Sequence record: OZ035789.1
Source of the DNA: Tequatrovirus BCH953P4
Strand: one strand, 5' to 3'
DNA length: 64,000 bases
Part shown: positions 1 through 64,000 of the stretch, piece by piece
Position numbering within the stretch: the first letter of the stretch is position 1
How the letters are laid out: each line of letters begins with the position of its first letter
The notes under the pieces: generated by a model
What the model saw: the letters and a program-made list of their open reading frames with translations, nothing else
Databases searched by the model: none
What the model was told of the DNA's origin: nothing
Position numbers and translations under genes: made by a program

Positions 1-675
1 GGTAGAATCAGCTTCAAGAGCTACCACATAATTCGCGTGTTCACCTTCAAATTTAGCAGCACCTTGTTTACCTTTTGCCCAGAGCAGAAGTTTATAATTT
101 CCTGGTTGCATTTTCATATTTGCCATATTGATAATGAAATTAAATGTATTTTCACCATCATAATCACCAAGAGTCAAAGAATATTTAACACGGGTCAGAG
201 CAGAATCTTCTACTTTATTAAAACCGTTAATTACGATTTTACCTTCTTTTACTGTGATAGCAATTGTATCAATCTGCAGACCGCGAGATACACGCAACAG
301 CTGTTGAAGGTCTTCAGCTTTAATTTCGGTAACAACAGATGCTACCGGGAATGGAATTGGTTTATTAGGAGCAACTACTGTACTCGGATCGGCTGCTGGC
401 CAAAAAATTGTTGAGCGAGCATCAGCAATTTTAATATTTCCATCTTCTGATTGCGAAATTTCTGCATCATCATTAACTAGAGACAGAATACCGAGAAAAC
501 CGTTCAAATCGTAAATTGCTACATCAAAATCAATAACGTCAGAAATATTTGCTTCCGCATAAGTTGTACCATTAACTGCGCGAGTCATAATAAATTGACC
601 GGATTTAAGCATAATACCGGAGTTAATAGTAGCGAAATTTTTCAAAATATTCAGTGTGTCTTTAGATAATTTCAT
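1..675 (-). CDS. 45: Sliding clamp gp45 (DNA polymerase processivity factor); last few codons lie beyond window start
   Basis: Minus-strand ATG at 675-673 translates [14 protein letters not shown]..., matching remembered T4 gp45 N-terminus; reading frame open to position 1. Confidence 0.85.
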   Translation of the reverse strand, partial: MKLSKDTLNILKNFATINSGIMLKSGQFIMTRAVNGTTYAEANISDVIDFDVAIYDLNGFLGILSLVNDDAEISQSEDGNIKIADARSTIFWPAADPSTVVAPNKPIPFPVASVVTEIKAEDLQQLLRVSRGLQIDTIAITVKEGKIVINGFNKVEDSALTRVKYSLTLGDYDGENTFNFIINMANMKMQPGNYKLLLWAKGKQGAAKFEGEHANYVVALEADST

Positions 676-1559
676 TTCAATTTCCTATTTACATAATAGT
701 TAGACCAGGACCGTACAGCACCCTGATAAGATTCGTCGTTAAACCCATTAGCTACTGCAATTTTACGAAATTTATTATAACTCGGTTTTCCGTAAGCATG
801 CCATAAAGATTTTAATTCATCTTCATGTTCAATCCAAGTTCCTCTAGCTTTAGATTTTCTAAATTTTGATTTGAATTCCGGTGAATTATTTCTAACAGTT
901 GCTTGAATTGAAGCCCTCTGTCTTCTTTCAGCATTATTCCATAACTCTTTTTGAGATTTAGAAATTTTTGATTTTACACTTTCTGAATTCATTATATCAC
1001 TAAACTTTTTAGCATAACTACAATCAAGATATTTCAATTTCATCTTATTTGAAAGTTTAAGCTTTTTCTCATCGGTCCAGTGATTCTTCATTGAATTAGA
1101 TATTTTGTATTTTACGTCAGAACTATGTTTGTAACCTTTACGAATACCAACATAATCGGGCGTAATTTCAGATTGCGAAAGCTTTACAATTTTTCCAGTT
1201 AAAACATTTTTATATGTTCCATATCCTTTAGCGCCAATTAAAGTATTTTCATCTGCGTATGCTTTATTAAAATATTTTATATTACTTTTTGCTTTAACTT
1301 TTAATTGAAAAAATCTTTCCAATTTTCTTGGATCTAATATAGTTTCAGCTAAAATTTTGACGGTATATTTAGTGGTTTTAATAAGCTCAAAATATTCATC
1401 GCTATAACTCGATGACACGCTTCCAGTATAAATCTTTCCAGCTGAATCAATTATATTTGTTCCATCGAAAATTGCGTCAATTTTCGAACCTATATAATAA
1501 CATGGAAAAATATTTTTAGCTTCCCGCTCTGGAAAGCTAATAAGATATACTAAATTCAT
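672..1559 (-). CDS. Putative free-standing GIY-YIG homing endonuclease (seg-like), 295 aa
   Basis: N-terminal LVYLIS...YYIGSK resembles GIY-YIG motif; lysine-rich C-terminal repeats resemble NUMOD3-type DNA-binding modules; ATGA start/stop overlaps with rpbA and gene 45. Confidence 0.55.
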
Positions 1560-1945
1560 TTATTAAAATCAGCTGCGATTGTTTCGGCAACAATTTGAGC
1601 AGCAACAATCAGACGTTCATCTGCATTGCCGCAATATTCATCTTCAAGGCGTTCACCACATGAAGTCATAATAAATTTAGCACCGGCGTTTAGGGATTCT
1701 GTAGTATGTTTGCGCATTAGTTCAATCCATTTATTACTTACTTCACGATCGATAGCTTCATAATACGCATGACGAGCAGGTGCAGATTTAATTTTGTTCT
1801 GAATAACTTCCATTGCGTTATCAGAAAGAGACAAAACCCATGCTCGACGAATTTTATTTTGGTTTTGTGGATTTGATTCAGAACGCACGTGTTTTGGCTG
1901 AATATCTTTTACATCAACAGTATAATTCACAGTAATTTTAGTCAT
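1556..1945 (-). CDS. rpbA: RNA polymerase-binding protein RpbA-like, 129 aa
   Basis: 129 aa ORF with ATG start in the T4 rpbA position between genes 45 and 46; length matches remembered T4 RpbA. Confidence 0.6.
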
Positions 1946-1954
1946 AATACACCT

Positions 1955-2146
1955 TTAGTCATAATAATCAGTGACAGTCCAAGCTTCATTTCTATTGGAC
2001 ATTATTTTTGTATATTCTGCTTTAAATGCATTCCTAAGCATAGATTCAGTAACTATATGCTCTTCATTAGAAAAATTATTTCTCAGAATATATCGTTTTA
2101 TTTCAGGAATAGTTAATAGATGCTGTCCGGTTGAATATTCTGCCAC
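1955..2146 (-). CDS. 45.2: Small early protein, 45.2-like, 63 aa, GTG start
   Basis: ORF track; GTG start preceded by GGAGGAA Shine-Dalgarno; positional equivalent of T4 45.2. Confidence 0.45.
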   Translation of the reverse strand: MAEYSTGQHLLTIPEIKRYILRNNFSNEEHIVTESMLRNAFKAEYTKIMSNRNEAWTVTDYYD

Positions 2147-2156
2147 AATTCCTCCG

Positions 2157-2164
2157 TATAAATA
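2157..2164 (+). promoter_or_regulatory. Late promoter -10 element TATAAATA
   Basis: Exact TATAAATA about 33 nt upstream of the plus-strand HNH endonuclease ATG at 2198, followed by AAAAGGA Shine-Dalgarno. Confidence 0.55.
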
Positions 2165-2197
2165 TGTTTATCACTCGCTGTATCAAAAGGATATGTT

Positions 2198-2914
2198 ATG
2201 AATTATAAACTAATTTATGAAAAGTTAATCTCTAATGCTAAATCTCGAAAACTTGATTGCTATACTGAATCTCATCACATTATACCACGCTGTTTAAATG
2301 GCAGCGATGATGCTTCAAACTTAGTAGATTTAACACCAGAAGAGCACTATGTAGCTCATCAACTTTTAGTAAAAATTTATCCTTCTGAACCAAAATTAGT
2401 ATATGCTGCTAACATGATGACAGTTTCCACGAAATACGCTAAACGCAACAATAAAACTTTCGGTTGGATTCGTCGTAAACTCTGGGAAATAGAAAAGAAC
2501 AAAGAATTCTCCCAGGAGACACGAAAGAAAATGTCTGATGCAGTAGCTAATAAAGCAAGACTAACTTGTCCTCATTGCGGTAAGTCTGGATTAAGCGGGA
2601 ATATGAATCGTTGGCATTTTGATAACTGCCCAAATCACCCTAATCCTAAAGTTAGACCACCAATGTCTAAAGAACACAGAAATAATATCTCAAACGGGCT
2701 TAAAGCAATCGTTCTTGAAGAAACATCTTGCGAATTCTGCGGAATGATAGGCAAGAAATGCGTTATCGCAGCGCATAGAAATTTCTGCAAGAAAAATCCA
2801 AATGGACGCAAGAAAACTGAAAAGACTGGTACTTGCGTCCATTGTGGTAAAGTTACCACTTTCGGAAATTTATCAAGATGGCATAATGATAACTGTAAAT
2901 ATAAACCTAGCTAA
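2198..2914 (+). CDS. HNH homing endonuclease, mob family, 238 aa, with three tandem Cys-rich zinc-finger-like repeats
   Basis: HHIIPRCLNGSDDASNLVDLTPEEHYVAH motif nearly identical to the mobB-like ORF at 7496-8290; repeats CPHCGK...WHFDNC, CEFCGM...HRNFC, CVHCGK...WHNDNC; opposite strand to flanking early genes. Confidence 0.8.
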   Translation: MNYKLIYEKLISNAKSRKLDCYTESHHIIPRCLNGSDDASNLVDLTPEEHYVAHQLLVKIYPSEPKLVYAANMMTVSTKYAKRNNKTFGWIRRKLWEIEKNKEFSQETRKKMSDAVANKARLTCPHCGKSGLSGNMNRWHFDNCPNHPNPKVRPPMSKEHRNNISNGLKAIVLEETSCEFCGMIGKKCVIAAHRNFCKKNPNGRKKTEKTGTCVHCGKVTTFGNLSRWHNDNCKYKPS

Positions 2915-4595
2915 TCTTAGCTAAACTAAATCTACCAACTTTTTCCATCTGAATATGCTGACCATATTCTTGTGGGTCATGGTCTTTATGCGAAATTATG
3001 AAGAAGTTGGTATCCTTCAAACCATCTAAAATTTTAGCTACATTTTTAATACCTTCAGCATCAAATGCACCGTCATACACTTCATCAAGAAATAAACAAC
3101 TTATTTTAACACCTGAAACTTTTTCAGCAATATCACGCCAAGTAAATAAAAGAGCAATATCAATTCGTGCTTTTTCACCTTGACTGAATGAAGCATAACT
3201 AAAATCTTCACGACCACGGGATTTAATTGTCTCATTAAATTCTTCATCTAATGTAAACACATAATCCGCTTCCATTATTTTAAGATAATGGTTAATCTGC
3301 TTATTAAATAATGGAATGTACTTTTTAATAATAGCACCTTTAATACCAGAATCTTTGAGCATATCAGTCAAAATTCCTCGGTGGTATTTTTCCATTACTA
3401 AATTAGTTTTTGTCTTAACAATTTTATCAAGTTCTTCTTGAAGCAGTGCTATTTCATCAGCATGGTCAATAAACTCAGAAGATGCTTTTTCTATAGCCGC
3501 TTTAACCTTTTTAGCTTTATCTACTGCTGCGATCAAAGATTGCTTTTTATTGCGAATATCATTTGCCAACGACTGTTGGGTTTTAATATTATCTCGGTAT
3601 TCATCAACAAGAACTTTTAAATTATCACGATGTGTTGAAAGCTGTTCAAACGAATGCGTACATTCAGAAACTTTATCTTTAATTTTAGAAACAACTTTAT
3701 CACCGGAACTCAATTGTGACAAACAGGTTGGACATAATCCACCTTCGTGATACATATTAATGACTTTATTATACGAGTCAATTTTTGATTTAATTAAAAA
3801 TGCTTCTTGACCGATTTTATTAAATGCATCAGTTGGGTCTTCGTCTAAAACAATATTAACTAATCTTTCATTAGCTTCTTCTATTTCCGATTTTAGCGTT
3901 CTAGCTTCTTTTGCCAAATCATCATACATATTTTGCAGACGAGTAAGGTTGTCACCCGTTAATTTTTTCTGGCGTTCAACGTTATCATTATATATTTTAA
4001 TTTGTTGGATAATACTATCTTTTTTAACATCAAGCACTTGGTTCTGCGAATTTAATTCGCGTATTAGTGCTTTATTAAGCTTATCCATTTCAGCTAATGT
4101 TCCTACCTCAAGCAGGTCTTCCACAAGCTTTCTTCGCGCAGGGGTCGACAAACCCATGAAAGGGGTATACCCTGCTGTACCAAGGACAACAATCTGCTTG
4201 AAACTGGCATATGACATTCCGATAAGCTGTTCAAATTCTGCTTGGAAATCTTTACTGCTGGCAGATTCATTAAGACGTGTACCGTTAACGGTGATTTCGA
4301 AAACGTTTGGTTTTTGTCCTCTTTTGATATAGTACTTTTTCTCATCATATTCCATCCACAGTTCAACTAAAAGTTCTTTCTTATTTGTGCTGTTTATTAA
4401 TTGACCTTTCTTTACATCACGAAATGGCTTGCCAAAAAGCCCAAACGTGATGGCTTCTAGCATAGTAGACTTACCACCGCCATTTCGTCCAGTAATAAGA
4501 GTTTTTTGAACCTTATCTAATTGAATGTCAATCCCATTTTGACCAACTGACATTATATTTTTATATTTTACTCTATTAAGTTTAAAATTCTTCAC
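2907..4595 (-). CDS. 46: Recombination nuclease ATPase subunit gp46 (Rad50/SbcC-like), 562 aa, GTG start
   Basis: Walker A GRNGGGKST near N-terminus, long coiled-coil middle, CPTC zinc hook-like motif; AAGGAA Shine-Dalgarno before GTG; size matches T4 gp46. Confidence 0.9.
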   Translation of the reverse strand: MKNFKLNRVKYKNIMSVGQNGIDIQLDKVQKTLITGRNGGGKSTMLEAITFGLFGKPFRDVKKGQLINSTNKKELLVELWMEYDEKKYYIKRGQKPNVFEITVNGTRLNESASSKDFQAEFEQLIGMSYASFKQIVVLGTAGYTPFMGLSTPARRKLVEDLLEVGTLAEMDKLNKALIRELNSQNQVLDVKKDSIIQQIKIYNDNVERQKKLTGDNLTRLQNMYDDLAKEARTLKSEIEEANERLVNIVLDEDPTDAFNKIGQEAFLIKSKIDSYNKVINMYHEGGLCPTCLSQLSSGDKVVSKIKDKVSECTHSFEQLSTHRDNLKVLVDEYRDNIKTQQSLANDIRNKKQSLIAAVDKAKKVKAAIEKASSEFIDHADEIALLQEELDKIVKTKTNLVMEKYHRGILTDMLKDSGIKGAIIKKYIPLFNKQINHYLKIMEADYVFTLDEEFNETIKSRGREDFSYASFSQGEKARIDIALLFTWRDIAEKVSGVKISCLFLDEVYDGAFDAEGIKNVAKILDGLKDTNFFIISHKDHDPQEYGQHIQMEKVGRFSLAKIS

Positions 4596-4807
4596 AAAAG
4601 ATTCCTTTTAATGTATCTTTTAGACCATTCTATCATATCATCATAATCTAAAAAGTATTCATCAAATTCAGCCATGCAAACAACACCTTGCGCTGTTTTT
4701 GATGTGATATAAATTATTCCAACATATCTAGAATCTTCTTCGGTATAATTAATGTTTGCTATGAATTCATCATTAATGTCAAATGTCGAAAACTTCACAG
4801 TATGCAT
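4592..4807 (-). CDS. Hypothetical protein (46.1 position), start refined to internal ATG
   Basis: ORF track 4592-4855 begins at a non-ATG codon and overlaps the next ORF; internal Met 17 is an ATG at 4807. Confidence 0.4.
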   Translation of the reverse strand: MHTVKFSTFDINDEFIANINYTEEDSRYVGIIYITSKTAQGVVCMAEFDEYFLDYDDMIEWSKRYIKRNLL

Positions 4808-5042
4808 CCTTAATACAAGATACAGCCATATCTCGTAATGATTTAGGTGTGTCATTATCTAAAATGTTGAAGTTAAAAGATACAGCCCAGTCAGTGCAGA
4901 CCGTGACCTTTTTAATACAATTATCTTCAGCCTCTAACGGTTCAAACCAATATTCAATAATTTCTTTATGTCCAATATCATCTTTTACTTCGCATTCAAA
5001 ATGCTGACTCATCATAACATTTTTAAATTCATCAAAAGTCAT
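4779..5042 (-). CDS. Hypothetical protein (46.2 position), 87 aa
   Basis: ORF track; ATG start; stop overlaps downstream ORF; ATGA overlap with gene 47 stop. Confidence 0.5.
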   Translation of the reverse strand: MTFDEFKNVMMSQHFECEVKDDIGHKEIIEYWFEPLEAEDNCIKKVTVCTDWAVSFNFNILDNDTPKSLRDMAVSCIKDAYCEVFDI

Positions 5043-6058
5043 TGTGTTGCCTCTACATATAACTGATTTGCATATTGAATAAGTGCTTCACGGTCAGAAT
5101 CAGTGATGTCTGGAATTGCATTAATGTATTCTTCCATCAACGTCTGAAGAGATTGAACTTCAACTTCTTCACTGTCATCTGACTCGACAGAGTTATCAAT
5201 TTTTGACACAACTCGTAATGAATGCACAACTTTTTCTAGTTCAGATTCGAACTTCGTTAGATTTTTGTCTACTTCAGTTACTATAACACGTACTGATAGA
5301 TTTGTAAAATCTTTATAGTCAATTTTTCCTTTAAATGGATAATGAATTCTACGATGCCAGGTAGTGTTGTTTGGAATAAATTCCATTTGTTCTGTTTCTG
5401 TATCAAACATCCAGAACCCACGAGGGTCATTCTCGTCACCTGCAGTTAGTGTCCATGGTGTCCCAATATATCTGACGTTAGCAGCCTCAGAGATAGTATG
5501 GAAGTGACCAGACCACACTTCTTTATAAGTCTTAAGGAAATCAGGTTCAAGACCATGAGATTTCATTCCTTTATAAAAATAAAATCCGTTCAGTTCCCAG
5601 TGACCAACGCAAAAAGAAGCAGATGAAGTTTTGATGTGTTCAAGAATTTCACCAGTATTTTCTTCACACATCCAAGGAATTAAATCAATTAAACATCCGT
5701 CAAAATCTACTGTAGTAGGCTTATCATATACTTTAACATTAGGATATTTAGCCAAAAGCTCAGTAGAGGCATTTGGATGCATTACATTTTTGTAGTGGAG
5801 ATCGTGATTTCCTACAATAGTATGTAATGTGATTCCAGCATCATCAAGCATTTGAACTATTTCACGGGCAAACTCCATAGTTTTATGTGTGATCGCTTTT
5901 CGTACATCAAAAATATCACCATATTGAATCCATACAGTAATTCCATTTTTCTTAGAATATTCTATCGCTTGTTTAATTCCATCAATTTGAATACCGCGAA
6001 TCCACTCATCATCGGCTTTAACGCCTAAATGCCAATCACCTAAATTTAAAATTTTCAT
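5039..6058 (-). CDS. 47: Recombination nuclease subunit gp47 (Mre11/SbcD-like phosphoesterase), 339 aa
   Basis: MKILNLGDWHLG and GNHD calcineurin-like phosphoesterase motifs; size matches T4 gp47. Confidence 0.9.
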   Translation of the reverse strand: MKILNLGDWHLGVKADDEWIRGIQIDGIKQAIEYSKKNGITVWIQYGDIFDVRKAITHKTMEFAREIVQMLDDAGITLHTIVGNHDLHYKNVMHPNASTELLAKYPNVKVYDKPTTVDFDGCLIDLIPWMCEENTGEILEHIKTSSASFCVGHWELNGFYFYKGMKSHGLEPDFLKTYKEVWSGHFHTISEAANVRYIGTPWTLTAGDENDPRGFWMFDTETEQMEFIPNNTTWHRRIHYPFKGKIDYKDFTNLSVRVIVTEVDKNLTKFESELEKVVHSLRVVSKIDNSVESDDSEEVEVQSLQTLMEEYINAIPDITDSDREALIQYANQLYVEATQ

Positions 6059-6195
6059 ATATCAAGAACCGTCATTGAAATGCAAAATAAAATTATTGAA
6101 ATAAATCCATCTGGAGTGCTAAAGAACCCAATCCAACATGCTCTAGTGAATAGATAAAATGCAAGAAAAAGTATCACATATCCAAGAAATATCAT
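6055..6195 (-). CDS. Small hydrophobic protein, 46 aa (47.1 position), not in ORF track
   Basis: Hand translation from ATG at 6195-6193: MIFLGYVILFLAFYLFTRACWIGFFSTPDGFISIILFCISMTVLDI; GGAG Shine-Dalgarno; stop overlaps gene 47 ATG. Confidence 0.4.
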   Translation of the reverse strand: MIFLGYVILFLAFYLFTRACWIGFFSTPDGFISIILFCISMTVLDI

Positions 6196-6218
6196 TATAT
6201 CAAACTCCGTATAAAGCT

Positions 6219-6236
6219 AAAGGGCCGAAGCCCTTT
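6219..6236 (-). other. Intercistronic RNA hairpin with UUCG tetraloop (transcript AAAGGGC-UUCG-GCCCUUU)
   Basis: 7-bp inverted repeat overlapping the a-gt stop codon. Confidence 0.5.
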
Positions 6237-7437
6237 ATTTTGTAATAATGTCAAACTGTTCTTTAAAGCAGAAGCTTGAATCTTGATGCTGATACAAAAA
6301 TTCATATGCTTTTTCTCGCTCACGGTCATAAAGAGCTCGGTCAGATGACAGTTCTTTAATACGCTCGAATGTTGATTCCATGTCATTTTCATCAAACCAA
6401 ACGATACCGCTATCATGCGAGGTCAAAGGAGTATTATCAACACGGAATTTTAAATTTTCGCCAGTAGATTTCCAAAATACCGGAATTGTTCCACATGCAC
6501 CAAGCTCGAGGTGAGTATATTCTAAAGAGCGCTGTAGATATTTTTTATCCAACTTACTCAACTGATAACCAAATCCGGATTTACTCATACGTTCAAGCAT
6601 TTCGCTATTTACATAACGATCGAGAATTTGCGTTGGTAAATTAGGAGCAATTTTAATTTGGTCTACTTGATGAAGACGATAATACTCGTATGGAATTCCT
6701 TTTTCTTTAATAGGAATGAACGCTGGAGAACGTTCCAGACCTTCCATAATAGTACTTAGTCCTGCAGGTTTAAGATGTTTTTCGTGAAAATCAAACATCT
6801 GATAAAAACCTTTCCATGTAGTCGTACGACCAATCCAACGGTTGATATTCATGTTAATTTCAGAAACATCTTTCCAGTAGGTTGATCGAACCTTCGCAAT
6901 ATCCATAGGAGGCTGAAAGTTGTATACGGTCGGTGCTTCTTCAATATCATCAAACAGAGAAACTGTTTCTGGATACCATTCTTTCATCAGAACTTTATTA
7001 AAATCACCATTATCAGAATGGCTAAAAATAACATCAGCTCGACGAACAGTTTCTTCTAATCCCAAATTTCGACGCAAAGAAAGAGAAGAATGGTCATGTT
7101 GATAAACTACAACACGAACCGAAGGTTTAATGTTATCAATAATTTTTTTATAGTTATTAATAGTGTCTTCTTCAACTGAAGTAGCAGGAACGGAATTGAT
7201 AATTAGAATATCACAATCATTTACCAGCTTAAGTGTTTTATCGTATTCTTTTGCCAATAAAACCGGAATTGAAAATGATTTATAATCATGCGCGCAATTA
7301 CGGGTAAATGATTTATCTTTAGCATAAACCAAAGTTACTTCATGACCATTTTTAATAAACCAATCACGCTGCTCAAGAGAAAATTTAGTTACACCGCAAC
7401 CTTCAAGACCCCGAGCCATAAAAATGCAAATACGCAT
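6235..7437 (-). CDS. a-gt: DNA alpha-glucosyltransferase, 400 aa, start refined to ATG at 7437
   Basis: Refined N-terminus MRICIFMARGLEGCGVTKFSLEQRDWF matches remembered T4 a-gt; AAAGAGGAAA Shine-Dalgarno; ORF-track start is an upstream TTG. Confidence 0.85.
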   Translation of the reverse strand: MRICIFMARGLEGCGVTKFSLEQRDWFIKNGHEVTLVYAKDKSFTRNCAHDYKSFSIPVLLAKEYDKTLKLVNDCDILIINSVPATSVEEDTINNYKKIIDNIKPSVRVVVYQHDHSSLSLRRNLGLEETVRRADVIFSHSDNGDFNKVLMKEWYPETVSLFDDIEEAPTVYNFQPPMDIAKVRSTYWKDVSEINMNINRWIGRTTTWKGFYQMFDFHEKHLKPAGLSTIMEGLERSPAFIPIKEKGIPYEYYRLHQVDQIKIAPNLPTQILDRYVNSEMLERMSKSGFGYQLSKLDKKYLQRSLEYTHLELGACGTIPVFWKSTGENLKFRVDNTPLTSHDSGIVWFDENDMESTFERIKELSSDRALYDREREKAYEFLYQHQDSSFCFKEQFDIITK

Positions 7438-7495
7438 AGTTTTCCTCTTTTCATTCAATAAATCATGTAAATAATATTTTATTTTCTATAAAACG

Positions 7496-8290
7496 CTACG
7501 AATAGGCCCAAACATATCCATAAGCAATTTTGCTTTTTCCAGATATACACTTTTTAATATTAGACATGCATCCTTTAACGGATACAGCTGCGTCTTTAAT
7601 TTTAGGAAATACTCGTAATAATTTTCCAGTAGTATCATATTGAAATACTGGCACATTTCTTTTCTGAGTTATCCCACGTTTAGATTTAGACATTTTTTGT
7701 TTAGTTGCATTAGACATCCTAGAGGGCTTTCCTATGTTATCAGAATAATAATATTTCCATTGAAATCCTCCAGCGGTTTTCCTTTTCCCATCTACACATT
7801 GTTTAATTGAACTTGAACAGCTATATGACATATCTTCTGCAGCATCTGTAATACATCTATATTTGCGAATAAAATTTCCATTTAAATCATATTGATAAAT
7901 TGGTTTTCCAGCATTTCGTCTAGCGTTAGACATGTATTTTTTATTATCATCATCTTTCCAGAACTCTTTCATGCCTTCCGATATTGAGGAAGATACAGCT
8001 GTTTTAATCCATCCATACATTTTATTATTTAGTCTTGTTCCGTCAGAACTATAACACATCATACGAATAGCTAAAGCCAATTTAGGAAGTCTATAAATTT
8101 TAAATAATAATAAATGCGCGGTAAAATGTTCTTCTGGTGTCAAAAGAACTAAATTAGTTTTATCATCTGTACCACCCATACATCTAGGAATTATATGATG
8201 AGTTTCAGTATAGTATGTCAAAAGACTTTTATCATTGCCTCTGTTTAGTCCTTTTTCGATCAGTAAATTATATATGTTTAAATAATTCAT
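7496..8290 (-). CDS. mobB: HNH homing endonuclease, MobB-like, 264 aa
   Basis: THHIIPRCMGGTDDKTNLVLLTPEEHFTAH HNH motif; basic C-terminal half; T4 mobB position next to a-gt. Confidence 0.75.
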   Translation of the reverse strand: MNYLNIYNLLIEKGLNRGNDKSLLTYYTETHHIIPRCMGGTDDKTNLVLLTPEEHFTAHLLLFKIYRLPKLALAIRMMCYSSDGTRLNNKMYGWIKTAVSSSISEGMKEFWKDDDNKKYMSNARRNAGKPIYQYDLNGNFIRKYRCITDAAEDMSYSCSSSIKQCVDGKRKTAGGFQWKYYYSDNIGKPSRMSNATKQKMSKSKRGITQKRNVPVFQYDTTGKLLRVFPKIKDAAVSVKGCMSNIKKCISGKSKIAYGYVWAYS

Positions 8291-8308
8291 TTTAATTATT
8301 TTATCAAA

Positions 8309-8316
8309 AATTTATA
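8309..8316 (-). promoter_or_regulatory. Near-consensus late promoter (TATAAATT) upstream of mobB-like gene
   Basis: 7 of 8 match to TATAAATA, about 18 nt upstream of the ATG at 8290. Confidence 0.3.
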
Positions 8317-8324
8317 AAGCAATA

Positions 8325-8342
8325 TAGGAGCCGAAGCTCCTA
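8325..8342 (-). other. RNA hairpin with UUCG tetraloop (UAGGAGC-UUCG-GCUCCUA)
   Basis: 7-bp inverted repeat with cgaa loop on plus strand. Confidence 0.5.
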
Positions 8343-8516
8343 TCCACATAATACGCCATACAAAGGCTCATTAGAGCTTCTAAATTTTATGCGCTTATAT
8401 GTTATAGTTCCTTCTGCTTTAGCTTTATCATGAGACTCTTTAAAGCGTCTCATGATTTCTACTTTAGAGGAACGAATTTTATTATAATCTATTTCAGAAG
8501 TCTGGGTGTTCATCTT

Positions 8517-8720
8517 TCATAACTGCCACCATTTTTTGACTTGATAAGAATCAACCCACACTTTCATATTAGGGTCTGCTCTTACAATAGGAGGATTAAC
8601 TTCTTTAATTGAACTATCATGGTATTCTTTTTCAGAAATTTTCACACAAAGATGACCATTCAAAGATTCAGTAAATCCTGCATTAATTTTAAGACGCTTG
8701 AATTTTACGTGTGTAAGCAT
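8517..8720 (-). CDS. Hypothetical protein, 67 aa
   Basis: ORF track; start moved to first ATG (residue 2). Confidence 0.4.
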   Translation of the reverse strand: MLTHVKFKRLKINAGFTESLNGHLCVKISEKEYHDSSIKEVNPPIVRADPNMKVWVDSYQVKKWWQL

Positions 8721-9006
8721 CAATCATATCCTCAATCTGCGATCTAGTAGTCTTCCAAAGAATACTGATGAGTTCATCGTTATATGGCTGTTTTAGAATA
8801 TCCCGACTTTTCTTGATAGCATATTCGTATTGAGCAAAATTATTATTTTCAGCTGCGATCTGAGCGTGCTTATAAAGACGATTCAGTTCGCGTTTGTTTT
8901 TAGACAATAACTTATTTGCTTTTCTTTCTGCTTCAAGACGGTTCTTTTCTTCAATAGAAGAAATAAGCTTTTCCACTTCATCATTAATTTCGGGTTTATC
9001 AGTCAT
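8689..9006 (-). CDS. Hypothetical coiled-coil protein, 105 aa
   Basis: ORF track; ATG start. Confidence 0.5.
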   Translation of the reverse strand: MTDKPEINDEVEKLISSIEEKNRLEAERKANKLLSKNKRELNRLYKHAQIAAENNNFAQYEYAIKKSRDILKQPYNDELISILWKTTRSQIEDMIDAYTRKIQAS

Positions 9007-9007
9007 A

Positions 9008-9226
9008 TTATTTCTCTAATATAAAATAAAAATCATCATCTGTTAAATGATACCGATAGTTTAATTCTACACCATTAGATTTAAAAGCGGTATCATACGG
9101 ATTTTCTGGATCAATATCAATGTCAAGAGCTAAAACTTCCCTGAGATACATTTTAAGTAAATAGGGAATAGCTTCAACTTCAGGTATTTCTTCCAAGAAT
9201 CCGGAGAGGTTAATCGTTAGCCTCAT
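9008..9226 (-). CDS. Hypothetical acidic protein, 72 aa
   Basis: ORF track; ATG start; overlaps gene 55 stop. Confidence 0.5.
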
Positions 9227-9767
9227 ATAAAAAATCCAAACTAGGAGAATCGTCTACAACACTTTTCTTTTCAGCCCCCGGTGTTCTATAGGTTGATTCT
9301 TCGTAATGCGTCATTTTATCGTAGATGTCTTGAATAAAAGTTTCATCTACTAACGCAACCATATCGTCGTCACGGCTGTCATAGACATTGTGAACGAAGT
9401 AACTATATTTCTTTGCAACTTCCTTACGTTCTTTTTTAATACGTTGGACGAATGCATTAAAACAAGCTTGAGTTATATACGCATGTGGGTTTTTATATTT
9501 CGTTTCATCAAAATTATGAAGCCCCTTAATAGAAGCTTCTATACCATCTGCAATCATTTCTTGTTTCCAAGACTGGGTGTATCCTGAAAAGTTGAAACGT
9601 TTAGATAAGCCTTCTGCAATAAGCATAATGGCTAATCCGATAGTATCATTCTGACGAACTACTTTATTTGGGTCTTTATTATTTGCTAATTCTGTTTTCC
9701 AATCGATAATAGCTTGTAAAAGCTCTTTATTGTTTACGTAATTATATTTAGGCTTAGTTTCTGACAT
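9210..9767 (-). CDS. 55: Late-transcription sigma factor gp55, 185 aa
   Basis: Refined start [20 protein letters not shown]... with AAGAGGTGA Shine-Dalgarno; size and sequence match remembered T4 gp55. Confidence 0.9.
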
Positions 9768-9849
9768 TTTCACCTCTTAGCTCAATTCATAGATCTATTA
9801 TATCATAATATTTGAAGATCTATCTTAAAGCATAGAGGATGAATCAATT

Positions 9850-10065
9850 TCAAGAATTCATCAGCTTAGCCGCTCCAAGAGCTGCATCTAGTGAATCAAA
9901 TTGGTCAACATATTCAATCAATTCGCCGTAATTAGCATATAACCACCATTGGCTAAATTCATACTCAAGGATGAATCCATTTCCTTCAATTTGAGTTAAA
10001 CCATTGCCATTTGTATTTACTTCATATCCGGCAAGACGCAAATCGTTAATAAGAGCTTCGTTCAT
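9850..10065 (-). CDS. Hypothetical protein, 71 aa
   Basis: ORF track. Confidence 0.45.
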   Translation of the reverse strand: MNEALINDLRLAGYEVNTNGNGLTQIEGNGFILEYEFSQWWLYANYGELIEYVDQFDSLDAALGAAKLMNS

Positions 10066-10067
10066 AA

Positions 10068-10394
10068 TTATACCTTAGTAATTTTCAGGTCTGCAAATTT
10101 TTTCTTGCGTTGATTTTTCATGCGACGAATAGTTTTATCGGAAATTTCATGCTTTTGATAAGCTTTAGATTCTACACCAAAAGCTTTAACATCAAATTCT
10201 GACAAGATATATTGAACCAACAATTCACGGACAGTATTGCGTCCAATCTTCTGATCATTCTGTTTCATCGTCTGATGAAGCTCTTTTTCCCATTTATCCA
10301 AAATTTGAGGAGTTACAATATCGCCTTTTTCTAGCAAAGAAACTACTTTATCATATGCGTAAGAATTAATGACGTTTTTAATTTGAATAGTCAT
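10068..10394 (-). CDS. Hypothetical protein, 108 aa
   Basis: ORF track; ATG start. Confidence 0.5.
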   Translation of the reverse strand: MTIQIKNVINSYAYDKVVSLLEKGDIVTPQILDKWEKELHQTMKQNDQKIGRNTVRELLVQYILSEFDVKAFGVESKAYQKHEISDKTIRRMKNQRKKKFADLKITKV

Positions 10395-10432
10395 ACATTA
10401 TCCTCAATTACGTTAAAATTTTATTATCCAAA

Positions 10433-10448
10433 AAGGGCCGAAGCCCTT
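10433..10448 (-). other. RNA hairpin with UUCG tetraloop (AAGGGC-UUCG-GCCCUU)
   Basis: 6-bp inverted repeat overlapping the stop codon of ORF 10447-10647. Confidence 0.5.
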
Positions 10449-10647
10449 AGCTAAACTTTTTGGCACCCTTCCAGCCTTCATACATCATTGCGGCTGATAT
10501 TAATATTGCTCCTGAGCAACTCGAATATTTGTGATTCCAAAACCAGTTTAGAAAAACTTCATCATCAATACCTTGGGCTATCATATTTTCAAAGAACTGA
10601 CGACGAGATTCGGCAATTCGTTGTGATAATTTAGATTCAGGATTCAT
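10447..10647 (-). CDS. Hypothetical protein, 66 aa
   Basis: ORF track. Confidence 0.45.
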   Translation of the reverse strand: MNPESKLSQRIAESRRQFFENMIAQGIDDEVFLNWFWNHKYSSCSGAILISAAMMYEGWKGAKKFS

Positions 10648-10779
10648 TTAAATTTTCCAGTTACCGTTTTCATCAATAAATTTAATCCAGTCATTTACTG
10701 ACCACTTAGTTGTATCGCCTTTTGGAGTAGCATTTAAAGTATATAGCCCTTGCTTAAAAAGCATTCGTTTGATATTCAT
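10648..10779 (-). CDS. Hypothetical small protein; start uncertain (internal ATG with GAGGAAAA Shine-Dalgarno chosen)
   Basis: ORF track 10648-10863 starts at TTG and overlaps the upstream ORF. Confidence 0.3.
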   Translation of the reverse strand: MNIKRMLFKQGLYTLNATPKGDTTKWSVNDWIKFIDENGNWKI

Positions 10780-10786
10780 ATTTTCC

Positions 10787-11080
10787 TCAGCTGTAACGAT
10801 AACACTCGTTTGATTTACGTTTAGCAACTCGTTGAGAAGTATTATAATCAAAATCATCGTCAATGTAAACTGATTTTTTCAACTTTCTTACTTCACCGCG
10901 TAATTGGCGATTTAGCTCATCTTTAACTTCTGAATCAATACCTTTCATTCTACGCCATTTATCTGAGCGAAAAATGTTTTCAACCATATCTTTATGACTT
11001 ACACCGTCTGGAGCTTTACGCTTTCCGAAATAGTCATAATCACGCACTTTTAAGTCTTTACGACGATACGTTTTACCCAT
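10787..11080 (-). CDS. Hypothetical basic protein, 97 aa, start refined to MGKTY
   Basis: ORF track 10787-11119 starts at GTG; internal ATG preceded by AAGGAAA. Confidence 0.45.
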   Translation of the reverse strand: MGKTYRRKDLKVRDYDYFGKRKAPDGVSHKDMVENIFRSDKWRRMKGIDSEVKDELNRQLRGEVRKLKKSVYIDDDFDYNTSQRVAKRKSNECYRYS

Positions 11081-11249
11081 GGAGTTTAATTTCCTTAGCA
11101 ACTGAACTAAATACAGCACGATCGCAAATCATCTGTTTATTCCATTTAAGTACAGTATAATGAACATCTAGATCATCTACTGCTGTAACAATAACAATAT
11201 GTCCGTTAACACGATAATACTGATCTCTTTTAATCTCTTTATCAACCAT
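11073..11249 (-). CDS. Small protein, 58 aa, not in ORF track
   Basis: Hand translation MVDKEIKRDQYYRVNGHIVIVTAVDDLDVHYTVLKWNKQMICDRAVFSSVAKEIKLHG downstream of an early promoter; GAGGA Shine-Dalgarno. Confidence 0.35.
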   Translation of the reverse strand: MVDKEIKRDQYYRVNGHIVIVTAVDDLDVHYTVLKWNKQMICDRAVFSSVAKEIKLHG

Positions 11250-11279
11250 ATCAAATCCTCAAAGGCAATTCATATGTTA

Positions 11280-11309
11280 ATAATACCACAGTTTGAACTT
11301 GTTGTAAAC
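11280..11309 (-). promoter_or_regulatory. Early (host sigma70-type) promoter: -35 GTTTACA, 17-nt spacer, -10 TATTAT
   Basis: Read on the minus strand; matches the T4 early promoter pattern. Confidence 0.5.
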
Positions 11310-11407
11310 AACTTTGTGAAAAATATTTTAGGGAATGATAAGAAAGGAACGATAGATTAGAATGGTAATATACAGAATGTGAGAAAGAAAGGCCCAGAGG
11401 GCCCGTC

Positions 11408-11716
11408 TTAATCTTCTATGATATCTCTATCATATCCAAGTGAAATGAGAGTTTCTTTGAAGTGTTTAATGTTCTTTTGTCTAGAATCATTAATGAAAAT
11501 GACTGGATAACGAATGTTAAGAGATGTGAATCCAGCGCGTTTAGCAAGAGATACAATCAGTGGACGATCATACTCAATCTTACCATTATTTGTAAGAACT
11601 TTATAGAAAGTAAAAGGAGCATTGAGCTCCTTTAGAAGTTTTGTAACTGATTGACACCCAGGACAACGACCTACTTCATCTGGAATTCCATAGACTTCAA
11701 TCTTGTTTTGTTTCAC
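11408..11716 (-). CDS. nrdH: Glutaredoxin-like protein NrdH, 102 aa, GTG start
   Basis: CPGC redox motif; AAGGAA Shine-Dalgarno before GTG; located beside nrdG/nrdD. Confidence 0.7.
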   Translation of the reverse strand: MKQNKIEVYGIPDEVGRCPGCQSVTKLLKELNAPFTFYKVLTNNGKIEYDRPLIVSLAKRAGFTSLNIRYPVIFINDSRQKNIKHFKETLISLGYDRDIIED

Positions 11717-11718
11717 AA

Positions 11719-11931
11719 CTATTCCTTACTAAGAGCAGCATTCAGCTTATTAGTAATTTTATCCAGACGCTCATTGAACTCACTAGAAGACAGTCCTTTT
11801 TCTGGAGAAATCAAACTAATCACGAAAAATATAGCAATAAAAGGAATAAGGAAAATAGCTCCAACTGCCATAAACAGAAAGAATGTTACAGTTGTAAGAA
11901 AATCAGCTAAACCTTTACGAAATTTATACAT
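11719..11931 (-). CDS. Small membrane protein, 70 aa
   Basis: ORF track; ATG start; one hydrophobic helix. Confidence 0.5.
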   Translation of the reverse strand: MYKFRKGLADFLTTVTFFLFMAVGAIFLIPFIAIFFVISLISPEKGLSSSEFNERLDKITNKLNAALSKE

Positions 11932-12049
11932 TTACCTTTACCTTTAATTGATTAACCAAGCATTGATAAGCACTAAACTATATTGCGAATAAAATTCTGG
12001 ACCAAAATGAAAAATCATATCATTTATAGTGTCCATAATATAATTCAAT

Positions 12050-12520
12050 TTAATCATGTTTCCACACCCCATCGGTATTTGACCAAAGTCGCTGATTATC
12101 TGATCCTCGCCACAGCTTTTTGGTCGGAAGATTTTTCTCATACTTCCCATCAATAATAACATCAACATATTTAAGCATTTCTAGTTGTTTAATATCTTCA
12201 AACTTATATCCTGTCCACAACCAAATGCTTTTATTGGGATAAAGATTTTTAATAGTTTGAACCACAGAGTGAATCACGTCTCTGTTATCAGGATAAAGAG
12301 GGTCACCTCCGGTTATAGTCAATCCTTCTATATAATCATTATTCAAACATTCAATTAATTGTTCTAGTGTTTCACCAGTGAATGGAACACCATTTCTAGC
12401 ATTCCATGTTGATTTATTATAACACCCTTCGCATTTATGCAAACAACCTGTAACGAAAAGAACGACCCTGCATCCAGGGCCATTCACAAAATCACAGGGA
12501 TAAAATCTATCGTAATTCAT
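12050..12520 (-). CDS. nrdG: Anaerobic ribonucleotide reductase activating protein NrdG (radical SAM), 156 aa
   Basis: CxxxCxxC-type cluster (CLHKCEGCYN) and GGDP motif; ATGA overlap with nrdD stop. Confidence 0.9.
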   Translation of the reverse strand: MNYDRFYPCDFVNGPGCRVVLFVTGCLHKCEGCYNKSTWNARNGVPFTGETLEQLIECLNNDYIEGLTITGGDPLYPDNRDVIHSVVQTIKNLYPNKSIWLWTGYKFEDIKQLEMLKYVDVIIDGKYEKNLPTKKLWRGSDNQRLWSNTDGVWKHD

Positions 12521-13796
12521 TGGTGTTTAACCCTATGCATGATTTCTTTGTTTTTACCGAGATTAAATCCGCGTTCGTTCGGGTTTCCAAGATATCCGCA
12601 TGTTCTTCTTATGGTATTCATCTTTTTAGGATCAGTTTCTCCACAAATAGAACAAACAAATCCGTTTTCAGTAGGAGTCATTTCATGGGTACTTCCGCAT
12701 GTAAAACATTTATCTACCGGCATGTTAACACCAAAATAATCTAAATGTTGTGCAGCATAATCCCATACGGCCTCAAGGCCTTTTAAGTTATTTTTCATAT
12801 CAGGAAGTTCAACATAAGAAATGTGACCACCTGTCGCAATGAAATGATATGGCGCTTCACGAGAAATCTTTTCAAACGGAGTAATATTTTCTTCTACTGA
12901 AACATGGAAACTGTTAGTGTACCAGCCTTTATCGGTAACATCTTTTACACTTCCATATTTTTCTGTATCAAGTTTACAGAAGCGATAACAAAGGTTTTCA
13001 GCAGGAGTCGAATATAAACTAAAAGCAAATCCAGTTCTTTCAGTCCACTGTTTAAGATGAGCATTCATCTTAGTTAAAATTTCTTGTCCAATATCACGAC
13101 CGACAAGAATATTCAATTCGTGAATACCAATGTATCCTAGGGACACTGAACTTCTACCGTTTTTAAATAACTCAATTATGTCGTCATCAGGTTTAAGACG
13201 AACCCCGAATGCACCTTCTTGGTAAAGAATAGGAGCAACAGTAGCTTTAACTCCTTTTAAGGAACTAATTCTACACATCAAAGCTTCAAAACATAAATCC
13301 ATTCGTTCATTAAATAGCTCAACAAATTTCTGTTCATTGAACTGTGTTCCAATATAAGAATCTAACGCAATGCGAGGAAGATTCAGTGTTACAACACCAA
13401 GATTATTACGTCCATCAAGAATTTCATTACCAGTTGAATCTTTCCATACGCTCAAGAAACTACGGCAACCCATTGGAGAAACAGGAACAGATGAACCAGT
13501 GATAGCTTTATTGTTTTTAGCTGAAATAATATCAGGATACATCCTTTTGCTTGCACACTCTAGAGCAAGCTGCTTAATATCATAGTTCGGATCGTCTTTA
13601 TAAAGATTAACACCTTCTTCGACGAACATAACAAGCTTAGGAAAAATAGGAGTTATCCCATCACGACCGAGACCTTTAATACGATTTTTCAGAATTGCTT
13701 TCTGAATCATTCGTTCAGTCCAGTCAGTTCCCGTACCAAATGTAATTGTTACAAAAGGTGTTTGTCCGTTAGAGCTGAAAAGTGTATTTACTTCAT
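12517..13796 (-). CDS. nrdD: Anaerobic ribonucleotide reductase NrdD, exon 2
   Basis: Continues the exon 1 frame after the predicted splice (…QAYE|YEVNTLFSS…); C-terminal glycyl-radical and Cys-rich region; spliced product is 605 aa. Confidence 0.85.
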
Positions 13797-13822
13797 CATT
13801 ATATTCAGCATGAGTCGCAAAT

Positions 13823-14593
13823 TCATGCCCGTTTATATGAAACAACAAAATTTGGATAGTCCATAGATATGCAACGTTCTTTTATAGTGCTAGGATGAAA
13901 ATTTAGCGCTTTAGCTGCTTCTATATAAGACGTATACTTAATACCGTCAACAACCACATATTCAGGAACTTTATGAATAGTAGTCTTAATACTCAAAACA
14001 AGAGGATGAGTTTCGACTTCACTTTCAGTGCAATTTAAATATTCCGCTGCTTTTTTAAAACTTCTAAAAGTTTTATTTTTAAGCTTTATCGATACTTGTT
14101 TTTTACTTTTTCGACTATTGATATTATTTTGCACATGTTCCTTAGATCTTCCGTTTTTAGCATAATATTCAGCTACAGAAGATTTTATATTGTTTTTATG
14201 AGATTCGGATAACACTTTACCCTTATGAGCATCTCTTAATTTTTGAATATGTTCTTCAGTATCCGGATGCTTATAAAACTTTTTACCGCCTATGGATTTA
14301 TTTAAACATTTTTTGCTATAAAAATATTTACGTATGACCTCTTCTTCATGTTTTAATGCATCTTTATAACTATCAAATGTTTTTAAAATTATCCATTTAG
14401 TAGGTGTATCAGTTTTTAAGCGTTCATTTATATACTTAGATGACGTTGTGTAAGTTTTCCAGTTTGTGGGCTTGTTTTTAATTGTTCTAAATTTTTTATA
14501 ACCGATATAAATGTCGCCATTAGAAAACTTAACTAAGTATGTAAATGCGTCTTTATCTTTTATTTTAGTACAACGTCTTTTTATCCATTTCAT
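13823..14593 (-). CDS. I-TevII: Intron-encoded GIY-YIG-type homing endonuclease, I-TevII-like, 256 aa
   Basis: ATG start; GDIYIGYKK motif, NUMOD3-like and helix-turn-helix-like C-terminal modules; lies inside the nrdD intron as T4 I-TevII does. Confidence 0.7.
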   Translation of the reverse strand: MKWIKRRCTKIKDKDAFTYLVKFSNGDIYIGYKKFRTIKNKPTNWKTYTTSSKYINERLKTDTPTKWIILKTFDSYKDALKHEEEVIRKYFYSKKCLNKSIGGKKFYKHPDTEEHIQKLRDAHKGKVLSESHKNNIKSSVAEYYAKNGRSKEHVQNNINSRKSKKQVSIKLKNKTFRSFKKAAEYLNCTESEVETHPLVLSIKTTIHKVPEYVVVDGIKYTSYIEAAKALNFHPSTIKERCISMDYPNFVVSYKRA

Positions 14594-14622
14594 TGTTTCA
14601 CCTCGTATTCATAAGATAATCT

Positions 14623-14630
14623 TATTTATA
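14623..14630 (-). promoter_or_regulatory. Late promoter TATAAATA inside the intron, upstream of the endonuclease ORF
   Basis: Exact TATAAATA on the minus strand about 30 nt upstream of the ATG at 14593. Confidence 0.55.
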
Positions 14631-14841
14631 CAAGATGACTGCTGCATGTCGCCATGCAGATTAGACTATATCTTCATCTTTCGATGCCGGCCGTTTCGAA
14701 TAGCATTAGCTTCTATTCTACACCGCTACATTCATCACGGTTAGTCGTTAGGCATTTAGTTCAAAAGAACATTTAGCACGGGATTGTCTACTAGAGAGGT
14801 TCCCCGTTTAGACCGGTTTTACATGAGCCTGAATTAAATTA

Positions 14842-15379
14842 ACTCATACGCCTGAAACGCGTCGTATACATCTTTTTCTGTTTTAGATTGAGCATAATTC
14901 AACGCATCAGCGATTTGCCATTTTTCTGCATCCTCAATATGTTTTGCATAGGTGCGTTTAACATAAGGAGAAAGTACTTTATCTACATTAGCAAAAGTCG
15001 TTCCGCCATATTGGTGAGAAGCAACCTGTGCAGTAATTTGTGCCATAATTGCAGTAGCAACACCGATTGATTTAGGAGTTTCAATCTGTGCATTACCAAG
15101 CTTAAATCCGTTCTCAAGCATTCCTTTTAAATCTACTAAACAGCAATTAGTAAATGGAAGAGCAGGGGAATAATCAATATCGTGGAAATGAATAATTCCG
15201 CTTTCATGCGCTTTCATAATAAAAGACGGGACCATATTTTTGGCAATGTGTTTAGACACAATACCAGCCATAAGGTCCCGTTGAGTTGGAAAAACACGAG
15301 AATCTTTGTTAGCATTCTCGTTTAAAAGGTCTTTATTAGTTTTATGAATCAATCCTTCAATTTCTTTTTCAATTGTCAT
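14842..15379 (-). CDS. nrdD: Anaerobic ribonucleotide reductase NrdD, exon 1
   Basis: N-terminus MTIEKEIEGLIHKTNKDLLNENANKDSRVFPTQRDLMAGIV matches remembered T4 NrdD; ATGA overlap with gene 49 stop. Confidence 0.85.
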
Positions 15380-15849
15380 TTTAAACTCTTTCTAAGCTGC
15401 TTCTTAAATGAAGCTATTAATTGTGTTTTGGTGTCAGATTCATTATATTCAAATCCTCTTTGAAGCATCTCGGCCATCATTTCCTCTTTTCCTAAACGAG
15501 AAAATTCCTTTGATTTATCTCCAACAAAGTTAGGGTGAATATTATTTTGGGTGTAATCGGATTTTAAATAAGTAAGTAAATTTTCTAACCATTCAAGATA
15601 ATCAACACCTTGTCCCTTTAAGCCAGAACGATTAAATTTATGCTTCATTTGACCTTCTGCGGCATTGCAGAGATTACAAAGCAATCCACGTACCTTTCCT
15701 GCTTTTGGTCCATTTAATTCATGGTCATGGTCGAGGTGATTAGCTTGAACATCAGGATTTAGTTCTCGTTGGCAAATTAAGCATTTACCGTTTTGTGCAT
15801 CATAAAATTTCTGTTTTTCTTCTTTATATAATTTGCCAGTCAATAACAT
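15376..15849 (-). CDS. 49: Endonuclease VII gp49 (Holliday junction resolvase), 157 aa
   Basis: Sequence MLLTGKLYKEEKQKFYDAQNGKCLICQRELNPDVQANHLDHDHELNGPKAGK matches remembered T4 endo VII; zinc-binding Cys and HNH-like His. Confidence 0.9.
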   Translation of the reverse strand: MLLTGKLYKEEKQKFYDAQNGKCLICQRELNPDVQANHLDHDHELNGPKAGKVRGLLCNLCNAAEGQMKHKFNRSGLKGQGVDYLEWLENLLTYLKSDYTQNNIHPNFVGDKSKEFSRLGKEEMMAEMLQRGFEYNESDTKTQLIASFKKQLRKSLK

Positions 15850-15890
15850 AATAAACCCTTACCTTAAATAGATAAGGGTATTTATTATTT

Positions 15891-16376
15891 TCAAGTATTG
15901 TAAAACATTTGATGCAATCGCTTATATTGCTGAATCATTCGGTCAGAAAAAGAAATTTGATTTTCAAGCCATTCAATGTATTCTGCGGCAGCTTGCATCA
16001 GGTTACCTTCATAGCCATCGTTATTTTCTTGCGCAGCTAATTTAGCTAATGCGTATGAAATACGTTCACCTTGAAAAGAGGCTTCAGGCTTCTGAACAAC
16101 TTGATTAGTTCGCTCTACAACTTCTTCAATTTCGCCAATTTCGACTGATTCAGTATTCCACAAGCACCAATACGTAATTGGCTTATCGTAGATATTAATA
16201 ATCTTTCCATCAGAAAGTTCAATTTCAATAATTCCAGTATCAGGCTCTATATCATCTTCACATTCTTTTGCAAGTTCACGAACTTTAAAGACAGTACCTG
16301 CACTAAGTTCAGGCCAGTAATTACACAGCCCTGTATCAGCACGATTAATTCTAAACCACTTATCTACTGTAATCAT
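15891..16376 (-). CDS. pin: Pin-like protein (protease inhibitor position), 161 aa, start refined
   Basis: ORF-track start is TTG; internal ATG gives 161 aa, the remembered T4 Pin length; positional match. Confidence 0.55.
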   Translation of the reverse strand: MITVDKWFRINRADTGLCNYWPELSAGTVFKVRELAKECEDDIEPDTGIIEIELSDGKIINIYDKPITYWCLWNTESVEIGEIEEVVERTNQVVQKPEASFQGERISYALAKLAAQENNDGYEGNLMQAAAEYIEWLENQISFSDRMIQQYKRLHQMFYNT

Positions 16377-16499
16377 GTCCCATCTCCATATCAATTAAGT
16401 CATTTATCGTTGGTTCATTATATACTGTTTCTTCATCAGTGTAAACCGGTTCTTCCGGCTCTGGCTCTACAGTTTCCCATCTAGCCGCCCACCAAGGTT

Positions 16500-16820
16500 T
16501 TATAGCGTAATCCATTCTCTTACTGTCTGAGTTACTACACGTTCTCGAAGCTCAACCAGTTCAACGGTAGGAACTGCATAATACCAGTCAGAATGGTAAG
16601 AACCTGAGCGAGATTCATTTACGGAAACATATACGTAGTGTTTTGGGCTAAAGTAAATTACTCGACGATATTGGCATTTGCCTTGTTGAGTCCATTCTTC
16701 GGATTCAATCGGAATAAGATAGTCGGAAAAATCGAAATCATAGTTTTCCGAAAATGCATCATGGTCTTCAATGATTTCGCTCAGAACTGCATCAACATCT
16801 AATTTATTTTCAGTATTCAT
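16500..16820 (-). CDS. Hypothetical acidic protein, 106 aa
   Basis: ORF track. Confidence 0.5.
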   Translation of the reverse strand: MNTENKLDVDAVLSEIIEDHDAFSENYDFDFSDYLIPIESEEWTQQGKCQYRRVIYFSPKHYVYVSVNESRSGSYHSDWYYAVPTVELVELRERVVTQTVREWITL

Positions 16821-16831
16821 TTTTTCACCAA

Positions 16832-17026
16832 TTAATTTCGCAATTTATTAAGTTCTTCATAATCAATCCAGGATTCTAATCCTGATGGCAAATCAGATTC
16901 AATTTCCCAAAGAAGTTCTTCAATTTTATGAAGACGATCTAATTCTTCAGCTGGAATAGTAACCATTGACGGAGTTCTTGATACACTAATATCGTAAATC
17001 ATATTTACCCCAGTTTGACCATGCAA
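16832..17026 (-). CDS. Hypothetical protein, 64 aa
   Basis: ORF track. Confidence 0.45.
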   Translation of the reverse strand: MHGQTGVNMIYDISVSRTPSMVTIPAEELDRLHKIEELLWEIESDLPSGLESWIDYEELNKLRN

Positions 17027-17220
17027 TCACCGTATTTCCACTTAGAAATAGACTTTTCACCATTAGAATAATAAACTTCGAGTTTAGCACGATTATTTTT
17101 AATTTGAATAACCTTGGCTGTCATCAAAGTTCCATACCCATAATAAACTGCAACTTCATCACCTACATATACCGTGCTTCCGCGGTAATCATGAATATAG
17201 TCAGTTCCTTCGAGCATCAT
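17005..17220 (-). CDS. Hypothetical protein, 71 aa
   Basis: ORF track. Confidence 0.45.
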   Translation of the reverse strand: MMLEGTDYIHDYRGSTVYVGDEVAVYYGYGTLMTAKVIQIKNNRAKLEVYYSNGEKSISKWKYGDCMVKLG

Positions 17221-17480
17221 TTAAAGTATTCCCGCAATTGATCAAATCCACCAATATGACTTCCATCAGGAGCAAATACCTGAGGCATTGTCAAGCCGAT
17301 TTGAGTATCACGACCTAGTTTAGTCAGAAGCTCAGCGATTTTCTCATCATCAAAAACACCTTTTTCCGGCATAATGTTGATAAATTCAAACGGCTGTTTC
17401 TTCACGGTCAAAAGACGTTTTGCATTATCGCAATACACACATTTATGAATGTTGCTATCATAACCATATACTTTAAACAT
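17217..17480 (-). CDS. nrdC: Thioredoxin/glutaredoxin NrdC, 87 aa
   Basis: CVYC active-site motif; sequence matches remembered T4 NrdC. Confidence 0.85.
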   Translation of the reverse strand: MFKVYGYDSNIHKCVYCDNAKRLLTVKKQPFEFINIMPEKGVFDDEKIAELLTKLGRDTQIGLTMPQVFAPDGSHIGGFDQLREYFK

Positions 17481-17481
17481 A

Positions 17482-17724
17482 TTATTCCTTAATTCCTAGT
17501 ACTTGTTTAAAAGTCTCGTCGTAATCAAGACTTTGGCCCGTTTGTTCTTTATGTTTGTATATAATATCACTTACTTCTGATAGCATATTTTTATATGAAC
17601 GAGTTAAAGCAGATTTAAGCACGCTGTATCTATCAGGAAATTTACCATGTTCATTATAATAAGCTATTGCTAATTCACGGACTGCTTTTTCAGCAATCTC
17701 CATACATTCTTTACGCTTGGTCAT
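17482..17724 (-). CDS. Hypothetical protein, about 80 aa, start refined to internal ATG
   Basis: ORF track 17482-17883 overlaps the upstream ORF in its N-terminal part. Confidence 0.4.
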
Positions 17725-18028
17725 TTTCTTCTCTCTCAAATCGATGTTTGCAATGACGGCATTTATAACGAAGATTACTAGTCTGCCAATGGACCAATTG
17801 CACCTGTTCAGTTCCACATTCAGGGCAATTAGGAACGTTTTTAGAAGCGCGTTCGCGGCGTTCAACCATAACCATAATGGCATCCCAAGCAGGAGGTTTA
17901 AAGTCTAAATCATCACAACCATGAATCTTTCCACGCATTTCCAAATCGTCTTCTTCACCGGACATAATAATTTTAATTAAACTGGAATTACTTGAAGCTG
18001 CAATGTCTTCTAATAGACGCTTTTTCAT
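17711..18028 (-). CDS. Zinc-ribbon protein, 105 aa
   Basis: CPECG…CRHCKH four-cysteine ribbon; ATG start. Confidence 0.5.
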
Positions 18029-18951
18029 TTCAATACCTCAATAGCATTACGTAAACCATTTGCTTTTGCATTAAGAGCTTTTAACAATTTGGTGTGTTCT
18101 GCAATTTGGGCTTCAACTTCAATCAAACGAGCATTGAGATATTCGCGTTCTTCACTCAGATTATCAACCTTTTCTACTTTAGGTTCTTTTACAACTGGCT
18201 TATACGTATTAGGGTTCTTCAGTTTAATTAGAATGCGTGAACTGTATAACATTGAACCATTATCTTCGGTTTCATCATACATTTCTACTACGTCCATGAT
18301 TTTTAACATCATGCGAAGTTTATAAGACAACGAACGAATAGTTTTGTTGTGCTTATTAATTTCTCTAGCTGTCATGGTGCCGAGATTACGTGAGTAATAA
18401 TAAGGAACCTGGATATTAATTAATACTGATGAACCACCTGGCTTGTGTGTTACTTCATCAGCAATAACCCAGTCCTTAACATGAACTGTATTTGTACGGT
18501 CATCGCCAGCGGTAAACAGTTTGCGAGCATGCTTAAAAAGCATATTCACTTGAGTATTGAATTGACAAGCAAATTTATCAGCAAATTTAGTTTCAGGAAT
18601 GGTAGATAACCAATCAGCCAAATGGGTCTTTTTAACATCGTTAATAATAGTAAATTCAACCAAATCAGTTATAGATGTCGCAGTTTTAATGAAGCTCGGC
18701 TTCATAAAGTTTTTAATGTTATCACGAGCTACAGTAGAAGATAACATACGAGAACGTTTAAACCATTCAAGCAAATTGCCCAATGAATGAGAATAGGCGT
18801 TCTGAGTATCTTTACAGATATGATTTTCCTGGCCAACATATTGAAGGAAATCACGAAGAATATTATTGATTACTGCTCTGTGTCCTATCTGATAATTACG
18901 GTGTTTAGTAATAAGACTATCAAAATAATCAATATAATGTTTACGAGTCAT
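18025..18951 (-). CDS. Hypothetical protein with C-terminal coiled coil, about 308 aa (paralog family member)
   Basis: Start refined to MTRKHY… with GAGGAG Shine-Dalgarno; C-terminal YSS…KPVVKEPKVEK then heptad-rich tail. Confidence 0.55.
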   Translation of the reverse strand: MTRKHYIDYFDSLITKHRNYQIGHRAVINNILRDFLQYVGQENHICKDTQNAYSHSLGNLLEWFKRSRMLSSTVARDNIKNFMKPSFIKTATSITDLVEFTIINDVKKTHLADWLSTIPETKFADKFACQFNTQVNMLFKHARKLFTAGDDRTNTVHVKDWVIADEVTHKPGGSSVLINIQVPYYYSRNLGTMTAREINKHNKTIRSLSYKLRMMLKIMDVVEMYDETEDNGSMLYSSRILIKLKNPNTYKPVVKEPKVEKVDNLSEEREYLNARLIEVEAQIAEHTKLLKALNAKANGLRNAIEVLK

Positions 18952-18979
18952 ATTAATCTCCTCAGTAGAAAGTAAGAAC

Positions 18980-19009
18980 ATTATACCACATCCTTGTGGC
19001 AAAGTAAAC
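18980..19009 (-). promoter_or_regulatory. Early promoter: -35 GTTTACT, 17-nt spacer, extended -10 TGgTATAAT
   Basis: Read on the minus strand upstream of ORF 18025-18951. Confidence 0.55.
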
Positions 19010-20031
19010 TAGTTCAGTGCATTTAGTGCATTGTTCAGTTTAGAACGTTGCTTCGTGAGATTTTTGACTTTTTCTTGAGCTTTTTCTAACATCTTTTCAG
19101 CTTCTAACACTTCATTAGTTGCTTTAACGAGTTCATCATCTACTGCCTTGATAGACTTCTCAATCGCATCCGCGTGCCATTTTTCAACAGGTTTAAGACT
19201 CGGATTTTCAACAGGAAGAAAATTCACTTTATTGAATTTCCATGCATCCTTATTACCTGAACTATACATCCAAAATTTAGGATCGTTTGATGAGTAATTA
19301 GATAAATTTAAGTTATCTTGCACTTCCTGCTTTTTCTCTTGCGGGACTTCGTCCTTTCTCAAAAAATCGTATTTAAATGAAACGATCATATCAAGTTCAT
19401 ACGTTGTTGTGTCTAATTTAAATCGCTCAAAACGAGGTAAAATCTTAGACTGAACAGCGGCAACAACATCCATATACTTAAATGCTTCTGTCAACTGCGA
19501 TTTAAGGCATTCGCAAATTGAAAGAGAATTTTTTGTATTAGGTTTAAAGCTAATTCGTGCAGTTCTGTTATTTTCTTTTAATGGTCTTACTTCCATCTGA
19601 AGAGTATAACCATCAAATTTCAGGTTCTTTAAGTTAATGTCAGAACCTTTTAATCGACTAGCCGTGGACAAAATTTGCTTTAATTGTTTACGGAATAGAG
19701 CAATAAATCTCCATTCAATACGATAATGATTTGGATTGAAAAATCCAGATGATAAATTAACCTTACTTTGACCAACGCCTTGAACAAATAGAGGATTTTT
19801 ATAATCAATAGTTTTACAGAAATCGGTGAGCTGCTCACGAGCAGTCATTTGCGTAATATACCCTGCTTTACTAAAATTACGCACCCATTCACTGCTATTC
19901 GTATACTTAAAGTGATGAATAACACGATTAACTTTATCAGGGTCTAAATTATTTTCACACAAAAATGTCATAACATCACGAGTATAGCTGGCATTACGAA
20001 CCATATCTTCAATTTGAGAACGAGTTTTCAT
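19009..20031 (-). CDS. Hypothetical protein with C-terminal coiled coil, 340 aa (paralog family member)
   Basis: ATG start; C-terminal …SLKPVEK… then coiled coil, similar to the tail of ORF 18025-18951. Confidence 0.6.
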   Translation of the reverse strand: MKTRSQIEDMVRNASYTRDVMTFLCENNLDPDKVNRVIHHFKYTNSSEWVRNFSKAGYITQMTAREQLTDFCKTIDYKNPLFVQGVGQSKVNLSSGFFNPNHYRIEWRFIALFRKQLKQILSTASRLKGSDINLKNLKFDGYTLQMEVRPLKENNRTARISFKPNTKNSLSICECLKSQLTEAFKYMDVVAAVQSKILPRFERFKLDTTTYELDMIVSFKYDFLRKDEVPQEKKQEVQDNLNLSNYSSNDPKFWMYSSGNKDAWKFNKVNFLPVENPSLKPVEKWHADAIEKSIKAVDDELVKATNEVLEAEKMLEKAQEKVKNLTKQRSKLNNALNALN

Positions 20032-20039
20032 GGTGTTCC

Positions 20040-20930
20040 TTAAGATTTAAGTAAATCAACAATTTTAATTAACTTTTCACGCTCAGATTTAGCTTTACTA
20101 CTCAGTCCAGATAGTCTGAAAATTTCATCATCATACTGTTGAATAGAAATATTCAGCTCTTCAATTTGCTTATTAAAATAATCAATTTGTTCAGAATGTT
20201 TTTCATTACTACGAACTGGTACAGGTTTTGTAGGCAATTTAGTTGAACTGGATTCATCCGGGCGATAAATTAAAATACAATTTGAACCAATCGGACATTT
20301 AGCACCAGACACATATTCTAATGTTCCAGCTTCTTTTAAAACTTCAAAAGCTAAACAGAGATGATGCCCCATATTAACATAATCTGTAGAGCGAGCTCTG
20401 ATATAATAATCATCTCCACGAGTGCTAAATTTAAAGCATTTAAGGTCTTCTGTATTATTAGTTTTAAAAATCATTTGTTTATCTAGACCTTTAGCTAATC
20501 GAGCGCCTAATGCTAATAATCGTCGTTGATTTTCCCACAAATCCGCAATCATTTGATCGAATGATAATTTTGGCATTAGTCGACCATAAAGGTCATATCC
20601 TTTATTATAATTACGAAGGATTTCACTCGCATTAATACGAGATAATGCTCCAATTTTATTAAGGGCTTTCATGATGCGATTAGATAAACTCATTCCAGAC
20701 CCGTTTGTTCGCTGTAAATGTTTTTCTAATCCAAATCCAATATCAACTTTAAACTTATCTAAAATTTCAGCATGAACATCTCTGTCAATAACATTCAAAT
20801 CCAAAGTTGAGTTAAATCTATGAAAAAATTTATCTGGCTCTCCACGACGAAATACAGTCCATTCATTCATCATTTTTTTATTAACTAAAGATTTAATTAC
20901 TGCATTGACATTATTAATTACTACTGACAT
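20040..20930 (-). CDS. Hypothetical protein with C-terminal coiled coil, about 296 aa (paralog family member)
   Basis: ORF-track start is TTG; ATG at 20930 preceded by GAGGAAAA; C-terminal …TKPVPV… then coiled coil. Confidence 0.55.
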   Translation of the reverse strand: MSVVINNVNAVIKSLVNKKMMNEWTVFRRGEPDKFFHRFNSTLDLNVIDRDVHAEILDKFKVDIGFGLEKHLQRTNGSGMSLSNRIMKALNKIGALSRINASEILRNYNKGYDLYGRLMPKLSFDQMIADLWENQRRLLALGARLAKGLDKQMIFKTNNTEDLKCFKFSTRGDDYYIRARSTDYVNMGHHLCLAFEVLKEAGTLEYVSGAKCPIGSNCILIYRPDESSSTKLPTKPVPVRSNEKHSEQIDYFNKQIEELNISIQQYDDEIFRLSGLSSKAKSEREKLIKIVDLLKS

Positions 20931-20937
20931 ATTTTCC

Positions 20938-21345
20938 TCACTCAATTTCAATTTTACTAAATATACAGAATATGATGGAAAAGACTATATAAGCACCACA
21001 CACAGATTGAACTAATACCATTCCAAAGAACCAAATAATATTATCAAACCATGTCTGTTTTACGTCGAAAGGACGTAAACTTACAGTAATATTATCACCT
21101 TTTTCTATTGAAGAATACATCTCTGGCGAAATATATTCGCTAAATCTATAACCGTCTTTGAGTTCATATACGGCAATAAACGATAAACTAGACCCCTTTC
21201 CTTGAGTTCCTGTAAGGGTATTAACTACAGTAACATCATAATCTTTATAATGCATATAATCATTAATTGCGTAATAACCATATGCAATTACTATACATAA
21301 ACAACATATCAATAAATTCAATCTTTTAATTATCAACTGTTTCAT
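20938..21345 (-). CDS. Membrane protein, 135 aa, with N- and C-terminal hydrophobic helices
   Basis: ORF track; ATG start. Confidence 0.55.
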   Translation of the reverse strand: MKQLIIKRLNLLICCLCIVIAYGYYAINDYMHYKDYDVTVVNTLTGTQGKGSSLSFIAVYELKDGYRFSEYISPEMYSSIEKGDNITVSLRPFDVKQTWFDNIIWFFGMVLVQSVCGAYIVFSIIFCIFSKIEIE

Positions 21346-21400
21346 AATAATCTCAGTTAAAAGGGCTTAGAACCATTATACCATCCTTGGTATAAAGCGG

Positions 21401-21928
21401 TTATGCGAGTACCGTCTTTAACCGTTCTTCAAATTTCCGAATAGTGTTCTGGCGTTCAGCTCTTTGCTTTTTGTAAGTTTCAATACGCTCTGAAATGAGA
21501 GTGTATCGTTCATTTACTGATTCTTTCATAAAATCAGGAATTTCACGAGAAGCTTTAATCTCGTCAAATTTATCAATAACAGCTTGCTCTTCAGCAATTA
21601 AGTTATCATACATCAAAATATCTTTCTTGATGAACTCAATATCTTCTTGAGTTACACGAGATAATTTAGATGCTTTATCCTTTTTGTACTGTTCGTTAGT
21701 ATCACGAGACCAGTGTAATGTACGATTTTTATTCGTATTCTTGTAAATTTCTACAATACCAATCTCATCAATAATAACGATCCAATTCCAACGAGATTTG
21801 TAAATTTGCCCTCCGTCAACCGTGATTTCACCTCCGATTGAGATGTCATTAAAGAACTTGCTTTGTGCTTCAGATTTAAATTTACCATCGTTGTAATTTA
21901 CCAGGTTGAAAATATCTTTAGCGTTCAT
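21401..21928 (-). CDS. Hypothetical protein, about 175 aa, start refined to MNAKDIF
   Basis: ORF-track start is TTG inside the promoter; GGAGGAACA Shine-Dalgarno before the internal ATG. Confidence 0.5.
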   Translation of the reverse strand: MNAKDIFNLVNYNDGKFKSEAQSKFFNDISIGGEITVDGGQIYKSRWNWIVIIDEIGIVEIYKNTNKNRTLHWSRDTNEQYKKDKASKLSRVTQEDIEFIKKDILMYDNLIAEEQAVIDKFDEIKASREIPDFMKESVNERYTLISERIETYKKQRAERQNTIRKFEERLKTVLA

Positions 21929-21956
21929 TTTGTGTTCCTCCGTAGTTGATAGTTGT

Positions 21957-21986
21957 ATAGTACCACAGAGGAACAGTCTTGTAAAC
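21957..21986 (-). promoter_or_regulatory. Early promoter: -35 GTTTACA, 17-nt spacer, -10 TGgTACTAT plus conserved downstream block
   Basis: Shares the block TACTATACAACTATCAACTAC with the promoter at 38097-38126. Confidence 0.5.
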
Positions 21987-21988
21987 AA

Positions 21989-22303
21989 CTAAAAGAAACT
22001 TCTTTCACAATTTTTTCCACTGAACCAAGCGCTCACTGCTTTCTTAGTCTCAGGAGCAGTGTTATCCATAAACCATTCAAAGGCAGCCTTTTTATGATTC
22101 TGGAGGGCTTCTCGGGCTTTAATCTGCTCACGGTCTATTAACACTAACATATGAGCCTTTCTTGTCACCAAGGGCTTCTTATGATTTTTTGAATATTCCC
22201 AATCATTTGTCCATCGCATCGTTGTTGCGAATTGAAGTACAGCTTCTTTAATTTTAGTTTCGTAAATTTCACGAGCCTTTGAGTATAACATCATTACCTC
22301 CAT
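21989..22303 (-). CDS. Hypothetical protein, 104 aa
   Basis: ORF track; ATG start. Confidence 0.5.
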   Translation of the reverse strand: MEVMMLYSKAREIYETKIKEAVLQFATTMRWTNDWEYSKNHKKPLVTRKAHMLVLIDREQIKAREALQNHKKAAFEWFMDNTAPETKKAVSAWFSGKNCERSFF

Positions 22304-22393
22304 TCACCAGTTTAATTCTAGTCATCTTTTTGATTGCAGTCCATATAATCTATTTCTGAACTGCCTTTTTGTCTTAGAAGGCCTCTTATGAAT

Positions 22394-23362
22394 TTATTTC
22401 AGAAGAGTAACCTCAGCGATTTCTTGCCAACCGTTTTTGTCGGTCATAATAAAGTCAGCAAGATAAAGAGCAGTACGCAGTGAAACATTACGTAAACGGT
22501 TAACATTGACTTTCATCCATGATAATGCTTTATAAGTTTCTTCATCAGAAAGACCGCGCTTTTGCATCATGTCGGTTGAAAGAATAACATCTTCAACCCT
22601 GACCATAATTTCTTCATTAGTGTGAACACCCAAATCTAAATAAACTGAGCGGGACACTAATGCTTGTAAATGTGGAGCAAGTTTAGTACCACGGTCTAAT
22701 TCGCGGTCAATGTCAACGTTTGTGATAAAAACAATCGTTCCTTTAAATTCAAACTCACGCTCAATGCCTTTTTCTTCTAAGTAAGAAGATGCGGTGCTCC
22801 AGCAGACTTTACGGGTCTCTCCAGTGTCCAGAGCAGCTTTCAGAAGATTAAGAATGTCCATATCAGAGAAAACATCCACATCATCAATCAAAAGGACAGA
22901 ATTCTCTTCACGATTATTCCAAAGCTGTTCATAAAGACCGATACCAGAGATTTTACCATTAATGCTTTTATACTCAATGTATCCAATATCATTTGCTTTA
23001 TTTAAAGCTTTATCTAAAGAATACGTTTTACCAATACCTGCTGCTCCCGAGATAATTAATGAACGAATGTTTCCGTTAATAATACCATTCGTCATCATTC
23101 CCATAACATTAAATCTTTTATTAATGCGGGTTTTCATATCTTCATACGATTCTTTAACTTCTTCAACTTTTACACCATCATATGAAATGTCTGATTTGTA
23201 AACCCAAACACCGCGACGTTTACCGTCAATTTCAACAAAAACTTTACCATCTCCTTGTGCATCTACCGGAGCATTATCTGGGAACCATTCGCCTAAGAGC
23301 TCAAAAGTTCCAGAGATTTCTTTACCGAAGTAGATACCCTTATTGATAGTTACAGTTTTCAT
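22394..23362 (-). CDS. P-loop NTPase (AAA-like ATPase), 322 aa
   Basis: Walker A GAAGIGKT and Walker B VLLIDDVD. Confidence 0.65.
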   Translation of the reverse strand: MKTVTINKGIYFGKEISGTFELLGEWFPDNAPVDAQGDGKVFVEIDGKRRGVWVYKSDISYDGVKVEEVKESYEDMKTRINKRFNVMGMMTNGIINGNIRSLIISGAAGIGKTYSLDKALNKANDIGYIEYKSINGKISGIGLYEQLWNNREENSVLLIDDVDVFSDMDILNLLKAALDTGETRKVCWSTASSYLEEKGIEREFEFKGTIVFITNVDIDRELDRGTKLAPHLQALVSRSVYLDLGVHTNEEIMVRVEDVILSTDMMQKRGLSDEETYKALSWMKVNVNRLRNVSLRTALYLADFIMTDKNGWQEIAEVTLLK

Positions 23363-23419
23363 TTTATTCTCCTTTGATTTGATAGGACTACTATAACATA
23401 GTCCTATCAGTTTGTATAC

Positions 23420-23620
23420 TTATTTTGACATTTCTTCGATGTCACGACGATACCCGTCACGAACTTCACGAAGAGCTTCAAGGCCACACATAGGCTCGAT
23501 ACCTGTAATGTGAACTTGATTAATCTGATACTCTACATCTTCTAACTGAGCGAAAACATAACGACGTTCAGCTGCACAACCAGATTTAGCTTTACCGAAA
23601 CGTTTATTCAAAGTAGTCAT
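23420..23620 (-). CDS. Hypothetical protein, 66 aa
   Basis: ORF track; ATG start; lies downstream of an early promoter. Confidence 0.5.
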   Translation of the reverse strand: MTTLNKRFGKAKSGCAAERRYVFAQLEDVEYQINQVHITGIEPMCGLEALREVRDGYRRDIEEMSK

Positions 23621-23658
23621 TTTGTATCTCCAATTTACTCATTTGTTTTGATAGGTCT

Positions 23659-23688
23659 ATAGTATCAACAACTACAGACCATGTAAAC
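23659..23688 (-). promoter_or_regulatory. Early promoter: -35 GTTTACA, 17-nt spacer, -10 TACTAT
   Basis: Read on the minus strand; follows the terminator at 23719-23738. Confidence 0.5.
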
Positions 23689-23718
23689 CGTTTTGTGAAA
23701 AATTTTTGAAATAAAAAA

Positions 23719-23738
23719 AGGGAGCCCGAAGGCTCCCT
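23719..23738 (-). terminator. Rho-independent terminator: AGGGAGCC-UUCG-GGCUCCCU hairpin followed by a U-tract
   Basis: 8-bp GC-rich stem with UUCG loop, then UUUUUUAUUU on the minus transcript, directly after the stop of ORF 23740-24753. Confidence 0.65.
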
Positions 23739-23739
23739 A

Positions 23740-24753
23740 TCATTTATAATAACTTCGATGGTTTTCAAGATAGACCTTCTCAAGGAAGTCATCCCAAAAA
23801 CCCATGTCCACTTTTTGCTGCATACCGTTCTTAGAAGCTTCAGTAGATGCTGCTTCTACTTGATCGACCACATCTTCCAAAAACTCTTGAACGGTTTTAA
23901 ATGGATGTTTACCCAACTTCACGTCGAGAATAAATGGAGCATCTTGGAGTGGATAAACCAAGTCACCAGTTTTGTAAATTTCCAATAGTTGAAGTCCACC
24001 ACGACAGGCATGGCTCAGAGCTTTCCAGTCAATGCCTTCGTTGGCTTCGGCCTTACGAGCGCGTTCACCGTATTCAGCATCTAATTTGTTCAGTGACTGC
24101 TTAAGCTCAATAAGAGAAAGCGTTGTCTGATATTTACGACCCAACACAGTGTAGAACGTTTGTGGGCCTGTTTTCTCATGATTATGGAACACCCATTCAC
24201 AGAATTCGTTTTCTGGAAGACGATGCTTAATATCTTCAACTTTAGTACGACGCTGCTTAATGGAACCGTCTTCTTGGTAATCAACCCATTGCTCAGGGAT
24301 TTGATTAACTACTTTCAATACATCACGTAATGCTGCCAAACGAGAACCCTTGACACCGTATTTAGAAGCTTGCTTACGGACATATCCTAAATATGATTTC
24401 ATGTTAGTCGTATAAAAACGAGAACGGTTGTCTTGAATAAACTTCCACACATCAGGCAAATCAGATTTAACCACTAGTTCAGGTGGAGTGTGAAGCATAT
24501 CCAATGCTACGGTTTCACCATCTGCTGCTAATTTAAAGAAATATTTAAGACTGTATAGTTCATGGTCAATATCATCTTTAGTGTTTTTAGATGATGTATT
24601 GTTAGTGTTTTTACTCATATGTTCTTTAACATTTCCGATAAGAATATCGCGAGCAGGAGGAACAAAGATTTCTTTAAAATCTACATCAGATTCTGGGGTA
24701 GAAGTTCCATAAAGATGACTACCAAAATAGCTTTTCATTACTGTTTTCATCAT
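23740..24753 (-). CDS. Putative Pol-beta-superfamily nucleotidyltransferase-like protein, 337 aa
   Basis: N-terminal YFGSHLYGTSTPESDVDF fits the G[GS]-x(9-13)-DxD signature of minimal nucleotidyltransferases; function unassigned. Confidence 0.5.
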   Translation of the reverse strand: MMKTVMKSYFGSHLYGTSTPESDVDFKEIFVPPARDILIGNVKEHMSKNTNNTSSKNTKDDIDHELYSLKYFFKLAADGETVALDMLHTPPELVVKSDLPDVWKFIQDNRSRFYTTNMKSYLGYVRKQASKYGVKGSRLAALRDVLKVVNQIPEQWVDYQEDGSIKQRRTKVEDIKHRLPENEFCEWVFHNHEKTGPQTFYTVLGRKYQTTLSLIELKQSLNKLDAEYGERARKAEANEGIDWKALSHACRGGLQLLEIYKTGDLVYPLQDAPFILDVKLGKHPFKTVQEFLEDVVDQVEAASTEASKNGMQQKVDMGFWDDFLEKVYLENHRSYYK

Positions 24754-25211
24754 TCAGCCTTATATTCAATAACAGGACATACTTTAGCTTTACGAGCTTT
24801 TAAAAATTCGACGATAATAGATTTCTTGGGTTGAATAGGAGGTAAACCTTTATACGCCCTATCAATATTTTCTACGTGTAAAGCATAATCCTTTTTCCAT
24901 TTATAATCTTTATATTTTTCACGCAAATGTGCAGGAATAACAAATGAACCGATAATAAGTAAAACAACCAAAAGCGCAAGTATAAATGCTGATGGAAGCA
25001 AAGTCCATAAACTACCAAAAATAAGCCAACGTTGTAGGCTTTCTGCACAAATAATTGTTAGCCCTACGAGTATAGCACATCCAAAAATAGAAACGAAAAA
25101 TGTAGGAATGGCAATAGACCAAAAATATGCGCATAGTGTCTTAGGTCGTTGCCATTCATCGTTAAACAATTTGAATAATTTATAGTGCCAAGAGTTTTCA
25201 TTAATAATCAT
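24750..25211 (-). CDS. Integral membrane protein, 153 aa, 2-3 predicted helices
   Basis: ORF track; ATG start; hydrophobic segments. Confidence 0.55.
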   Translation of the reverse strand: MIINENSWHYKLFKLFNDEWQRPKTLCAYFWSIAIPTFFVSIFGCAILVGLTIICAESLQRWLIFGSLWTLLPSAFILALLVVLLIIGSFVIPAHLREKYKDYKWKKDYALHVENIDRAYKGLPPIQPKKSIIVEFLKARKAKVCPVIEYKAE

Positions 25212-25213
25212 AA

Positions 25214-25735
25214 TTATCCTTTCATTGAAGGCGTAACAGTTGTTAAATACTTAATCATAGCTTCAGCTTCTGATTTTGATAATGAAATTTCTCCATTGTT
25301 TTGACGAATAGAAATAAAATCCGGATGACGGTCACCACCAGCTTTTAAAACACACATATAAGTATCAACTTCATCTTCAATATTTGAAATGATTGAAGCA
25401 GTTCCACATGAATGCGGTTTTTGATAAATCAATGCAGCTTTTCTTCCGCCATTTGACTGTTCATAAACTTTTAATACATCAAACAAATCACTTCTTTTAT
25501 CAATAGCTAAAATGTTATTTTCATCTTCAATGTTAAATCCTTCGGATACTTCATAAAGTGTCACCCATAAATCGCCAATATCAATAACAGCGTTCACCTT
25601 TCCATGACTTTCAAGAGCATGACAAATTTTCTTGATTTCGTCATAACTCATTTTAATAATATCATCTCCTTGACTAAGAAAGATGTCATTTTTAAATTCA
25701 ACACGAATTAAACCGCTTCCACTTGAAATAAACAT
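25214..25735 (-). CDS. Hypothetical protein, 173 aa (tandem paralog A)
   Basis: C-terminus SIRQNNGEISLSKSEAEAMIKYLTTVTPSM resembles the C-terminus of the adjacent ORF. Confidence 0.55.
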   Translation of the reverse strand: MFISSGSGLIRVEFKNDIFLSQGDDIIKMSYDEIKKICHALESHGKVNAVIDIGDLWVTLYEVSEGFNIEDENNILAIDKRSDLFDVLKVYEQSNGGRKAALIYQKPHSCGTASIISNIEDEVDTYMCVLKAGGDRHPDFISIRQNNGEISLSKSEAEAMIKYLTTVTPSMKG

Positions 25736-25741
25736 ATTTCC

Positions 25742-26299
25742 TCACTTTGAAATCATAGTTGGAATGACAGAATCAAGATAAGTCTTTAGCGCAATAGCTT
25801 CGTCTTTGGTAAATGTGACAATATGTGATCGAAAATCGTCAATTTGGCGAATAGTTAAGACATCTCCCTCTTCATAACATTTTGATACATTTAAAAGAGT
25901 TTCATCATTCTGATTGCAAGCGTTAGTAATAATAGCATTGCAATTTTTGAGCCATTTTAAACTATGTTTTCTTTCATTAAAATAATAAAAATATTTAATC
26001 TTAGCTATAAAACTATCCCAATGGATAACTGATAAACACATTGACTCACTTTTAATATTAAATCCTGGGCATGAAGAATAAAAATGAATTTTGTGCTCAT
26101 CATTGATGCTTACTATTTTATCAGTATAAGGATATTCAATTTGGGTTAAATGAATGATTTCACTAGGCGTAAAATATAGCATATCGTCTTCTTGCGTCAA
26201 ACGATACATGTTATTTACTTTTTCTATAGCCAATTCACCAAAAAGCGGACTAACTTCTAATACTAATCGTTTCATATTGATTCTCTTCGACTCACTCAC
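25742..26299 (-). CDS. Hypothetical protein, 185 aa, GTG start (tandem paralog B)
   Basis: C-terminus TIRQIDDFRSHIVTFTKDEAIALKTYLDSVIPTM; AAAGGAG Shine-Dalgarno before GTG. Confidence 0.55.
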   Translation of the reverse strand: MSESKRINMKRLVLEVSPLFGELAIEKVNNMYRLTQEDDMLYFTPSEIIHLTQIEYPYTDKIVSINDEHKIHFYSSCPGFNIKSESMCLSVIHWDSFIAKIKYFYYFNERKHSLKWLKNCNAIITNACNQNDETLLNVSKCYEEGDVLTIRQIDDFRSHIVTFTKDEAIALKTYLDSVIPTMISK

Positions 26300-26301
26300 A
26301 A

Positions 26302-26406
26302 TTACATACTCCTTTGAATAATATCAATAATGTTGTTCACCAGATTATAAGTAAACATTGGGTAATTATATTGAATCATCACATACACAACAAACAAAAC
26401 TTTCAT
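26302..26406 (-). CDS. Possible small hydrophobic peptide, 35 aa
   Basis: Hand translation MKVLFVVYVMIQYNYPMFTYNLVNNIIDIIQRSM directly downstream of an early promoter with AAGGAGAAGAGA Shine-Dalgarno. Confidence 0.25.
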   Translation of the reverse strand: MKVLFVVYVMIQYNYPMFTYNLVNNIIDIIQRSM

Positions 26407-26434
26407 TCTCTTCTCCTTGGCAGTTGACAAGATT

Positions 26435-26464
26435 ACTATACCATAACCTTGCCAACTTGTAAAC
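26435..26464 (-). promoter_or_regulatory. Early promoter: -35 GTTTACA, 17-nt spacer, -10 TGgTATAGT
   Basis: Read on the minus strand. Confidence 0.5.
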
Positions 26465-26466
26465 CA

Positions 26467-26640
26467 TTAAATGACGTTTTCAATAAAATTCTGAAGCTTT
26501 GTGTGAGCATCAACCATGATTTTCATTTCTTCTTTGGCGAAAGCTATACCTCTTTCCCGAGAAGAACACTCATAGTCAGAAACTGCATTAGCATATTCTT
26601 CAATTAGCTTCATTAAAAACATCTGCTTTTCAGTTTTCAT
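26467..26640 (-). CDS. Small protein, 57 aa, not in ORF track
   Basis: Hand translation MKTEKQMFLMKLIEEYANAVSDYECSSRERGIAFAKEEMKIMVDAHTKLQNFIENVI. Confidence 0.3.
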   Translation of the reverse strand: MKTEKQMFLMKLIEEYANAVSDYECSSRERGIAFAKEEMKIMVDAHTKLQNFIENVI

Positions 26641-26824
26641 TATTCCACCTAATCATTTCAAGATATTGAACTAACTTAGCTTTAGATTTGTCCAAATCCT
26701 TTTTAGCTGCTTCTATACCGTCGTATGAATATCCTTCACAATGCTCAACTGCTAATTGATATGAATCTATTTCAATATCATGCGCTAATTTAATGATTTT
26801 TTCAAACTGTTCGCGTGTTAGCAT
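26630..26824 (-). CDS. Hypothetical protein, 64 aa
   Basis: ORF track. Confidence 0.45.
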   Translation of the reverse strand: MLTREQFEKIIKLAHDIEIDSYQLAVEHCEGYSYDGIEAAKKDLDKSKAKLVQYLEMIRWNNEN

Positions 26825-26826
26825 AC

Positions 26827-27066
26827 TTAAACTCTCGTATTATGATCGATAATTTCATCAAGAAACATATCTAACGCTTCTAAAGCATTATCCACTTTAG
26901 TTTCAAAGTCTTTAATGCCTTTATTCGAAATACCCGATGAATACCAAGCAAAGTTAATGCGCTCCTCATCTGCTTTACGAATTAAAGCTACCAATTCCTT
27001 AATTTTATCAGCTTGTTCGATACTAATCATTATTCCACCACATATGAAAGAGAGAATATTGCACAC
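26827..27066 (-). CDS. Hypothetical protein, 79 aa (start may be internal)
   Basis: ORF track. Confidence 0.4.
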
Positions 27067-27218
27067 GCCATGTGAGTTGCAACTTCATCACACATATTAT
27101 AACGTTTCTTAAGAAGTTCTACAAGTTCTTCACTAGTAACTTCATCCATGTCGACGAAAAAATCACCATTAATGATGACGTAGATATTTCCTTCTTGATT
27201 GAGTGCTTCAATTTTCAT
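27030..27218 (-). CDS. Hypothetical acidic protein, about 62 aa, start refined to MKIEALNQ
   Basis: ORF-track start is TTG inside the promoter; internal ATG with GAGGAGAA Shine-Dalgarno. Confidence 0.45.
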
Positions 27219-27246
27219 GATGTTCTCCTCTTTATCCGATAGTTGT

Positions 27247-27276
27247 ATAGTATCACAGCTCAAACGGAAAGTAAAC
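27247..27276 (-). promoter_or_regulatory. Early promoter: -35 GTTTACT, 17-nt spacer, -10 TACTAT
   Basis: Read on the minus strand; follows the terminator at 27292-27309. Confidence 0.5.
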
Positions 27277-27291
27277 CGGTAAAATGAAAAA

Positions 27292-27309
27292 AGTCTCCCG
27301 AAGGAGACT
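27292..27309 (-). terminator. Rho-independent terminator: AGUCUCC-UUCG-GGAGACU hairpin followed by a U-tract
   Basis: 7-bp stem with UUCG loop, then UUUUUCAUUUU on the minus transcript after the stop of ORF 27314-27700. Confidence 0.6.
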
Positions 27310-27313
27310 AATG

Positions 27314-27700
27314 TTATTCGAGGGAAAGAAGATACTTACTCTGGTAAAACATTCCAGTAATATCATCTATCGTGCTTTGGATGGCTGGAGGCATTTCTTT
27401 ATAAATGCTGTTAGATTGGTCTAGTATGCGATCAATCATTTTAATTGTGTCGGTAGGAAGTTTACTGGCATCTGGAATTGAAGGCGTGTATTTTCTACCA
27501 GAATACCCCAAATATTGCTCACCAAATTTATCAATCAAATCTGGCAACTCGGAGAAAATAAAATCGTATGCTTTGTGTCTAGCATAATTTTTAGTTTCAA
27601 AATGTGCAGAATGAAAATAAGCTTGTGCAGCCATTAATAAACCTAAGTATTCATCTGCCTTTGAAGGTTTTCCACTTTGTGAAAAGTCGCTGAATTTCAT
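27314..27700 (-). CDS. Hypothetical protein, 128 aa
   Basis: ORF track; ATG start. Confidence 0.5.
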
Positions 27701-27990
27701 TCAGTCTCCAATTTAATGTTCATAATTCTAGCGTATGATTGTGCCATCTCCGCGCCTCGTTCTATACATTCAAAATCAGAAGAGCACGGGTCATTTTTAT
27801 AGGTCGTTCTCATAAAACTATAGAATTGTTCAGACGATTCTACGCTTTTATTTTCAAAAAGCATATAAACGTGTCTAATACCAGATTCCATAAATTTATC
27901 AAAATGAGGATCGACATTCGCTTCAATTGGTGGAGATAAAGCAAACGCTAATCCTAGCATGGCAAATAGTGCCGTTGCTTTTAAGGCCAT
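27697..27990 (-). CDS. rI: Lysis inhibition regulator rI, 97 aa
   Basis: N-terminal signal-anchor MALKATALFAMLGLAFA; 97 aa as remembered for T4 rI; position upstream of tk. Confidence 0.8.
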   Translation of the reverse strand: MALKATALFAMLGLAFALSPPIEANVDPHFDKFMESGIRHVYMLFENKSVESSEQFYSFMRTTYKNDPCSSDFECIERGAEMAQSYARIMNIKLETE

Positions 27991-28002
27991 AAAGGCCTCC
28001 TA

Positions 28003-28215
28003 TCATTTTTGTCCTGTATTTACTTTATGCCGATGCACGGCCTTAACTTTATCAAGGTATTTTTCAAAATTTCGCAATCTAGTATAGTCTGCCGGAGATT
28101 GGTTGAGTGATACTTCTCGACGCAAAGCTGAAATGATATTTCCAACTTCCCTACGAATTTCATCTAATTGAAGAACAGTAAGATTGCGAAGTTGCTTTTC
28201 AGTTAATTGTAGCAT
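28003..28215 (-). CDS. Hypothetical protein, 70 aa (rI.1 position)
   Basis: ORF track; ATG start; AAAGGGG Shine-Dalgarno. Confidence 0.5.
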
Positions 28216-28240
28216 ATATACCCCTTTAGTTAGATAAACC

Positions 28241-28248
28241 TATTTATA
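28241..28248 (-). promoter_or_regulatory. Late promoter TATAAATA upstream of the rI.1/rI genes
   Basis: Exact TATAAATA on the minus strand about 25 nt upstream of the ATG at 28215. Confidence 0.5.
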
Positions 28249-28257
28249 ACTTTTGCA

Positions 28258-28839
28258 CTAACCGAGCTTTTTAGTTAATTCATTCCAATGTTTTCTACAC
28301 AAAGAAACATAAATTTCATCACCAATACAGATTTGATTACCTTCTTTAACGGGTGTTCCATCTTCCATTAATCGAGCTGTCATAATCGCTTTTTTGCCGC
28401 AATGACAAACTGCCTTCAGTTCAATAAGTTTATCTGCAATTGCCAAAAGTTCTTTAGAACCTTCAAATAATTTTCCGGCGAAATCAGTCCTTAATCCATA
28501 AGCCATAACAGGAACATTATATGTATCAACAATTCGGCTCAATTGATGCACCTGTTCAGTTTTTAAAAACTGGGCTTCATCTACAAATACGCAATGAATA
28601 TCTTTTTGTGCTTCAGCCCATTTATAGAACTCGAAAATATCCATATCATCTGTAATAATATTCGCTTCCTGTTTAATTCCAATGCGAGAAACGACTTCAC
28701 AGACAGAATCACGAGTATCAATAGCAGGCTTAAGAACTAATACACTCATTCCACGTTCTTTATAATTATGTGCAGCAGTCAAAAGAGAAGCAGATTTTCC
28801 AGCATTCATTGCTGCATAAGTAAAAATTAAACTCGCCAT
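28258..28839 (-). CDS. tk: Thymidine kinase, 193 aa
   Basis: P-loop AAMNAGKS near N-terminus and C-terminal Cys cluster typical of type II thymidine kinases; size matches T4 Tk. Confidence 0.9.
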   Translation of the reverse strand: MASLIFTYAAMNAGKSASLLTAAHNYKERGMSVLVLKPAIDTRDSVCEVVSRIGIKQEANIITDDMDIFEFYKWAEAQKDIHCVFVDEAQFLKTEQVHQLSRIVDTYNVPVMAYGLRTDFAGKLFEGSKELLAIADKLIELKAVCHCGKKAIMTARLMEDGTPVKEGNQICIGDEIYVSLCRKHWNELTKKLG

Positions 28840-28848
28840 ATCACCTTC

Positions 28849-29034
28849 TTAAAGCGTATTCACATAAGCTATTAATTCGTTTTCTTTCTTATCAAACCGA
28901 TCAGCAAATTCTTCCTGTTGTTCAGGAGATAGCGGGCCGTATTCATCATAAAAGGTGTTTGCTTCTGTATGCTCATCTAGAAGTTCATGGATAAGCTCAA
29001 ACAATTTATCTTTTTGTTCTTTACTCAGACTCAT
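28849..29034 (-). CDS. Hypothetical acidic protein, 61 aa
   Basis: ORF track; ATG start. Confidence 0.5.
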   Translation of the reverse strand: MSLSKEQKDKLFELIHELLDEHTEANTFYDEYGPLSPEQQEEFADRFDKKENELIAYVNTL

Positions 29035-29204
29035 ATATTAATTTCCAGGAGTTTTAAAATAATTCGCTTTTGCTTAAATATTTCCACAGTTAAATGATCA
29101 GTATCTTTTTGACCAATTCCAATGGCAAAACCTTTATTAACAGCGAGTTCAATTAAATTATCAAGTTCACGTAACACTTCATATTGTAACTCAGAACTAT
29201 TCAT
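29031..29204 (-). CDS. Small protein, 57 aa, not in ORF track
   Basis: Hand translation MNSSELQYEVLRELDNLIELAVNKGF…; ATGA overlaps on both sides. Confidence 0.35.
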   Translation of the reverse strand: MNSSELQYEVLRELDNLIELAVNKGFAIGIGQKDTDHLTVEIFKQKRIILKLLEINI

Positions 29205-29407
29205 TTCGGTTTACCTTCTTTAACGAAATCTGGATAAGGATAAAATCCCGAATAAAATCCTTCACCTTTATGATTGATGCATCCTTTATTAGAACAATAG
29301 CACCAATAATCGAAATCACAAACCATTTCATCGTTGCATAAAGCAAAAACAACCGGCCATTTACACTTTTCACAGTGGGCATTTTTAAGAATACTTGTTT
29401 GGCTCAT
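29201..29407 (-). CDS. Cys-rich small protein, about 68 aa
   Basis: Start refined to internal ATG with ATGA overlap to the upstream stop; nine Cys residues (CEKCK…CNDEMVCDFDYWCYCSNKGC). Confidence 0.45.
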   Translation of the reverse strand: MSQTSILKNAHCEKCKWPVVFALCNDEMVCDFDYWCYCSNKGCINHKGEGFYSGFYPYPDFVKEGKPK

Positions 29408-29616
29408 AACCATGTAACCTTTAAGCAATATTCTTCTACGTGCTGTTTACGACCTTTCTTATCAATAAAGGTATATTCAACGAATGTTCCAATATAGTCT
29501 TTATCTACATCATGCGGACTATTAATTGGACATTTAGTACGGCAAATGCGTTCCCATTGACGAATAATTTCCACTTTGTTTTTAGGATCAAACGGATGCG
29601 GGTAATGTACTTTCAT
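29404..29616 (-). CDS. Hypothetical protein, 70 aa
   Basis: ORF track; ATG start. Confidence 0.5.
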   Translation of the reverse strand: MKVHYPHPFDPKNKVEIIRQWERICRTKCPINSPHDVDKDYIGTFVEYTFIDKKGRKQHVEEYCLKVTWL

Positions 29617-30067
29617 AATCCACCACTATTAAATCAATATCAGGAGTAAACATGTCGATTAATTTAGAAACCTTATCCCAATCGCCGCCAGCAATACCGC
29701 AACCTATGCGTGGAATGTAAATTACTGGTTTAAACAAAAGGGTTTCTGCCTGTAGATTTAATTCTATCATGCAGTTTACTAAAGCACCATAATCAAGATT
29801 AGGACCCGGTTCATATTGCGTATACAGGTTATAGCATATACCAAATCCTGTAGGATTATGTTTAAAAACAATAGACATATCGCCTAATTTATCACGAGAA
29901 CCGTACTCGGTAGTGGTTTTATCTATTTCCAAAATTTTAGGATAGGCTCTTGCTAATTGACCTGCTACGCCAGAGCCCATTGTGTGGAAGCAATTGCACC
30001 CATGCGCAATAATATTACCTTGAAGAAATAGGGCGACAAGATCGCCCTTGATATATTTTACAATCAT
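29588..30067 (-). CDS. Macro-domain-like protein, 159 aa
   Basis: IIAHGCNCFHTMGSGVAGQLARAYP resembles the macrodomain glycine-rich ADP-ribose-binding motif; ATG start. Confidence 0.5.
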   Translation of the reverse strand: MIVKYIKGDLVALFLQGNIIAHGCNCFHTMGSGVAGQLARAYPKILEIDKTTTEYGSRDKLGDMSIVFKHNPTGFGICYNLYTQYEPGPNLDYGALVNCMIELNLQAETLLFKPVIYIPRIGCGIAGGDWDKVSKLIDMFTPDIDLIVVDYESTLPASV

Positions 30068-30405
30068 CTAGTACTCAATCCTCGATTATAAGAATCTACT
30101 AAACGGTCAACCATTGAATGACAAGCGGCTTTATCTTTCTCCTCCGCAACTGAACATTCTAAGGTATTCCACTTTTTAGCATATCGTTTTAACAATGTAT
30201 CATTTTTGTATCTGCTTGATTTATCTCTTTCTCCGTCTTTATATGCATATATTAATTTCTGCGCAAATTCAGCTTGGCATGCTTTATTTTTCCCACAATA
30301 ATCCGCGGCAGTACGGTTTACATACTCTCTAATTTCAGTATATGATGTATCTGCTAACGCAGAAAATGAAATTAATCCTATACATAAAACCAAAATTTTA
30401 GTCAT
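30064..30405 (-). CDS. Secreted small protein, 113 aa, with signal peptide and four Cys
   Basis: N-terminal MTKILVLCIGLISFSALA signal-like segment. Confidence 0.5.
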   Translation of the reverse strand: MTKILVLCIGLISFSALADTSYTEIREYVNRTAADYCGKNKACQAEFAQKLIYAYKDGERDKSSRYKNDTLLKRYAKKWNTLECSVAEEKDKAACHSMVDRLVDSYNRGLSTR

Positions 30406-30943
30406 TTACTATTTCCAAAAGTTTATTATTTTTAAGGTAATTAGCCTTTTCTAGGACTTCAGAAGCATATTTAGAACCAGCTTTAACATTCCATCCCGAA
30501 TTATAAGAGGATATTGCTTTTCTTATATCGCCCTTATGTATATTTAACCAATAAGAAAGTTCAATGTACGCCCAGGAAGCTGAATTGGATCGTTTATTCA
30601 ACATTCTTTTTATTTCAGCATCGGTCATATTATAACCAAGTTCCTTAACTCTTGCTCGCATAGTAGGCAAATAATTTTGGAACATTCCGTAGGCGTGATG
30701 CTTTGGTTTAGATTTTAAATTAACTCCGCCAGAGCTTTCTTGCCATAAAATGGCTGCCATTATATGGCCCAATCCGCTCTTGTGGATGTTTTTGTGTGTT
30801 TTATATTTTCCATCCTTAGAAAATTGTTCCCCGAATTGATATGCGTAGCGCATGTTATCGAGTTGGACATTACTGAAAGTATGCTCGGAGCTATGTGCCA
30901 TCATTGAAATGGCCAATAGACCAGCGAGTAGTGCTTTTCTCAT
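30398..30943 (-). CDS. Secreted lytic transglycosylase-like protein (SLT domain), 181 aa
   Basis: Signal peptide MRKALLAGLLAISMMAHS; SLT-like motifs WQESSG, YGMFQ, SYNSG. Confidence 0.65.
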   Translation of the reverse strand: MRKALLAGLLAISMMAHSSEHTFSNVQLDNMRYAYQFGEQFSKDGKYKTHKNIHKSGLGHIMAAILWQESSGGVNLKSKPKHHAYGMFQNYLPTMRARVKELGYNMTDAEIKRMLNKRSNSASWAYIELSYWLNIHKGDIRKAISSYNSGWNVKAGSKYASEVLEKANYLKNNKLLEIVND

Positions 30944-30950
30944 GCTTACC

Positions 30951-31412
30951 TCATTGAGTTTTAATTACTGCTTTAGAAGCCTTTCCTGGTAAACGACGAC
31001 TGTTGATAATTGCCATCCTACATTGAAGCGACGGGTCTTTGAACTTCGCATTAGGTTTACAAACTGTAAATCCAAGCCAAAGATTTCCATCTGTGATTTC
31101 TAAACGTCCAGGGCGATATTCAACCCCATCAATAAAATCCTCGTCAATGTCAGGACGCGGAGGCATACTCAGGAATTCATTAACTTCTAAAACATGGTCT
31201 TTTATTTTGTGGAATAATTCAAAAACATATGTCTCATCAATCTCCCGTTGAATTGCACGATCAAGAAGATGCTGAGAATATTTTAGATGAAACGATGAGA
31301 CCCCTGCTGCTTTTGATGCCTCACGAATCTCATTGTTAATTTGACGAAACTCCGACTCAAAGTGACGACGAAGCTTATTTCGACGGATAAAAACTTCTGT
31401 GTTGATAGTCAT
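30951..31412 (-). CDS. regB: Site-specific endoribonuclease RegB, 153 aa
   Basis: 153 aa, N-terminus MTINTEVFIRRNKLRRHFESEFRQ matches remembered T4 RegB; GAGGAGAA Shine-Dalgarno. Confidence 0.8.
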   Translation of the reverse strand: MTINTEVFIRRNKLRRHFESEFRQINNEIREASKAAGVSSFHLKYSQHLLDRAIQREIDETYVFELFHKIKDHVLEVNEFLSMPPRPDIDEDFIDGVEYRPGRLEITDGNLWLGFTVCKPNAKFKDPSLQCRMAIINSRRLPGKASKAVIKTQ

Positions 31413-31439
31413 GTTATTCTCCTCTTAACTGATAGAAAA

Positions 31440-31469
31440 ATTATACCACAGTCAAGAGGAAAAGTAAAC
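31440..31469 (-). promoter_or_regulatory. Early promoter for regB: -35 GTTTACT, 17-nt spacer, extended -10 TGgTATAAT
   Basis: Read on the minus strand about 30 nt upstream of the regB ATG. Confidence 0.55.
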
Positions 31470-31471
31470 AG

Positions 31472-31750
31472 TTATTCTTTAAATCTAATCAATTTATTCA
31501 TAGACTTTGTAACTTCTGCACGAACCTCATGTAGATTTTTGAGCTGTTCAAGACGCTGCTCATAGTAAGCAATTTCATCTTCTTCGAGACAGTCCTGTGA
31601 ATCTTCTTTAAGATAGCGTGCATAGTCCTGGAAAGCGTTACGGACTACTTCCTGGAAATCATCAAGACTTTGAATTTTCTTAGGAGCAACAGATACACGA
31701 CGAGGGGCAGTATAATACTCATAACCAAACCCTGCGCTTAATTGAGCCAT
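31472..31750 (-). CDS. Hypothetical acidic protein, about 92 aa (vs.3 position)
   Basis: ORF-track start is GTG; internal ATG chosen. Confidence 0.4.
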
Positions 31751-32052
31751 TAATATTTTTCCTCTGGTTGGAACACAGCACGACAAGCCCACATACTGGC
31801 TTCTTTGAGTTTCGTTTTAGCAATAGTTAACTGATCGAGGCTTTCGGCATAATTCTTCGCGAATTCACAGTCTTCACAATTATCTAGTGCTTCCCAGAAT
31901 TCATCGTATAAAGCATCAAAGATAAGTCCTAAACGAACTTCAGCGTCTTTGATGGCATTCACTTTACCGATTTTCTTTTCAGTATGCGGCTTATAACCCT
32001 TAATATCTTCAATCATATTTGACTTCCTCACCAGTACATAAATCATATTCAA
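31750..32052 (-). CDS. Hypothetical protein (vs.4 position); possible Acb2-like cyclic-nucleotide sponge by position only
   Basis: ORF track; start may be an internal Met; assignment rests on gene order. Confidence 0.35.
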
Positions 32053-32230
32053 CTAAACGAATAGGTTCATGAATGCCATATCCCTGAACAGAAATTTCTG
32101 TAGTAGGATAAATTCCATCAATATCACCCATGTTCCATGCTTCGTTAAATTGCTGTTCGCCTGAATTACTAAACCATTCGGCAAAAGCATTTAGCACATC
32201 TTCAGAACCTTCAATAATTATCTTTGCCAT
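32009..32230 (-). CDS. Hypothetical acidic protein, 73 aa
   Basis: ORF track. Confidence 0.45.
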   Translation of the reverse strand: MAKIIIEGSEDVLNAFAEWFSNSGEQQFNEAWNMGDIDGIYPTTEISVQGYGIHEPIRLVEYDLCTGEEVKYD

Positions 32231-32592
32231 TACAAACTCTCGGTAAAGGTACGAGCGATAACATCGCGCTGCTGTTCCGGAGTCAGAGAGTTAAAGCGAA
32301 CTGCATAACCGGATACACGGATGGTCAGCTGCGGATATTTTTCCGGATGCTTAACTGCATCTTCCAGAGTTTCACGACGCAGAACGTTAACGTTCAGGTG
32401 TTGACCACCTTCAATTTTAACTGTAGGTTGTGTTTCAATTTCAATTTCACGGGCGTGCAAACCATAGAAAATTTCTGGGTCTACAAAAGAGTCCTCTTTA
32501 AAGGTTTTAGAGACAATAATTCGCGCTTGAATACCATCTTCAAAATAAATAGTACCTTTATGCGTGCCTTCAAGAATTTGATATGCTTTCAT
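32230..32592 (-). CDS. Autonomous glycyl radical cofactor-like protein (GrcA/YfiD-like), 120 aa
   Basis: C-terminal …[55 protein letters not shown] contains the RVSGYAV glycyl-radical motif of PFL/GrcA. Confidence 0.8.
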
Positions 32593-32599
32593 ATAAACC

Positions 32600-32980
32600 T
32601 CAATTAGAAAATAAATTTATCCAAGATTGTTCTTTAATTAAAAATGGCTCAGAATCATATGCCATTAAACTCTGTGTGATTAGTCCTTTAAAAGGCCCAT
32701 CAATAAATTCCATGGTAAAATATGGAATTTTATTCATTAGCCGTGCATTAGGAGCAGTACATAAAACTCTGCATCCTTTGAATACACCCTTTTGTAATTT
32801 GTATTGCTTGGGATAAAATTCGCTCAAAATGTTATTATTCGCTAAAATTTCAAAATGATTCACCAATTTATTTTTAATAGTTTTTGGTGAAAAATAGAGA
32901 TATTCGAAAAGCTGTGCGTCTGTCATCATTGCATTCCGATTACGAAAAACTGTGGACGAGTAATACCACCAATGCAACAT
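32600..32980 (-). CDS. Hypothetical protein, 126 aa
   Basis: ORF track. Confidence 0.5.
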
Positions 32981-33465
32981 TTACTATTGCAACAGTACTG
33001 TACAGTGTCAATATGAGCATCATAAATCTTATCCATATCAGGAGATTTGACAGGCTCATCAATTATATACAAAATTCGCGAAAGCGATAAACCTCTGAAC
33101 TTGCTTCCTTTATTACCAATAAAACTGCGCACAGAATCAGTAAATAAACGAAAACGTATATCATCATTAGAATAACGCGAAAATTCCTTTTTAATGTCAT
33201 CTGCGGAATTTTTAGCATAAACTGAAGTATTAGAAAGAACAATAACTGTTCCGCCATCATACAACCAGTTAGCAGCGAAGTTAGTCACAGCAATTGATTT
33301 ACCGGATTGACGTCCACCATCTATACGAAGTGTGCAGTACTGTTTAAGTAAGTCTTCAAATGATAGGATATAATCGTTTTTACAAATTTCTTCTACTCTA
33401 GCATCAGAATGGTGTGTAAAAGCATTCATCAGGGATAGATAAGGACCAGTTAAAAATGTTCTCAT
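32926..33465 (-). CDS. P-loop-containing protein, 179 aa
   Basis: GGRQSGKS Walker A-like motif. Confidence 0.5.
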   Translation of the reverse strand: MRTFLTGPYLSLMNAFTHHSDARVEEICKNDYILSFEDLLKQYCTLRIDGGRQSGKSIAVTNFAANWLYDGGTVIVLSNTSVYAKNSADDIKKEFSRYSNDDIRFRLFTDSVRSFIGNKGSKFRGLSLSRILYIIDEPVKSPDMDKIYDAHIDTVQYCCNSKCCIGGITRPQFFVIGMQ

Positions 33466-33617
33466 TTCTTCTCTCTAAATTTGGGCCATTCCATGGCGCA
33501 TGAATTGTCCATTTCTGTATTTACCCATTACCGCACTTGGGCTCGACCTTATTACAGGTTGGCGGGAATCCCTCACAGAATCATGAGGTCCAGCTTGTTC
33601 CCATATTTCTTATTTGC

Positions 33618-34091
33618 TTATTTGAATGATTTAACGTACTGAATAGAACCTTTACTATTCACAAAGGCAATTTTACCATTTTTGTTATACATGGTAGCAG
33701 TACGCTGATAGCCATAAGTTTGTTTACCAGATTGATAACCAACTAATGCAAAATTATCTTCACCCATTTTATTCTGTTTAGCGCGAATGCGTTCATGACC
33801 ATGTGCCATAAGAACCTTAGCATCACCAGTTGCAATGGATCTACGAGTTTTTTCATCTTCAACTGTATTAACAAAGTCGTCAAATGAATCAAATTTAGCA
33901 TGAGATTTATTATACAGTTTTCCATCTACTGCATAATTATATCCCTGTACATCCATCTCAACTTCTGTACCATCATCCAATACAGCAGTGATTTTTTGAC
34001 CTTTTTTAAATTTCAAAAGATCAGTAAAAGATTCAGCAATAATTTGAGAATTAATAGCTGCTTCAGTGATAAATTCTTGATATGTTTTCAT
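33618..34091 (-). CDS. Internal protein (IP family), 157 aa, with capsid-targeting leader
   Basis: N-terminus MKTYQEFITEA matches the conserved IP capsid-targeting sequence cleaved after Glu by the prohead protease. Confidence 0.6.
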   Translation of the reverse strand: MKTYQEFITEAAINSQIIAESFTDLLKFKKGQKITAVLDDGTEVEMDVQGYNYAVDGKLYNKSHAKFDSFDDFVNTVEDEKTRRSIATGDAKVLMAHGHERIRAKQNKMGEDNFALVGYQSGKQTYGYQRTATMYNKNGKIAFVNSKGSIQYVKSFK

Positions 34092-34100
34092 ATGTTTCCT

Positions 34101-34517
34101 TTAAATGTAAATATTTTTACCGTAATACTTATACCAATGTGGTTTCATTAAAATTTTTTCATCAAGTCGTTGTTGACTCAATTTAATAGCTGATTTGCAT
34201 GGATTATAATCATTTTTCCATTCTACTGGAATATCGCTGATGTCAGGAACTTCAGTATCTTTTATACTGAACCCTCGTTTTAAGCATTCCGTTATAATGT
34301 CCGATTGACGCTTTCGCAAAAATTCTAACTTATCGTAAAAGAAAGTAACATGACCAGAACCTAAAATAAATTTAGAAGATATTTTAAAATCTTTAACGCG
34401 CTTACCATTTGCCACATGCTTACGAACTATACCAAAAACACGTGGCAATTCACGATATTCTGCGATTAAATGTTGATCAGCAAGTTCAGATACTAAAGTC
34501 AAATTAATACGAGTCAT
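34101..34517 (-). CDS. denV: Endonuclease V DenV (pyrimidine dimer DNA glycosylase), 138 aa
   Basis: [17 protein letters not shown]…ELPRVFG…[16 protein letters not shown] matches remembered T4 DenV with substitutions. Confidence 0.9.
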
Positions 34518-34542
34518 TTTATCCCTCCAAGTAACTGTGAAT

Positions 34543-34572
34543 ATACTATCACAATTCTAGGAGAAAGTAAAC
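34543..34572 (-). promoter_or_regulatory. Early promoter for denV: -35 GTTTACT, 17-nt spacer, -10 TAGTAT
   Basis: Read on the minus strand upstream of the denV ATG. Confidence 0.5.
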
Positions 34573-34576
34573 AACT

Positions 34577-35545
<969 letters not shown>

Positions 35546-35549
<4 letters not shown>

Positions 35550-35845
35550 TTTAATTTCCTGCAATCACTCACAAACTCTTTCATTGATTCATTTTCAATA
35601 TAAGACATGTAGCTATTATATTCTTTTAATTGTATTTTGTAATCCTTTTTTCTTTGCCAATTTATTTTAAAATTATCATAATGAAAATATAACATGGTAC
35701 CAAAGAATGAAAATAATGAAATAATTTTAGTATAGTGAAGTTCACTCCAAACTTCTGTTATATTTACTGTGCCGTCGATGTTTAAAATAAGACAGTCAAT
35801 TAACAATCCAAAAAGACTACCCGCAAGAGCTGCAGCCAACGCCAC
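35546..35845 (-). CDS. Small membrane protein, 99 aa
   Basis: ORF track; hydrophobic segments. Confidence 0.45.
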
Positions 35846-35890
35846 AGCAAAAATTAAAAAATGACTCAGGAAGAGAATATTTGACTTTAT

Positions 35891-36304
35891 TTAGTTTTGG
35901 CTTTTGCATCGTGATTCCTTAACAAATTTCATAATTTCATCAAATTCGTATGCAGCAAGTTTAAGCTGGTGTTCCTTTTTAATCTTTTTACACTGTGCTT
36001 TCCAATCACGTACGCGTTTACGATAATGTCTTCCTTGATACCAGTATCCTACCCAATTTACCGGTACTAATAAAAGTGGAACTACCAATGGAAGAATTAG
36101 CATTAACACAAGTATTTCGCCAGAATCAATATCAGTCATAACATCTAAAACACCTCCAATAATCAATAGAATTACAAATGATATAAGTATAACAGGACCT
36201 ATTAATACATCGGTAGAAATTATCTGGTGCTTTGATTCATACTTCAAAGGTTTACTTGGAAGGTATAGTGATGGTTTTGACATATTCTCTACATTCCTTA
36301 ACAA
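35891..36304 (-). CDS. Membrane protein, 137 aa, two predicted helices
   Basis: ORF track. Confidence 0.5.
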   Translation of the reverse strand: MLRNVENMSKPSLYLPSKPLKYESKHQIISTDVLIGPVILISFVILLIIGGVLDVMTDIDSGEILVLMLILPLVVPLLLVPVNWVGYWYQGRHYRKRVRDWKAQCKKIKKEHQLKLAAYEFDEIMKFVKESRCKSQN

Positions 36305-36863
36305 ATTTTTCTAATAATAAATCGCTTTCAAAATTGGGGTTTTCTACGAATTTATCAAAAAGATCATCAACAATAGTTAAGATATTCTTTTTACTAAGAA
36401 TACGTTTATTTTCATGCTTCGTTTCAGAATCAACTATAAGAGTAAAGAAATATTTCTTTCCCTGAAATTTTACTGTAGTATCAATATAGAATAAATTTGA
36501 CTTTTGTAAGTTACGTTTAAACCATGCGTCACTTAAACTATAAACACCGAGATAATCAAAATCGTCGTTTAAATAACATACTGTCCATTCAGGAGAAATG
36601 AAATCAGTAAATTCAACATCAAAATCACACGTCAATGAATGAATTGATTCAATACTGTTAATAAGTATTCCAGGACGTATTAAAGACTTTTTACCTCTAG
36701 AAAATCTTCCAGAAAGACTTTCATCAGTTTCATATGAAGAACCCCAATAATAATTACGTCCTTCTGCCATACGTTTAAGAGCATTTAATAATTGGTCTGG
36801 AACATCAACTTGTCTTTGGAATTCTTCAAACATTGAATTGAAATCAATTTGCATTCTTCTCAT
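36252..36863 (-). CDS. Hypothetical protein, 203 aa
   Basis: ORF track; ATG start; GGAG Shine-Dalgarno. Confidence 0.5.
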   Translation of the reverse strand: MRRMQIDFNSMFEEFQRQVDVPDQLLNALKRMAEGRNYYWGSSYETDESLSGRFSRGKKSLIRPGILINSIESIHSLTCDFDVEFTDFISPEWTVCYLNDDFDYLGVYSLSDAWFKRNLQKSNLFYIDTTVKFQGKKYFFTLIVDSETKHENKRILSKKNILTIVDDLFDKFVENPNFESDLLLEKFVKECREYVKTITIPSK

Positions 36864-36883
36864 TCCTATTTACTCCAAGTAAT

Positions 36884-36899
36884 AGGGGCCGAAGCCCCT
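36884..36899 (-). other. RNA hairpin with UUCG tetraloop (AGGGGC-UUCG-GCCCCU)
   Basis: 6-bp GC stem between ORFs 36905-37498 and 36252-36863. Confidence 0.5.
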
Positions 36900-36904
36900 T
36901 ATCA

Positions 36905-37498
36905 TTATTTCAGAGAATTAATATATTCCTGAACATCGGCAGAGGTAGTTTCAACCCCAGAAATATTACCGTTAAAGGTTTCAACTCGAGCAAGAGTATC
37001 TTCAATATCAACCTTAGTCAGCGCTGCAATTTCAACTACATCATCGGCAGTACTAATTCCAAGGGCATTTGCTGCACGAGTTTCACGGATATATTCCAAT
37101 TTAACTGCAAGTTCTTGGCGAGCATCATCCAATTCAACTACTTTCTTGGCGATTTCAATTCGCATTTCAGCATAACCATCAGCTTTAGTAGTCAACTGTT
37201 CAGCTGTTCGACGATATAGCAAACCGAGTTTAGCATGCATTGTTACATCTTGACCTTCAGAAAGAAGCTTGCGAATTTCACGCTCTTTTGATTCGGCCTG
37301 CTTATTCTTTTCAATAACAAGTTCACGAATACGTTTTTCTTCATTAATAGATTTAACAGAAGCAGTTTTTAGGTCTTTAATTTTATCAAGCAGTTTTGCT
37401 GCTGCGGCAGTATACTGTTCTTCAACAGATAGATTTTTAGCCATAGCAGAACCAAGTTTAGTGCGAATAAACTCAACAATTTTCTTCAGTGTGTTCAT
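36905..37498 (-). CDS. Coiled-coil protein, 197 aa
   Basis: ORF track; heptad-rich sequence. Confidence 0.5.
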
Positions 37499-37543
37499 AG
37501 TATTTCCTTTAGTTAATTAAGGGTTTTATAATCCGTGGGAGTA

Positions 37544-37720
37544 TTATACTCCGGATAGTTTGTAAACTATTTCAACATCGCCTTTTGCTGCTTTATAACC
37601 TTCAGCCCAAGATACAACCGAGTTTTTATCCGAAGATTCAAATTCTGGCATTGGGCTTTCGCCAATGTTCACGCAGTATGTTTCTTCATTTTCGTCGAAC
37701 CAAATAATTAAAGTAGTCAT
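37544..37720 (-). CDS. Small protein, 58 aa, not in ORF track
   Basis: Hand translation MTTLIIWFDENEETYCVNIGESPMPEFESSDKNSVVSWAEGYKAAKGDVEIVYKLSGV; GGAGAAA Shine-Dalgarno. Confidence 0.3.
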   Translation of the reverse strand: MTTLIIWFDENEETYCVNIGESPMPEFESSDKNSVVSWAEGYKAAKGDVEIVYKLSGV

Positions 37721-37788
37721 TTATTTCTCCGTTTCTGTATTTGTTTTGATAAGTCTATAATAACACCGTCCTTGGTGTTTGTACACAA

Positions 37789-38052
37789 TTATTTCATATT
37801 ATTGAAATATTCTTCTGCGATTTCGTCGTTATCATGGTAAACTTTAGAAGACAGTTTAACATAACTTTCAGCAGTGAACATGTTAATCACAACCTTTACA
37901 GTATACCACTGACCATCTTCATTACCCATTACTGCGTAAGTTTCAAACATCGGATGATCAGGACCGATAACTTTAATATCATTCACTGTACGACCAAAAT
38001 CTTCTGAAACACATTTCATAAAGAAGTTGAACAGTTCGCCGTAATTATCCAT
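37789..38052 (-). CDS. Hypothetical protein, about 88 aa, start refined to MDNYGELF
   Basis: ORF-track start lies inside the promoter -10 region; internal ATG preceded by GGAGAA. Confidence 0.45.
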   Translation of the reverse strand: MDNYGELFNFFMKCVSEDFGRTVNDIKVIGPDHPMFETYAVMGNEDGQWYTVKVVINMFTAESYVKLSSKVYHDNDEIAEEYFNNMK

Positions 38053-38096
38053 TTCATTCTCCAAGTTGTTTTTCTGTATCAGTAGTTGATAGTTGT

Positions 38097-38126
38097 ATAG
38101 TACCATGGAAGAATAGGGATGTAAAC
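38097..38126 (-). promoter_or_regulatory. Early promoter: -35 GTTTACA, 17-nt spacer, -10 TGgTACTAT
   Basis: Read on the minus strand; AT-rich upstream tract. Confidence 0.5.
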
Positions 38127-38236
38127 AGTTTTGTGAAAAATTTTTTAAAAAGTTTTGGGGGAATTCTAGGGCAGGGAGGGCAATTAAAGGATAGGATAAT
38201 ATATTATAAAGGATAGAAACTAAATGATGCCTAGAG

Positions 38237-38252
38237 AGGCCCGGAAAGGCCT
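38237..38252 (-). terminator. Second GC-rich hairpin downstream of the IP gene (AGGCC…GGCCU)
   Basis: 5-bp GC stem; no U-tract, so function uncertain. Confidence 0.3.
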
Positions 38253-38263
38253 AGATACCAAAA

Positions 38264-38287
38264 AGCCCCGACCAAAAGGTTGGGGCT
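38264..38287 (-). terminator. Rho-independent terminator after the IP gene: AGCCCCAACC-UUUU-GGUCGGGGCU plus U-tract
   Basis: Hairpin followed by UUUUUGG on the minus transcript; near-identical in sequence to the hairpin at 38823-38846. Confidence 0.55.
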
Positions 38288-38294
38288 AAGAATG

Positions 38295-38768
38295 TTATTT
38301 GATTTGTTTAGCAGACCAAATGCGGTCTTTAATAATTTTTTGGATGTCTTCAACATACTCAAGAGAGTGAACATGTGGGTTATCTTTGAAACTATAAGCA
38401 CGAGCTAGCTTTTGGCCTTCAGTTTTGATTACTAAAAGCTCTTTAAGGATAGCTTCATATTTGGAGATAATTCCTTTAACAATATTTTTCTCTTGTGTAG
38501 CTTTAGGATCTGCTTTAGGAGCAGGTTTACCTGAAGCCTTTGCAAAAGCAGCTCCAGTAGCAACTAAACTTTTCCAGGCCATACTAACTGCATTTCCCGT
38601 AAATCCTTCCGCTTTCATGTCGCGTGCGAACTGGAATCGCGATTCATCAGAAGCATCTTTATAAGAATATTTACCCGCTGCAATGGCTGCTTTTGCGACA
38701 GCTTGAATTTCGGTGCTAGATGCTTCATTTAACACCGCTTCATTTAAAAATTGAGTATATGATTTCAT
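38295..38768 (-). CDS. Internal protein (IP family), 157 aa, with capsid-targeting leader
   Basis: N-terminus MKSYTQFLNEA resembles the IP capsid-targeting sequence; Ala/Lys-rich body. Confidence 0.55.
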   Translation of the reverse strand: MKSYTQFLNEAVLNEASSTEIQAVAKAAIAAGKYSYKDASDESRFQFARDMKAEGFTGNAVSMAWKSLVATGAAFAKASGKPAPKADPKATQEKNIVKGIISKYEAILKELLVIKTEGQKLARAYSFKDNPHVHSLEYVEDIQKIIKDRIWSAKQIK

Positions 38769-38808
38769 CTTATTTCCTGTTTTAATTCGTGGATTTAATA
38801 TACTACTA

Positions 38809-38816
38809 TATTTATA
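38809..38816 (-). promoter_or_regulatory. Late promoter TATAAATA upstream of the IP gene
   Basis: Exact TATAAATA on the minus strand about 40 nt upstream of the ATG at 38768. Confidence 0.5.
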
Positions 38817-38822
38817 CCAAAA

Positions 38823-38846
38823 AGCCCCAACCTTTCGGTCGGGGCT
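38823..38846 (-). terminator. Rho-independent terminator closing the tRNA/stable-RNA transcription unit: AGCCCCGACC-GAAA-GGUUGGGGCU plus U-tract
   Basis: 10-bp stem (one G-U pair) followed by UUUUGG on the minus transcript. Confidence 0.6.
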
Positions 38847-38851
38847 AAGCC

Positions 38852-39160
38852 TTGCGGCAACCTTGTCGAGGTTCCACCTGCTAAGGCAAGTGTTTGTACG
38901 AAACGCCGGGACTTGAACCCGGTTATTAAGTAGTTGACGCTACTCAATATTTTTAAAAGGCCATATCTCGACCATATCCGAACGTTCCGTCAAAAACGCT
39001 ACTCGGCTTACGGCAAAGATATTTCCTCGAATCGATAATTCGGTGCGCCGTTTCTGCTGTGATGTAAGAGGGCATTAGCAGATCGTAAAGATTTGTTAAT
39101 GCCAGTCCTTAAACAGGGAACATCAGTCCGACGACTTACCGGTAGCGACCCGGTTTCTTG
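38852..39160 (-). ncRNA. Region likely encoding small stable RNAs (T4 RNA C/D-like) downstream of tRNA-Arg; boundaries unresolved
   Basis: No protein-sized ORF; contains a tRNA-like T-arm (CCGGGTTCAAGTCCCGG) and several stems; T4 has two stable RNAs at this position. Confidence 0.3.
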
Positions 39161-39162
39161 TC

Positions 39163-39239
<77 letters not shown>

Positions 39240-39242
39240 TAG

Positions 39243-39908
39243 TTAAAATTTCATTTTTCGACCTTTAAACCATCCTTCTGGAATTGGGTCAGTTTTCTTA
39301 ATACGTTTAGAAACTTTTTCATCTAATGAATGAATCCACATCATACCAAATTGGGAATTCTTTTCACCTTGTTGGTGTTTATTTCTGGCGTGAGATTCTT
39401 TCATTTTATTAATAGTTTCAGGAGTATGGGTCTTACCCAAGAAAGATTTAGTATTTAAAAATTTCTCTCTATACTTAGGATTATCCCAAAACTGTTTAAA
39501 CCTTTCTGAACCCATTTTACGATATTTTTCTTTAAGGTCTGGGTCGTTCTCAAATCTGGTTTTAAAAGCGGCAGCTCCTTTTAAGGAAGCTTCTTTCTTT
39601 TTATCCAAATATTCTTTAGTGTTTAAATGGTCCCAACCACCTTCACCACCTAATTTCAAATTATAAACATCAGAGCGCTTTAAAAACTCTTCAGTCACAA
39701 TATTCTTTTCTGACTCAAACATAGAGGTTTTATCGTCAAAGAACTCTAATATTTCTTTAGAAAAATTTTCTATACCATACTTATCTTGGGCTCTTTTTAA
39801 TAATTTACCAGAACCCATATATCCATCATCTAAATTTTCGGTAGAATGAGCGCCTATATAGATTTTATTATTAATTTTATTTGTTATTTTATAAGTGTAA
39901 TGGAACAT
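39243..39908 (-). CDS. segB: GIY-YIG homing endonuclease SegB, 221 aa
   Basis: Canonical GIY-YIG N-terminus YKITNKINNKIYIGAHS; located inside the tRNA cluster as in T4. Confidence 0.85.
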   Translation of the reverse strand: MFHYTYKITNKINNKIYIGAHSTENLDDGYMGSGKLLKRAQDKYGIENFSKEILEFFDDKTSMFESEKNIVTEEFLKRSDVYNLKLGGEGGWDHLNTKEYLDKKKEASLKGAAAFKTRFENDPDLKEKYRKMGSERFKQFWDNPKYREKFLNTKSFLGKTHTPETINKMKESHARNKHQQGEKNSQFGMMWIHSLDEKVSKRIKKTDPIPEGWFKGRKMKF

Positions 39909-39930
39909 AAATATCTCCTATTTCTAAGAG

Positions 39931-39938
39931 TATTTATG
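39931..39938 (-). promoter_or_regulatory. Near-consensus late promoter (CATAAATA) upstream of segB
   Basis: 7 of 8 match, about 22 nt upstream of the segB ATG. Confidence 0.3.
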
Positions 39939-39949
39939 TTCCCAAAATA

Positions 39950-40021
39950 TGGCCCTGGGTGGAATTGAACCACCATCTGGCGATTATGAGTCGCTTGCTT
40001 GAACCTTCCAGCTACAGGGCC
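39950..40021 (-). tRNA. tRNA-Ile (anticodon CAU, presumably modified to read AUA), CCA not encoded
   Basis: Acceptor GGCCCTG/CAGGGCC, anticodon loop CTCATAA, T-loop TTCAATT. Confidence 0.75.
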
Positions 40022-40027
40022 TTGATA

Positions 40028-40100
40028 TGCTGATTGACGGAATCGAACCGCCGACATCCTCATTACAAGTGAGGTGCTCTACCTACTGAGCTAAATCAGC
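40028..40100 (-). tRNA. tRNA-Thr (anticodon UGU), CCA not encoded
   Basis: Acceptor GCTGATT/AATCAGC, D-arm GCTCAGTAGGTAGAGC, anticodon loop CTTGTAA, T-loop TTCGATT. Confidence 0.8.
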
Positions 40101-40107
40101 GAAATTA

Positions 40108-40194
40108 CGGAGGCGATAGGATTTGAACCTATGAGTCGCCGGAGCGACTGCCGGTTTTCAAGACCGGTGCATTAAACCACTCTGCCACGCCTCC
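40108..40194 (-). tRNA. tRNA-Ser (anticodon UGA), class II long variable arm, CCA not encoded
   Basis: Acceptor GGAGGCG/CGCCTCC, anticodon loop CTTGAAA, long variable arm, T-loop TTCAAAT. Confidence 0.8.
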
Positions 40195-40196
40195 AG

Positions 40197-40270
40197 TCTC
40201 CGCGGCAGGATTTGAACCTGCGACATTCTGCTCCCAAAGCAGACGCTCTACCAAACTGAGCTACACGGAG
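40197..40270 (-). tRNA. tRNA-Pro (anticodon UGG), CCA not encoded
   Basis: Acceptor CTCCGTG/CGCGGAG, D-arm GCTCAGTTTGGTAGAGC, anticodon loop TTTGGGA. Confidence 0.8.
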
Positions 40271-40282
40271 TAAATTAAATTT

Positions 40283-40354
<72 letters not shown>

Positions 40355-40360
40355 AAACTT

Positions 40361-40447
40361 TGGTACGAGAAGTGGGACTCGAACCCACAAGGAAATCATT
40401 CCGCAGCATTTTAAGTGCTGTGCCTTTACCAATTTGACCATTCTCGC
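40361..40447 (-). tRNA. tRNA-Leu (anticodon UAA), class II long variable arm, CCA encoded
   Basis: Acceptor GCGAGAA/TTCTCGT, anticodon loop CTTAAAA, long variable arm, T-arm GTGGG-TTCGAGT-CCCAC, 3' ACCA. Confidence 0.8.
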
Positions 40448-40448
40448 G

Positions 40449-40521
40449 CTGGGAATAAAGGACTCGAACCTTTGCATCTAGCAGTCAAAGTGCTATGCCT
40501 TACCAACTTGGCTAATTCCCA
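40449..40521 (-). tRNA. tRNA-Gln (anticodon UUG), CCA not encoded
   Basis: Acceptor TGGGAAT/ATTCCCA, D-arm GCCAAGTTGGTAAGGC, anticodon loop CTTTGAC, T-loop TTCGAGT. Confidence 0.8.
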
Positions 40522-40607
40522 ATTATTAACAAAGGCTCTCTAACAAGAACCCTTGATGATAGAGGGTATTAATCAGTGCGATATGAATTAATAATAACAA
40601 ATAATTC

Positions 40608-41132
40608 TTAAAGCAAATTAAACATTTTAACGGTCGGCAAAACAATTTCTTCTTCTATATAAGAGTATTTAACACTCTCAACTACACGCAAAAAATCATA
40701 ATCATAATACTCAGAAGCATTACCTAAAATATTAATAAGTCCTTCAAGCACTTTATTACCATTCACAAAGAATAAGTCAAATACACGTTCTTCATCTTCT
40801 TCAGATTTATTACCAAGATCAACTTCTATGCGAAAGACCTTTTTAATGAATTCTGGATAAAGCTGGTCTGAGAACAGTCCTTCAACCAAGTATTCATAAA
40901 TAAAAAGAGATTGCTCGCTGAACAAACCATTACCACAATAGCGCTCAATTTTAGTACTAGAATATCTGCTTTTAAACTTCTTTAAAAGATACTGAAATTG
41001 TAAGATTTCATGCTCTTCTACGCCAAACAGTGTTTTAGTTTTATAGTTGTCACCATCATTTTCCCAGGTAGTGACATCAATTACGTAGCCCTGCGGAATT
41101 GTAGTACCTAAACAAATATTCATTTTCACCAC
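40608..41132 (-). CDS. Hypothetical protein, 174 aa
   Basis: ORF track. Confidence 0.5.
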   Translation of the reverse strand: MVKMNICLGTTIPQGYVIDVTTWENDGDNYKTKTLFGVEEHEILQFQYLLKKFKSRYSSTKIERYCGNGLFSEQSLFIYEYLVEGLFSDQLYPEFIKKVFRIEVDLGNKSEEDEERVFDLFFVNGNKVLEGLINILGNASEYYDYDFLRVVESVKYSYIEEEIVLPTVKMFNLL

Positions 41133-41416
41133 GCTGCATTAATGTAAGTATATTTAATACATCCAAGACCCAAAGGATTCTTGAAAATATCATATTCAAG
41201 AGGACCTTTTTCTGTTTCAATAAAGAAATCAAAATTTACTGTATTAAATGCACGGTCTTCCTTTACTAATTTAACTTGAGAAGATGAACGGTCAATGTAA
41301 ACCTTTTCAACTTCAAAACATGTTAAAACGCCATAATCATCAATCAAGGCTTTAGCTGCGTCTTGATCATATTTATATCCATTTTCAATGGATGATACTT
41401 TAGCATAAAGAATCAT
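41126..41416 (-). CDS. Hypothetical protein, 96 aa
   Basis: ORF track. Confidence 0.5.
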   Translation of the reverse strand: MILYAKVSSIENGYKYDQDAAKALIDDYGVLTCFEVEKVYIDRSSSQVKLVKEDRAFNTVNFDFFIETEKGPLEYDIFKNPLGLGCIKYTYINAAW

Positions 41417-41418
41417 TA

Positions 41419-41799
41419 TCAGCCTTCATCAACAATAGTATGAGTGTGGGCATTTACAATTTGCCACCAATCAAAGCGATTAGAACCATACATCGGTTTG
41501 TTTTCATTTTCTTTGATAATATCACGGAGTTCATCTTCGGTAGCGGCTTTCGCGATTAAATCAGCATATCCACCACGAGGATAATAATTATCACCTGCAA
41601 AAAGTAAAAAGTTTGGTTTAATATTATTAAACTCTTCAAGAGTAATAACTGTTCCACCAGGTTGAACAATCTCTACATAACTATATCCTAATTTTTGAGC
41701 AGCATCTACTGCTTCAAGCAGGGTATCATGAGCCCATCCAATTTGGCAATCTGGCTTTTCAGATGGATTAGCCTGATAATCCGCGTACACTTTATACAT
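41419..41799 (-). CDS. Hypothetical protein, about 126 aa, start refined to MYKVYADYQ
   Basis: ORF-track N-terminus overlaps the upstream ORF; internal ATG chosen. Confidence 0.45.
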   Translation of the reverse strand: MYKVYADYQANPSEKPDCQIGWAHDTLLEAVDAAQKLGYSYVEIVQPGGTVITLEEFNNIKPNFLLFAGDNYYPRGGYADLIAKAATEDELRDIIKENENKPMYGSNRFDWWQIVNAHTHTIVDEG

Positions 41800-41800
41800 T

Positions 41801-41986
41801 CTATTCACCTTTAGAAATTTTATCCATAACGATAGCAATTAAACCAATTAAAAATGCTACTACAAGTGAAAAAACATTTTCTGCTGTAGTCAATAATCCG
41901 CATATAAATCCAACAAACATTGAAAAACTAAAAGCGGAAGCAGAAATTGCAATAGCAACATTTCGAATTAATTCACAACGTTTCAT
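41801..41986 (-). CDS. Small membrane protein, 61 aa
   Basis: ORF track; ATG start downstream of an early promoter; hydrophobic. Confidence 0.45.
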   Translation of the reverse strand: MKRCELIRNVAIAISASAFSFSMFVGFICGLLTTAENVFSLVVAFLIGLIAIVMDKISKGE

Positions 41987-42014
41987 TTTATTCTCCTCAG
42001 TAGTTGATAGGGTA

Positions 42015-42044
42015 ATAGTATCACTACCCTATCTAAAAGTAAAC
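42015..42044 (-). promoter_or_regulatory. Early promoter: -35 GTTTACT, 17-nt spacer, -10 TACTAT
   Basis: Read on the minus strand upstream of ORF 41801-41986. Confidence 0.5.
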
Positions 42045-42278
42045 TTATTTTTTACGAAAAATTGATTTATTTTCTGCTGCCCATTTTTCAATAACTGCAG
42101 CCGGACCAGTAACAACAATTTTATCACCGTAATCTTCTGCGGCGAGTTGACCGAAATTATCTAATGCATCACGAAGAACTCCATGAGGCATTTCACCCAT
42201 TTTATCTTTCTTGCCAGTGTAAATAAACTCAACTTTTACATCAGAAGATTCAGCGATAAATTCTTTAAACGTTTTCAT
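42045..42278 (-). CDS. Internal-protein-like small protein, 77 aa, with capsid-targeting leader (ipI position)
   Basis: N-terminus MKTFKEFIAES matches the IP capsid-targeting pattern; lies just downstream of 57B. Confidence 0.55.
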   Translation of the reverse strand: MKTFKEFIAESSDVKVEFIYTGKKDKMGEMPHGVLRDALDNFGQLAAEDYGDKIVVTGPAAVIEKWAAENKSIFRKK

Positions 42279-42308
42279 TTTATTTTCCTAATTAATTTTG
42301 ATGAGATA

Positions 42309-42338
42309 ATAGTATCACTACCTCATCAGCATGTAAAC
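42309..42338 (-). promoter_or_regulatory. Early promoter: -35 GTTTACA, 17-nt spacer, -10 TACTAT
   Basis: Read on the minus strand upstream of the IP-like gene. Confidence 0.5.
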
Positions 42339-42350
42339 AACTTTATGAAA

Positions 42351-43047
<697 letters not shown>

Positions 43048-43048
<1 letters not shown>

Positions 43049-43773
43049 TATAGTACCTTTAGTGTATTTTTAATTTTAGAAAAAAGTTCTTCAAGAGAAC
43101 CATCGTTTGTAATTACTAAATCGCCATCACGAATTGGCAATCCAGCTTCTGTAATATGTGTATCATTGGATTTTTGACCAGGACGAACTACATGAATTAC
43201 TGTAGCACCCATCGCCCTAGCCGCATCCATTTCATGATCTTGACGAGTATCAGGAACGATATAATAATCATAACCTGAGTTAAATTTATCAAGATAATCT
43301 AAAGCAAATAATTTTACCCAGTACATGCGATCGAAGTTATTAACAATCAAATCCGTACCTAGGGCTTGCATCAGACGACGGACTGACCATTGATCTTCAA
43401 TATTATTTATAACGTCAATAATCTTGTTAAATGCTACGGAATTAACTGATTCTTGTCCTTCGTCATCAAAAACAAACACACCCTTAATTGGGCTTTTACC
43501 ATTAAGATAGCAAAATGCTTGTTCCATAATCGTGATTACTTCTGATTTAGTCAGATTTAAATTAGTCTCACGATCATAGTCAATTCCTTCAAACTCTTTA
43601 CGAGTTAAGCAAGGATAGTCAGTGTTTGCTGCAAATACTCCCCATGCATAAGCCAATGCATCCTTAATAGGACCAGCAAGTTGGTATTTAACTGCAGAAT
43701 AATTGCTCATGATAAAATCAGCAGTAGTATCTTTTCCACTACGCTTTACACCGCTTAAAAAGATTAGTTTCAT
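43048..43773 (-). CDS. 1: Deoxynucleoside monophosphate kinase gp1, 241 aa, start refined
   Basis: Refined N-terminus MKLIFLSGVKRSGKDT with P-loop; GAGGAG Shine-Dalgarno; ORF-track start is an upstream non-ATG codon. Confidence 0.85.
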
Positions 43774-43822
43774 GTGTTTCTCCTCAAATTTAATTAAGAT
43801 TATAACACACAAAACTGAAGCA

Positions 43823-44353
43823 TTAAACTTCTGCTATAATTTTTCCATCTTTTTCTACTTGAAAATAGGTGTAAGGAATCGTTGCTGTACATACTAAAGC
43901 CGGGTCTGAATCTTCCGTATAGCTAAATTCTACTTCAGACAGGTCAGAAACCCAAGGCTTATAAAAATTTATTGACATCACGATTTCAGTTTTGCTATTA
44001 TCTAAGATGTAAAGCGTAATGTACTCAGGACCTGTTTTTTGGGCAGTATTTTCACCTGTAAGATAGTTGCTAGTTCCTAGCATCCATTCATACATTCCTA
44101 TCCACGACTTAAGTTCTTCATCGACTATAAATCTCACAATGAGTGGGTCATACTCGAATGTAACACCTGGACGTTGTGCTCGGCCCAGTCCAAACGGCCC
44201 AGTCACGGTATCAGTAACAGGTATTCTAATTCCTGGAATAGGAACTGACTGAGCATTTAAAGTAAAAGCAGATGTAGTATTACTATGCGGTATTGATACT
44301 ACAAAGTTAGTTGTATTTGCTTGGTTAAAAATTTGTTGCAGAGCTTGCGACAT
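43823..44353 (-). CDS. 3: Tail tube/sheath terminator protein gp3, 176 aa, start refined
   Basis: Internal ATG (MSQALQQ…) with GAGGAA Shine-Dalgarno gives the 176 aa expected for gp3. Confidence 0.75.
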   Translation of the reverse strand: MSQALQQIFNQANTTNFVVSIPHSNTTSAFTLNAQSVPIPGIRIPVTDTVTGPFGLGRAQRPGVTFEYDPLIVRFIVDEELKSWIGMYEWMLGTSNYLTGENTAQKTGPEYITLYILDNSKTEIVMSINFYKPWVSDLSEVEFSYTEDSDPALVCTATIPYTYFQVEKDGKIIAEV

Positions 44354-44459
44354 ATATTCCTCATAATGCTTTATAACTGTTGGTGGTATAATGGGTCTAA
44401 GTCCCTTCCATTCAATTCCATTTAGAACAAACAACAGAAAAGAATGGAAGATAATAGAA

Positions 44460-45284
44460 TTAGATATTTGACCAGACTTTGTTTGCAGAGAAACGTTTTC
44501 CTTTTGAAACGAACTGCTGAAGTGGCATCAACACAACGTTCGCCCAGTCTTTCGGGGCGATTTCAACAAGGCTACCCATAATATTACCGGGTATATATGC
44601 CTTAATCATTTGATCTGCACCCCTAAATCCTTTCACTTGACTCCAATCAATTTTTAATTTCGTTTTATTAGTAATAGTAGGTGTATTTGAGTATTGCTTT
44701 AAAAGCTCTTCTAGGAATTGCTGACGAGCTTTAGGTGGAATATAGTGCAAGTTTAATCCGTACATTAAATTATGCTTACCTAAACCAAGGTAAATTATCA
44801 AAGGAAATTTATCCCAGTAAGGAAGAGTTTCCTTGTGTTTAGCATCATAAGCAAAAGCATATATTCGTCCCGGCTGTGGGCGAACAACTTTATGTCCTTT
44901 TACTTGCTTAATAGTTTCAGCAAACCACTTTCTGGTTTTATTATTAATTGCTGCGCCTTCATTACGAATTTTATCACGCAATGTTTGCCTGAATGAATTT
45001 ATCATAAGCAGTTGTCTTTCTTGCTTATTGAGTTTATTCATTGGTTTTGATTCAAGCTTTTGAATCTTTTCAGCCGTTTTAATTCCTGAAGCATATTTTG
45101 ACATTGCCGAAGTAAACGTGGAGTATTTGATTCCTCTTTCTTCAGCAAATTGCTTTCCTGTCATTCCTTTTGCTTTGGCCTTTTTATACTCAAGACCTAT
45201 CTGAATCCATTTCTTTTCGTTTAATGATTGCTTAACCTTTGGAACTTGGGGAGTGCTTTCATTAATTATTTGAAAAATAGCCAT
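44460..45284 (-). CDS. 2: DNA end-protector protein gp2, 274 aa
   Basis: 274 aa basic protein in the gene 2 position; ATG start. Confidence 0.8.
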
Positions 45285-45736
45285 TATGCCCCCTTAAAGC
45301 CAAGAGCTCGTAATCCATCTTCTGTTAGAATTCTAAATTTTATTCCACGCTTTTCAGCTAAAGATTGTGCTGCTTTCCATTTGTCAGTATTAACAGAATA
45401 TGTATAAATTTCATTCATAAATCTTTTCTTCGCTGCGGTTGTTAGATGTGCTGGTTTAACTGGTGGTTGTGTTTCTTTTTTAGGTTTTATTTCAATAAAA
45501 AATTCTTGCCCAGAAGAATCTTTCATCCAAATATCCATGAAGTATCTACGTTTTTTCCCTTCTGCATTACAAAAATAAGGAATTACTGCTGTTTCACTAC
45601 CCCATGCAATAATTTCTGGATTTTTATCTAACCATTCAAAAAAGAATTTTTCCCAATTTGATCTATACGTAATTTTTTTAGGGTCACCTCTATATTTTGA
45701 TATATTTTTAGGAACCCATTTTCCAGAATATGCCAT
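45284..45736 (-). CDS. 4: Head completion protein gp4, 150 aa
   Basis: 150 aa; ATG start; stop overlaps gene 2 start (TAATG). Confidence 0.8.
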
Positions 45737-45747
45737 TGGATTCTCCT

Positions 45748-45755
45748 TATAAATA
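45748..45755 (+). promoter_or_regulatory. Late promoter TATAAATA for gene 53 and downstream baseplate genes
   Basis: Exact TATAAATA about 28 nt upstream of the gene 53 ATG; AGGAGGG Shine-Dalgarno. Confidence 0.6.
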
Positions 45756-45762
45756 GATAATA

Positions 45763-45770
45763 TATTTATA
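45763..45770 (-). promoter_or_regulatory. Late promoter TATAAATA for the leftward gene 4-2-3 operon (divergent from the gene 53 promoter)
   Basis: Exact TATAAATA on the minus strand about 26 nt upstream of the gene 4 ATG. Confidence 0.55.
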
Positions 45771-45783
45771 AACAGGAGGGCCC

Positions 45784-46374
45784 ATGCTCTTTACATTTTT
45801 TGATCCGATTGAATATGCGGCCAAAACGGTGAATAAAAACGCGCCGACTATTCCTATGACAGATATTTTTAGAAACTATAAAGACTATTTTAAACGCGCT
45901 CTTGCGGGATACCGCTTACGTACTTATTATATTAAAGGTTCACCACGCCCGGAAGAATTAGCAAATACTATATATGGAAATCCACAGTTGTATTGGGTTT
46001 TATTGATGTGTAATGATAATTATGATCCGTATTATGGATGGATTACTTCGCAAGAAGCTGCTTATCAAGCATCTATACAAAAATACAAAAATGTAGGTGG
46101 AGACCAAATAGTATATCATGTGAATGAGAACGGTGAAAAATTTTATAATTTAATATCATACGATGATAATCCATATGTTTGGTATGATAAAGGTGATAAA
46201 GCTAGAAAATATCCTCAATATGAAGGAGCACTTGCTGCTGTTAATACGTATGAAGATGCTGTTCTTGAAAATGAAAAACTTCGTCAAATAAAAATAATAG
46301 CAAAATCAGACATTAATTCATTTATGAACGACCTTATACGTATAATGGAGAAATCTTATGGAAATGATAAGTAA
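45784..46374 (+). CDS. 53: Baseplate wedge protein gp53, 196 aa
   Basis: 196 aa, first plus-strand late gene; length and position as in T4. Confidence 0.85.
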   Translation: MLFTFFDPIEYAAKTVNKNAPTIPMTDIFRNYKDYFKRALAGYRLRTYYIKGSPRPEELANTIYGNPQLYWVLLMCNDNYDPYYGWITSQEAAYQASIQKYKNVGGDQIVYHVNENGEKFYNLISYDDNPYVWYDKGDKARKYPQYEGALAAVNTYEDAVLENEKLRQIKIIAKSDINSFMNDLIRIMEKSYGNDK

Positions 46375-48085
46375 TAACCTTAATTGGTTTGTTGGTGTTG
46401 TTGAAGATAGAATGGACCCATTAAAATTAGGTCGTGTTCGTGTTCGTGTGGTTGGTCTGCATCCACCTCAAAGAGCACAAGGTGATGTAATGGGTATTCC
46501 AACTGAAAAATTACCATGGATGTCAGTTATTCAACCTATAACTTCTGCAGCAATGTCTGGAATTGGAGGTTCTGTTACTGGACCGGTAGAAGGAACTAAA
46601 GTTTATGGTCATTTTTTAGACAAATGGAAAACTAACGGAATTGTCCTTGGCACGTATGGTGGAATAGTTCGCGAAAAACCGAATAGACTTGAAGGATTTT
46701 CTGACCCAACTGGGCAGTATCCTAGACGTTTAGGAAATGATACTAACGTACTAAACCAAGGCGGAGAAGTAGGATATGATTCGTCTTCTAATATTATCCA
46801 AGATAGTAACTTAGACACCGCAATAAATCCCGATGATAGACCACTATCAGAGATTCCAACCGATGATAATCCAAATATGTCAATGGCTGACATGCTTCGC
46901 CGTGATGAAGGATTAAGATTAAAAGTTTATTGGGATACCGAAGGATATCCGACAATTGGTATTGGTCATCTTATCATGAAGCAGCCAGTTCGTGATATGG
47001 CTCAAATTAATAAAGTTTTATCGAAACAAGTTGGTCGTGAAATTACAGGAAATCCAGGTTCTATTACAATGGAAGAGGCGACGACTTTATTTGAGCGTGA
47101 TTTGGCTGATATGCAACGTGACATTAAATCACATTCTAAAGTAGGACCAGTCTGGCAAGCTGTCAACCGTTCTCGTCAAATGGCGTTAGAAAATATGGCA
47201 TTTCAAATGGGTGTTGGCGGTGTAGCTAAATTTAACACAATGTTAACTGCTATGTTAGCAGGAGATTGGGAAAAAGCATATAAAGCCGGTCGTGATTCAT
47301 TGTGGTATCAACAAACAAAAGGCCGTGCATCCCGTGTTACTATGATTATTCTTACGGGAAATTTGGAATCATATGGTGTTGAAGTGAAAACCCCAGCTAG
47401 GTCTCTATCAGCAATGGCTGCTACTATAGCTAAATCTTCTGACCCTGCTGATCCTCCTATTCCAAATGACTCGAGAATTTTATTCAAAGAACCAGTTTCT
47501 TCATATAAAGGTGAATATCCTTATGTGCATACAATGGAAACTGAAAGCGGACATATTCAGGAATTTGATGATACCCCTGGGCAAGAACGATATAGATTAG
47601 TTCATCCAACTGGAACTTATGAAGAAGTATCACCGTCAGGAAGAAGAACAAGAAAAACTGTTGATAATTTGTATGATATAACCAACGCTGATGGTAATTT
47701 TTTGGTAGCCGGTGATAAAAAGACTAACGTCGGTGGTTCAGAAATTTATTATAACATGGATAATCGTCTTCACCAGATAGATGGAAGCAATACAATATTT
47801 GTGCGCGGCGATGAAACTAAGACGGTTGAAGGTAATGGAACTATCCTAGTTAAAGGTAATGTTACCATTGTAGTTGAAGGTAATGCTGACATTACAGTTA
47901 AAGGAGATGCTACCACTTTAGTTGAAGGAAATCAAACTAATACAGTAAATGGAAATCTTTCTTGGAAAGTTGCTGGGACAGTTGATTGGGACGTTGGTGG
48001 TGATTGGACAGAAAAAATGGCATCTATGAGTTCTATTTCATCTGGTCAATACACAATTGATGGATCGAGGATTGACATTGGCTAA
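46358..48085 (+). CDS. 5: Baseplate central spike gp5 with lysozyme domain, 575 aa
   Basis: Internal lysozyme domain (…MLRRDEGLRLKVYWDTEGYPTIGIGHL…) similar to gene e; C-terminal VxGxxxxx beta-helix repeats. Confidence 0.95.
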   Translation: MEMISNNLNWFVGVVEDRMDPLKLGRVRVRVVGLHPPQRAQGDVMGIPTEKLPWMSVIQPITSAAMSGIGGSVTGPVEGTKVYGHFLDKWKTNGIVLGTYGGIVREKPNRLEGFSDPTGQYPRRLGNDTNVLNQGGEVGYDSSSNIIQDSNLDTAINPDDRPLSEIPTDDNPNMSMADMLRRDEGLRLKVYWDTEGYPTIGIGHLIMKQPVRDMAQINKVLSKQVGREITGNPGSITMEEATTLFERDLADMQRDIKSHSKVGPVWQAVNRSRQMALENMAFQMGVGGVAKFNTMLTAMLAGDWEKAYKAGRDSLWYQQTKGRASRVTMIILTGNLESYGVEVKTPARSLSAMAATIAKSSDPADPPIPNDSRILFKEPVSSYKGEYPYVHTMETESGHIQEFDDTPGQERYRLVHPTGTYEEVSPSGRRTRKTVDNLYDITNADGNFLVAGDKKTNVGGSEIYYNMDNRLHQIDGSNTIFVRGDETKTVEGNGTILVKGNVTIVVEGNADITVKGDATTLVEGNQTNTVNGNLSWKVAGTVDWDVGGDWTEKMASMSSISSGQYTIDGSRIDIG

Positions 48086-48119
48086 TATACTTCCAATGAG
48101 CGCTGATTTAGGAGAATCC

Positions 48120-48614
48120 ATGGAAGGTTCTTCTATCGACGTCACCTTTACCGCTCAATTAGAAACAGGTGAAACGTTAGTATCTATAAATATAACTAGT
48201 TACGAAGAAACTCCTGGGGTTTTAGTAGAAGAAAATCGCTTATATGGAACATATGAATCTGTATTTGGTTTCGGAAATGACGCGTTAAAATATCGTTTAG
48301 GTGATGAATTTAAAACTGCTGCTTCATGGGAAGAACTTCCTACTGATTCTGATACTCAGTTGTATTTGTGGAAAGCTCCTCAGAATCTCCAGAAGACATT
48401 CACTTACGAAGTAACATTAATATATGACTACCAAGAACAGAGTGAATCTGGAGGTTCTGGCAGTAATTCTAGGTCATCTTCTGATATTACTGAACCGACG
48501 AATCCTCCTGCTCCAGTAAGAAAAACTCTCGTTAAAAATTATACTAAAACTATAGTTGGAAATTGGAGTCGTTGGGCTAATAAATTGAGAAGCTATGTGT
48601 ATGAGAGGTCATAA
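48120..48614 (+). CDS. 5.1: gp5.1-like protein; start uncertain (ATG at 48120 with AGGAGAA Shine-Dalgarno chosen)
   Basis: ORF track 48057-48614 starts at TTG inside gene 5. Confidence 0.45.
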   Translation: MEGSSIDVTFTAQLETGETLVSINITSYEETPGVLVEENRLYGTYESVFGFGNDALKYRLGDEFKTAASWEELPTDSDTQLYLWKAPQNLQKTFTYEVTLIYDYQEQSESGGSGSNSRSSSDITEPTNPPAPVRKTLVKNYTKTIVGNWSRWANKLRSYVYERS

Positions 48615-48908
48615 ATGCCAGGATTAAGTTATGATAAGTGTGTTACTGCTGGACATGAAGCATGGCCTCCAACAGTTGTGAATGCTACACAAAGTAAAGT
48701 ATTCACTGGAGGAATTGCTGTTCTCGTAGCAGGCGATCCAATTACAGAACATACAGAAATTAAAAAGCCATATGAAACACATGGCGGAGTGACACAACCT
48801 AGAACTTCTAAGGTATATGTCACTGGAAAGAAAGCTGTTCAAATGGCTGATCCAATATCATGCGGTGATACTGTGGCTCAGGCATCATCTAAAGTATTCA
48901 TTAAATAG
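48615..48908 (+). CDS. 5.4: Baseplate spike tip protein gp5.4 (PAAR-repeat), 97 aa
   Basis: 97 aa with Cys/His metal-site residues typical of PAAR tips; directly after 5.1. Confidence 0.8.
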
Positions 48909-48916
48909 GATTTAAA

Positions 48917-50899
48917 ATGGCAAATACCCCTGTAAATTATCAATTAACAAGAACAGCAAATGCTATTCCCGAGATATTCGTCGGGGGTACGTTTGCTGAA
49001 ATAAAACAAAACCTCATTGAATGGCTTAATGGCCAAAATGAATTTTTGGATTATGATTTTGAAGGCTCAAGATTAAACGTTCTGTGTGACCTTTTGGCTT
49101 ATAATACATTGTACATTCAACAATTTGGTAATGCTGCTGTGTATGAAAGCTTTATGCGTACTGCTAACTTACGAAGTTCAGTTGTTCAAGCTGCGCAAGA
49201 TAACGGATATTTACCTACTTCAAAATCAGCTGCGCAGACTGAAATTATGTTAACTTGTACAGACGCATTGAATAGGAATTACATTACTATTCCTCGCGGA
49301 ACTCGCTTTTTAGCATATGCAAAAGATACTTCTGTTAATCCATATAACTTCGTTTCTACCGAAGACGTTATTGCTATTCGTGATAAAAATAACCAATATT
49401 TTCCGCGTTTAAAATTGGCCCAGGGACGTATAGTAAGAACTGAAATCATTTATGATAAATTAACACCTATTATCATTTATGATAAAAATATTGATAGAAA
49501 CCAAGTTAAATTATATGTTGATGGAGCGGAATGGATTAACTGGACGAGAAAGTCAATGGTTCATGCTGGTTCAACATCAACGATTTATTATATGCGTGAA
49601 ACTATTGATGGAAACACTGAATTCTATTTTGGCGAAGGTGAAATTTCTGTTAATGCTTCTGAAGGAGCTTTGACCGCTAATTATATCGGAGGTCTTAAAC
49701 CTACTCAGAACTCTACAATTGTTATTGAGTACATCAGTACTAATGGTGCTGACGCGAACGGAGCAGTCGGATTTTCATACGCAGATACATTAACAAATAT
49801 AACTGTCATCAATATTAATGAAAATCCAAACGATGACCCAGATTTTGTTGGGGCAGATGGCGGCGGTGATCCAGAAGATATTGAGCGTATTCGCGAATTG
49901 GGTACTATTAAACGCGAAACCCAGCAACGCTGCGTAACTGCAACTGACTATGATACATTCGTTTCAGAAAGATTTGGTTCTATTATTCAAGCAGTTCAGA
50001 CTTTCACTGATTCTACTAAACCTGGTTATGCATTTATTGCTGCTAAACCTAAATCAGGATTGTATTTAACTACTGTGCAACGTGAAGATATTAAAAATTA
50101 TCTCAAAGACTATAATTTAGCTCCTATTACGCCATCAATTATTTCTCCTAATTATCTTTTTATTAAGACTAATTTAAAAGTCACATACGCTTTAAATAAG
50201 CTGCAAGAATCCGAACAGTGGCTCGAAGGTCAAATAATTGATAAAATTGATCGTTATTATACCGAAGATGTAGAAATTTTTAACTCGTCTTTTGCCAAGT
50301 CTAAGATGTTGACATATGTAGATGATGCAGATCATTCTATCATTGGTTCATCAGCGACAATTCAAATTGTTCGTGAAGTACAAAACTTCTATAAAACGCC
50401 TGAAGCAGGTATTAAATACAATAATCAAATAAAAGATCGTTCTATGGAATCTAATACGTTTTCATTTAATTCTGGACGAAAGGTTGTAAATCCTGATACT
50501 GGTTTAGAAGAAGATGTATTATATGACGTTCGCATAGTATCAACAGACCGAGATTCTAAAGGAATTGGTAAAGTTATTATTGGTCCATTTGCTTCTGGCG
50601 ATGTTACAGAAAATGAAAACATTCAGCCGTATACAGGCAATGATTTTAATAAATTAGCAAATTCTGATGGACGTGACAAATATTATATTATCGGTGAAAT
50701 AAATTATCCAGCTGACATGATTTATTGGAATATCGCTAAAATTAATTTAACATCTGAAAAATTTGAAGTTCAGACCATTGAATTATATTCTGACCCAACC
50801 GATGATGTTATCTTTACTCGCGATGGTTCACTGATTGTATTTGAAAATGACTTACGTCCACAATACTTAACTATCGATTTGGAGCCTATATCACAATGA
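48917..50899 (+). CDS. 6: Baseplate wedge protein gp6, 660 aa
   Basis: Length and order match T4 gp6. Confidence 0.9.
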   Translation: MANTPVNYQLTRTANAIPEIFVGGTFAEIKQNLIEWLNGQNEFLDYDFEGSRLNVLCDLLAYNTLYIQQFGNAAVYESFMRTANLRSSVVQAAQDNGYLPTSKSAAQTEIMLTCTDALNRNYITIPRGTRFLAYAKDTSVNPYNFVSTEDVIAIRDKNNQYFPRLKLAQGRIVRTEIIYDKLTPIIIYDKNIDRNQVKLYVDGAEWINWTRKSMVHAGSTSTIYYMRETIDGNTEFYFGEGEISVNASEGALTANYIGGLKPTQNSTIVIEYISTNGADANGAVGFSYADTLTNITVININENPNDDPDFVGADGGGDPEDIERIRELGTIKRETQQRCVTATDYDTFVSERFGSIIQAVQTFTDSTKPGYAFIAAKPKSGLYLTTVQREDIKNYLKDYNLAPITPSIISPNYLFIKTNLKVTYALNKLQESEQWLEGQIIDKIDRYYTEDVEIFNSSFAKSKMLTYVDDADHSIIGSSATIQIVREVQNFYKTPEAGIKYNNQIKDRSMESNTFSFNSGRKVVNPDTGLEEDVLYDVRIVSTDRDSKGIGKVIIGPFASGDVTENENIQPYTGNDFNKLANSDGRDKYYIIGEINYPADMIYWNIAKINLTSEKFEVQTIELYSDPTDDVIFTRDGSLIVFENDLRPQYLTIDLEPISQ

Positions 50900-53800
50900 C
50901 AGTAAAAGCACCTTCAGTCACTAGTCTCAGAATTTCCAAGTTATCCGCAAATCAGGTGCAAGTACGCTGGGATGACGTTGGTGCTAATTTCTACTATTTT
51001 GTAGAAATCGCTGAGACAAAAACAAACTCGGGGGAAAAACTCCCGAGTGATCAATATCGTTGGATTAATTTAGGATATACAGCAAATAATAGTTTCTTTT
51101 TTGATGATGCTGATCCATTAACAACATACATTATTAGAGTAGCTACAGCTGCGCAAGATTTTGAGCAGTCTGATTGGATTTATACCGAAGAGTTTGAAAC
51201 TTTTGCTACAAATGCTTATACATTTCAAAACATGATTGAAATGCAATTAGCTAATAAATTCATTCAGGAAAAATTTACTCTTAATAATTCTGATTATGTT
51301 AATTTTAATAATGACACTATAATGGCTGCATTGATGAATGAATCATTTCAATTCAGCCCATCATATGTTGATGTTTCATCAATCAGTAATTTTATTATTG
51401 GTGAAAATGAGTATCATGAAATACAAGGTTCCATTCAGCAAGTATGTAAGGATATTAACCGTGTTTATTTGATGGAATCAGAAGGGATTCTATATCTTTT
51501 TGAGCGTTATCAGCCTGTAGTTAAAGTATCTAATGATAAAGGACAAACCTGGAAAGCTGTAAAGCTCTTCAATGACCGTGTAGGATATCCTTTATCTAAG
51601 ACAGTATATTACCAATCTGCGAACACAACATACGTTCTAGGATACGACAAGATTTTCTATGGCCGCAAATCTACTGATGTTAGATGGTCAGCCGATGATG
51701 TCAGATTTAGTTCCCAGGATATAACATTTGCTAAACTTGGCGACCAGTTACATTTAGGATTTGATGTAGAAATCTTCGCTACTTATGCTACTTTACCAGC
51801 GAATGTATACCGTATAGCTGAGGCTATTACTTGCACGGATGATTATATCTATGTTGTTGCCAGAGATAAAGTTAGATACATAAAAACGAGTAATGCACCC
51901 ATAGATTCTGATCCATTATCCCCAACATATTCGGAAAGACTTTTTGAACCTGACACAATGACTATAACCGGAAATCCTAAAGCAGTATGCTATAAAATGG
52001 ATTCTGTTGGTGATAAAGTTTTTGCTCTTATTATTGGTGAAGTTGAAACATTAAATGCCAATCCGAGAACTTCAAAAATAATTGATTCCTCTGATAAAGG
52101 AATATATGTTTTAAATCATGACGAAAAGACATGGAAAAGAGTTTTCGGTAATACCGAAGAAGAAAGAAGACGTATTCAACCCGGATATGCGAATATGTCA
52201 ACTGATGGTAAATTAGTTTCTCTGTCTTCGAGTAATTTTAAATTTTTAAGCGATAATGTTGTTAATGACCCTGAAACTGTGGTGAAATATCAGTTAATCG
52301 GTGCTGTTAAATATGAATTTCCTCGTGAATGGTTAACTGATAAGCATTATCATATGATGGCATTTATAGCGGATGAAACATCTGATTGGGAGACTTTTAC
52401 TCCTCAACCAATGAAATACTACGCAGAACCATTCTTTAACTGGTCTAAAAAATCTAACACGCGTTGTTGGATAAACAACTCTGATAGAGTTGTAGTAGTT
52501 TATGCTGATTTAAAATACACCAAAGTTATAGAAAATATTCCGGAAACATCACCAGATAGATTAGTTCATGAATACTGGGATGATGGTGATTGCACTATAG
52601 TAATGCCAAATGTTAAATTCACTGGATTTAAAAAATACGCATCAGGAATGCTTTTCTACAAAGCCTCCGGTGAAATAATTTCTTACTATGATTTTAACTA
52701 TCGTGTGAGAGATACAGTAGAAATTATTTGGAAACCTACTGAAGTATTTTTGAAAGCATTTTTACAAAACCAAGAGCATGAGACTCCTTGGTCACCAGAA
52801 GAAGAGCGTGGACTAGCTGACCCCGATTTAAGACCATTAATTGGCACAATGATGCCTGATTCTTATTTGCTACAGGATTCGAATTTTGAAGCATTTTGCG
52901 AAGCATATATTCAGTATCTTTCTGATGGATATGGAACTCAATACAATAATTTACGAAATTTAATTCGTAACAAATATCCACGAGAAGAGCATGCATGGGA
53001 ATATTTGTGGTCAGAGATATATAAAAGAAACATTTATTTAAATGCTGATAAACGCGATGCTGTTGCGAGATTCTTTGAATCACGTAGCTACGATTTTTAT
53101 TCTACTAAAGGAATTGAAGCATCATACAAGTTTCTTTTTAAAGTTCTTTATAATGAAGAAGTTGAAATTGAAATTGAATCTGGGGCTGGTACTGAATATG
53201 ATATAATCGTTCAATCTGATTCTTTGACTGAAGATTTAGTAGGACAAACGATTTATACAGCTACAGGAAGATGTAATGTTACTTATATAGAAAGAAGCTA
53301 TTCTAATGGTAAATTGCAATGGACCGTAACTATTCATAATCTTTTGGGACGATTAATTGCTGGTCAAGAAGTTAAAGCAGAAAGACTCCCTAGTTTTGAA
53401 GGCGAAATTATTCGTGGCGTTAAAGGAAAGGATTTGCTTCAAAACAATATAGACTATATTAATAGAAGTAGATCATACTATGTAATGAAAATTAAATCCA
53501 ATTTACCTTCTTCCCGCTGGAAATCTGACGTTATTCGTTTTGTTCATCCAGTAGGATTTGGATTTATAGCAATTACCCTTTTAACAATGTTTATTAATGT
53601 TGGTTTAACTCTTAAACATACAGAGACTATAATTAATAAATACAAAAACTATAAATGGGATTCTGGATTGCCTACTGAATACGCTGATAGAGTAGCTAAA
53701 TTAACTCCAGCTGGTGAAATTGAACATGATCCAGTAACAGGCGAAGCAATTTATGAACCTGGTCCAAAGGCTGGTGTAAAATATCCTCTTCCTGATGACT

Positions 53801-53994
53801 ATAATGCTGAAAATAATAATTCAATATTTCAAGGTCAATTGCCGTCTGAACGACGTAAATTAATGAGTCCTTTATTTGATGCATCTGGAACAACATTTGC
53901 GCAATTTAGAGATTTAGTTAATAAACGTCTAAAAGATAATATAGGAAATCCAAGAGACCCTGAAAATCCAACACAGGTTAAAATAGATGAATGA
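50896..53994 (+). CDS. 7: Baseplate wedge protein gp7, 1032 aa
   Basis: Length and order match T4 gp7. Confidence 0.9.
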   Translation: MTVKAPSVTSLRISKLSANQVQVRWDDVGANFYYFVEIAETKTNSGEKLPSDQYRWINLGYTANNSFFFDDADPLTTYIIRVATAAQDFEQSDWIYTEEFETFATNAYTFQNMIEMQLANKFIQEKFTLNNSDYVNFNNDTIMAALMNESFQFSPSYVDVSSISNFIIGENEYHEIQGSIQQVCKDINRVYLMESEGILYLFERYQPVVKVSNDKGQTWKAVKLFNDRVGYPLSKTVYYQSANTTYVLGYDKIFYGRKSTDVRWSADDVRFSSQDITFAKLGDQLHLGFDVEIFATYATLPANVYRIAEAITCTDDYIYVVARDKVRYIKTSNAPIDSDPLSPTYSERLFEPDTMTITGNPKAVCYKMDSVGDKVFALIIGEVETLNANPRTSKIIDSSDKGIYVLNHDEKTWKRVFGNTEEERRRIQPGYANMSTDGKLVSLSSSNFKFLSDNVVNDPETVVKYQLIGAVKYEFPREWLTDKHYHMMAFIADETSDWETFTPQPMKYYAEPFFNWSKKSNTRCWINNSDRVVVVYADLKYTKVIENIPETSPDRLVHEYWDDGDCTIVMPNVKFTGFKKYASGMLFYKASGEIISYYDFNYRVRDTVEIIWKPTEVFLKAFLQNQEHETPWSPEEERGLADPDLRPLIGTMMPDSYLLQDSNFEAFCEAYIQYLSDGYGTQYNNLRNLIRNKYPREEHAWEYLWSEIYKRNIYLNADKRDAVARFFESRSYDFYSTKGIEASYKFLFKVLYNEEVEIEIESGAGTEYDIIVQSDSLTEDLVGQTIYTATGRCNVTYIERSYSNGKLQWTVTIHNLLGRLIAGQEVKAERLPSFEGEIIRGVKGKDLLQNNIDYINRSRSYYVMKIKSNLPSSRWKSDVIRFVHPVGFGFIAITLLTMFINVGLTLKHTETIINKYKNYKWDSGLPTEYADRVAKLTPAGEIEHDPVTGEAIYEPGPKAGVKYPLPDDYNAENNNSIFQGQLPSERRKLMSPLFDASGTTFAQFRDLVNKRLKDNIGNPRDPENPTQVKIDE

Positions 53995-54991
53995 TTCAAG
54001 TGTTATCTATCGTGCGATAGTTACTTCAAAATTTAGAACAGAAAAAATGTTGAATTTTTATAATTCAATTGGAAGTGGTCCGGATAAAAACACTATCTTT
54101 ATCACATTTGGAAGATCAGAACCGTGGTCATCAAATGAAAATGAGGTGGGCTTTGCCCCACCTTATCCAACCGATTCTGTATTAGGCGTAACTGACATGT
54201 GGACGCATATGATGGGAACAGTAAAAGTTCTTCCATCAATGCTTGATGCAGTTATTCCTCGTAGAGATTGGGGAGATACTCGATATCCTGATCCATACAC
54301 ATTTAGAATTAATGACATTGTAGTGTGTAACTCAGCTCCTTACAACGCTACTGAATCCGGCGCAGGCTGGTTAGTATATCGTTGTTTAGACGTTCCTGAT
54401 ACTGGAATGTGCTCAATAGCATCTTTAACTGATAAGGATGAATGCCTTAAATTAGGCGGAAAATGGACACCTTCTGTTAGATCAATGACTCCTCCTGAAG
54501 GTCGAGGAGATGCTGAAGGAACAATTGAACCCGGAGACGGGTATGTGTGGGAATATCTATTTGAGATTCCGCCTGATGTATCTATAAATAGATGCACGAA
54601 TGAATATATCGTGGTTCCTTGGCCTGAGGAATTAAAAGAAGACCCGACTAGATGGGGGTATGAAGATAATCTCACTTGGCAACAAGATGATTTTGGATTA
54701 ATTTACCGTGTTAAGGCAAATACTATCCGTTTTAAAGCATATTTAGATTCAGTTTATTTTCCTGAAGCTGCATTGCCAGGAAATAAAGGATTTAGACAAA
54801 TATCAATAATCACGAATCCTCTTGAAGCTAAAGCTCATCCAAATGACCCAAACGTTAAAGCTGAAAAGGATTATTATGATCCGGAAGATTTAATGAGGCA
54901 TTCGGGTGAAATGATTTATATGGAAAATAGGCCACCTATTATTATGGCAATGGATCAGACAGAAGAAATCAATATTCTGTTTACATTTTAA
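53987..54991 (+). CDS. 8: Baseplate wedge protein gp8, 334 aa
   Basis: Length and order match T4 gp8; start overlaps gene 7 end. Confidence 0.9.
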   Translation: MNDSSVIYRAIVTSKFRTEKMLNFYNSIGSGPDKNTIFITFGRSEPWSSNENEVGFAPPYPTDSVLGVTDMWTHMMGTVKVLPSMLDAVIPRRDWGDTRYPDPYTFRINDIVVCNSAPYNATESGAGWLVYRCLDVPDTGMCSIASLTDKDECLKLGGKWTPSVRSMTPPEGRGDAEGTIEPGDGYVWEYLFEIPPDVSINRCTNEYIVVPWPEELKEDPTRWGYEDNLTWQQDDFGLIYRVKANTIRFKAYLDSVYFPEAALPGNKGFRQISIITNPLEAKAHPNDPNVKAEKDYYDPEDLMRHSGEMIYMENRPPIIMAMDQTEEINILFTF

Positions 54992-54996
54992 ATTAA

Positions 54997-55014
54997 GGGA
55001 GCCCATGGGCTCCC
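54997..55014 (+). terminator. Rho-independent terminator after gene 8 (GGGAGCC-CAUG-GGCUCCC plus UUUUU)
   Basis: 7-bp GC stem followed by TTTTTC on the plus strand. Confidence 0.6.
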
Positions 55015-55022
55015 TTTTTCTT

Positions 55023-55030
55023 TATAAATA
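55023..55030 (+). promoter_or_regulatory. Late promoter TATAAATA for gene 9
   Basis: Exact TATAAATA about 24 nt upstream of the gene 9 ATG; AAGGAAA Shine-Dalgarno. Confidence 0.6.
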
Positions 55031-55054
55031 CTATAAACTCATAAGGAAACCGCT

Positions 55055-55921
55055 ATGTTCATTCAAGAACCAAAGAAATTGATTGATACCGGCGAAATTG
55101 GTAACGCTTCTACTGGTGATATCTTATTCGACGGTGGTAATAAAATTAATAGTGATTTTAACGCAATTTATAATGCGTTTGGCGATCAACGTAAAATGGC
55201 AGTAGCAAATGGCACCGGAGCAGATGGTCAAATTATCCATGCTACTGGATATTATCAAAAACACTCTATTACAGAGTACGCAACTCCAGTGAAAGTTGGC
55301 ACTAGACATGATATTGATACCTCTACTGTAGGTGTTAAAGTTATCATTGAAAGAGGCGAACTTGGCGATTGTGTTGAATTTATTAACTCTAATGGATCAA
55401 TATCAGTTACTAATCCTTTGACAATTCAAGCTATTGATTCAATTAAAGGTGTTTCAGGTAATTTAGTAGTAACTAGCCCATATAGTAAAGTAACTTTACG
55501 CTGTATTTCATCTGATAATTCCACGTCGGTTTGGAATTATTCTATTGAAAGTATGTTTGGACAAAAGGAATCACCGGCTGAAGGTACATGGAATATTTCT
55601 ACATCTGGATCAGTTGATATTCCACTATTTCATCGCACTGAATACAATATGGCTAAATTGCTAGTTACATGCCAATCGGTAGATGGAAGAAAAATTAAAA
55701 CAGCAGAAATAAATATTCTTGTGGATACTGTCAATTCAGAGGTAATTTCTTCTGAATATGCTGTCATGCGAGTTGGGAATGAAACCGAAGAAGACGAAAT
55801 CGCTAATATTGCATTTAGTATTAAAGAAAATTATGTAACGGCGACTATAAGTTCTTCAACTGTCGGTATGAGAGCAGCAGTTAAAGTTATCGCTACGCAG
55901 AAAATCGGGGTGGCTCAATAA
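55055..55921 (+). CDS. 9: Baseplate protein gp9 (long tail fiber socket), 288 aa
   Basis: Length and order match T4 gp9. Confidence 0.9.
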   Translation: MFIQEPKKLIDTGEIGNASTGDILFDGGNKINSDFNAIYNAFGDQRKMAVANGTGADGQIIHATGYYQKHSITEYATPVKVGTRHDIDTSTVGVKVIIERGELGDCVEFINSNGSISVTNPLTIQAIDSIKGVSGNLVVTSPYSKVTLRCISSDNSTSVWNYSIESMFGQKESPAEGTWNISTSGSVDIPLFHRTEYNMAKLLVTCQSVDGRKIKTAEINILVDTVNSEVISSEYAVMRVGNETEEDEIANIAFSIKENYVTATISSSTVGMRAAVKVIATQKIGVAQ

Positions 55922-57729
55922 TGAAACAAAATATTAATATCGGTAATGTTGTAGATGATGGTACCGGTGACTACCTGCGTAAAGGTGGTATAAAAATAAA
56001 TGAAAACTTTGATGAGCTTTATTATGAACTTGGTGATGGTGATGTTCCATATTCAGCCGGTGCCTGGAAAACTTATAATGCTTCATCAGGACAAACATTA
56101 ACAGCAGAATGGGGAAAATCATACGCTATTAATACATCTTCTGGAAGAGTGACTATAAATCTTCCAAAGGGTACAGTTAATGATTACAACAAGGTAATTA
56201 GAGCTAGAGACGTATTTGCTACATGGAACGTCAACCCAGTTACACTAGTAGCTGCTTCCGGCGATACGATTAAAGGGTCTGCAGTACCAGTTGAAATTAA
56301 TGTTCAATTCAGCGATTTAGAACTAGTGTATTGTGCCCCAGGACGTTGGGAATATGTCAAAAATAAACAAATTGACAAAATTACCAGTTCAGACATTAGT
56401 AATGTAGCTCGTAAAGAATTTTTAGTTGAAGTTCAAGGACAAACAGACTTTTTAGATGTTTTCCGTGGAACTAGTTATAATGTAAATAACATCAGAGTAA
56501 AACACCGCGGTAACGAATTGTATTACGGTGATGTATTTAGCGAAAACAGCGATTTTGGCTCTCCGGGCGAAAATGAAGGAGAACTAGTTCCTCTTGATGG
56601 ATTTAATATTCGATTAAGACAGCCTTGTAATATTGGTGACACTGTTCAAATTGAAACATTTATGGATGGTGTGTCGCAGTGGAGAAGTTCATATACAAGA
56701 CGTCAAATTAGATTGTTAGATTCAAAATTAACGTCAAAAACTTCTTTAGAAGGAAGTATTTACGTTACTGATTTATCAACAATGAAATCAATTCCGTTTT
56801 CTGCCTTTGGATTAATTCCAGGAGAACCTATTAATCCTAATTCTCTTGAGGTTCGTTTTAATGGAATTTTACAAGAATTGGCTGGAACAGTTGGAATGCC
56901 ATTATTTCATTGTGTTGGTGCCGATTCAGACGATGAAGTAGAATGCTCTGTTTTAGGTGGAACTTGGGAACAATCTCATACCGATTATTCAGTTGAAACT
57001 GATGAAAACGGCATACCGGAAATTTTACATTTCGATAGAGTATTTGAGCATGGTGACATTATCAATATCACCTGGTTTAATAATGATTTGGGTACATTAT
57101 TAACAAAAGACGAGATTATTGATGAAACTGATAATCTCTATGTATCGCAAGGACCAGGGGTAGATATTTCTGGCGATGTAAATTTAACAGACTTCGATAA
57201 AATTGGTTGGCCAAATGTAGAAGCAGTTCAATCTTATCAACGCGAATTTAATGCTGTTTCAAATATCTTTGATACGATTTATCCTATTGGAACTATATAT
57301 GAAAACGCTGTTAATCCAAACAACCCTGTTACATATATGGGATTCGGCTCATGGAAATTATTTGGGCAAGGAAAAGTTTTAGTTGGATGGAATGAAGATA
57401 TTTCGGACCCTAACTTTGCTCTAAATAACAACGATTTAGATTCGGGTGGAAATCCTTCACATACTGCAGGTGGAACAGGTGGTTCTACTTCTGTTACATT
57501 GGAAAATGCTAATCTTCCTGCAACTGAAACAGATGAAGAAGTTCTAATAGTTGATGAAAATGGATCAGTCATTGTTGGTGGGTGTCAATACGATCCAGAT
57601 GAATCCGGTCCAATTTACACTAAATACCGTGAAGCTAAAGCATCTACTAACTCTACTCACACTCCGCCAACATCAATAACTAACATTCAACCATATATTA
57701 CAGTTTATCGTTGGATAAGGATTGCATAA
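55921..57729 (+). CDS. 10: Baseplate wedge protein gp10, 602 aa
   Basis: Length and order match T4 gp10. Confidence 0.9.
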
Positions 57730-58384
57730 TGAGTTTACTTAATAATAAAGCGGGAGTTATTTCCCGCTTAGCCGATTTTCTTGGTTTTAGACCTAAAGCT
57801 GGTAATATAGATGTAATGAATCATCAATCAGTTGGGTCAGTGACAATTTCTCAATTAGCGAAAGGATTTTATGAACCAAACGTAGAATCAGCTATTAATG
57901 ACGTTCATAATTTTTCTATAAAAGACGTTGGTACAATTATTACTAATAAAACTGGTGTTTCTCCTGAGGGTGTTTCTCAAACTGATTATTGGGCATTTTC
58001 TGGAACTGTAACAGACGATTCTCTTCCTCCGGGTTCTCCTGTTACGGTATTAGTATTTGGTCTTCCAGTTTCAGCAACTACTGGAATGACGGCAATTGAG
58101 TTTGTTGCAAAAGTTCGTGTTGCCCTTCAAGAAGCTATTGCGTCATTTACTGCTATCAACTCATATAAAGACCATCCAACAGATGGTAGTAAATTAGAAG
58201 TTACTTATTTAGATAATCAAAAACATGTATTAAGCACATATTCTACATACGGAATAACTATTTCGCAGGAAATTATTTCTGAGTCTAAACCTGGCTACGG
58301 TACATGGAATTTATTGGGCGCACAAACAGTAACTTTAGATAATCAGCAGACTCCTACAGTATTTTATCATTTTGAGAGAACAGC

Positions 58385-58388
<4 letters not shown>
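57729..58388 (+). CDS. 11: Baseplate wedge protein gp11 (short tail fiber attachment), 219 aa, start refined
   Basis: ATG overlapping the gene 10 stop (TAATG) gives the 219 aa expected for gp11. Confidence 0.85.
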
Positions 58389-61428
<3,040 letters not shown>

Positions 61429-61431
61429 CAT

Positions 61432-61447
61432 GGGGCCGCAAGGCCCC
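61432..61447 (+). other. GC-rich hairpin with GCAA tetraloop between wac and gene 13
   Basis: GGGGCC-GCAA-GGCCCC; no immediate U-tract, so terminator function uncertain. Confidence 0.45.
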
Positions 61448-61459
61448 AAAGGATTTTAA

Positions 61460-63161
<1,702 letters not shown>

Positions 63162-63202
63162 TAAATATTATAAACTAATTAAAGCCCAGATTAGGAGAAG
63201 TC

Positions 63203-64000
63203 ATGTTTGGTTATTTTTATAATTCGTCTTTTAGACGATATGCTACTTTGATGGGCGATTTGTTTTCAAATATCCAAATCAAACGTCAGTTAGAATCTGG
63301 TGATAAGTTTATACGTGTTCCTATTACGTATGCATCAAAGGAACACTTTATGATGAAATTGAATAAATGGACATCAATAAATTCACAAGAAGATGTAGCT
63401 AAAGTTGAAACCATTCTACCTCGTATAAATTTACATTTAGTTGATTTTAGTTATAATGCTCCATTTAAAACAAACATTTTAAATCAGAATTTACTGCAAA
63501 AAGGTGCAACTTCTGTAGTATCGCAGTATAATCCATCTCCTATTAAAATGATTTATGAATTGAGTATCTTTACTCGCTACGAAGATGATATGTTTCAAAT
63601 AGTTGAACAGATTCTTCCATATTTTCAACCTCATTTTAATACAACTATGTACGAGCAGTTTGGAAATGATATTCCATTTAAAAGGGATATTAAAATTGTA
63701 CTGATGTCTGCTGCTATAGACGAAGCTATAGATGGGGATAATTTATCTCGTCGTAGAATTGAATGGTCATTAACATTTGAAGTAAATGGATGGATGTATC
63801 CTCCAGTAGATGATGCAGAAGGATTAATTCGTACTACTTATACAGATTTTCACGCCAATACAAGAGATTTGCCTGATGGCGAAGGTGTTTTTGAATCTGT
63901 CGATAGCGAAGTTGTTCCTCGAGATATTGACCCAGAAGACTGGGATGGAACAGTAAAACAAACTTTTACTAGTAATGTAAATAGACCAACACCGCCAGAA
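63203..64000 (+). CDS. 15: Tail sheath stabiliser/connector gp15, N-terminal part (runs off window end)
   Basis: ATG at 63203 after GGAGAAG Shine-Dalgarno; open frame MFGYFYNSSFRRYATLMGDLFSNIQIKRQLESGDKF… to position 64000; not in ORF track because no stop lies in the window. Confidence 0.8.
   Translation, partial: MFGYFYNSSFRRYATLMGDLFSNIQIKRQLESGDKFIRVPITYASKEHFMMKLNKWTSINSQEDVAKVETILPRINLHLVDFSYNAPFKTNILNQNLLQKGATSVVSQYNPSPIKMIYELSIFTRYEDDMFQIVEQILPYFQPHFNTTMYEQFGNDIPFKRDIKIVLMSAAIDEAIDGDNLSRRRIEWSLTFEVNGWMYPPVDDAEGLIRTTYTDFHANTRDLPDGEGVFESVDSEVVPRDIDPEDWDGTVKQTFTSNVNRPTPPE

Follow-up and report, generated by a model that had tools for sequence, protein, structure and literature searches.

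We identified a 295-codon open reading frame (ORF) between rpbA and gene 45 of Tequatrovirus BCH953P4 that very probably represents a homing endonuclease gene (HEG) of the free-standing type, whose product would combine a SegG-type GIY-YIG nuclease (N-terminal 100 residues) with a MobD/SegA-type DNA-binding region (C-terminal 190 residues) and would home in the manner proposed below. This reading was obtained by sequence comparison, starting from a stretch of 64,000 nucleotides (sequence record OZ035789.1; hereafter the window) that is collinear with T4 coordinates 31.9-96.2 kb. The features of the locus are as follows.

672..1559, minus strand: predicted SegG-like HEG, an ORF of 295 aa with an ATG start, taken from the ORF listing
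1556..1945, minus strand: rpbA, the upstream neighbour (Pfam Phage_RpbA, E 6.5e-42)
1..675, minus strand: gene 45 (sliding clamp), the downstream neighbour, 96.7% identical to T4 31929-32613
1556..1562, minus strand: upstream junction seen in the junction sequences, with AAA TGA as last codon and stop of rpbA, against CGT TAA in HEG-less genomes

The flanking genes are intact and each overlaps the ORF by 4 nt. Upstream, the ATG of the ORF (1559..1557) overlaps the rpbA stop codon TGA (1558..1556), and the minus strand reads ...AAT AAA TGA; downstream, the stop codon TGA of the ORF (674..672) overlaps the gene 45 ATG (675..673), and the minus strand reads ...AAA TGA. The ORF listing and the reading of the bases thus bear out the original prediction of a 295-aa ORF with ATGA overlaps at both ends. 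Gene 45, which is annotated as the sliding clamp in all matching records, runs off the start of the window, and its first 225 codons lie inside it. Just beyond rpbA lies 45.2 (Pfam Gp45_2). T4 and T2 have no gene between rpbA and gene 45, only 55 bp of non-coding spacer, in agreement with the original prediction for T4. This spacer is essentially identical in T4, T2, slur14, ELT1, and HY03.

The boundaries of the insertion were placed by alignment with six HEG-less genomes. The HEG replaces about 51 nt of the junction between rpbA and gene 45, namely, the last rpbA codon, the rpbA stop, and most of the 55-bp spacer. On the left, homology with the HEG-less genomes ends after ...GATTTTAAT, where CGT TAA has become AAA TGA, a change that creates the ATGA overlap. 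The last codon and the stop of rpbA are also the sole fixed differences between HEG+ and HEG-less genomes upstream of the HEG. On the right, homology with the HEG-less T4/T2 spacer restarts at AGGAAATT, the Shine-Dalgarno sequence of gene 45. The proposal that a free-standing homing endonuclease sits between these conserved genes is supported by the intact overlapping flanks, by the homology to SegG, and by the sporadic presence of the ORF, the last two of which are described below.

The N-terminal part of the protein was compared with the authentic seg, mob, and I-Tev genes of T4, translated from the T4 record.

1254..1559, minus strand: predicted SegG-type GIY-YIG nuclease domain, residues 1-102, with conserved Y5, P19, Y22-I23-G24, K26, Y44, S47, E81, F97, and N98

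Residues 1-102 align with SegG residues 1-100 at 39% identity over 103 columns (E 8e-15, BLASTP). An indexed protein search gave six relatives, and an exhaustive HMM search with residues 1-141 was needed to recover the family, which comprises 274 clusters at 50% identity. In hhalign comparisons, the family profile matched SegG (99.9%, E 2.7e-33), the nuclease domain of SegA-E (94%, E 2.4e-8), and I-TevII (87%, E 3.9e-6), and showed no similarity to the catalytic domain of I-TevI (1.8%). PHROGs places the ORF in phrog_655, "homing endonuclease" (E 3e-32), and residues 1-103 in phrog_7504 (E 3.4e-17). Among 140 family members, N98 is the sole fully invariant column, and Y5, P19, Y22, I23, G24, K26, Y44, S47, E81, and F97 are conserved in at least 90%.

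Both signature motifs can be recognized. The first ("GIY") is present as VYL (residues 4-6), within a strand spanning residues 2-8 in the model, and its Y5 aligns with the Tyr of the "Y.Y.ITN" of SegA-E. The second ("YIG") is Y22-I23-G24, aligned with the YIG of both SegA-E and I-TevII. The nearly invariant K26 aligns with the His of the SegA-E "YIG.H", and the nearly invariant E81, together with N98, aligns with the conserved Glu and Asn of SegA-E. By motif order and spacing, E81 and N98 would correspond to E75, the catalytic Glu, and N90 of I-TevI. There is no counterpart between residues 25 and 60 to the conserved Arg that follows YIG (R27 in I-TevI). As the active T4 SegG carries the same YYIGSK, the canonical Arg is absent from the whole SegG branch and not just from this protein.

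The original prediction had described a GIY-YIG-like N-terminus. The motif is indeed visible (VYL...YYIGS), but no GIY-YIG model of Pfam or NCBIfam detects it, even at E values up to 1. Within the family, the Pfam model PF19835 (SegE_GIY-YIG) matches 9 of the 140 members weakly, with a best E of 3.3e-4. A phmmer search of the PDB sequences returned only noise, and two structure models of the protein gave no significant match in Foldseek. These missing Pfam, NCBIfam, and Foldseek matches and the lack of an R27 equivalent are observations that speak against the HEG reading.

The C-terminal half can be divided into three parts.

1146..1223, minus strand: three-stranded beta module, residues 113-138, recognized from invariant columns, with strands at residues 113-118, 124-128, and 136-138 in the model
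852..1136, minus strand: Lys/Ser-rich helical repeats, residues 142-236, MobD-like, with one NUMOD3-like unit at residues 142-158 and the rest degenerate
693..821, minus strand: C-terminal helical domain of the SegA/MobD type, residues 247-289, with the motif LW..GKP...F.K.A...GF...SY

The beta module, in which Y116, T121-G122, V125, L127, and Y136-V137 are conserved in the family, is probably a DNA-contacting linker element. The lysine-rich repeats that follow had been called NUMOD3-like, and this description stands in part: the repeats are Lys-rich and one unit is NUMOD3-like, but its match to NUMOD3 (PF07460) scores 10.4 bits (E 0.65), below the Pfam threshold of 20.4. Since 96 of the 140 family members do have a NUMOD3 match at E values up to 0.01, the NUMOD3 units appear to have degenerated in this ORF. 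The last domain is presumed to be a sequence-specific DNA-binding domain. BLASTP aligns the C-terminal region with SegA residues 176-207 (E 0.002), and hhalign aligns residues 247-282 with SegA 176-211 (88.6%, E 2.6e-6) and residues 154-289 with T4 MobD 110-250 (92.6%, E 4.5e-7). The same profile does not match SegG (0.2%, hhalign), showing that a SegG-like C-terminal half is absent. The protein is therefore chimeric, joining a SegG-type nuclease to a DNA-binding region of the MobD/SegA type.

The element resembles the T4 seg genes in every testable respect: it is free-standing, sporadic, modular, located beside an essential replication gene, and carries embedded host signals. SegG (gene 32.1) is the closest known system, an active free-standing GIY-YIG endonuclease encoded between genes 32 and 59 that targets gene 32 (PMC2988022). 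The nuclease domains of the two proteins are homologous, both lack the canonical Arg, and they have the pattern MN.VY..F..R......P.YYIGSK...F..G.I.D..GK.Y..S ... E ... YFN in common. Both genes are free-standing and lie directly upstream of an essential replication gene, whose promoter appears to be located inside the coding region of the endonuclease (published for segG and gene 32, a candidate here). However, the C-terminal halves are unrelated, SegG has 210 aa and the ORF 295 aa, and the insertion locus is rpbA|45 instead of 59|32, so that the target should differ too. The activity of SegG and its marker exclusion were shown experimentally; those of the ORF product are predicted. The C-terminal DNA-binding regions of MobD and SegA align with that of the ORF, but MobD has an HNH nuclease domain and SegA a GIY-YIG domain of the SegA-E type. 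PHROG 655 unites the ORF and a neighbouring Mob-like HNH protein in one family. Unlike I-TevI, an intron-encoded GIY-YIG enzyme with NUMOD3 and a helix-turn-helix, the ORF has no zinc finger, no intron, and no conserved R27. The combination of a SegG nuclease with a MobD/SegA tail, and the locus itself, are peculiar to this element.

The comparison of the rpbA-45 region across T4-like phages, which had been suggested as a check on the original prediction, revealed that the ORF is sporadic and not universal. The flanks match 506 Tequatrovirus records, and the ORF was found by megablast in 23 of these (4.5%), at 97.4-99.7% identity. In the other approximately 480 records, the match span is 825 nt shorter than the query and hence the ORF is absent. 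HEG+ and HEG-less genomes are 97-98% identical to each other. About 10 of the 154 Mosigvirus records carry the HEG, and RB69 itself does not. Such a frequency, about 5%, is lower than one would expect of an element that homes actively.

Full-length relatives that are 55-62% identical were found in Mosigvirus (AV114, G2285, and JM17, the G2285 and JM17 copies being split) and in Gaprivervirus (VR26). Three metagenome proteins represent three lineages: L006 and L009 match the genes of AV114 and VR26 at 98% identity, and L011 is a fourth HEG lineage outside the genus-assigned ones. All orthologues, in three genera and in lineage L011, occupy the same locus between rpbA and gene 45 and end with an ATGA overlap onto gene 45. 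Divergence between genera is of the same order for the HEG (51-63%), gp45 (60-79%), and RpbA (42-66%). Pairwise pN/pS ratios among six intact copies range from 0.06 to 0.17, indicating that the protein is under purifying selection. Together with the same-locus orthologues in other genera, these ratios show that the ORF is a genuine gene and did not arise as an open frame by chance. A single-base insertion breaks the frame in two of the eight copies examined (ESh24 and EC121), which may reflect true decay or sequencing errors in T-runs. We also considered whether a mismatch between rpbA and gp45 divergence among genera marks a recombination boundary driven by the HEG; this was rejected, as the HEG-less RB69 shares the rpbA allele of the HEG+ AV114 (98%).

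The insertion also affects the expression signals of gene 45. The replaced spacer reads TTGCTTTA-12 nt-TAAAAT and would start transcription at T4 32626, precisely where the start of the T4 middle promoter P45 has been mapped (Table 1, PMC2988021). P45 lies inside the replaced spacer, and the insertion has therefore deleted it. The signals within the ORF are as follows.

774..798, minus strand: candidate MotA-dependent middle promoter for gene 45, TGCTTAC-12 nt-TATAAT, a motif in the 3' end of the ORF
681..686, minus strand: gene 45 Shine-Dalgarno AGGAAA, in the last codons of the ORF (AAT AGG AAA, encoding N-R-K)
1516..1540, minus strand: terminator-like hairpin in codons 7-15 of the ORF, a 10-bp stem followed by AAAAATATTTTT, found by a consensus scan

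A MotA-type promoter for gene 45 embedded in the ORF is plausible. The TGCTT of the candidate precedes the ATG of gene 45 by 124 nt and, in the three other HEG lineages, (A/T)(A/T)TGCTTTA-12 nt-TATATT is found at the same distance, with different spacers. The embedded motif fits the published consensus for middle promoters, (a/t)(a/t)(a/t)TGCTTtA at 12 +/- 1 bp from TAtaaT (PMC2988021). For a loose version of this pattern, 14.8 matches would be expected in the window and 28 were found, so that any single match counts for little. In addition, the candidate overlaps conserved codons (W-x-A-L/Y-G-K-P-x-Y), and the conservation of the motif could reflect constraint on the protein.

The AGGAAA Shine-Dalgarno forms the right-hand limit of the inserted block, and AATAGGAAA is conserved in all four lineages though the flanking codons differ. 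No Shine-Dalgarno precedes the ATG of the ORF itself in any lineage which, together with the ATGA overlap, suggests low-level translation coupled to termination at rpbA. In the ORF and the sequence before it, all matches to the T4 late promoter (TATAAATA) have one mismatch and none is convincing, and a scan for generic sigma-70 promoters gave no more matches than shuffled sequence. The hairpin near the 5' end has a folding energy of -12.9 kcal/mol (z -2.0), and it might possibly act as an attenuator of endonuclease expression. Similar structures are found in L009 (z -2.5) and L011 (z -1.4), and L006 has none. A conserved terminator was rejected for this hairpin: z is only -1.4 to -2.5, the structure is missing in one lineage, and its register differs.

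On the other side of the insertion, the beginning of gene 45 is unusually variable.

643..669, minus strand: recoded hypervariable patch, gene 45 codons 3-11, TLNIL here and TTALL in T4

HEG+ and HEG-less genomes show 13 differences in the first 36 nt of gene 45, compared with 1.7-1.8% in the rest of the gene. Two genera show this excess independently, Tequatrovirus in the comparison of the window with T4 and Mosigvirus in that of AV114 with RB69, each with a binomial P of about 1e-14. The Ser-4 codon is changed from TCT to AGY in the HEG+ alleles of Mosigvirus, Gaprivervirus, and L011. None of the 427 Tequatrovirus records with a T4-type patch carries the HEG, and the 78 with a TLNIL-type patch include all 23 HEG+ records; among the Tequatrovirus records, the HEG is thus found only on the TLNIL haplotype. 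The idea that the patch is unique to HEG+ genomes was rejected, because HEG-less phages (slur14, ELT1, HY03, and RPN226) also carry it, and the patch is not diagnostic of the HEG. At three sites no more than 18 nt from the start of gene 45, the HEG+ state is shared only with RPN226, and the last 100 nt of rpbA show extra polymorphism in HEG+ genomes. This pattern of HEG-linked markers could have been left by co-conversion tracts of different lengths. On sequence grounds, the patch is a candidate for the target site (T4-type) or the immunity site (TLNIL-type) of the endonuclease; alternatively, it may just mark the genetic background that the HEG entered.

Combining these observations, we propose that the HEG is transcribed within the polycistronic 46-45.2-rpbA-45 message and that its product would be made in small amounts, with translation coupled to that of rpbA by termination-reinitiation. 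When HEG+ and HEG-less phages infect the same cell, the enzyme would cut the HEG-less genomes near the junction, most likely in the first 36 nt of a T4-type allele of gene 45. T4 recombination would then repair the break from the HEG+ genome and copy the HEG, the flanking markers, or both (co-conversion), and the HEG+ genome would be protected by the recoded patch and the loss of the spacer. Expression of gene 45 would be maintained by the MotA-type promoter and the Shine-Dalgarno in the 3' end of the ORF and by the ATGA overlap. We also propose that clean loss of the element would be costly, as signals for gene 45 are embedded in the ORF. Such a situation has a precedent in segG, which contains promoters of gene 32, an arrangement that favours retention of the endonuclease gene (PMC2988022).

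Two other explanations would dispense with homing by this protein, and we regard both as improbable, though not equally so. It is unlikely that the ORF encodes a retired or domesticated endonuclease that no longer cuts, kept for the promoter and ribosome-binding site of gene 45 or as a DNA-binding regulator. The embedded signals would agree with such a role, as would the missing Arg, a low, stable frequency (about 5% in both Tequatrovirus and Mosigvirus), and a divergence akin to that of rpbA and gene 45, as if the element had long been inherited vertically. However, the whole protein is under purifying selection (pN/pS of about 0.1), well beyond the 130 nt at the 3' end that bear the signals; the putative catalytic residues Y5, Y22, E81, and N98 are invariant or nearly so in the 140 relatives; and T4 SegG is active without the same Arg. 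The frameshifted copies come from viable phages, so the protein itself is dispensable. Less probable still is an ancestral accessory gene of the Tevenvirinae with a non-nuclease function, lost from T4, T2, and most relatives, with no mobile insertion at all. Although the same-position orthologues in three genera and their neighbour-like divergence are what such a gene would leave behind, this history needs many independent and precise deletions, each remaking the same 55-bp spacer with a functional P45. The modules are also those of the known homing endonucleases SegG, MobD, and SegA, and presence or absence within genomes that are 97-98% identical fits gain by gene conversion.

Within the preferred reading of an active homing endonuclease, there is a substantial possibility, which we place somewhat short of even, that the enzyme is active on a target elsewhere, in the spacer, in rpbA, or, as with SegG, hundreds of base pairs away, and that the patch is a linked background polymorphism. 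Indeed, the cleavage sites of free-standing T4 endonucleases are often hundreds of base pairs away from the endonuclease genes (PMC2988022), and both the HEG-less carriers of the patch and the polymorphism at the end of rpbA are in line with this view. Against it, the HEG is found together with a similar recoded patch, including a TCT-to-AGC change of a Ser codon, in Mosigvirus, Gaprivervirus, and L011, and the combination of the HEG with a T4-type patch is found in 0 of 427 records. More tentatively, and in our view with a lower probability, T4-type codons 3-11 of gene 45 would be the recognition or cleavage site itself, and the patch an immunity allele that moves with the HEG, even between genera. 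The approximately 55 HEG-less phages with a TLNIL patch would then be products of one-sided co-conversion, cut and repaired without acquiring the gene, and the resistance they acquired would cap the element at about 5%. The element would be protected from deletion by carrying a substitute for P45 and the ribosome-binding site of the essential gene 45. If true, this would be a natural case, visible in the databases, of resistance alleles made by a HEG that limit its own spread.

From a broader perspective, the element would add to the T-even set a SegG-type endonuclease, so far uncharacterised, whose target region beside the essential sliding-clamp gene can be predicted. It provides natural examples of module shuffling between Seg and Mob proteins, of a mapped middle promoter (P45) that was displaced and apparently replaced by one embedded in a HEG, and of a recoded patch in a neighbouring essential gene. 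The current understanding of homing endonucleases is unchanged by these observations. Our literature searches for this gene found no publication describing it. The label "homing endonuclease" is already present in the F13076, SholemSchwarzbard, SHBML-50-1 (RefSeq), and PaulHMueller records, VR26 has "putative DNA endonuclease", and the automated annotation of Lv5cm uses the old name of SegG, "24.6 kDa protein in Gp32-Gp59 intergenic region". Most records of the gene call its product a "hypothetical protein", and in GiZh the gene is unannotated. There is also a lesson for annotation, as Pfam misses the whole SegG branch, with its 274 clusters at 50% identity, whose members mostly appear in GenBank as "hypothetical protein".

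A second free-standing endonuclease gene, a Mob-like HNH ORF, lies in the window between genes 45.2 and 46. The features of this region are as follows:
window 1955..2146, minus strand: gene 45.2
window 2141..2926: region of the HNH insertion, the counterpart of T4 33244-33315
window 2198..2914, plus strand: Mob-like HNH ORF of 238 aa

The HNH ORF is inserted on the strand opposite to the neighbouring genes, 640 bp from HEG, the SegG-like homing endonuclease ORF between rpbA and gene 45. Its product shares 44% identity with T4 MobB (E 6e-29), also matches MobE, MobD, and MobC, and carries C-terminal zinc-finger-like repeats of the form CxxC...W(H/N)xxNC. Other phages with the same HNH insertion at 45.2|46 include RB32, PhiZZ30, and Mosigvirus G2285.

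The insertion replaces the T4 45.2|46 spacer, in which the mapped middle promoter P45.2 is located (start site 33257, ATGCTTTA-12-TATAAT), and the window shows no MotA box upstream of 45.2. Therefore, both neighbouring mapped middle promoters, P45 in the rpbA|45 spacer and P45.2, are displaced by endonuclease genes in BCH953P4. The start of gene 45.2 is altered as well, being a GTG after GGAGGAATT in the window, whereas T4 has an ATG after GGAGGAAAAAC; this altered start coincides with the boundary of the HNH insertion.

Among the compared loci, that of phage RPN226 is HEG-less and shares the HEG-linked markers at nucleotides 7, 9, and 18 of gene 45. Its rpbA|45 spacer is a variant of 56 bp, tatagaattaaattctc...ggaaattaa. 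RPN226 could be similar to the background into which HEG was originally inserted; alternatively, it could be recombinant. The loci of ESh24 and EC121 contain a HEG ORF split by single-base insertions in or beside T-runs. As the ESh24 record is flagged UNVERIFIED, it is possible that the split copies result from sequencing error.

The SegG-type nuclease domain family comprises 274 clusters at 50% identity, and its coverage by Pfam is marginal, with SegE_GIY-YIG weakly matched by 9 of the 140 members of the family alignment. In this alignment, the SegG-type proteins have a Lys where SegA-E have a His, and the canonical Arg is absent. The family appears to be an unmodelled GIY-YIG subfamily.

BCH953P4 and T4 differ in their sets of homing endonucleases at several loci, as the window lacks mobC, nrdC.4, and segC/5.3 and the mobD position is changed. 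Taken together, these differences lie at about 12500, 18940, 24755..25716, and 48616 of the window.

At the mobD position, the window contains two unrelated ORFs of 153 aa and 173 aa, the former with hydrophobic stretches.

Follow-up and report, generated by a model that had tools for sequence, protein, structure and literature searches.

A probable Mob-class HNH homing endonuclease gene with three putative zinc fingers beside gene 46 of Tequatrovirus BCH953P4

The window analyzed here (64,000 nucleotides of Tequatrovirus BCH953P4; OZ035789.1) carries, between genes 45.2 and 46, an open reading frame (ORF) that most probably specifies an intact, active, and late-expressed homing endonuclease of the T-even "Mob" class, which would target the 3′ part of gene 46 in phages without the endonuclease gene; we assign this reading a probability of roughly 0.8. 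Homing is supported by the presence/absence polymorphism of the gene, its sharp cassette boundaries, the complete linkage of a flanking allele, and fidelity to the site across genera, all of them read from genome comparisons. The predicted protein architecture, i.e., an N-terminal HNH domain, a short helical linker, and C-terminal C2HC fingers, matches that of T4 MobE, with three fingers instead of one. This is an ordinary selfish gene of a known kind, another copy of the gene catalogued in phages RB32 and RB51. What is added here are the exact boundaries of the cassette, the complete linkage of its flank, an architecture of the MobE and not the MobB type, the expansion to three fingers, and the finding that the gene keeps to the gene 46 site in different genera.

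The ORF, its HNH domain, and its relationship to MobE

The ORF (238 amino acids [aa]; positions 2198..2914, plus strand) encodes a putative free-standing HNH homing endonuclease of the MobE type, the counterpart of RB32ORF054w. Every other long ORF between 1 and 10 kb of the window lies on the minus strand, including the two neighbors, gene 45.2 (1955..2146) and gene 46 (2907..4595). The ORF and gene 46 are convergent, tail to tail, and share 8 nt (2907..2914; CTAGCTAA) that contain the stop codons of both genes. The initial annotation had described a 238-aa plus-strand ORF among minus-strand genes, its 8-nt overlap with the gene 46 3′ end, and an exact late promoter motif upstream (TATAAATA at 2157-2164). 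All three descriptions proved accurate, position 2157 being the start of the promoter motif and not of the ORF. The adjoining gene 46 is itself a recombination gene.

The first 100 residues (2198..2497, plus strand) make up a predicted HNH (beta-beta-alpha-metal) nuclease domain with the motif residues H26, H27, N41, H50, and H54. These residues, along with E24, are invariant across 54 relatives. The protein matched PHROG 655 ("homing endonuclease") with an E value of 8.6e-69. Its own score against Pfam HNH was 16.9 bits, below the 21.4 cut-off, and 32 of the 54 aligned relatives matched that model at E ≤ 0.01. A single-sequence PDB search with the 238-aa protein returned no significant match; with the family profile, solved HNH structures were retrieved from EcoKMcrA (E 4.5e-4), Cas8f-HNH, IscB, and a group II intron maturase, and each alignment covered the HNH motif. 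Profile searches, which the initial annotation had proposed as a check, thus detected the HNH domain. The AlphaFold prediction made from the family alignment (pLDDT 93.5) shows a beta-beta-alpha nuclease core, with strands at residues 24-27 and 42-45 and a helix at 47-60, followed by three hairpin-plus-helix modules. A beta-beta-alpha-metal core with its His...Asn...His residues places the protein, as predicted from its sequence, in the HNH/His-Me finger superfamily.

The remainder of the protein holds three putative zinc modules with the spacing C-x2-C-x11/12-H-x3-C, all on the plus strand. Finger 1 (2558..2629; C124, C127, H140, and C144) is modeled as a beta-hairpin followed by a helix. Finger 2 (2720..2788; C178, C181, H193, and C197) has the spacing C-x2-C-x11-H-x3-C and is devoid of the WHxDNC signature. 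Finger 3 (2825..2896; C213, C216, H229, and C233) is common to the whole family, including T4 MobE, and its ligands are invariant in 54 of 54 relatives; all twelve putative ligands are invariant in 23 orthologues. The initial annotation had read three CxxCG...WH(F/N)DNC modules. Three C-C-H-C modules are indeed present and modules 1 and 3 read CxxCG...RWH(F/N)DNC, but module 2 is CEFCG...AHRNFC. DSSP assigned a hairpin plus helix to each module in both the whole-protein and the fingers-only models, and in these models each module shows the ligand spacing and topology of a classical beta-beta-alpha (C2H2-like) finger. The Foldseek lists obtained with either model were dominated by C2H2 arrays (CTCF, Tramtrack, and ZFP568) and also held TRAF fingers and HNH domains, with no significant match (best E values, 0.012 to 0.016; nothing below 0.01). 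Pfam zf-C2H2 was matched by one relative only (E 0.0058), the other Pfam zinc matches being to generic zinc-ribbon models below threshold. The array resembles classical C2H2 arrays of the TFIIIA/CTCF type in its C-x2-C-x12-H-x3-(H/C) spacing, modeled hairpin-plus-helix topology, and tandem layout. It differs from them in that the last ligand is Cys and the inter-finger linkers are ∼30 to 35 aa long, contain an extra helix, and are not TGEKP-like.

Among characterized enzymes, T4 MobE shares this layout. The two proteins are 35 to 36% identical over their full length; each begins with an HNH domain containing the same invariant residues, continues through a basic helical linker, and ends in a CPHCGK...RWH(F/Y)D(N/K)CK finger (RWHYDKCK in MobE). 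Both genes are free-standing, occupy an intergenic site adjacent to a conserved gene of DNA metabolism, and occur sporadically. A C-terminal zinc finger has been noted in Mob-class enzymes (PMC10448857). The 238-aa protein displays features of the MobE type, namely, an N-terminal HNH domain plus a C-terminal CCHC finger, encoded by a sporadic free-standing intergenic gene with a co-inherited flank. Nonetheless, MobE and most of its relatives carry NUMOD3-like repeats where the window protein has fingers 1 and 2, and mobE sits between nrdA and nrdB and targets nrdB, whereas the presumed target of the window protein is gene 46. Furthermore, mobE lacks its own promoter and is cotranscribed with nrdA (PMC2790892), whereas the window gene lies on the opposite strand from its neighbors and has its own late-promoter motif. 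MobE is an experimentally proven nickase and mobile element that nicks T2 nrdB and exhibits HNH-dependent high-frequency inheritance (PMC2790892). Nicking and homing are experimentally established for MobE, whereas for the window protein they are predicted.

The similarity that the initial annotation had drawn between the N terminus and the MobB-like protein encoded at 7496..8290 was borne out (44% identity over 126 aa; E 6e-30), but it spans the HNH domain only. T4 MobB has a C-terminal half with two NUMOD1 domains (Pfam E 9.5e-25) and no zinc finger; a Pfam search found no NUMOD1 in the 238-aa protein, which sets it apart from the MobB type. Since the MobE layout is shared and MobB shares the HNH domain only, we classify the protein as MobE type. 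RB32ORF054w was annotated in RB32 in 2006 as "homing endonuclease, similar to mobB," a name that RB51 also uses. By these alignments, the likeness to mobB holds for the nuclease domain only, whole-protein architecture being MobE-like. The RB32 and RB51 copies occupy the same site and encode 98 to 100% identical proteins, with essentially no difference from the window gene. The Lw1 "MobE-like endonuclease" and the Karamvirus/Slopekvirus copies are 36 to 44% identical, at the same site and in the same orientation. Dozens of records label the gene "homing endonuclease," and its equivalent is counted in a published inventory as one of two "mob-like HNH" genes of RB32 (PMC2993671). Its annotation in RB32, RB51, and Lw1 and its count in homing endonuclease inventories make it an already known gene of low novelty. 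No experimental study of this enzyme turned up in a literature search.

The cassette, the linked gene 46 allele, and their distribution

Pairwise BLAST and junction alignment with T4 delimited a cassette at 2141..2926, in which 786 nt take the place of 72 nt of T4 (NC_000866 33244-33315). What is lost from T4 comprises the 45.2 start codon (ATG), the whole 55-nt intergenic region, and the final 14 nt of gene 46. In T4, the 55-nt gap between 45.2 (ending at 33246) and gene 46 (starting at 33302) is gene-free, in agreement with the statement in the initial annotation that T4 has no gene at this site. On the 45.2 side, the cassette remodels the start of the gene to GTG-Ala (ATG in T4), while the GGAGG ribosome-binding site is kept at 2151-2155, back to back with the late promoter of the endonuclease gene. 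On the other side, it supplies the last ∼5 aa of gp46 (SLAKIS versus TVMV in T4). To the left of the cassette, positions 1800-2140 share 99.4% identity with T4. From 2927, identity to T4 drops to 92, 75, and 86% per consecutive 100 nt and then reaches 100% from ∼3200, which delineates an endonuclease-linked gene 46 3′ allele of ∼245 nt (2927..3170, minus strand). Beyond this diverged tract, the backbone is 99 to 100% T4-like on both sides. The lack of a diverged tract on the 45.2 side suggests that the cut would fall toward gene 46. Encoded at this end of the gene are the Walker B, D-loop, and H-loop motifs of a Rad50/SbcC-like ATPase. Compared with T4, this region has 15 synonymous and 18 nonsynonymous codon differences of 102, with the H-loop core nearly unchanged.

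Linkage was assessed with a 701-nt probe spanning the ORF end and gene 46, which matched 596 phage records. The 58 records with at least 95% identity correspond to the 58 carriers of the gene; carriers among the matches listed were all at least 96.7% identical, whereas the best empty-site record reached 92.7% and 442 empty-site records fell in the 90 to 95% band. The gene 46 3′ allele is therefore completely linked to gene presence, being shared by 58 of 58 carrier records and 0 of ∼442 empty-site Tequatrovirus records. This pattern fits a co-converted tract, of which it is not proof. Within the tract, a 114-nt segment (2997-3110) exists as three alleles (carrier, T4 type, and RB18 type) that are 65 to 76% identical to one another. 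The segment is hypervariable even among empty-site phages (68% identity between the T4 and RB18 types), so its divergence is not due to the endonuclease gene alone. Positions 3111-3170 are common to carriers and RB18-type phages, and from 3171 all three types are at least 95% identical. The possibility that the F2-type endonuclease allele left its footprint in the RB18-type gene 46 allele was also examined, but an identity of 70%, against 68% to the T4 type, gave no signal. Farther into gene 46, at 3500-3599 and 4500-4599, the window matches T4, whereas the carriers RB32, REP2, and Ozark match AR1/RB18, indicating that the cassette sits on several backbones.

Of ∼500 Tequatrovirus records matching the 3′ end of gene 46 with at least 90% identity, 58 (∼1 in 9) have the endonuclease gene. 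The site is empty in T4, RB3, RB18, AR1, and others, ∼88% of relatives being without the gene. The gene 46 probe and a finger-region protein probe identified the same 58 carrier records, and near-full-length protein matches were likewise found in 58 records. Direct comparison of five natural carrier copies revealed 6 to 14 synonymous versus 0 to 3 nonsynonymous codon differences and no stops in the ORF, a bias that shows strong purifying selection at the codon level. The record of phage Ac3, whose copy lies within a recoded, GC-rich block, was left out of the comparisons, and the metadata of the T4_ev240 record contained nothing pointing to experimental transfer.

The finger-region protein probe matched 171 phage records, with one copy each, from hosts that include Escherichia, Klebsiella, Cronobacter, Enterobacter, Yersinia, and Serratia; the three-finger relatives are 36 to 64% identical to the window protein. 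Among the matches listed, gene 46 is the annotated neighbor in most, and the rest name the endonuclease gene only or are unannotated. In every context checked, spanning several Tevenvirinae genera, three-finger relatives lie beside gene 46. These positions mark the three-finger lineage as specific to the 45.2/46 site. Orthologues from IMG/VR contig L003 (64% protein identity), Yersinia phage MHG19 (63%), Escherichia phage F2 (Tequatrovirus; 58%), metagenomic P0020 (48%), L004 to L006 (44%), and P0023 (42%) all lie between 45.2 and 46 and are convergent with 46, as in the window. The same-site orthologues in several genera are 237 to 247 aa long, and endonuclease divergence tracks that of gp46 (64% versus 70%; 44% versus 44%). 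A scan of IMG/VR for near-identical copies found none, the best match being 64%; the GenBank phage collection proved the productive source of records. The initial annotation had put forward a strain-specific mobile insertion and a comparison of the 45.2-46 junction across T-even genomes as a check. That comparison revealed that the ORF is not universal, as it would be if it were not mobile. Mobility is thus supported (58 of ∼500 records; empty in T4), whereas restriction to one strain does not. By its distribution, the gene is not strain-specific but part of an old lineage that keeps to the 45.2/46 site in several genera.

Transcription signals

The T4-type late promoter motif at 2157-2164 (plus strand) is an exact match located 34 nt upstream of the ATG and the sole plus-strand copy within the first 45 kb of the window. 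The whole window has 13 copies of the motif, which is not above the 10.8 ± 3.0 expected by chance. However, the motif recurs 41 to 53 nt upstream of the ATG in the same-site orthologues L003, MHG19, and F2 (proteins 57 to 64% identical), with CTAAATA in its place in the 44% orthologues, and it is this recurrence, rather than the count in the window, that supports a late-promoter function. The endonuclease gene is thus predicted to have a late promoter of its own with a conserved motif. A Shine-Dalgarno sequence, AAGGA (2187-2191, plus strand), is placed 6 nt before the ATG and is conserved in the aligned leaders. An RNA hairpin covering the ribosome-binding site, as in mobE, was sought in the leader. 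The consensus fold of four orthologous leaders yielded only −0.7 kcal/mol, arguing against a conserved leader RNA structure. The leader was likewise discarded as a mimic of the homing site (i.e., an operator, as with I-TevI), for its best ungapped match to the T4 empty-site region was 15/20, a score that ∼30% of shuffles reach. An orientation opposite to that of the flanking conserved genes is also found in T4 segD (PMC2988022). That gene, in contrast, belongs to the GIY-YIG family and has no identifiable promoter of its own, whereas the window gene has its conserved late-promoter motif. A late promoter of its own and an opposite orientation make the gene a convenient natural case of the integration of an endonuclease gene into the phage transcription program.

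The cassette also removes from the T4 intergenic region the sequence TGCTTTA-N12-TATAAT, a MotA-dependent middle-promoter pattern upstream of 45.2. A compensating middle promoter inside the cassette was rejected: a MotA-like motif at 2707 (minus strand) is absent from all 42 to 64% orthologues and may be a chance occurrence. Early/middle transcripts running from gene 46 into 45.2 must traverse the entire endonuclease ORF antisense. After the ORF, no plus-strand terminator-like hairpin was found before 3529-3579, so that late transcripts could run on into gene 46, antisense to it, for ∼620 to 670 nt. The interference with gene 46 transcripts that the initial annotation suggested is plausible, and a review raises such interference as a general possibility (PMC2988022).

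Homing and alternative explanations

The genomic context exhibits the features expected of intronless homing: the empty T4 site, the sharp cassette edges, and the fully linked flanking allele. Free-standing endonucleases cut a conserved neighboring gene, and double-strand-break repair copies them in together with flanking DNA (PMC2988022). MobA and MobE both nick their targets (PMC2988022). In the mechanism that we propose, the gene would be transcribed late from its own promoter, against the surrounding early/middle genes. In a mixed infection with a phage having an empty junction, the finger array may bind within or adjacent to the 3′ end of gene 46, within the segment from Walker B to the H-loop, where the HNH domain would nick or cut, by analogy with MobE and MobA. 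T4 recombination-dependent repair would then copy into the cut genome both the endonuclease gene and ∼170 to 270 nt of adjoining gene 46 sequence from the donor, and the carrier would be spared self-cleavage by its diverged gene 46 3′ allele and remodeled junction. The presumed target is the gene for a Rad50-like nuclease subunit; gp46/gp47 are given only as possible contributors to the end resection needed for homing (PMC2988022).

A different history would have the gene resident at the 45.2/46 site since before the Tevenvirinae genera split, with its patchiness caused by repeated loss and the nuclease kept for some benefit to the phage, such as cutting the genomes of competitors, stimulating recombination, or acting against defense systems or satellites. 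The parallel divergence of endonuclease and gp46, the same site, orientation, and near-equal length in several genera, and the strong purifying selection all speak for such vertical residence. There are also precedents for useful descendants: odn derived from a homing-endonuclease gene in phages (PMC10448857), and SegB is reported to amplify anti-defense loci (PMC13096335). Nevertheless, a near-identical cassette (at least 96.7%) occurs on differing Tequatrovirus backbones, with a sharply bounded foreign flank in otherwise 99 to 100% identical DNA, which indicates recent horizontal spread by recombination and not loss alone. Moreover, precise loss would need to recreate the T4 intergenic region with its middle-promoter motif, and the cutting of competitors and homing are mechanistically the same act. 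We therefore consider this history improbable.

Less likely still is that the gene is a decaying or inactive relic, unable to cut DNA and kept by linkage only. T4 does have defunct endonucleases, such as I-TevIII (PMC2790892), and the Pfam HNH score of the window protein is below threshold, but its catalytic-motif residues and twelve zinc ligands are invariant in orthologues down to 38 to 42% identity. The five intact carrier copies with their excess of synonymous changes, the near-full-length matches in the 58 records, and the confident structural model also argue against decay. Finally, the main role of the unit could be that of a late RNA antisense to gene 46 or to the 46-45.2 transcript, with the protein being secondary. 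This would accord with the convergent orientation and conserved late-promoter motif, the stretch free of plus-strand terminator-like hairpins, the removal of the MotA-type motif, and the fact that antisense transcripts can arise from endonuclease genes oriented against their neighbors, segD being the T4 example (PMC2988022). An RNA-only role, however, does not require strong purifying selection on the protein, which argues against antisense RNA as the main function. The leader is also free of conserved RNA structure, and T4 and ∼88% of its relatives do without the unit. We give this last explanation hardly any credence, and an active homing endonuclease remains the preferred reading.

For that endonuclease, the triple C2HC array is a compact candidate module for DNA recognition on glucosyl-hydroxymethylcytosine DNA. 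Classical zinc fingers read the major groove, which in T-even DNA is glucosyl-hydroxymethylated. The characterized T4 endonucleases bind the minor groove (PMC2988022), and a tension remains between these two modes of reading. Tentatively, and with rather low confidence, the three-finger array can be viewed as a natural modular "zinc-finger nickase." Modules would have been swapped within one HNH family (NUMOD3 repeats versus one, two, or three C2HC fingers), and the three-finger version would recognize the stretch of gene 46 that codes for Walker B to the H-loop. At least four Tevenvirinae genera would have retained this pairing, which would drive an arms race visible as the three diverged alleles of the 114-nt segment in genomes that are otherwise near-identical. 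If so, the number and sequence of the fingers would map onto the target, and the protein would provide a compact scaffold of phage origin for reading heavily modified DNA.

Leader and promoter motifs at the insertion site

The motif TATAAATA, a T4-type late promoter sequence, is followed on the plus strand by a non-coding leader (window 2165-2197) of the HNH homing endonuclease gene, which we compared with the aligned leaders of its orthologues in an IMG/VR contig (L003), Yersinia phage MHG19, and Escherichia phage F2. The leader is strongly conserved among these orthologues despite protein identities of 57 to 64%, with the shared pattern TTTATC...GCTGT(A/G)TC(A/G)AA(T)AAGGA. No conserved RNA fold was found in the aligned leaders, and similarity of the leader to the empty-site sequence was not significant. 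On the opposite strand, the T4 46/45.2 intergenic region carries a sequence of the middle-promoter pattern, TGCTTTA-N12-TATAAT (T4 locus L001, 8263-8288, minus strand), which is deleted by the HNH cassette (window 2141-2926). A similar middle-promoter-like motif lies antisense within the HNH open reading frame (ORF), at window 2707 on the minus strand, and is restricted to RB32-type copies.

Allelic variation in gene 46 and an anomalous record

A 114-nt segment of gene 46 (window 2997-3110, codons ∼496-533), encoding the stretch of gp46 from the Walker B/D-loop to the H-loop, occurs as three alleles (the type of phages carrying the HNH gene, the T4 type, and the RB18 type) with mutual identities of just 65 to 76%. 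Both flanks of this segment are 95 to 100% identical between genomes. Phages devoid of the HNH endonuclease gene hold two of the three alleles.

The GenBank record of phage Ac3 (OK040907) contains an anomalous block (L088, 3001-6000) that takes in both the HNH gene and gene 46 and extends somewhat beyond them. Its GC content is 44 to 50%, against 31 to 37% in the surroundings, and its codons are those preferred by E. coli; the encoded proteins are 98 to 99% identical to those of the window, whereas the DNA is only ∼75% identical. This block of the public record appears to be recoded or synthetic sequence.

Other endonuclease-like genes

The only HNH-domain paralogue of the HNH gene in the window is a T4-type mobB (7496-8290, minus strand), which encodes an HNH domain (22.6 bits) and two NUMOD1 domains (E = 9.5e-25) and occupies its usual location between a-gt and gene 55. 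The gene 46/47 neighborhood of relatives is an endonuclease gene hot spot: phage N2 has an additional one between 46 and 46.1 (L086, 5612-6466), the 5′ end of 46 is the site of a MobD-like gene in phage F2 (L084, 4889-5711), and phage REP2 has an HNH gene adjoining 47 (L087, 6238-6702).

The window has a second endonuclease-like ORF, 295 aa long, inserted at the rpbA/gene 45 junction (672-1559, minus strand). It matches phrog_7504 (E = 3.4e-17) and phrog_655 (E = 3e-32), and no Pfam nuclease domain was detected in it at E < 1. The ORF replaces the T4 rpbA-45 intergenic stretch, including its MotA-type promoter motif (L001, 7658, minus strand), and is covered in only 2 of 597 matching phage records, those of Escherichia phage N2 and Salmonella phage F13076.

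Follow-up and report, generated by a model that had tools for sequence, protein, structure and literature searches.

A putatively mobile group I intron with an I-TevII-like endonuclease gene in nrdD of Tequatrovirus BCH953P4

Results

The nrdD gene of Tequatrovirus BCH953P4 (OZ035789.1) is split by an intron, and all features of the locus lie on the minus strand. We analysed a stretch of 64,000 nucleotides of this record, referred to here as the window, in which positions are counted from the first letter. The features are the following.

14842..15379, minus strand: nrdD exon 1, 538 nt; open reading frame with a Pfam NRDD match (1.2e-40)
13797..14841, minus strand: group I intron of 1045 nt; homolog of the T4 nrdD (sunY) intron, about 65% identity
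14642..14833, minus strand: ribozyme core, with the guide, P3, P4, P5, P6, P6a, P7, P7.1, P7.2, P8 and P9
14598..14638, minus strand: hairpin sequestering the ribosome-binding site (RBS); predicted to pair the Shine-Dalgarno sequence GAGG (14604-14601) in read-through RNA
14623..14630, minus strand: TATAAATA, candidate T4-type late promoter; exact motif, predicted start at about 14617-14616
13823..14593, minus strand: homing endonuclease homologous to I-TevII, 256 aa; intact open reading frame
13828..13845, minus strand: invariant 18-nt stretch UUGUUUCAUAUAAACGGG, identical in both intron lineages
13808..13828, minus strand: 3'-terminal hairpin, GCAUGA/UCAUGC with a 9-nt loop
13797, minus strand: omega G, the terminal G of the intron; the 3' splice site lies directly after it
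12517..13796, minus strand: nrdD exon 2, 1280 nt including the stop codon; Pfam NRDD (9.7e-123) and Gly_radical (9.9e-26)

The exon-1 reading frame (15379..14834) ends in ...DAFQAYELI*, with its stop two codons inside the insert, and the downstream nrdD frame contains ...EVNTLFSS.... An earlier sequence-only reading had described a frame that stops after ...DAFQAYE and resumes at EVNTLFSS, and its reading frames and coordinates are correct; it gave no strand. By direct reading, the 5' junction runs ...GCGTATGAGT at 14851-14842, then TAATTTAATT..., and the 3' junction ...GAATATAATG up to 13797, then ATGAAGTAAAT. The proposed splice sites, after TATGAGT and after G, are borne out by this and by the intron-less nrdD allele of RB3, which is uninterrupted at 14842|13796 (...TATGAAT|ATGAAGTAAAT...). 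Because the RB3 allele is continuous there, the insertion point is unambiguous, and the intron bounds given earlier, 13797-14841, are exact to the base. The introns of T4 and U5 occupy the identical point in nrdD, and the TATGAGT exon end is constant in 8/8 intron carriers examined.

Joining 15379..14842 to 13796..12517 in silico yields 1818 nt, that is, 605 codons plus the stop, with the joint reading ...QAYEYEVNTL..., just as had been claimed. The predicted ligated exon junction is ...GCGUAUGAGU|AUGAAGUAAAU..., or ...GAGU|AUGAAG... as RNA. Alignment of the spliced product to NrdD proteins had been suggested as a check: the 605-aa sequence aligns with the T4 NrdD crystal chain 1H78_A over residues 1-605 with no gap, and of the three residue differences one is the engineered G580A.

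A scan of the 1.4-kb interval with the Rfam group I model RF00028 gave a match at 14873..14642 (70.1 bits, E 2e-17, model positions 1-253), against a gathering cut-off of 50 bits. The group I core for which a covariance-model search had been proposed is thus present. As controls, the same lineage in another phage scored 70.9 bits and the canonical T4 intron 105.3, which is 35 bits above the intron studied here, while the intron-less RB3 allele gave no match to RF00028. Rfam scans of the whole window, at gathering and at E-value thresholds, missed the intron in both cases; this is a filter effect, not absence of the core.

Covariation was assessed between two intron lineages only, the window type and the T4 type; the introns of JSE and of Vibrio and Campylobacter phages were left out because the open reading frame splits the core in several of this wider family. 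RNAalifold, applied to the window and T4 cores, independently recovered the same helices, with 13 double changes and 0 broken pairs. When core pairs were counted between window and T4, 98.9% of cells were paired and 12 pairs were altered on both sides, compared with 32-37% and 0-2 double changes in slid-partner controls. A hand count over 64 pairs, including P8 and the 3' hairpin, found 17 pairs changed on both sides, one changed on one side and two broken.

The guide sequence, UUCAGGCUCAUG, occupies intron nucleotides 9-20. The exon strand of P1 consists of the last seven nucleotides of exon 1, UAUGAGU (14848-14842). These make seven pairs with the guide GCUCAUG, and the pair at the 5' splice site, which follows U14842, is U14842·G. 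This assignment is our own reading of the guide sequence, and since both strands are invariant across all carriers, P1 offers no covariation to test. The P1 aligned by Rfam pairs two exon segments; it was discarded as implausible and the guide-exon pairing was preferred. Hairpins P7.1 and P7.2 were both found, with two double changes in P7.1 and three in P7.2. Subgroup IA2, that of the T4-type phage introns, is defined by an additional P7.1/P7.2 pair located between P7 and P3', and judged from its sequence the intron has the pair typical of this subgroup. The T4 database record labels its own intron 'group 1A'.

At the remote 3' end, the terminal hairpin takes up the stop codon of the endonuclease gene (13825-13823) in its 5' strand. 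Compared with T4 (GUAGAG/CUCUAC), four of the six pairs are altered on both sides and all are still paired; the stem-loop was also recovered in a separate analysis. This compensated change makes an earlier stop, which explains why the endonuclease has 256 aa here and 258 in T4. Next to the hairpin, UUGUUUCAUAUAAACGGG is the second-longest run identical between the lineages, within a reading frame that is otherwise 63% identical, and probably serves the 3' domain as an RNA element. When its partner was sought with RNAduplex, the best duplexes differed between window and T4; a 5-bp UUCAU/AUGAA pairing with the invariant L7.1 loop is possible. P10 can be formed by exon-2 bases +2..+5, UGAA (13795-13792), with the guide bases UUCA, giving four pairs here and three in T4. 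The two bases preceding G13797 covary with J7/9 between the lineages; the register of P9.0 is ambiguous, with two alternative 2-bp registers and one double change for each.

The sequence-only reading had also placed a late promoter upstream of the endonuclease gene. The motif itself stands: TATAAATA (14630..14623) is exact, lies 29 nt upstream of the ATG, aligns with the TATAAATA upstream of T4 I-TevII and, as in T4, sits within a hairpin that hides the RBS. However, the window holds 13 copies of TATAAATA, where shuffled sequences have 10.8 +/- 3.0, so that the motif is not significant alone. Because this count is at chance level, the late promoter is the weakest element of the original interpretation. 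The RBS hairpin folds at -17.8 kcal/mol (z -4.8; the T4 equivalent, -15.8 and z -4.35), and its 3' strand lies within 14613-14595, at 19 nt the longest run identical between the lineages. With a start at 14616, the RNA has a predicted fold of 0 kcal/mol; a late-start transcript would lack the 5' strand of the hairpin.

The endonuclease may instead be expressed by read-through or from another promoter, with TATAAATA a chance motif. The copy number fits such a motif, and both middle and late promoters are mentioned for the T4 intron endonucleases in a review that also reports the mapping of the T4 I-TevII promoters by primer extension (PMC2988022). Yet the motif has been kept at the aligned position although the two lineages are only about 53-70% identical around it in 30-nt windows, and a start about 6 nt downstream of it would remove exactly the 5' strand of the hairpin. 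We therefore consider a chance motif unlikely and favor late expression from TATAAATA. The same review presents a proposal for T4 of an autorepression 'operator', in which the homing site resembles the promoter/RBS region (PMC2988022). In both lineages the best similarity of this kind is found where expected and reaches 14/20, but shuffled introns scored at least 14 in 36/40 and 30/40 cases, which leaves the candidate without statistical support.

The 256-aa product aligns over its full length with T4 I-TevII (56% identity, E 1e-101), which confirms the I-TevII-like gene reported inside the intron. Its assignment to the GIY-YIG type also holds, with a qualification. The SegE_GIY-YIG model (PF19835) matches the N-terminal part with 26.6 bits, marginally above the cut-off of 25, but the canonical GIY-YIG model (PF01541) does not match the protein (E 0.9). 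A profile search yielded 42 distant relatives. All of them share Y29, G31, E83 and N98, and conservation of Y19 is 90% or more; PF19835 was found in 22/42 of them (best E 3e-16) and PF01541 in 4/42. Motif comparison across these 42 relatives did not identify a counterpart of the catalytic Arg of I-TevI in the 256-aa protein. NUMOD1 matches above the Pfam cut-off, and the C-terminal region is predicted to be a NUMOD1/helix-turn-helix-like DNA-binding region.

A sequence search of the PDB with the endonuclease gave no match even at E 10, including to the solved I-TevI domains. The AlphaFold model, built from three sequences, has a pLDDT of 57; its N-terminal beta-beta-alpha-beta-alpha order fits GIY-YIG. 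Foldseek with this model returned nothing at E <= 0.001, the top matches being the I-TevI DNA-binding domain 1I3J (E 1.8) and the GIY-YIG protein 1ZG2 (E 2.9). Relative to T4 I-TevII, dN is 0.38 and dS about 1.5, corresponding to a dN/dS of about 0.25.

The intron lineage of the window occurs in about 63 records from Tequatrovirus and Mosigvirus, and the T4 type in 25, which makes the window type the commoner of the two among natural isolates. Among carriers, the intron is 99.6-100% identical while the exons differ by 3-8%; where exon identity is 92-97%, that of the intron is 99.8-99.9%. Near-identical introns in diverged exons across two genera indicate, on this comparison of sequences, recent homing. 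Each of the two intron lineages is almost clonal and has its own fixed signature in the first 22 nt of exon 2; in the window lineage this signature (13796-13775) is synonymous and identical in six carriers. Between the two intron/endonuclease lineages dS is about 1.5, compared with 0.15 for the host exons. An ORF-deleted copy of the same intron is found in phage 215Ecol030PP. A literature search for the intron lineage of the window found no description of it.

The significance of the intact endonuclease gene has to be weighed against the reading that the intron splices but is a stranded passenger, whose endonuclease has lost its activity or has ceased to drive homing. The nrdB intron of T4, with its defective I-TevIII, is a precedent, the copy in 215Ecol030PP indicates that endonuclease loss occurs in this lineage, and the canonical GIY-YIG model finds no match. 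Conversely, the gene is intact and full-length, its dN/dS is low and the motif residues are conserved. A near-identical intron in diverged exons would also be hard to explain without recent horizontal transfer. A stranded passenger is thus quite improbable, and a functional homing endonuclease is preferred.

Discussion

The observed anatomy, homology, structural covariation, restored frame and population pattern very probably represent a mobile self-splicing group I intron at the T4 sunY site, a sister lineage of the T4 intron that encodes a GIY-YIG endonuclease. From these observations we infer the following course of splicing, promoter use and cleavage. Transcription of nrdD would run through the intron, and the guide GCUCAUG and the exon end UAUGAGU would form P1 with the U·G pair at the cleavage point, allowing guanosine to attack after U14842. 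The 3' domain, including the terminal hairpin, may then bridge about 800 nt of open reading frame and place G13797 in the G-binding site, and ligation of the exons would produce the intact 605-aa NrdD. In the read-through RNA, the RBS of the endonuclease gene would be locked in the hairpin. Late in infection, an RNA driven by TATAAATA and starting within the hairpin would leave the RBS free.

The endonuclease would cut the intron-less nrdD of co-infecting phages, probably in exon 2 at a short distance from the insertion site. I-TevII has been described as cleaving at a distance from the intron insertion site (PMC1865063). Repair from the intron-bearing copy would copy in the intron together with a short flanking stretch of exon. 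For I-TevII, the cut position lies about 13-15 nt into exon 2. We tentatively suggest that target preference now differs between the two endonucleases and that they are rivals for one homing site, so that the exon-2 signatures would be determinants of specificity or immunity and not passive co-conversion; this idea seems to us possible at best.

Two further alternatives concern splicing itself. The insert could be a free-standing endonuclease gene that does not splice, leaving nrdD a split gene or pseudogene. Such an insertion is known from phage Aeh1, in which nrdA is split by mobE, and most deposited carrier genomes annotate two separate nrdD CDSs and a 'homing endonuclease'. This reading is very improbable in view of a group I core with compensatory substitutions, U·G at the 5' site, G at the 3' end, an exact in-frame join, and the homology of the insert to a T4 intron at the same site, which has been described as self-splicing and mobile (PMC2988022). 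Use of an alternative 3' splice site, such as the position following G13809 and lying 12 nt further upstream, where an in-frame G is available at CAUG|CUGAAUAUAAUG and the 3' end is far from the ribozyme core, has an equally negligible chance, as it would add four residues (…AYE-SEYND-EV…) absent from intron-less alleles and T4 NrdD, and G13809 itself belongs to the 3' strand of the terminal hairpin, which covaries. Splicing between U14842 and the nucleotide after G13797 is thus the preferred reading.

The closest known system is the T4 nrdD (sunY)/I-TevII intron, whose host gene and insertion point are identical to those found here. Both introns have the core in the first approximately 200 nt, then a module of promoter (a candidate one here), hairpin and RBS, and the open reading frame downstream of P9; in both, the end of this frame overlaps a short 3' domain and the 5' exon frame ends two codons inside the intron. 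The two can be aligned end to end at 64.6% nucleotide identity, whereas the exons are 96-97% identical. On this evidence the intron is a homolog of the T4 nrdD (sunY) intron and not the same allele. It differs in length (1045 nt here, 1033 in T4), in a longer P7.2 and a shorter P8, and in a 9-nt insertion that lengthens the RBS hairpin. In sequence terms it is an old, diverged sister lineage with an otherwise textbook T4 arrangement.

Both homing and ribozyme folding across a long open reading frame have a classic model in the T4 nrdD/sunY intron. A sister lineage at about 65% identity, with every helix kept by compensatory change, provides independent support for its secondary structure, which extends to the hairpin beside the remote 3' splice site. 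For the remote 3' domain of sunY-type ribozymes, the two lineages together might be the first natural source of covariation evidence. The invariant stretches, namely the 18 nt at 13845-13828 and the 19 nt of the RBS strand, probably act as RNA and not only as coding sequence. For annotation, nrdD is listed as two genes in most of the about 63 carriers, and the intron escapes standard Rfam scans of whole genomes. In evolutionary terms, a mobile element of old origin would have passed through two phage genera in recent times; a degraded copy lacking the ORF is also on record. These findings leave the accepted view of the workings of such elements unchanged.

More distant systems share parts of this arrangement. 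The T4 td intron with I-TevI is also a group I intron in a T-even nucleotide-metabolism gene with a GIY-YIG endonuclease, and in it the RBS is sequestered and a late promoter is present (PMC2988022). Its core matches the intron here at 97-100% over short segments, but the host gene is a different one, and the endonuclease here fits the SegE-type and not the canonical GIY-YIG model. With the free-standing endonucleases SegA-G, the product shares SegE_GIY-YIG as its best catalytic-domain model and the NUMOD modules found in relatives; the Seg genes lie between genes, whereas the gene here lies within a group I intron. The nrdD introns of Krischvirus JSE and Vibrio phage F95 have related cores, at about 74-84% identity over parts of the core, but differ in insertion site and in endonuclease gene (HNH in F95), and the core match of the JSE intron is split by the open reading frame.

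The Split nrdD Gene

The sequence-only reading had nrdD split by a group I intron that carries an endonuclease gene. The finding is real and the interpretation correct. The nrdD exons, intron and endonuclease ORF (12517-15379, minus strand) were located by ORF scan and direct reading.

15379-14842, minus strand: nrdD exon 1
14841-13797, minus strand: group I intron, 1045 nt
14593-13823, minus strand: 256-aa endonuclease ORF
13796-12517, minus strand: nrdD exon 2

The exon-1 ORF starting at 15379 ends with ...DAFQAYELI and a stop, two codons beyond the proposed 5' splice site, while ...EVNTLFSS... is found in a second ORF extending to 12517. The 256-aa ORF lies between them. These ORFs confirm the proposed stop of the frame after ...DAFQAYE and its resumption at EVNTLFSS, on the minus strand. 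Direct reading gives ...GCGTATGAGT at 14851-14842, followed by TAATTTAATTCAGGCTCATG, at the 5' junction, and ...CTGAATATAATG, with 13797 as last base, followed by ATGAAGTAAAT, at the 3' junction. Joining 15379..14842 to 13796..12517 in silico yields 1818 nt (605 codons and a stop), and the joint reads ...QAYEYEVNTL.... In the Pfam NRDD model, the first half covers positions 1-141 and the second 145-562. The joined protein aligns without gaps over residues 1-605 with 1H78_A, the T4 NrdD crystal-structure chain; three residues differ, including the engineered G580A. The coordinates, junctions and codon count first given were therefore all correct.

When a 400-nt spliced sequence was used as the query, 620 phage records spanned the junction in one place. 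In phage RB3, which has an intron-less allele, ...GCTTATGAAT is directly followed by ATGAAGTAAATAC..., with no insert. The insertion point cannot be shifted because the flanking bases differ at each boundary, and it is identical in the T4 and U5 introns. In both intron lineages a TAA ends the exon-1 frame two codons into the intron (14834-14841, minus strand; UUA AUU UAA in the window, UUA ACG UAA in T4). Therefore, ribosomes would halt just before the ribozyme core.

Group I Core and Covariation

An Rfam scan of 13600-15000 matched RF00028 (Intron_gpI) over the full model at 14873..14642, minus strand, with 70.1 bits (gathering score 50) and E 2e-17. In scans run identically, the canonical T4 intron scored 105.3 bits, a copy of the window's lineage in phage 215Ecol030PP scored 70.9, and the intron-less RB3 allele gave no match. 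The intron was missed in whole-window Rfam scans in both gathering mode and E-value mode. This miss is a filter effect; speed filters can mask a genuine intron in a 64-kb search. In P1, the exon end UAUGAGU pairs with the guide GCUCAUG (intron nt 14-20), placing U14842·G at the cleavage site. For P10, UUCA (intron nt 9-12) is able to pair with exon-2 bases +2 to +5, and the last base of the intron is G13797. With the covariance-model score, guide sequence and terminal G in place, the interval 13797-14841 is a group I intron, as claimed.

The window and T4 cores were aligned with MAFFT. RNAalifold predicted P3, P4, P5, P6, P6a, P7.1, P7.2 and P9 unaided from this alignment, with 13 pairs altered on both sides and none broken. 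When the pseudoknotted core was written out, 98.9% of cells were paired and 12 pairs were altered on both sides, versus 32-37% and 0-2 double changes in a control with partners slid by 1-3 columns. A hand count that includes P8 and a 3'-terminal hairpin (64 pairs) gave 17 double changes, one single change and two breaks.

13828-13808, minus strand: 3'-terminal hairpin, GCAUGA/UCAUGC (T4 counterpart GUAGAG/CUCUAC)

Four of the six pairs of this hairpin are altered on both sides relative to T4. Its 5' strand holds the endonuclease stop codon, which explains the length of 256 aa here versus 258 in T4. J7/9 covaries between the lineages with the two bases preceding the terminal G, and two P9.0 registers fit. 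Within the endonuclease ORF, which is 63% identical overall, the two lineages share 18 nt exactly (13828-13845, minus strand). This conservation suggests that the element functions as RNA, in the 3' domain; a candidate partner is the invariant L7.1 loop, with which it may form 5 bp.

Two Lineages at One Site

The intron belongs to a thoroughly known kind. In predicted function and in architecture it matches the T4 nrdD (sunY) intron with I-TevII. In the T4 reference, mobC separates nrdG from nrdD, the intron is 1033 nt long and I-TevII has 258 aa; in the window, mobC is absent, the intron measures 1045 nt and the ORF encodes 256 aa. The exons are 96.3% and 96.8% identical to those of T4, but the introns only 64.6% (core 72.5%, ORF 63.3%). 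By this comparison, the window intron is a distinct sister lineage of the T4 intron. The endonuclease genes diverge with dS about 1.5, compared with pS 0.15 for the host exons; therefore, the lineages split long before the present hosts and arrived by horizontal transfer. The U5 intron of a 2004 T-even survey is of the T4 type. In the literature searched, no description of a second lineage was found; an earlier one may exist. Public records with these sequences are usually annotated as two nrdD genes and a homing endonuclease. What the intron offers is natural evidence of covariation in the ribozyme and its 3' domain, a population pattern of two lineages at one site, and a lesson for annotation.

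The window's type occurs in about 63 records (99.6-100% identity) and the T4 type in 25 (at least 99.2%), many of them T4 laboratory stocks. Carriers of the window's type include Tequatrovirus and Mosigvirus, with introns 99.8-99.9% identical to the window's and exons 92-97%. The first 22 nt of exon 2 are identical in all six examined carriers of this lineage; T4-type carriers share a second version and intron-less RB3 has a third, the differences all being synonymous. Exon-1 flanks are more mixed among carriers. I-TevII cleaves 13-15 nt downstream of its insertion site. Cutting by the endonuclease within exon 2, with co-conversion each time of the tract from the cut to the insertion site, would be expected to produce this exon-2 pattern; cleavage at a distance has been reported for I-TevII (PMC1865063).

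Synonymous differences from T4 crowd beside the intron (13775-13796 and 14842-14871, minus strand). The opening 60 nt of exon 2 match T4 at 85% and the closing 60 nt of exon 1 at 90%, and identity elsewhere is about 97%, a pattern consistent with co-converted flanks that travel with each lineage. The 215Ecol030PP intron (about 501-979 of its record, 479 nt) is a decayed stage of the window's lineage. About 566 nt of its ORF are deleted; the core, promoter, RBS, first codons and last ~186 nt are retained.

In other T4-like phages, JSE (1498-2245 of its record) and Vibrio phage F95 (209-2627), nrdD is split at different positions; the inserts carry related group I core segments, and their endonuclease genes are different. 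The F95 gene is broken into three or more pieces, and two HNH genes are present. Such inserts seem to have targeted nrdD repeatedly.

Endonuclease

The ORF had been called I-TevII-like and GIY-YIG-type, and both descriptions hold. It is a full-length homolog of T4 I-TevII (56% identical, E 1e-101), and the only two close clusters among 5.8 billion clustered proteins are the window's (64 members) and that of T4 I-TevII (38 members). The ORF passes the Pfam cut-offs of SegE_GIY-YIG (26.6 bits against 25) and NUMOD1 (25.3 against 22.8), not that of the canonical GIY-YIG model (E 0.9). PHROG 314 'homing endonuclease' also matches (3.6e-29). T4 I-TevII is classed as GIY-YIG (PMC2988022), in agreement with the T4 record. 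Profile searching against 1.84 billion representatives brought up 944 relatives. Alignment of 42 of these leaves only Y29, G31, E83 and N98 invariant, with conservation of Y19 at 90% or more; SegE_GIY-YIG matches 22, canonical GIY-YIG 4 and NUMOD3 26. A dN of 0.38 relative to T4 I-TevII, against dS about 1.5, indicates purifying selection on the protein. A structure model reached pLDDT 57, and its Foldseek search gave no significant match.

Probable Promoter and Translational Control

14630-14623, minus strand: candidate late promoter, exact motif TATAAATA
14638-14598, minus strand: RBS hairpin, -17.8 kcal/mol, z -4.8, pairing the Shine-Dalgarno GAGG (14604-14601)

The late-promoter motif noted before the ORF is present and exact. 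The motif alone is not evidence, because 13 copies occur in the window against 10.8 +/- 3.0 expected. It lies in the 5' half of the RBS hairpin, and an RNA starting at 14616 is unstructured (0 kcal/mol). The equivalent T4 hairpin (-15.8 kcal/mol, z -4.35) has its motif at the aligned position. At 19 nt, the 3' strand, which carries the ribosome-binding site, is the longest stretch that the two lineages share unchanged; in the 5' strand, two C-to-U changes leave the pairing intact. For T4 intron endonucleases, promoters have been located by primer extension and an RBS-sequestration model is established (PMC2988022). Given the hairpin context, the aligned T4 motif with the same design and this precedent, the candidate promoter likely drives the endonuclease gene. 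A proposed operator similarity between the homing site and the promoter region was at chance level.

Neighboring Genome Features

The window runs collinear with T4, starting at about 31.9 kb, though it is mosaic; its best overall match in the sequence collection covers 91% of the query at 97%. nrdG (12050..12520) directly overlaps the end of nrdD (12517-12520), the intervening mobC of T4 being absent. In other carriers of the window's intron, the nrdD/nrdG border holds an insert that is labelled SegH or mobile endonuclease.

A 295-aa ORF without T4 counterpart (672-1559, minus strand) lies in a T4-absent stretch from the end of the gene 45 match to the start of the rpbA match. It matches PHROG 655 'homing endonuclease' (3e-32), has a GIY-YIG-like N-terminus (VYLISF...YYIGSK) and no Pfam match at 1e-3, and is probably a free-standing seg-type endonuclease. 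A 238-aa ORF (2198-2914, plus strand, opposite to its neighbors) occupies a T4-unmatched stretch flanked by the matches to genes 45.2 and 46. It probably encodes a free-standing mob-type endonuclease: it matches PHROG 655 (8.6e-69) and shows an HNH-like motif (HHIIPR...N...H) together with repeated CxxC pairs. At the T4 mobD position (24750-25735, minus strand), two proteins are encoded instead: a membrane protein of 153 aa (PHROG 944) and a y05I-like one of 173 aa (Pfam T4_y05I_N, T4_y05I_C). A cluster of eight tRNA genes is present at 39166-40521 (minus strand), as in T4; the tRNA at 39166-39239 lies about 710 nt from the other seven, and the gap is ~88% identical to the T4 stretch with segB.

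Follow-up and report, generated by a model that had tools for sequence, protein, structure and literature searches.

The tk.4 gene of the T4-like phage Tequatrovirus BCH953P4 encodes a small protein that is, with virtual certainty, a macrodomain. The protein is very probably the orthologue of Tk.4 of phage T4, also named AdfM, and within the macrodomain superfamily it falls into the TARG1/DarG/Poa1p branch. To judge from the alignments, the whole Tk.4 family is devoid of the lysine on which catalysis depends in the nearest characterised relatives that act on DNA. We consider it fairly probable that the allele described here would protect the phage against DarTG2 by enzymatic DNA de-ADP-ribosylation. 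The feature is already known and annotated, and the counter-defence role of its T4 orthologue is published; the remaining interest lies in an active site that, in the T4-type AdfM family, is without the lysine, and in the two alleles that circulate side by side. The initial annotation of this DNA overlooked that the gene is the named, long-annotated tk.4 and that the catalytic lysine is absent.

The window, that is, the whole stretch of DNA that was analysed, comprises 64,000 nucleotides of sequence record OZ035789.1. Its tk.4 ORF runs from ATG to stop and encodes a single macrodomain (Table 1). As the initial annotation had stated, the ORF lies in the interval flanked by tk and regB, and the peptide quoted there, IIAHGCNCFHTMGSGVAGQLARAYP, corresponds to residues 19-43 of the product. 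The gene is a member of the leftward gene string regB-vs-tk.4-tk. The first 29 nt of tk.3 are shared with the 3' end of tk.4. At the other end, the ATG of tk.4 overlaps the TGA stop codon of vs in the sequence ATGA (30064-30067), and a Shine-Dalgarno sequence, GAGGA (30079-30083), is located 11 nt upstream of the ATG. The ATGA overlap suggests that tk.4 is probably translationally coupled to vs.

Over the 2.5 kb surrounding tk.4, many Tequatrovirus genomes, among them ECP2301 and teqskov, match the window at 98-99% identity, and a T4-typical cluster of eight tRNA genes is found on the minus strand at 39163-40521. From the Tequatrovirus-like flanks and the T4-type tRNA cluster it follows that the genome is T4-like (Tequatrovirus) and that the ORF is tk.4. 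The cluster contains tRNA genes for Arg, 'Met' (CAT), Thr, Ser, Pro, Gly, Leu, and Gln, and a gap of about 700 nt separates tRNA-Arg from the other seven. In the same gene string, the product of vs.1 weakly resembles PHROG families of lytic tail proteins and endolysins, which fits its old assignment as an SLT transglycosylase; some GenBank records mislabel vs.1 as 'RegB domain-containing'.

Table 1. Genes, sequence features, and protein motifs at the tk.4 locus, in coordinates of the window.
Feature	Position	Strand	Basis or remark
tk	28258-28839		T4 Tk protein identity 100%
tk.3, downstream synteny anchor	29404..29616	-	93% to T4 counterpart ORF; PHROG_2008
tk.4 (adfM-type) CDS	29588..30067	-	ORF, 159 aa
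Divergent allele cassette relative to T4	approx. 29600..30000		49-72% nucleotide identity, flanks 86-100%
P119-R-I-G-C-G-I-A-G-G-D-W130, second Gly-rich (diphosphate) loop	29678..29713	-	alignment
N80-L-Y-T83-Q84	29816..29830	-	Q84 at the position of DarG K80 and TARG1 K84
M30-G-S-G-V-A-G36, first Gly-rich ADP-ribose-binding loop	29960..29980	-	aligns to MGAGIA (TARG1) and MGKGIA (DarG)
H22-G-C-N25-C26	29990..30004	-	H22 and N25 invariant in 61 homologues
tk.4 translation start region	30064..30083	-	read directly from sequence
vs (valyl-tRNA synthetase modifier), upstream synteny anchor	30064..30405	-	97% to T4 Vs; PHROG_1256
vs.1	30398-30943		T4 Vs.1 protein identity 100%
regB	30951-31412		T4 RegB protein identity 99%

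A dedicated promoter or terminator for tk.4 was considered and rejected, since sigma-70-like sites occur at the frequency of shuffled sequence (13 observed, 14.6 expected, no enrichment) and the best one on the gene strand is located just upstream of regB. This site, at 31440-31468, reads TTTACT-17-TATAAT, carries an extended TG, and could drive the regB-vs.1-vs-tk.4 string. An 8-bp, GC-rich hairpin at 30030-30048, AGGGCGATCTTGTCGCCCT, falls within tk.4 codons 7-13 and has a terminator-like score on both strands. Its stem is kept in T4 and T2, where one loop base differs. We rejected the hairpin as evidence of regulation because that part of the gene as a whole is near-identical in T4 and T2, and because the z-score of the RNA fold is no more extreme than -1.5.

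The initial annotation had described the product as macro-domain-like and had proposed a macrodomain-family profile search as the check; the description is borne out by profile, profile-profile, and structure searches. The Pfam profile PF01661 (Macro) matches Tk.4 with an E-value of 5.8e-8 and 33.1 bits, above the gathering score of 22, over profile positions 2-117 of 118. Single-sequence searches of the PDB return BT1257 (E 1.6e-10), yeast Poa1p (3e-9), and S. coelicolor SCO6735 (8.6e-8), followed by the weaker matches of the M. tuberculosis DarG macrodomain (3e-5) and human TARG1 (5e-3). With a 30-sequence family profile, the PDB macrodomain matches range from E 3.7e-18 through 5e-11, and SCO6735 is matched at 1.7e-14. 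The AlphaFold2 model of Tk.4, computed from a 61-sequence alignment (pLDDT 93.5, pTM 0.88), has the three-layer alpha/beta/alpha macro fold, and Foldseek returns the same top group as the sequence searches. These profile, PDB-sequence, AlphaFold2, and Foldseek results together place Tk.4 in the TARG1/DarG/Poa1p branch. Neither a family profile match nor the closest structural similarity assigns the protein to the MacroD/YmdB-type deacetylases.

The ligand-binding elements of the macrodomain are recognisable in Tk.4. Conservation was assessed over 61 homologues of 39-97% identity, and all 15 family-invariant residues are found in the protein of the window. The N-terminal peptide, which the initial annotation had likened to the ADP-ribose-binding loop, does align to the His/Asn strand and the first Gly-rich loop of DarG, TARG1, and Poa1p. 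H22 and N25 line the distal-ribose side of the pocket. H22 aligns with the His of the LAHC motif of TARG1, which we take to be H32, and with H23 of Poa1p, which is mutated in PDB 6lfs; N25 aligns with N22 of DarG and N23 of PhiKZ gp104. Both Gly-rich loops, MGSGVAG (30-36) and GCGIAGG (122-128), are present, and each has its counterpart in TARG1, DarG, and Poa1p by alignment. G33 and A35 of the first loop and P119, G122, G124, and W130 of the second are invariant among the 61 homologues, and the second loop aligns to PRIGCGLDRLQW of TARG1 and PPLGVGNGGLDW of DarG. N80, Y82, and Q84 are invariant in the same set, and the N-x-Y-T-Q motif also occurs in T4 Tk.4. The conserved elements of the family are thus H22, N25, D49, N80, Y82, Q84, W130, and both Gly-rich loops. 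Sublines of T4 kept in laboratories vary at residue 36 of Tk.4 (Ser36Gly), a position in the first Gly-rich loop, MGSGVAG/S (PMC8573959); Gly36 is found both in the protein of the window and in the T4 record compared.

Orthology to T4 Tk.4 is indicated by sequence and by position. The protein matches PHROG_335 with an E-value of 1.2e-71 and is 57% identical to T4 Tk.4 over 155 of its 159 residues (E 3e-69). The slot between vs and tk.3 is shared with T4 in the same gene order, and the flanking proteins are 93-100% identical. The macrodomain of this family has been on record for some time: in 2006, tk.4 orthologues of T4 and five T4-like genomes were matched to A1pp (macro), with a full domain in four of the six and a partial one in another (PMC1524935). 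The teqskov gene, which is 99.6% identical, carries the GenBank label 'macro domain protein', whereas the pipeline label 'phosphatase' for tk.4 derives from PHROG_335.

The biological role of T4 tk.4 has been approached by genetics. In a T4 transposon library screened on an E. coli host that expressed DarTG2, tk.4 was the single significant hit, and a clean tk.4 deletion sensitised T4 to DarTG2 (bioRxiv 10.1101/2025.11.20.689424). The same preprint, of November 2025, renamed the gene adfM, for anti-DarT factor Macrodomain, and its authors inferred, without biochemistry, that T4 Tk.4 removes ADP-ribose from DNA. The idea put forward in the initial annotation, that the protein could counter host ADP-ribose-based immunity, therefore agrees with what had already been published for the T4 orthologue.

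The window differs from T4 in the allele that it carries. Nucleotide identity, binned by 100 nt along the alignment of the window with T4, delimits a divergent allele cassette (Table 1). At the protein level, identity to T4 Tk.4 is 90% over residues 21-40, 28% over residues 63-80, and 21-40% over residues 121-159, with 21% at residues 141-159. The T2 protein is identical to that of T4. Counted at a nucleotide identity of at least 90%, about 281 records carry the window-type allele and 225 the T4-type allele, and the two classes are of similar frequency among the Tequatrovirus genomes sequenced. A divergent cassette of this kind suggests host-defence pressure, of which the pattern is typical, but the mosaicism of T-even phages commonly gives the same pattern. 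A second mosaic patch adjoins the cassette: the tk.1/tk.2 interval (28849-29428) also differs from T4. It contains a 61-aa ORF at 28849-29034 with 54% identity to its T4 counterpart, and two ORFs absent from the T4 locus compared, at 29031-29204 (PHROG_3452) and 29201-29428 (PHROG_2306). The product of the latter is Cys-rich, with a CEKC...CYCSNKGC pattern, and ORFs of matching size occur in this interval in T2 and teqskov.

The active site of Tk.4 sets the family apart from the DNA-acting macrodomains. The catalytic residues are K80 in DarG and K84 and D125 in TARG1. Poa1p presumably also is without the lysine. Three alignments, namely HMMER profile to TARG1, MAFFT with DarG, TARG1, and gp104, and hhalign to the M. 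tuberculosis DarG macrodomain (probability 97.9%, E 4.5e-13), all place T83-Q84 of Tk.4 on the T-K motif, and A126 occupies the position of TARG1 D125. Of the 80 bacterial homologues retrieved as the closest, at least 68 carry the motif NxY[T/S/I]Q. A compensating lysine in the second loop was rejected: T4 has K127 at a position that is G127 here, and the T4-like P0015 also has Gly, so that K127 is unconserved within the T4 class. According to a review, K80 lies within a TK-G-G motif characteristic of DarG, a bacterial TARG1 has TK-G-G-D, and the 'catalytic duo' of the TARG1/ALC1 branch is absent from SCO6735, which de-MARylates glutamate (PMC8120803).

Since relatives without the lysine, SCO6735 and apparently Poa1p, can act as hydrolases, the absence of the lysine is no argument for an inactive Tk.4. 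With Gln84 in place of the catalytic lysine, however, the chemistry of Tk.4 cannot be the K80 mechanism of DarG. As read from the alignments, the mechanism, and possibly the substrate, is not simply transferable from DarG, and the invariant set H22/N25/D49/N80/Y82/Q84 would be the basis of an alternative catalysis. It is possible, and we propose it tentatively, that the T4-type AdfM family represents a lysine-less form of the TARG1/DarG branch which either cleaves thymine-ADP-ribose by a non-K80 route or defeats DarTG2 via another substrate, and that its divergent alleles reflect an arms race over specificity.

The bacterial relatives of Tk.4 were retrieved from species-representative genomes. 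The 80 closest are mostly stand-alone ORFs of about 150 aa (the longest-ORF calls range from 146 to 327 aa) from marine Rhodobacterales, Desulfobacterales, Verrucomicrobia, Planctomycetota, and other taxa. The close cellular relatives share 34-45% identity with Tk.4 and are mostly NxYTQ macrodomains. Within 4 kb on either side, a tblastn search with DarT queries from P. aeruginosa, T. aquaticus, and M. tuberculosis (E <= 0.1) detected DarT at 0 of the 80 loci, a search that would miss very divergent DarTs and genes located more than 4 kb away. This result speaks against a DarG that was orphaned recently as the origin of the family. Given the absent lysine and the lack of DarT near the cellular relatives, the substrate and mechanism of Tk.4 call for measurement rather than assumption.

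In the reading that we prefer, Tk.4 would act on DNA through the following steps. It would bind the ADP-ribose moiety via the two Gly-rich loops (30-36 and 119-130) and the H22/N25 strand, and would hydrolyse the ribose C1''-to-thymine bond that host DarT2 places on single-stranded phage DNA. Removal of ADP-ribose would restore replicable phage DNA and thus result in resistance to DarTG2. Catalysis would occur via other conserved residues or by a substrate-assisted route, without the K80 mechanism. DarG homology, T4 orthology, the invariant residues, the DarTG2 phenotype of T4, and the activity of gp104 all support an eraser of DNA ADP-ribosylation. Several observations count against it. Q84 replaces K80/K84 and A126 replaces D125; the evidence on T4 tk.4 is genetic and concerns the T4 allele only, to which (in its tested T4/T2 form) the protein of the window is 57% identical, falling to 21-40% over residues 121-159; neither BT1257 nor Poa1p, the closest relatives, is a DNA enzyme; and no DarT was detected within 4 kb of the 80 closest bacterial homologues.

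The same pocket could serve another macromolecular conjugate, either protein mono-ADP-ribose linked through Glu or Asp, as with SCO6735 and TARG1, or ADP-ribosylated RNA, arising from a defence that acts besides or instead of DarT2. SCO6735, a lysine-less enzyme of the same branch and one of the PDB matches, removes glutamate-linked ADP-ribose. The Tk.4 family is present in 2774 phage records, well beyond the T4-like phages, and its spread might exceed the reach of DarTG2. Against such targets, T-even phages are sensitive to the mRNA ADP-ribosyltransferase CmdTAC (PMC11618068) and therefore apparently do not possess an effective eraser of the mRNA mark. We consider a conjugate of this kind unlikely to be the main target.

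An enzyme of the Poa1p type, which would dephosphorylate ADP-ribose-1''-phosphate or deacetylate O-acetyl-ADP-ribose and so clear soluble derivatives that arise during infection, with any DarTG2 phenotype as an indirect result, is improbable as well. Tk.4 shares H-x-C-N-C with Poa1p, including the His that was mutated there (H23A), and, like Tk.4, Poa1p seems to be without the TARG1/DarG lysine. The PHROG_335 label reads phosphatase, but 'phosphatase' labels on macrodomains are historical transfers from A1pp. The mostly stand-alone bacterial relatives, with no adjoining DarT, would also suit such an enzyme. The T4 knockout phenotype, on the other hand, is DarTG2-specific, with tk.4 as the sole hit of the screen, and the position of Poa1p F152 is Ala in Tk.4. 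T4 RNA repair by Pnk and Rnl1 is not known to make 2'-phosphate junctions or Appr>p, which also counts against a Poa1p-type activity.

A non-catalytic function, in which Tk.4 would be a reader or shield that binds ADP-ribosylated DNA or sequesters an ADP-ribose-derived molecule, has a small probability. It would be consistent with the conservation of all ligand-binding loops in a protein that is without the catalytic Lys and Asp of TARG1. However, the strict invariance of H22, N25, D49, N80, Y82, and Q84 in 61 sequences suggests an active site, and the lysine-less relatives are enzymes: SCO6735 acts on glutamate-linked ADP-ribose, and the PDB entries of Poa1p name it an ADP-ribose-1''-phosphate phosphatase. 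It also seems implausible that a protein made early could cover numerous DNA lesions stoichiometrically. Finally, a tie to the phage's own protein ADP-ribosylation, implied by the initial annotation, finds no support: T4 encodes ADP-ribosyltransferases, which makes it circumstantially conceivable that Tk.4 reverses or edits the modification of host proteins by Alt, ModA, and ModB, but these enzymes modify arginine, the known erasers of Arg-ADP-ribose are of the ARH/DraG type and not macrodomains, so that reversal by a macrodomain is chemically unlikely, and the Tk.4 family is also found in many phages that are not T4-like, all of which makes this role very improbable.

Among solved structures, the closest relatives by fold and by sequence are BT1257 (PDB 2afc/2fg1) and Poa1p (6lfq-6lfu). 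BT1257 shares the Gln with Tk.4 (HMMER), Poa1p shares HxCNC, and both have the G-x-A-G-x-x-W loop. Among the residues of Poa1p probed by its depositors, H23 corresponds to the invariant H22, S30 to T29 (a conservative change), and F152 to A126 (unconserved). SCO6735 (PDB 5e3b) is a further PDB sequence match and is without the catalytic duo of the branch. In human TARG1/OARD1 (PDB 4j5r), the K84/D125 dyad occupies the positions that are Q84/A126 in Tk.4, which accordingly does not qualify as a TARG1.

DarG, the macrodomain antitoxin of DarTG2 (PDB 5m3i, 5m31, 7omu), is the only PADLOC match and the best NCBIfam match of Tk.4, but the score on the NCBIfam DarG equivalog NF048014 is 28.4 bits, whereas its cutoff is 250. 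DarG has K80 where Tk.4 of the window has Q84. It also has a C-terminal DarT-binding domain and an adjacent darT, whereas Tk.4 has neither and is flanked by vs and tk.3. Tk.4 is thus DarG-like in fold, yet not a DarG. PhiKZ gp104, also called AdfM, is likewise a phage-encoded stand-alone macrodomain that counters DarTG2. Unlike Tk.4, it is a true DarG-type protein that has kept the Lys (FPTKDNW), and the two proteins align by BLASTP (E 1e-3) over only 23 residues, with an hhalign probability of 96.5%. In vitro, gp104 removes DarT2-made ADP-ribose from an oligonucleotide, and its N23A variant has reduced activity (Cell Rep 2026, PMC13309987). The name AdfM therefore covers two macrodomain lineages, of which gp104 is the one with biochemical DNA de-ADP-ribosylation. 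For specialists this is a caveat, as the T4-type AdfM has been described as DarG-like and shares its name with gp104, yet does not have the DarG/TARG1 lysine.

The nearest system is Tk.4 (AdfM) of T4 and T2. It shares with the protein of the window the slot between vs and tk.3, the length class, the PHROG, and the motifs HGCNC, MGSGVAG, NLYTQ, and PRIG.GI..G.W, and there too Gln replaces the catalytic Lys. It differs in length (155 aa, as compared with 159 aa here) and represents a distinct allele class; for example, the second loop reads GCGIAGGDW here, near the family consensus, and GAGIGKGNW in T4. Two alleles of 57% identity in one genomic backbone amount to a natural experiment on specificity.

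Follow-up and report, generated by a model that had tools for sequence, protein, structure and literature searches.

Pyruvate formate-lyase (PFL) carries its radical on G734, which is also the site at which oxygen cleaves the enzyme (PMC8683613). That article, citing Wagner et al. 2001 (BBRC 285:456), presents Y06I of bacteriophage T4 and YfiD of Escherichia coli, both of ∼14 kDa, as the only two validated PFL spare-part proteins. According to the same article, Y06I and YfiD receive a glycyl radical from the PFL-activating enzyme and restore in vitro the activity of PFL cleaved by O2. The gene encoding Y06I, vs.6, was noted in 2006 as a conserved Gly_radical ORF present in all T4-like genomes (PMC1524935). 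The identity of vs.6 and its spare-part function are already known, many GenBank records already name the gene GrcA, and the gene itself adds nothing new, Y06I having been the textbook second glycyl-radical "spare part" since 2001.

The bacterial counterpart, E. coli GrcA (YfiD; PDB 6owr; TIGR04365; IPR011140), is likewise a stand-alone PFL-type glycyl-radical domain protein of ∼14 kDa, but Vs.6 is 7 residues shorter and its N-terminal half is strongly diverged. GrcA is encoded at the host grcA locus, whereas vs.6 is phage encoded and belongs to an operon made up of small early genes. The radical domain of PflB (and of TdcE) displays the same RVSGYAV motif and Gly734 context, but PflB has 759 residues and Vs.6 corresponds to the radical domain only.

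At the DNA level, a close parallel is found, for example, in cyanophages, whose psbA exchanges segments with psbA of Prochlorococcus and Synechococcus, a case of intragenic recombination between host and phage in auxiliary metabolic genes. We describe here a tract of vs.6 that resembles this system, in that patches identical to the host and matching the infected host clade lie inside a metabolic gene of phage type. Unlike cyanophage psbA, vs.6 belongs to a coliphage of the T4 type, which is strictly lytic and degrades the DNA of its host, and the vs.6 tract always fills the whole stretch of DNA homology, with both ends anchored by phage-specific sequence.

Results

The window, a stretch of 64,000 nucleotides of Tequatrovirus BCH953P4 (OZ035789.1), is part of a Tequatrovirus (T4-like) genome. 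vs.6 lies on its minus strand at 32230..32592 and encodes, from an ATG start codon to a TAA stop codon, a GrcA-like phage autonomous glycyl-radical cofactor of 120 amino acids, an assignment based on the translation of the open reading frame, on matches to Pfam Gly_radical, GrcA (6owr), TIGR04365, and phrog_1209, and on the names given in phage records. Sequence comparisons confirmed that this reading frame is a real gene, the orthologue of T4 vs.6/Y06I, since the two products are identical at 119 of 120 residues (99.2%), with T54 here and P54 in T4 as the sole change. Proteins 100% identical to that of the window occur in other Tequatrovirus records. A 2.1-kb slice around vs.6 matches 818 phage records, the best being Tequatrovirus NIC06P2 (99.3%), and many T4-like coliphages are 96 to 98% identical over this slice. 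The gene order in annotated relatives (96 to 99% over 2.1 kb) is tk-vs-regB-vs.3-acb2 (vs.4)-vs.5-vs.6-vs.7-vs.8-denV-e, and vs.6 of the window occupies the conserved position, in the vs cluster found between regB and denV/e of T4-type genomes. The gene at this position is labeled "autonomous glycyl radical cofactor" in relatives and vs.6 in T2 and other records. Several GenBank records mislabel it as "pyruvate formate-lyase," "acetyltransferase-related protein," or "2-ketobutyrate formate-lyase."

vs.7 lies upstream of vs.6 and vs.5 downstream. A Shine-Dalgarno-like GAGG (32598..32601, minus strand) is located 5 nt 5' of the vs.6 ATG and overlaps the TGA stop codon of vs.7. At the other end, the vs.6 stop codon and the vs.5 start codon overlap by one base in a TAATG read from the sequence (32228..32232, minus strand), an arrangement that likely provides translational coupling of the two genes. 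The overlap of the TAA with the ATG of the next ORF makes vs.6 part of a tightly packed minus-strand operon. Scanning for promoters and terminators around vs.6 yielded counts no higher than expected from shuffled sequence, and an Rfam search of the whole window reported 8 tRNAs only, with no match at vs.6. Two genes downstream of vs.6, the same operon encodes Acb2 (T4 vs.4; 31750-32052, minus strand), a known anti-CBASS cyclic-nucleotide sponge recognized here by Pfam Acb2_Tad1_hairpin (E = 5e-19).

The original prediction of a GrcA/YfiD-like reading frame with an RVSGYAV motif at 32230-32592 was borne out by an exact match of the translation and by the Pfam, GrcA, and TIGR04365 matches. Gly_radical (PF01228) is the only Pfam domain of Vs.6 (E = 2.2e-18; 67 bits, for a cutoff of 22), residues 60 to 101 aligning with the C-terminal part of the profile (65 to 106 of 106). 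In a phmmer search of the PDB, the best match was E. coli GrcA (6owr; E = 4.6e-42; Vs.6 22-120 on GrcA 28-127) and the second was PFL (1h16; E = 4.8e-26; Vs.6 58-120 on PFL 697-759). BLASTP against E. coli GrcA gave 74 identities over 100 positions (E = 9e-53), and GrcA was the closest homologue of Vs.6 in every search run. The predicted closeness of the C terminus to enterobacterial GrcA turned out to be complete identity, residues 61 to 120 of Vs.6 being 100% identical to the last 60 residues of E. coli GrcA (68 to 127). Vs.6 residue 120 aligns with GrcA 127 and with PFL 759, and Gly95, within RVSGYAV (residues 92 to 98), falls opposite GrcA G102 and PFL G734; it is the predicted radical glycine, and its codon lies at 32308..32310 on the minus strand. 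The proposed alignment to the C termini of GrcA and PFL revealed homology extending well beyond the motif. Vs.6 has the attributes of a GrcA-type protein, namely, a small stand-alone protein with a PFL-type radical domain and an RVxG[FWY] motif in which the Gly is aligned.

The N-terminal half had been described as unrelated to GrcA. It is instead a diverged GrcA N terminus, since on its own it is 35% identical to GrcA over 40 amino acids (GrcA residues 28 to 67; E = 2e-6), and TIGR04365 "spare_glycyl," by far the best NCBIfam model, aligns with Vs.6 from residue 20 to residue 120 (model 25 to 126 of 126). The score of 154.6 bits falls short of the curated equivalog cutoff of 170 bits, which serves for annotation and was calibrated with bacterial sequences, because the N terminus of Vs.6 is diverged and 7 residues shorter. 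We class Vs.6 among the GrcA-like proteins, as a phage branch distinct from the strict equivalogs of bacterial GrcA, and the score below the cutoff makes it possible that the N-terminal part has a somewhat different role. The phrog_1209 profile matches Vs.6 over its full length (E about 5e-63 [5.4e-63]; residues 1 to 120 on profile positions 1 to 121 of 121). This family is labeled "unknown function" in PHROGs v4, although its function in vitro was published in 2001.

Homologues of vs.6 were found in 1587 phage records, from Straboviridae genera, T5-like Demerecviridae, and jumbo phages, and 1539 of them hold an intact full-length ORF. Such a distribution across families argues for selection. 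The T5-like Tequintavirus phages Spc35 and KPP2018 encode a 122-amino-acid GrcA-like protein ∼52% identical to Vs.6, the gene of which adjoins tRNA genes in Spc35. The DNA of the radical domain is here 73 to 74% identical to that of any host, without a host-identical tract, and this gene seems to stem from either a separate, older acquisition or a transfer between phage families.

Comparison with host DNA revealed that the two halves of vs.6 differ in composition and in similarity to grcA. The 5' half (∼codons 1 to 59; 32415..32592, minus strand) is phage-type, AT-rich DNA with a GC content of 0.34 and encodes the diverged GrcA N-terminal region. The 3' half (32230..32414, minus strand) has a GC content of 0.48, encodes the glycyl-radical domain (residues 61 to 120), and is a host-derived tract with 97.3% DNA identity to E. 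coli grcA. Identity to grcA is low over the first 178 nt of the gene and then switches abruptly to an exact match of 151 nt (gene nt 179 to 329; 32264..32414, minus strand), the longest common substring of the two genes. The last ∼34 nt contain 5 synonymous differences, the final ∼2 to 4 codons keep phage-type synonymous codons, and similarity ends at the stop codon. The identity of 97.3% over the last 185 nt (nt 179 to 363) was found with grcA of all 5426 complete E. coli genomes, and the suspicion voiced in the original prediction that the gene is host derived proved right for this portion. A megablast search of the whole window against the same 5426 genomes returned a single match, the vs.6 3' tract (∼32226-32414); the 8 phage tRNA genes (39166-40521) matched none of these genomes. 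T4 vs.6 (Y06I_BPT4; phrog_1209) has the same position, the same Gly95 site, and the same mosaic structure with a 3' half identical to E. coli grcA. Its exact host run measures 178 nt versus 151 nt in the window, where the run is shorter because phage-type codons (GAT, ACC, GAG, AGT, and TTG) reach further in from the 3' end.

The tract is 97% identical to grcA versus 76 to 79% to pflB and tdcE, which identifies grcA as the donor and led us to reject pflB and tdcE. We also considered whether codon usage or selection could account for the DNA identity. Over the same segment, grcA of E. coli differs from grcA of Citrobacter, Salmonella, Klebsiella, and Enterobacter at 14 to 29 sites, nearly all of them synonymous, for a near-identical peptide, and from that of another Escherichia species at 2 sites. 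The abundance of synonymous differences among host genes implies that the identity between the phage and E. coli results from shared ancestry and not from codon constraint.

The mosaic recurs in other phages, with a donor that depends on the host. Between the window and Mosigvirus, identity is ∼71% in the flanking genes, 87.6% in the 5' half of vs.6, and 95.7% in its 3' half; each of the two 3' halves is 96 to 97% identical to E. coli grcA, and the differences are mostly private. The 5' half of the window gene is ∼72% identical to that of Jiaodavirus. The same 5' boundary of the tract is seen in ∼640 phage records. With K. pneumoniae grcA as the query, 106 phage records were retrieved, nearly all from Klebsiella phages, which are 95 to 99% identical over ∼170 nt and share this 5' boundary; the tract of KPV15 shows 1 difference from K. 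pneumoniae grcA in 156 nt. Among 22 sites that distinguish E. coli grcA from K. pneumoniae grcA, the E. coli base is present at 21 in the window, 22 in T4, and 20 in Mosigvirus, and the K. pneumoniae base at 13 in KP179, 18 in Nispero, and 19 in KPV15, three Jiaodavirus phages of Klebsiella. KP179 and Nispero share 98.9% identity over the 5' half of vs.6. The lower value for the 3' half, 93.5%, is explained by the Klebsiella-like stretch of KP179, which is limited to about the first 100 nt. From these comparisons, the host-like tract appears younger than the phage genera and host specific, which is the outcome of the nucleotide-level comparison with host grcA that had been proposed as a means to date the transfer.

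Other copies depart from this pattern. Those of Pseudotevenvirus, Slopekvirus, and Karamvirus are ∼77 to 84% identical to any sampled host grcA and, judged by their sequences, look like the unconverted older state. Salmonella grcA matched nothing above 84% in the phage collection, so no Salmonella-type tract was found there, and Tequatroviruses isolated on Yersinia retain the E. coli tract. In the record of Klebsiella phage KPV15 (322-683), the 5' half of vs.6 carries a frame break and is split by the annotation into two short coding sequences, and the 3' half is intact; the break is either a sequencing error or a sign that the copy is decaying and that host conversion keeps part of it "fresh."

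The original prediction had also pointed to the glycyl-radical enzyme NrdD and its activase NrdG about 20 kb away, and both are indeed encoded at 17 to 20 kb from vs.6: nrdG at 12050-12520 and nrdD, split into two exon ORFs, at 14834-15379 and 12517-13848 on the minus strand. Between the nrdD exons lies an ORF of 256 amino acids (13823-14593) for a homing endonuclease (phrog_314, E = 4e-29, with weak GIY-YIG SegE/NUMOD1 matches). At the gathering threshold, the Rfam scan reported no group I intron in the split nrdD.

Discussion

Our results make it highly probable that vs.6 is a spare-part GrcA homologue that was acquired long ago and whose 3' half has since been overwritten by grcA of the current host. 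We propose that the phage Vs.6 protein would be made inside the infected cell, where the host PFL-activating enzyme (PflA, a radical SAM protein) would install a radical on Gly95. The activated 14-kDa protein would then dock on host PFL molecules that have lost their C-terminal radical domain through oxygen cleavage at Gly734 and replace the missing domain, so that the conversion of pyruvate to acetyl-CoA and formate could resume. The radical domain of Vs.6 being identical to that of host GrcA, its recognition by PflA and its docking on PFL should match those of GrcA. The phage would benefit from continued fermentative, acetate-linked ATP production and acetyl-CoA supply in the microaerobic gut, where oxygen fluctuates. 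Radical installation, docking, and PFL rescue were shown in vitro for T4 Y06I, identical to Vs.6 at 119 of 120 residues, and we infer the benefit in vivo: as host expression is shut off and GrcA and PFL are not remade, a phage spare part would keep the PFL route running. An in vivo phenotype of vs.6 or a test of its benefit to the phage was not found in the searchable literature, and the gene is not known to be essential. The repair of oxygen-damaged host PFL put forward in the original prediction is supported, and this reading was already tested in vitro in 2001 with T4 Y06I, which rescued cleaved PFL according to PMC8683613, citing Wagner et al. 2001.

The presence of nrdD and nrdG within the same 64-kb window raises the alternative that Vs.6, with phage NrdG as its activase, supplies phage NrdD with a replacement radical domain or a reserve of radicals. 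Cross-activation is conceivable, as NrdG is an activase related to PflA. In Aeromonas phage PX29, the vs.6 homologue (401-778) comes directly after nrdG, whose end it overlaps, and before nrdC and nrdH. This synteny, which is absent from the window, gives a hint that vs.6 is connected with anaerobic nucleotide reduction in certain lineages. A role in nucleotide metabolism was proposed earlier from the Pfam hit alone (PMC1524935). However, the best BLASTP alignment of Vs.6 with the C-terminal exon (exon 2) of the window NrdD has an E value of 2.7 and leaves the motif region unaligned, whereas the last 60 residues of Vs.6 are shared in full with GrcA (100% identity) and match the PFL C terminus with an E value of 4.8e-26. 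The tract was copied from host grcA and not from nrdD, vs.6 stands 17 to 20 kb from nrdDG in another gene cluster, and the biochemistry summarized in PMC8683613 concerns PFL and the PFL-activating enzyme. Having found no similarity between Vs.6 and NrdD, including its radical domain, we set aside a spare part of NrdD as the main reading; the interaction with NrdG or NrdD that the original prediction offered as an option finds no support in the window and is, in our opinion, extremely unlikely.

Vs.6 could also act on PFL in the opposite direction, as a decoy or modulator that titrates the PFL-activating enzyme or occupies PFL and so redirects the pyruvate/formate flux or blocks a host response. 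With its exact copy of the host radical domain, Vs.6 necessarily competes for PflA with the GrcA and PFL of the host, and the phage-specific N-terminal half could confer a different behavior; we nevertheless judge this role very unlikely, given that T4 Y06I restored the activity of cleaved PFL in vitro and behaved as an activator (PMC8683613) and that evidence of inhibition was not found. The recurrent replacement of the 3' half by host DNA, the out-of-frame 5' half in the KPV15 record, and the "unknown function" label of the PHROGs family would suit yet another proposal, in which vs.6 is a piece of host DNA that is carried along without selection and stays intact solely through repair by host recombination. 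This proposal is hardly credible in view of the 1539 intact ORFs among 1587, spread over phage families that are very distantly related and have no host-identical DNA in common. The reading frame of the 5' half, which is beyond the reach of host repair, has nonetheless stayed open across genera, with a conserved motif (ending ..ARxIVSK), and the Shine-Dalgarno sequence and translational coupling are preserved.

We envision that grcA entered an ancestral phage of the T4 type at an early date and that the N-terminal half drifted toward phage composition, the radical-domain half staying ∼80% similar to host grcA, enough for pairing. The 3' half would then have been replaced by homologous recombination with grcA of the host, Escherichia for Tequatrovirus and Mosigvirus and Klebsiella for Jiaodavirus. 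T4 infection combines abundant host DNA fragments with a very active recombination system. The tract occupies essentially the whole homology interval and stops where homology stops, the last 2 to 4 codons preceding the overlapping vs.5 start. Such ends fit the annealing of host single strands with trimming of the nonhomologous flaps, or branch migration halted by heterology. On sequence grounds, we infer no fewer than two replacements by host DNA, one with Escherichia and another with Klebsiella as the donor, and probably more. Within the phages of E. coli, one conversion followed by spread from phage to phage and several independent conversions account for these data alike. Based on a base-by-base comparison of ∼10 phage genes, we are inclined to think, with some reserve, that the radical-domain half is repeatedly overwritten by grcA of whichever enterobacterial species is currently infected, with tract ends that differ between near-identical phages. 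The mosaic of vs.6 at the DNA level was not found in the searchable literature; an earlier mention in the T4 genome review (PMC150520) or in Wagner et al. 2001 is possible.

The mosaic represents a quantifiable exchange of ∼180 nt, recurrent and host specific, between the host chromosome and a strictly lytic phage that degrades host DNA. If our interpretation is correct, vs.6 would be a natural, datable reporter of homologous recombination from the host to a lytic phage and of recent host history. Possible uses are as a marker of the recent host of a T4-type phage and as a system for studying the rates and genetic requirements of host-to-phage recombination. The mosaic is also a prompt to test the importance of vs.6 for phage growth under the fluctuating oxygen of the gut, and, under the same proviso, conversion by grcA may keep the phage spare part matched to the PFL and the PFL-activase of the host.
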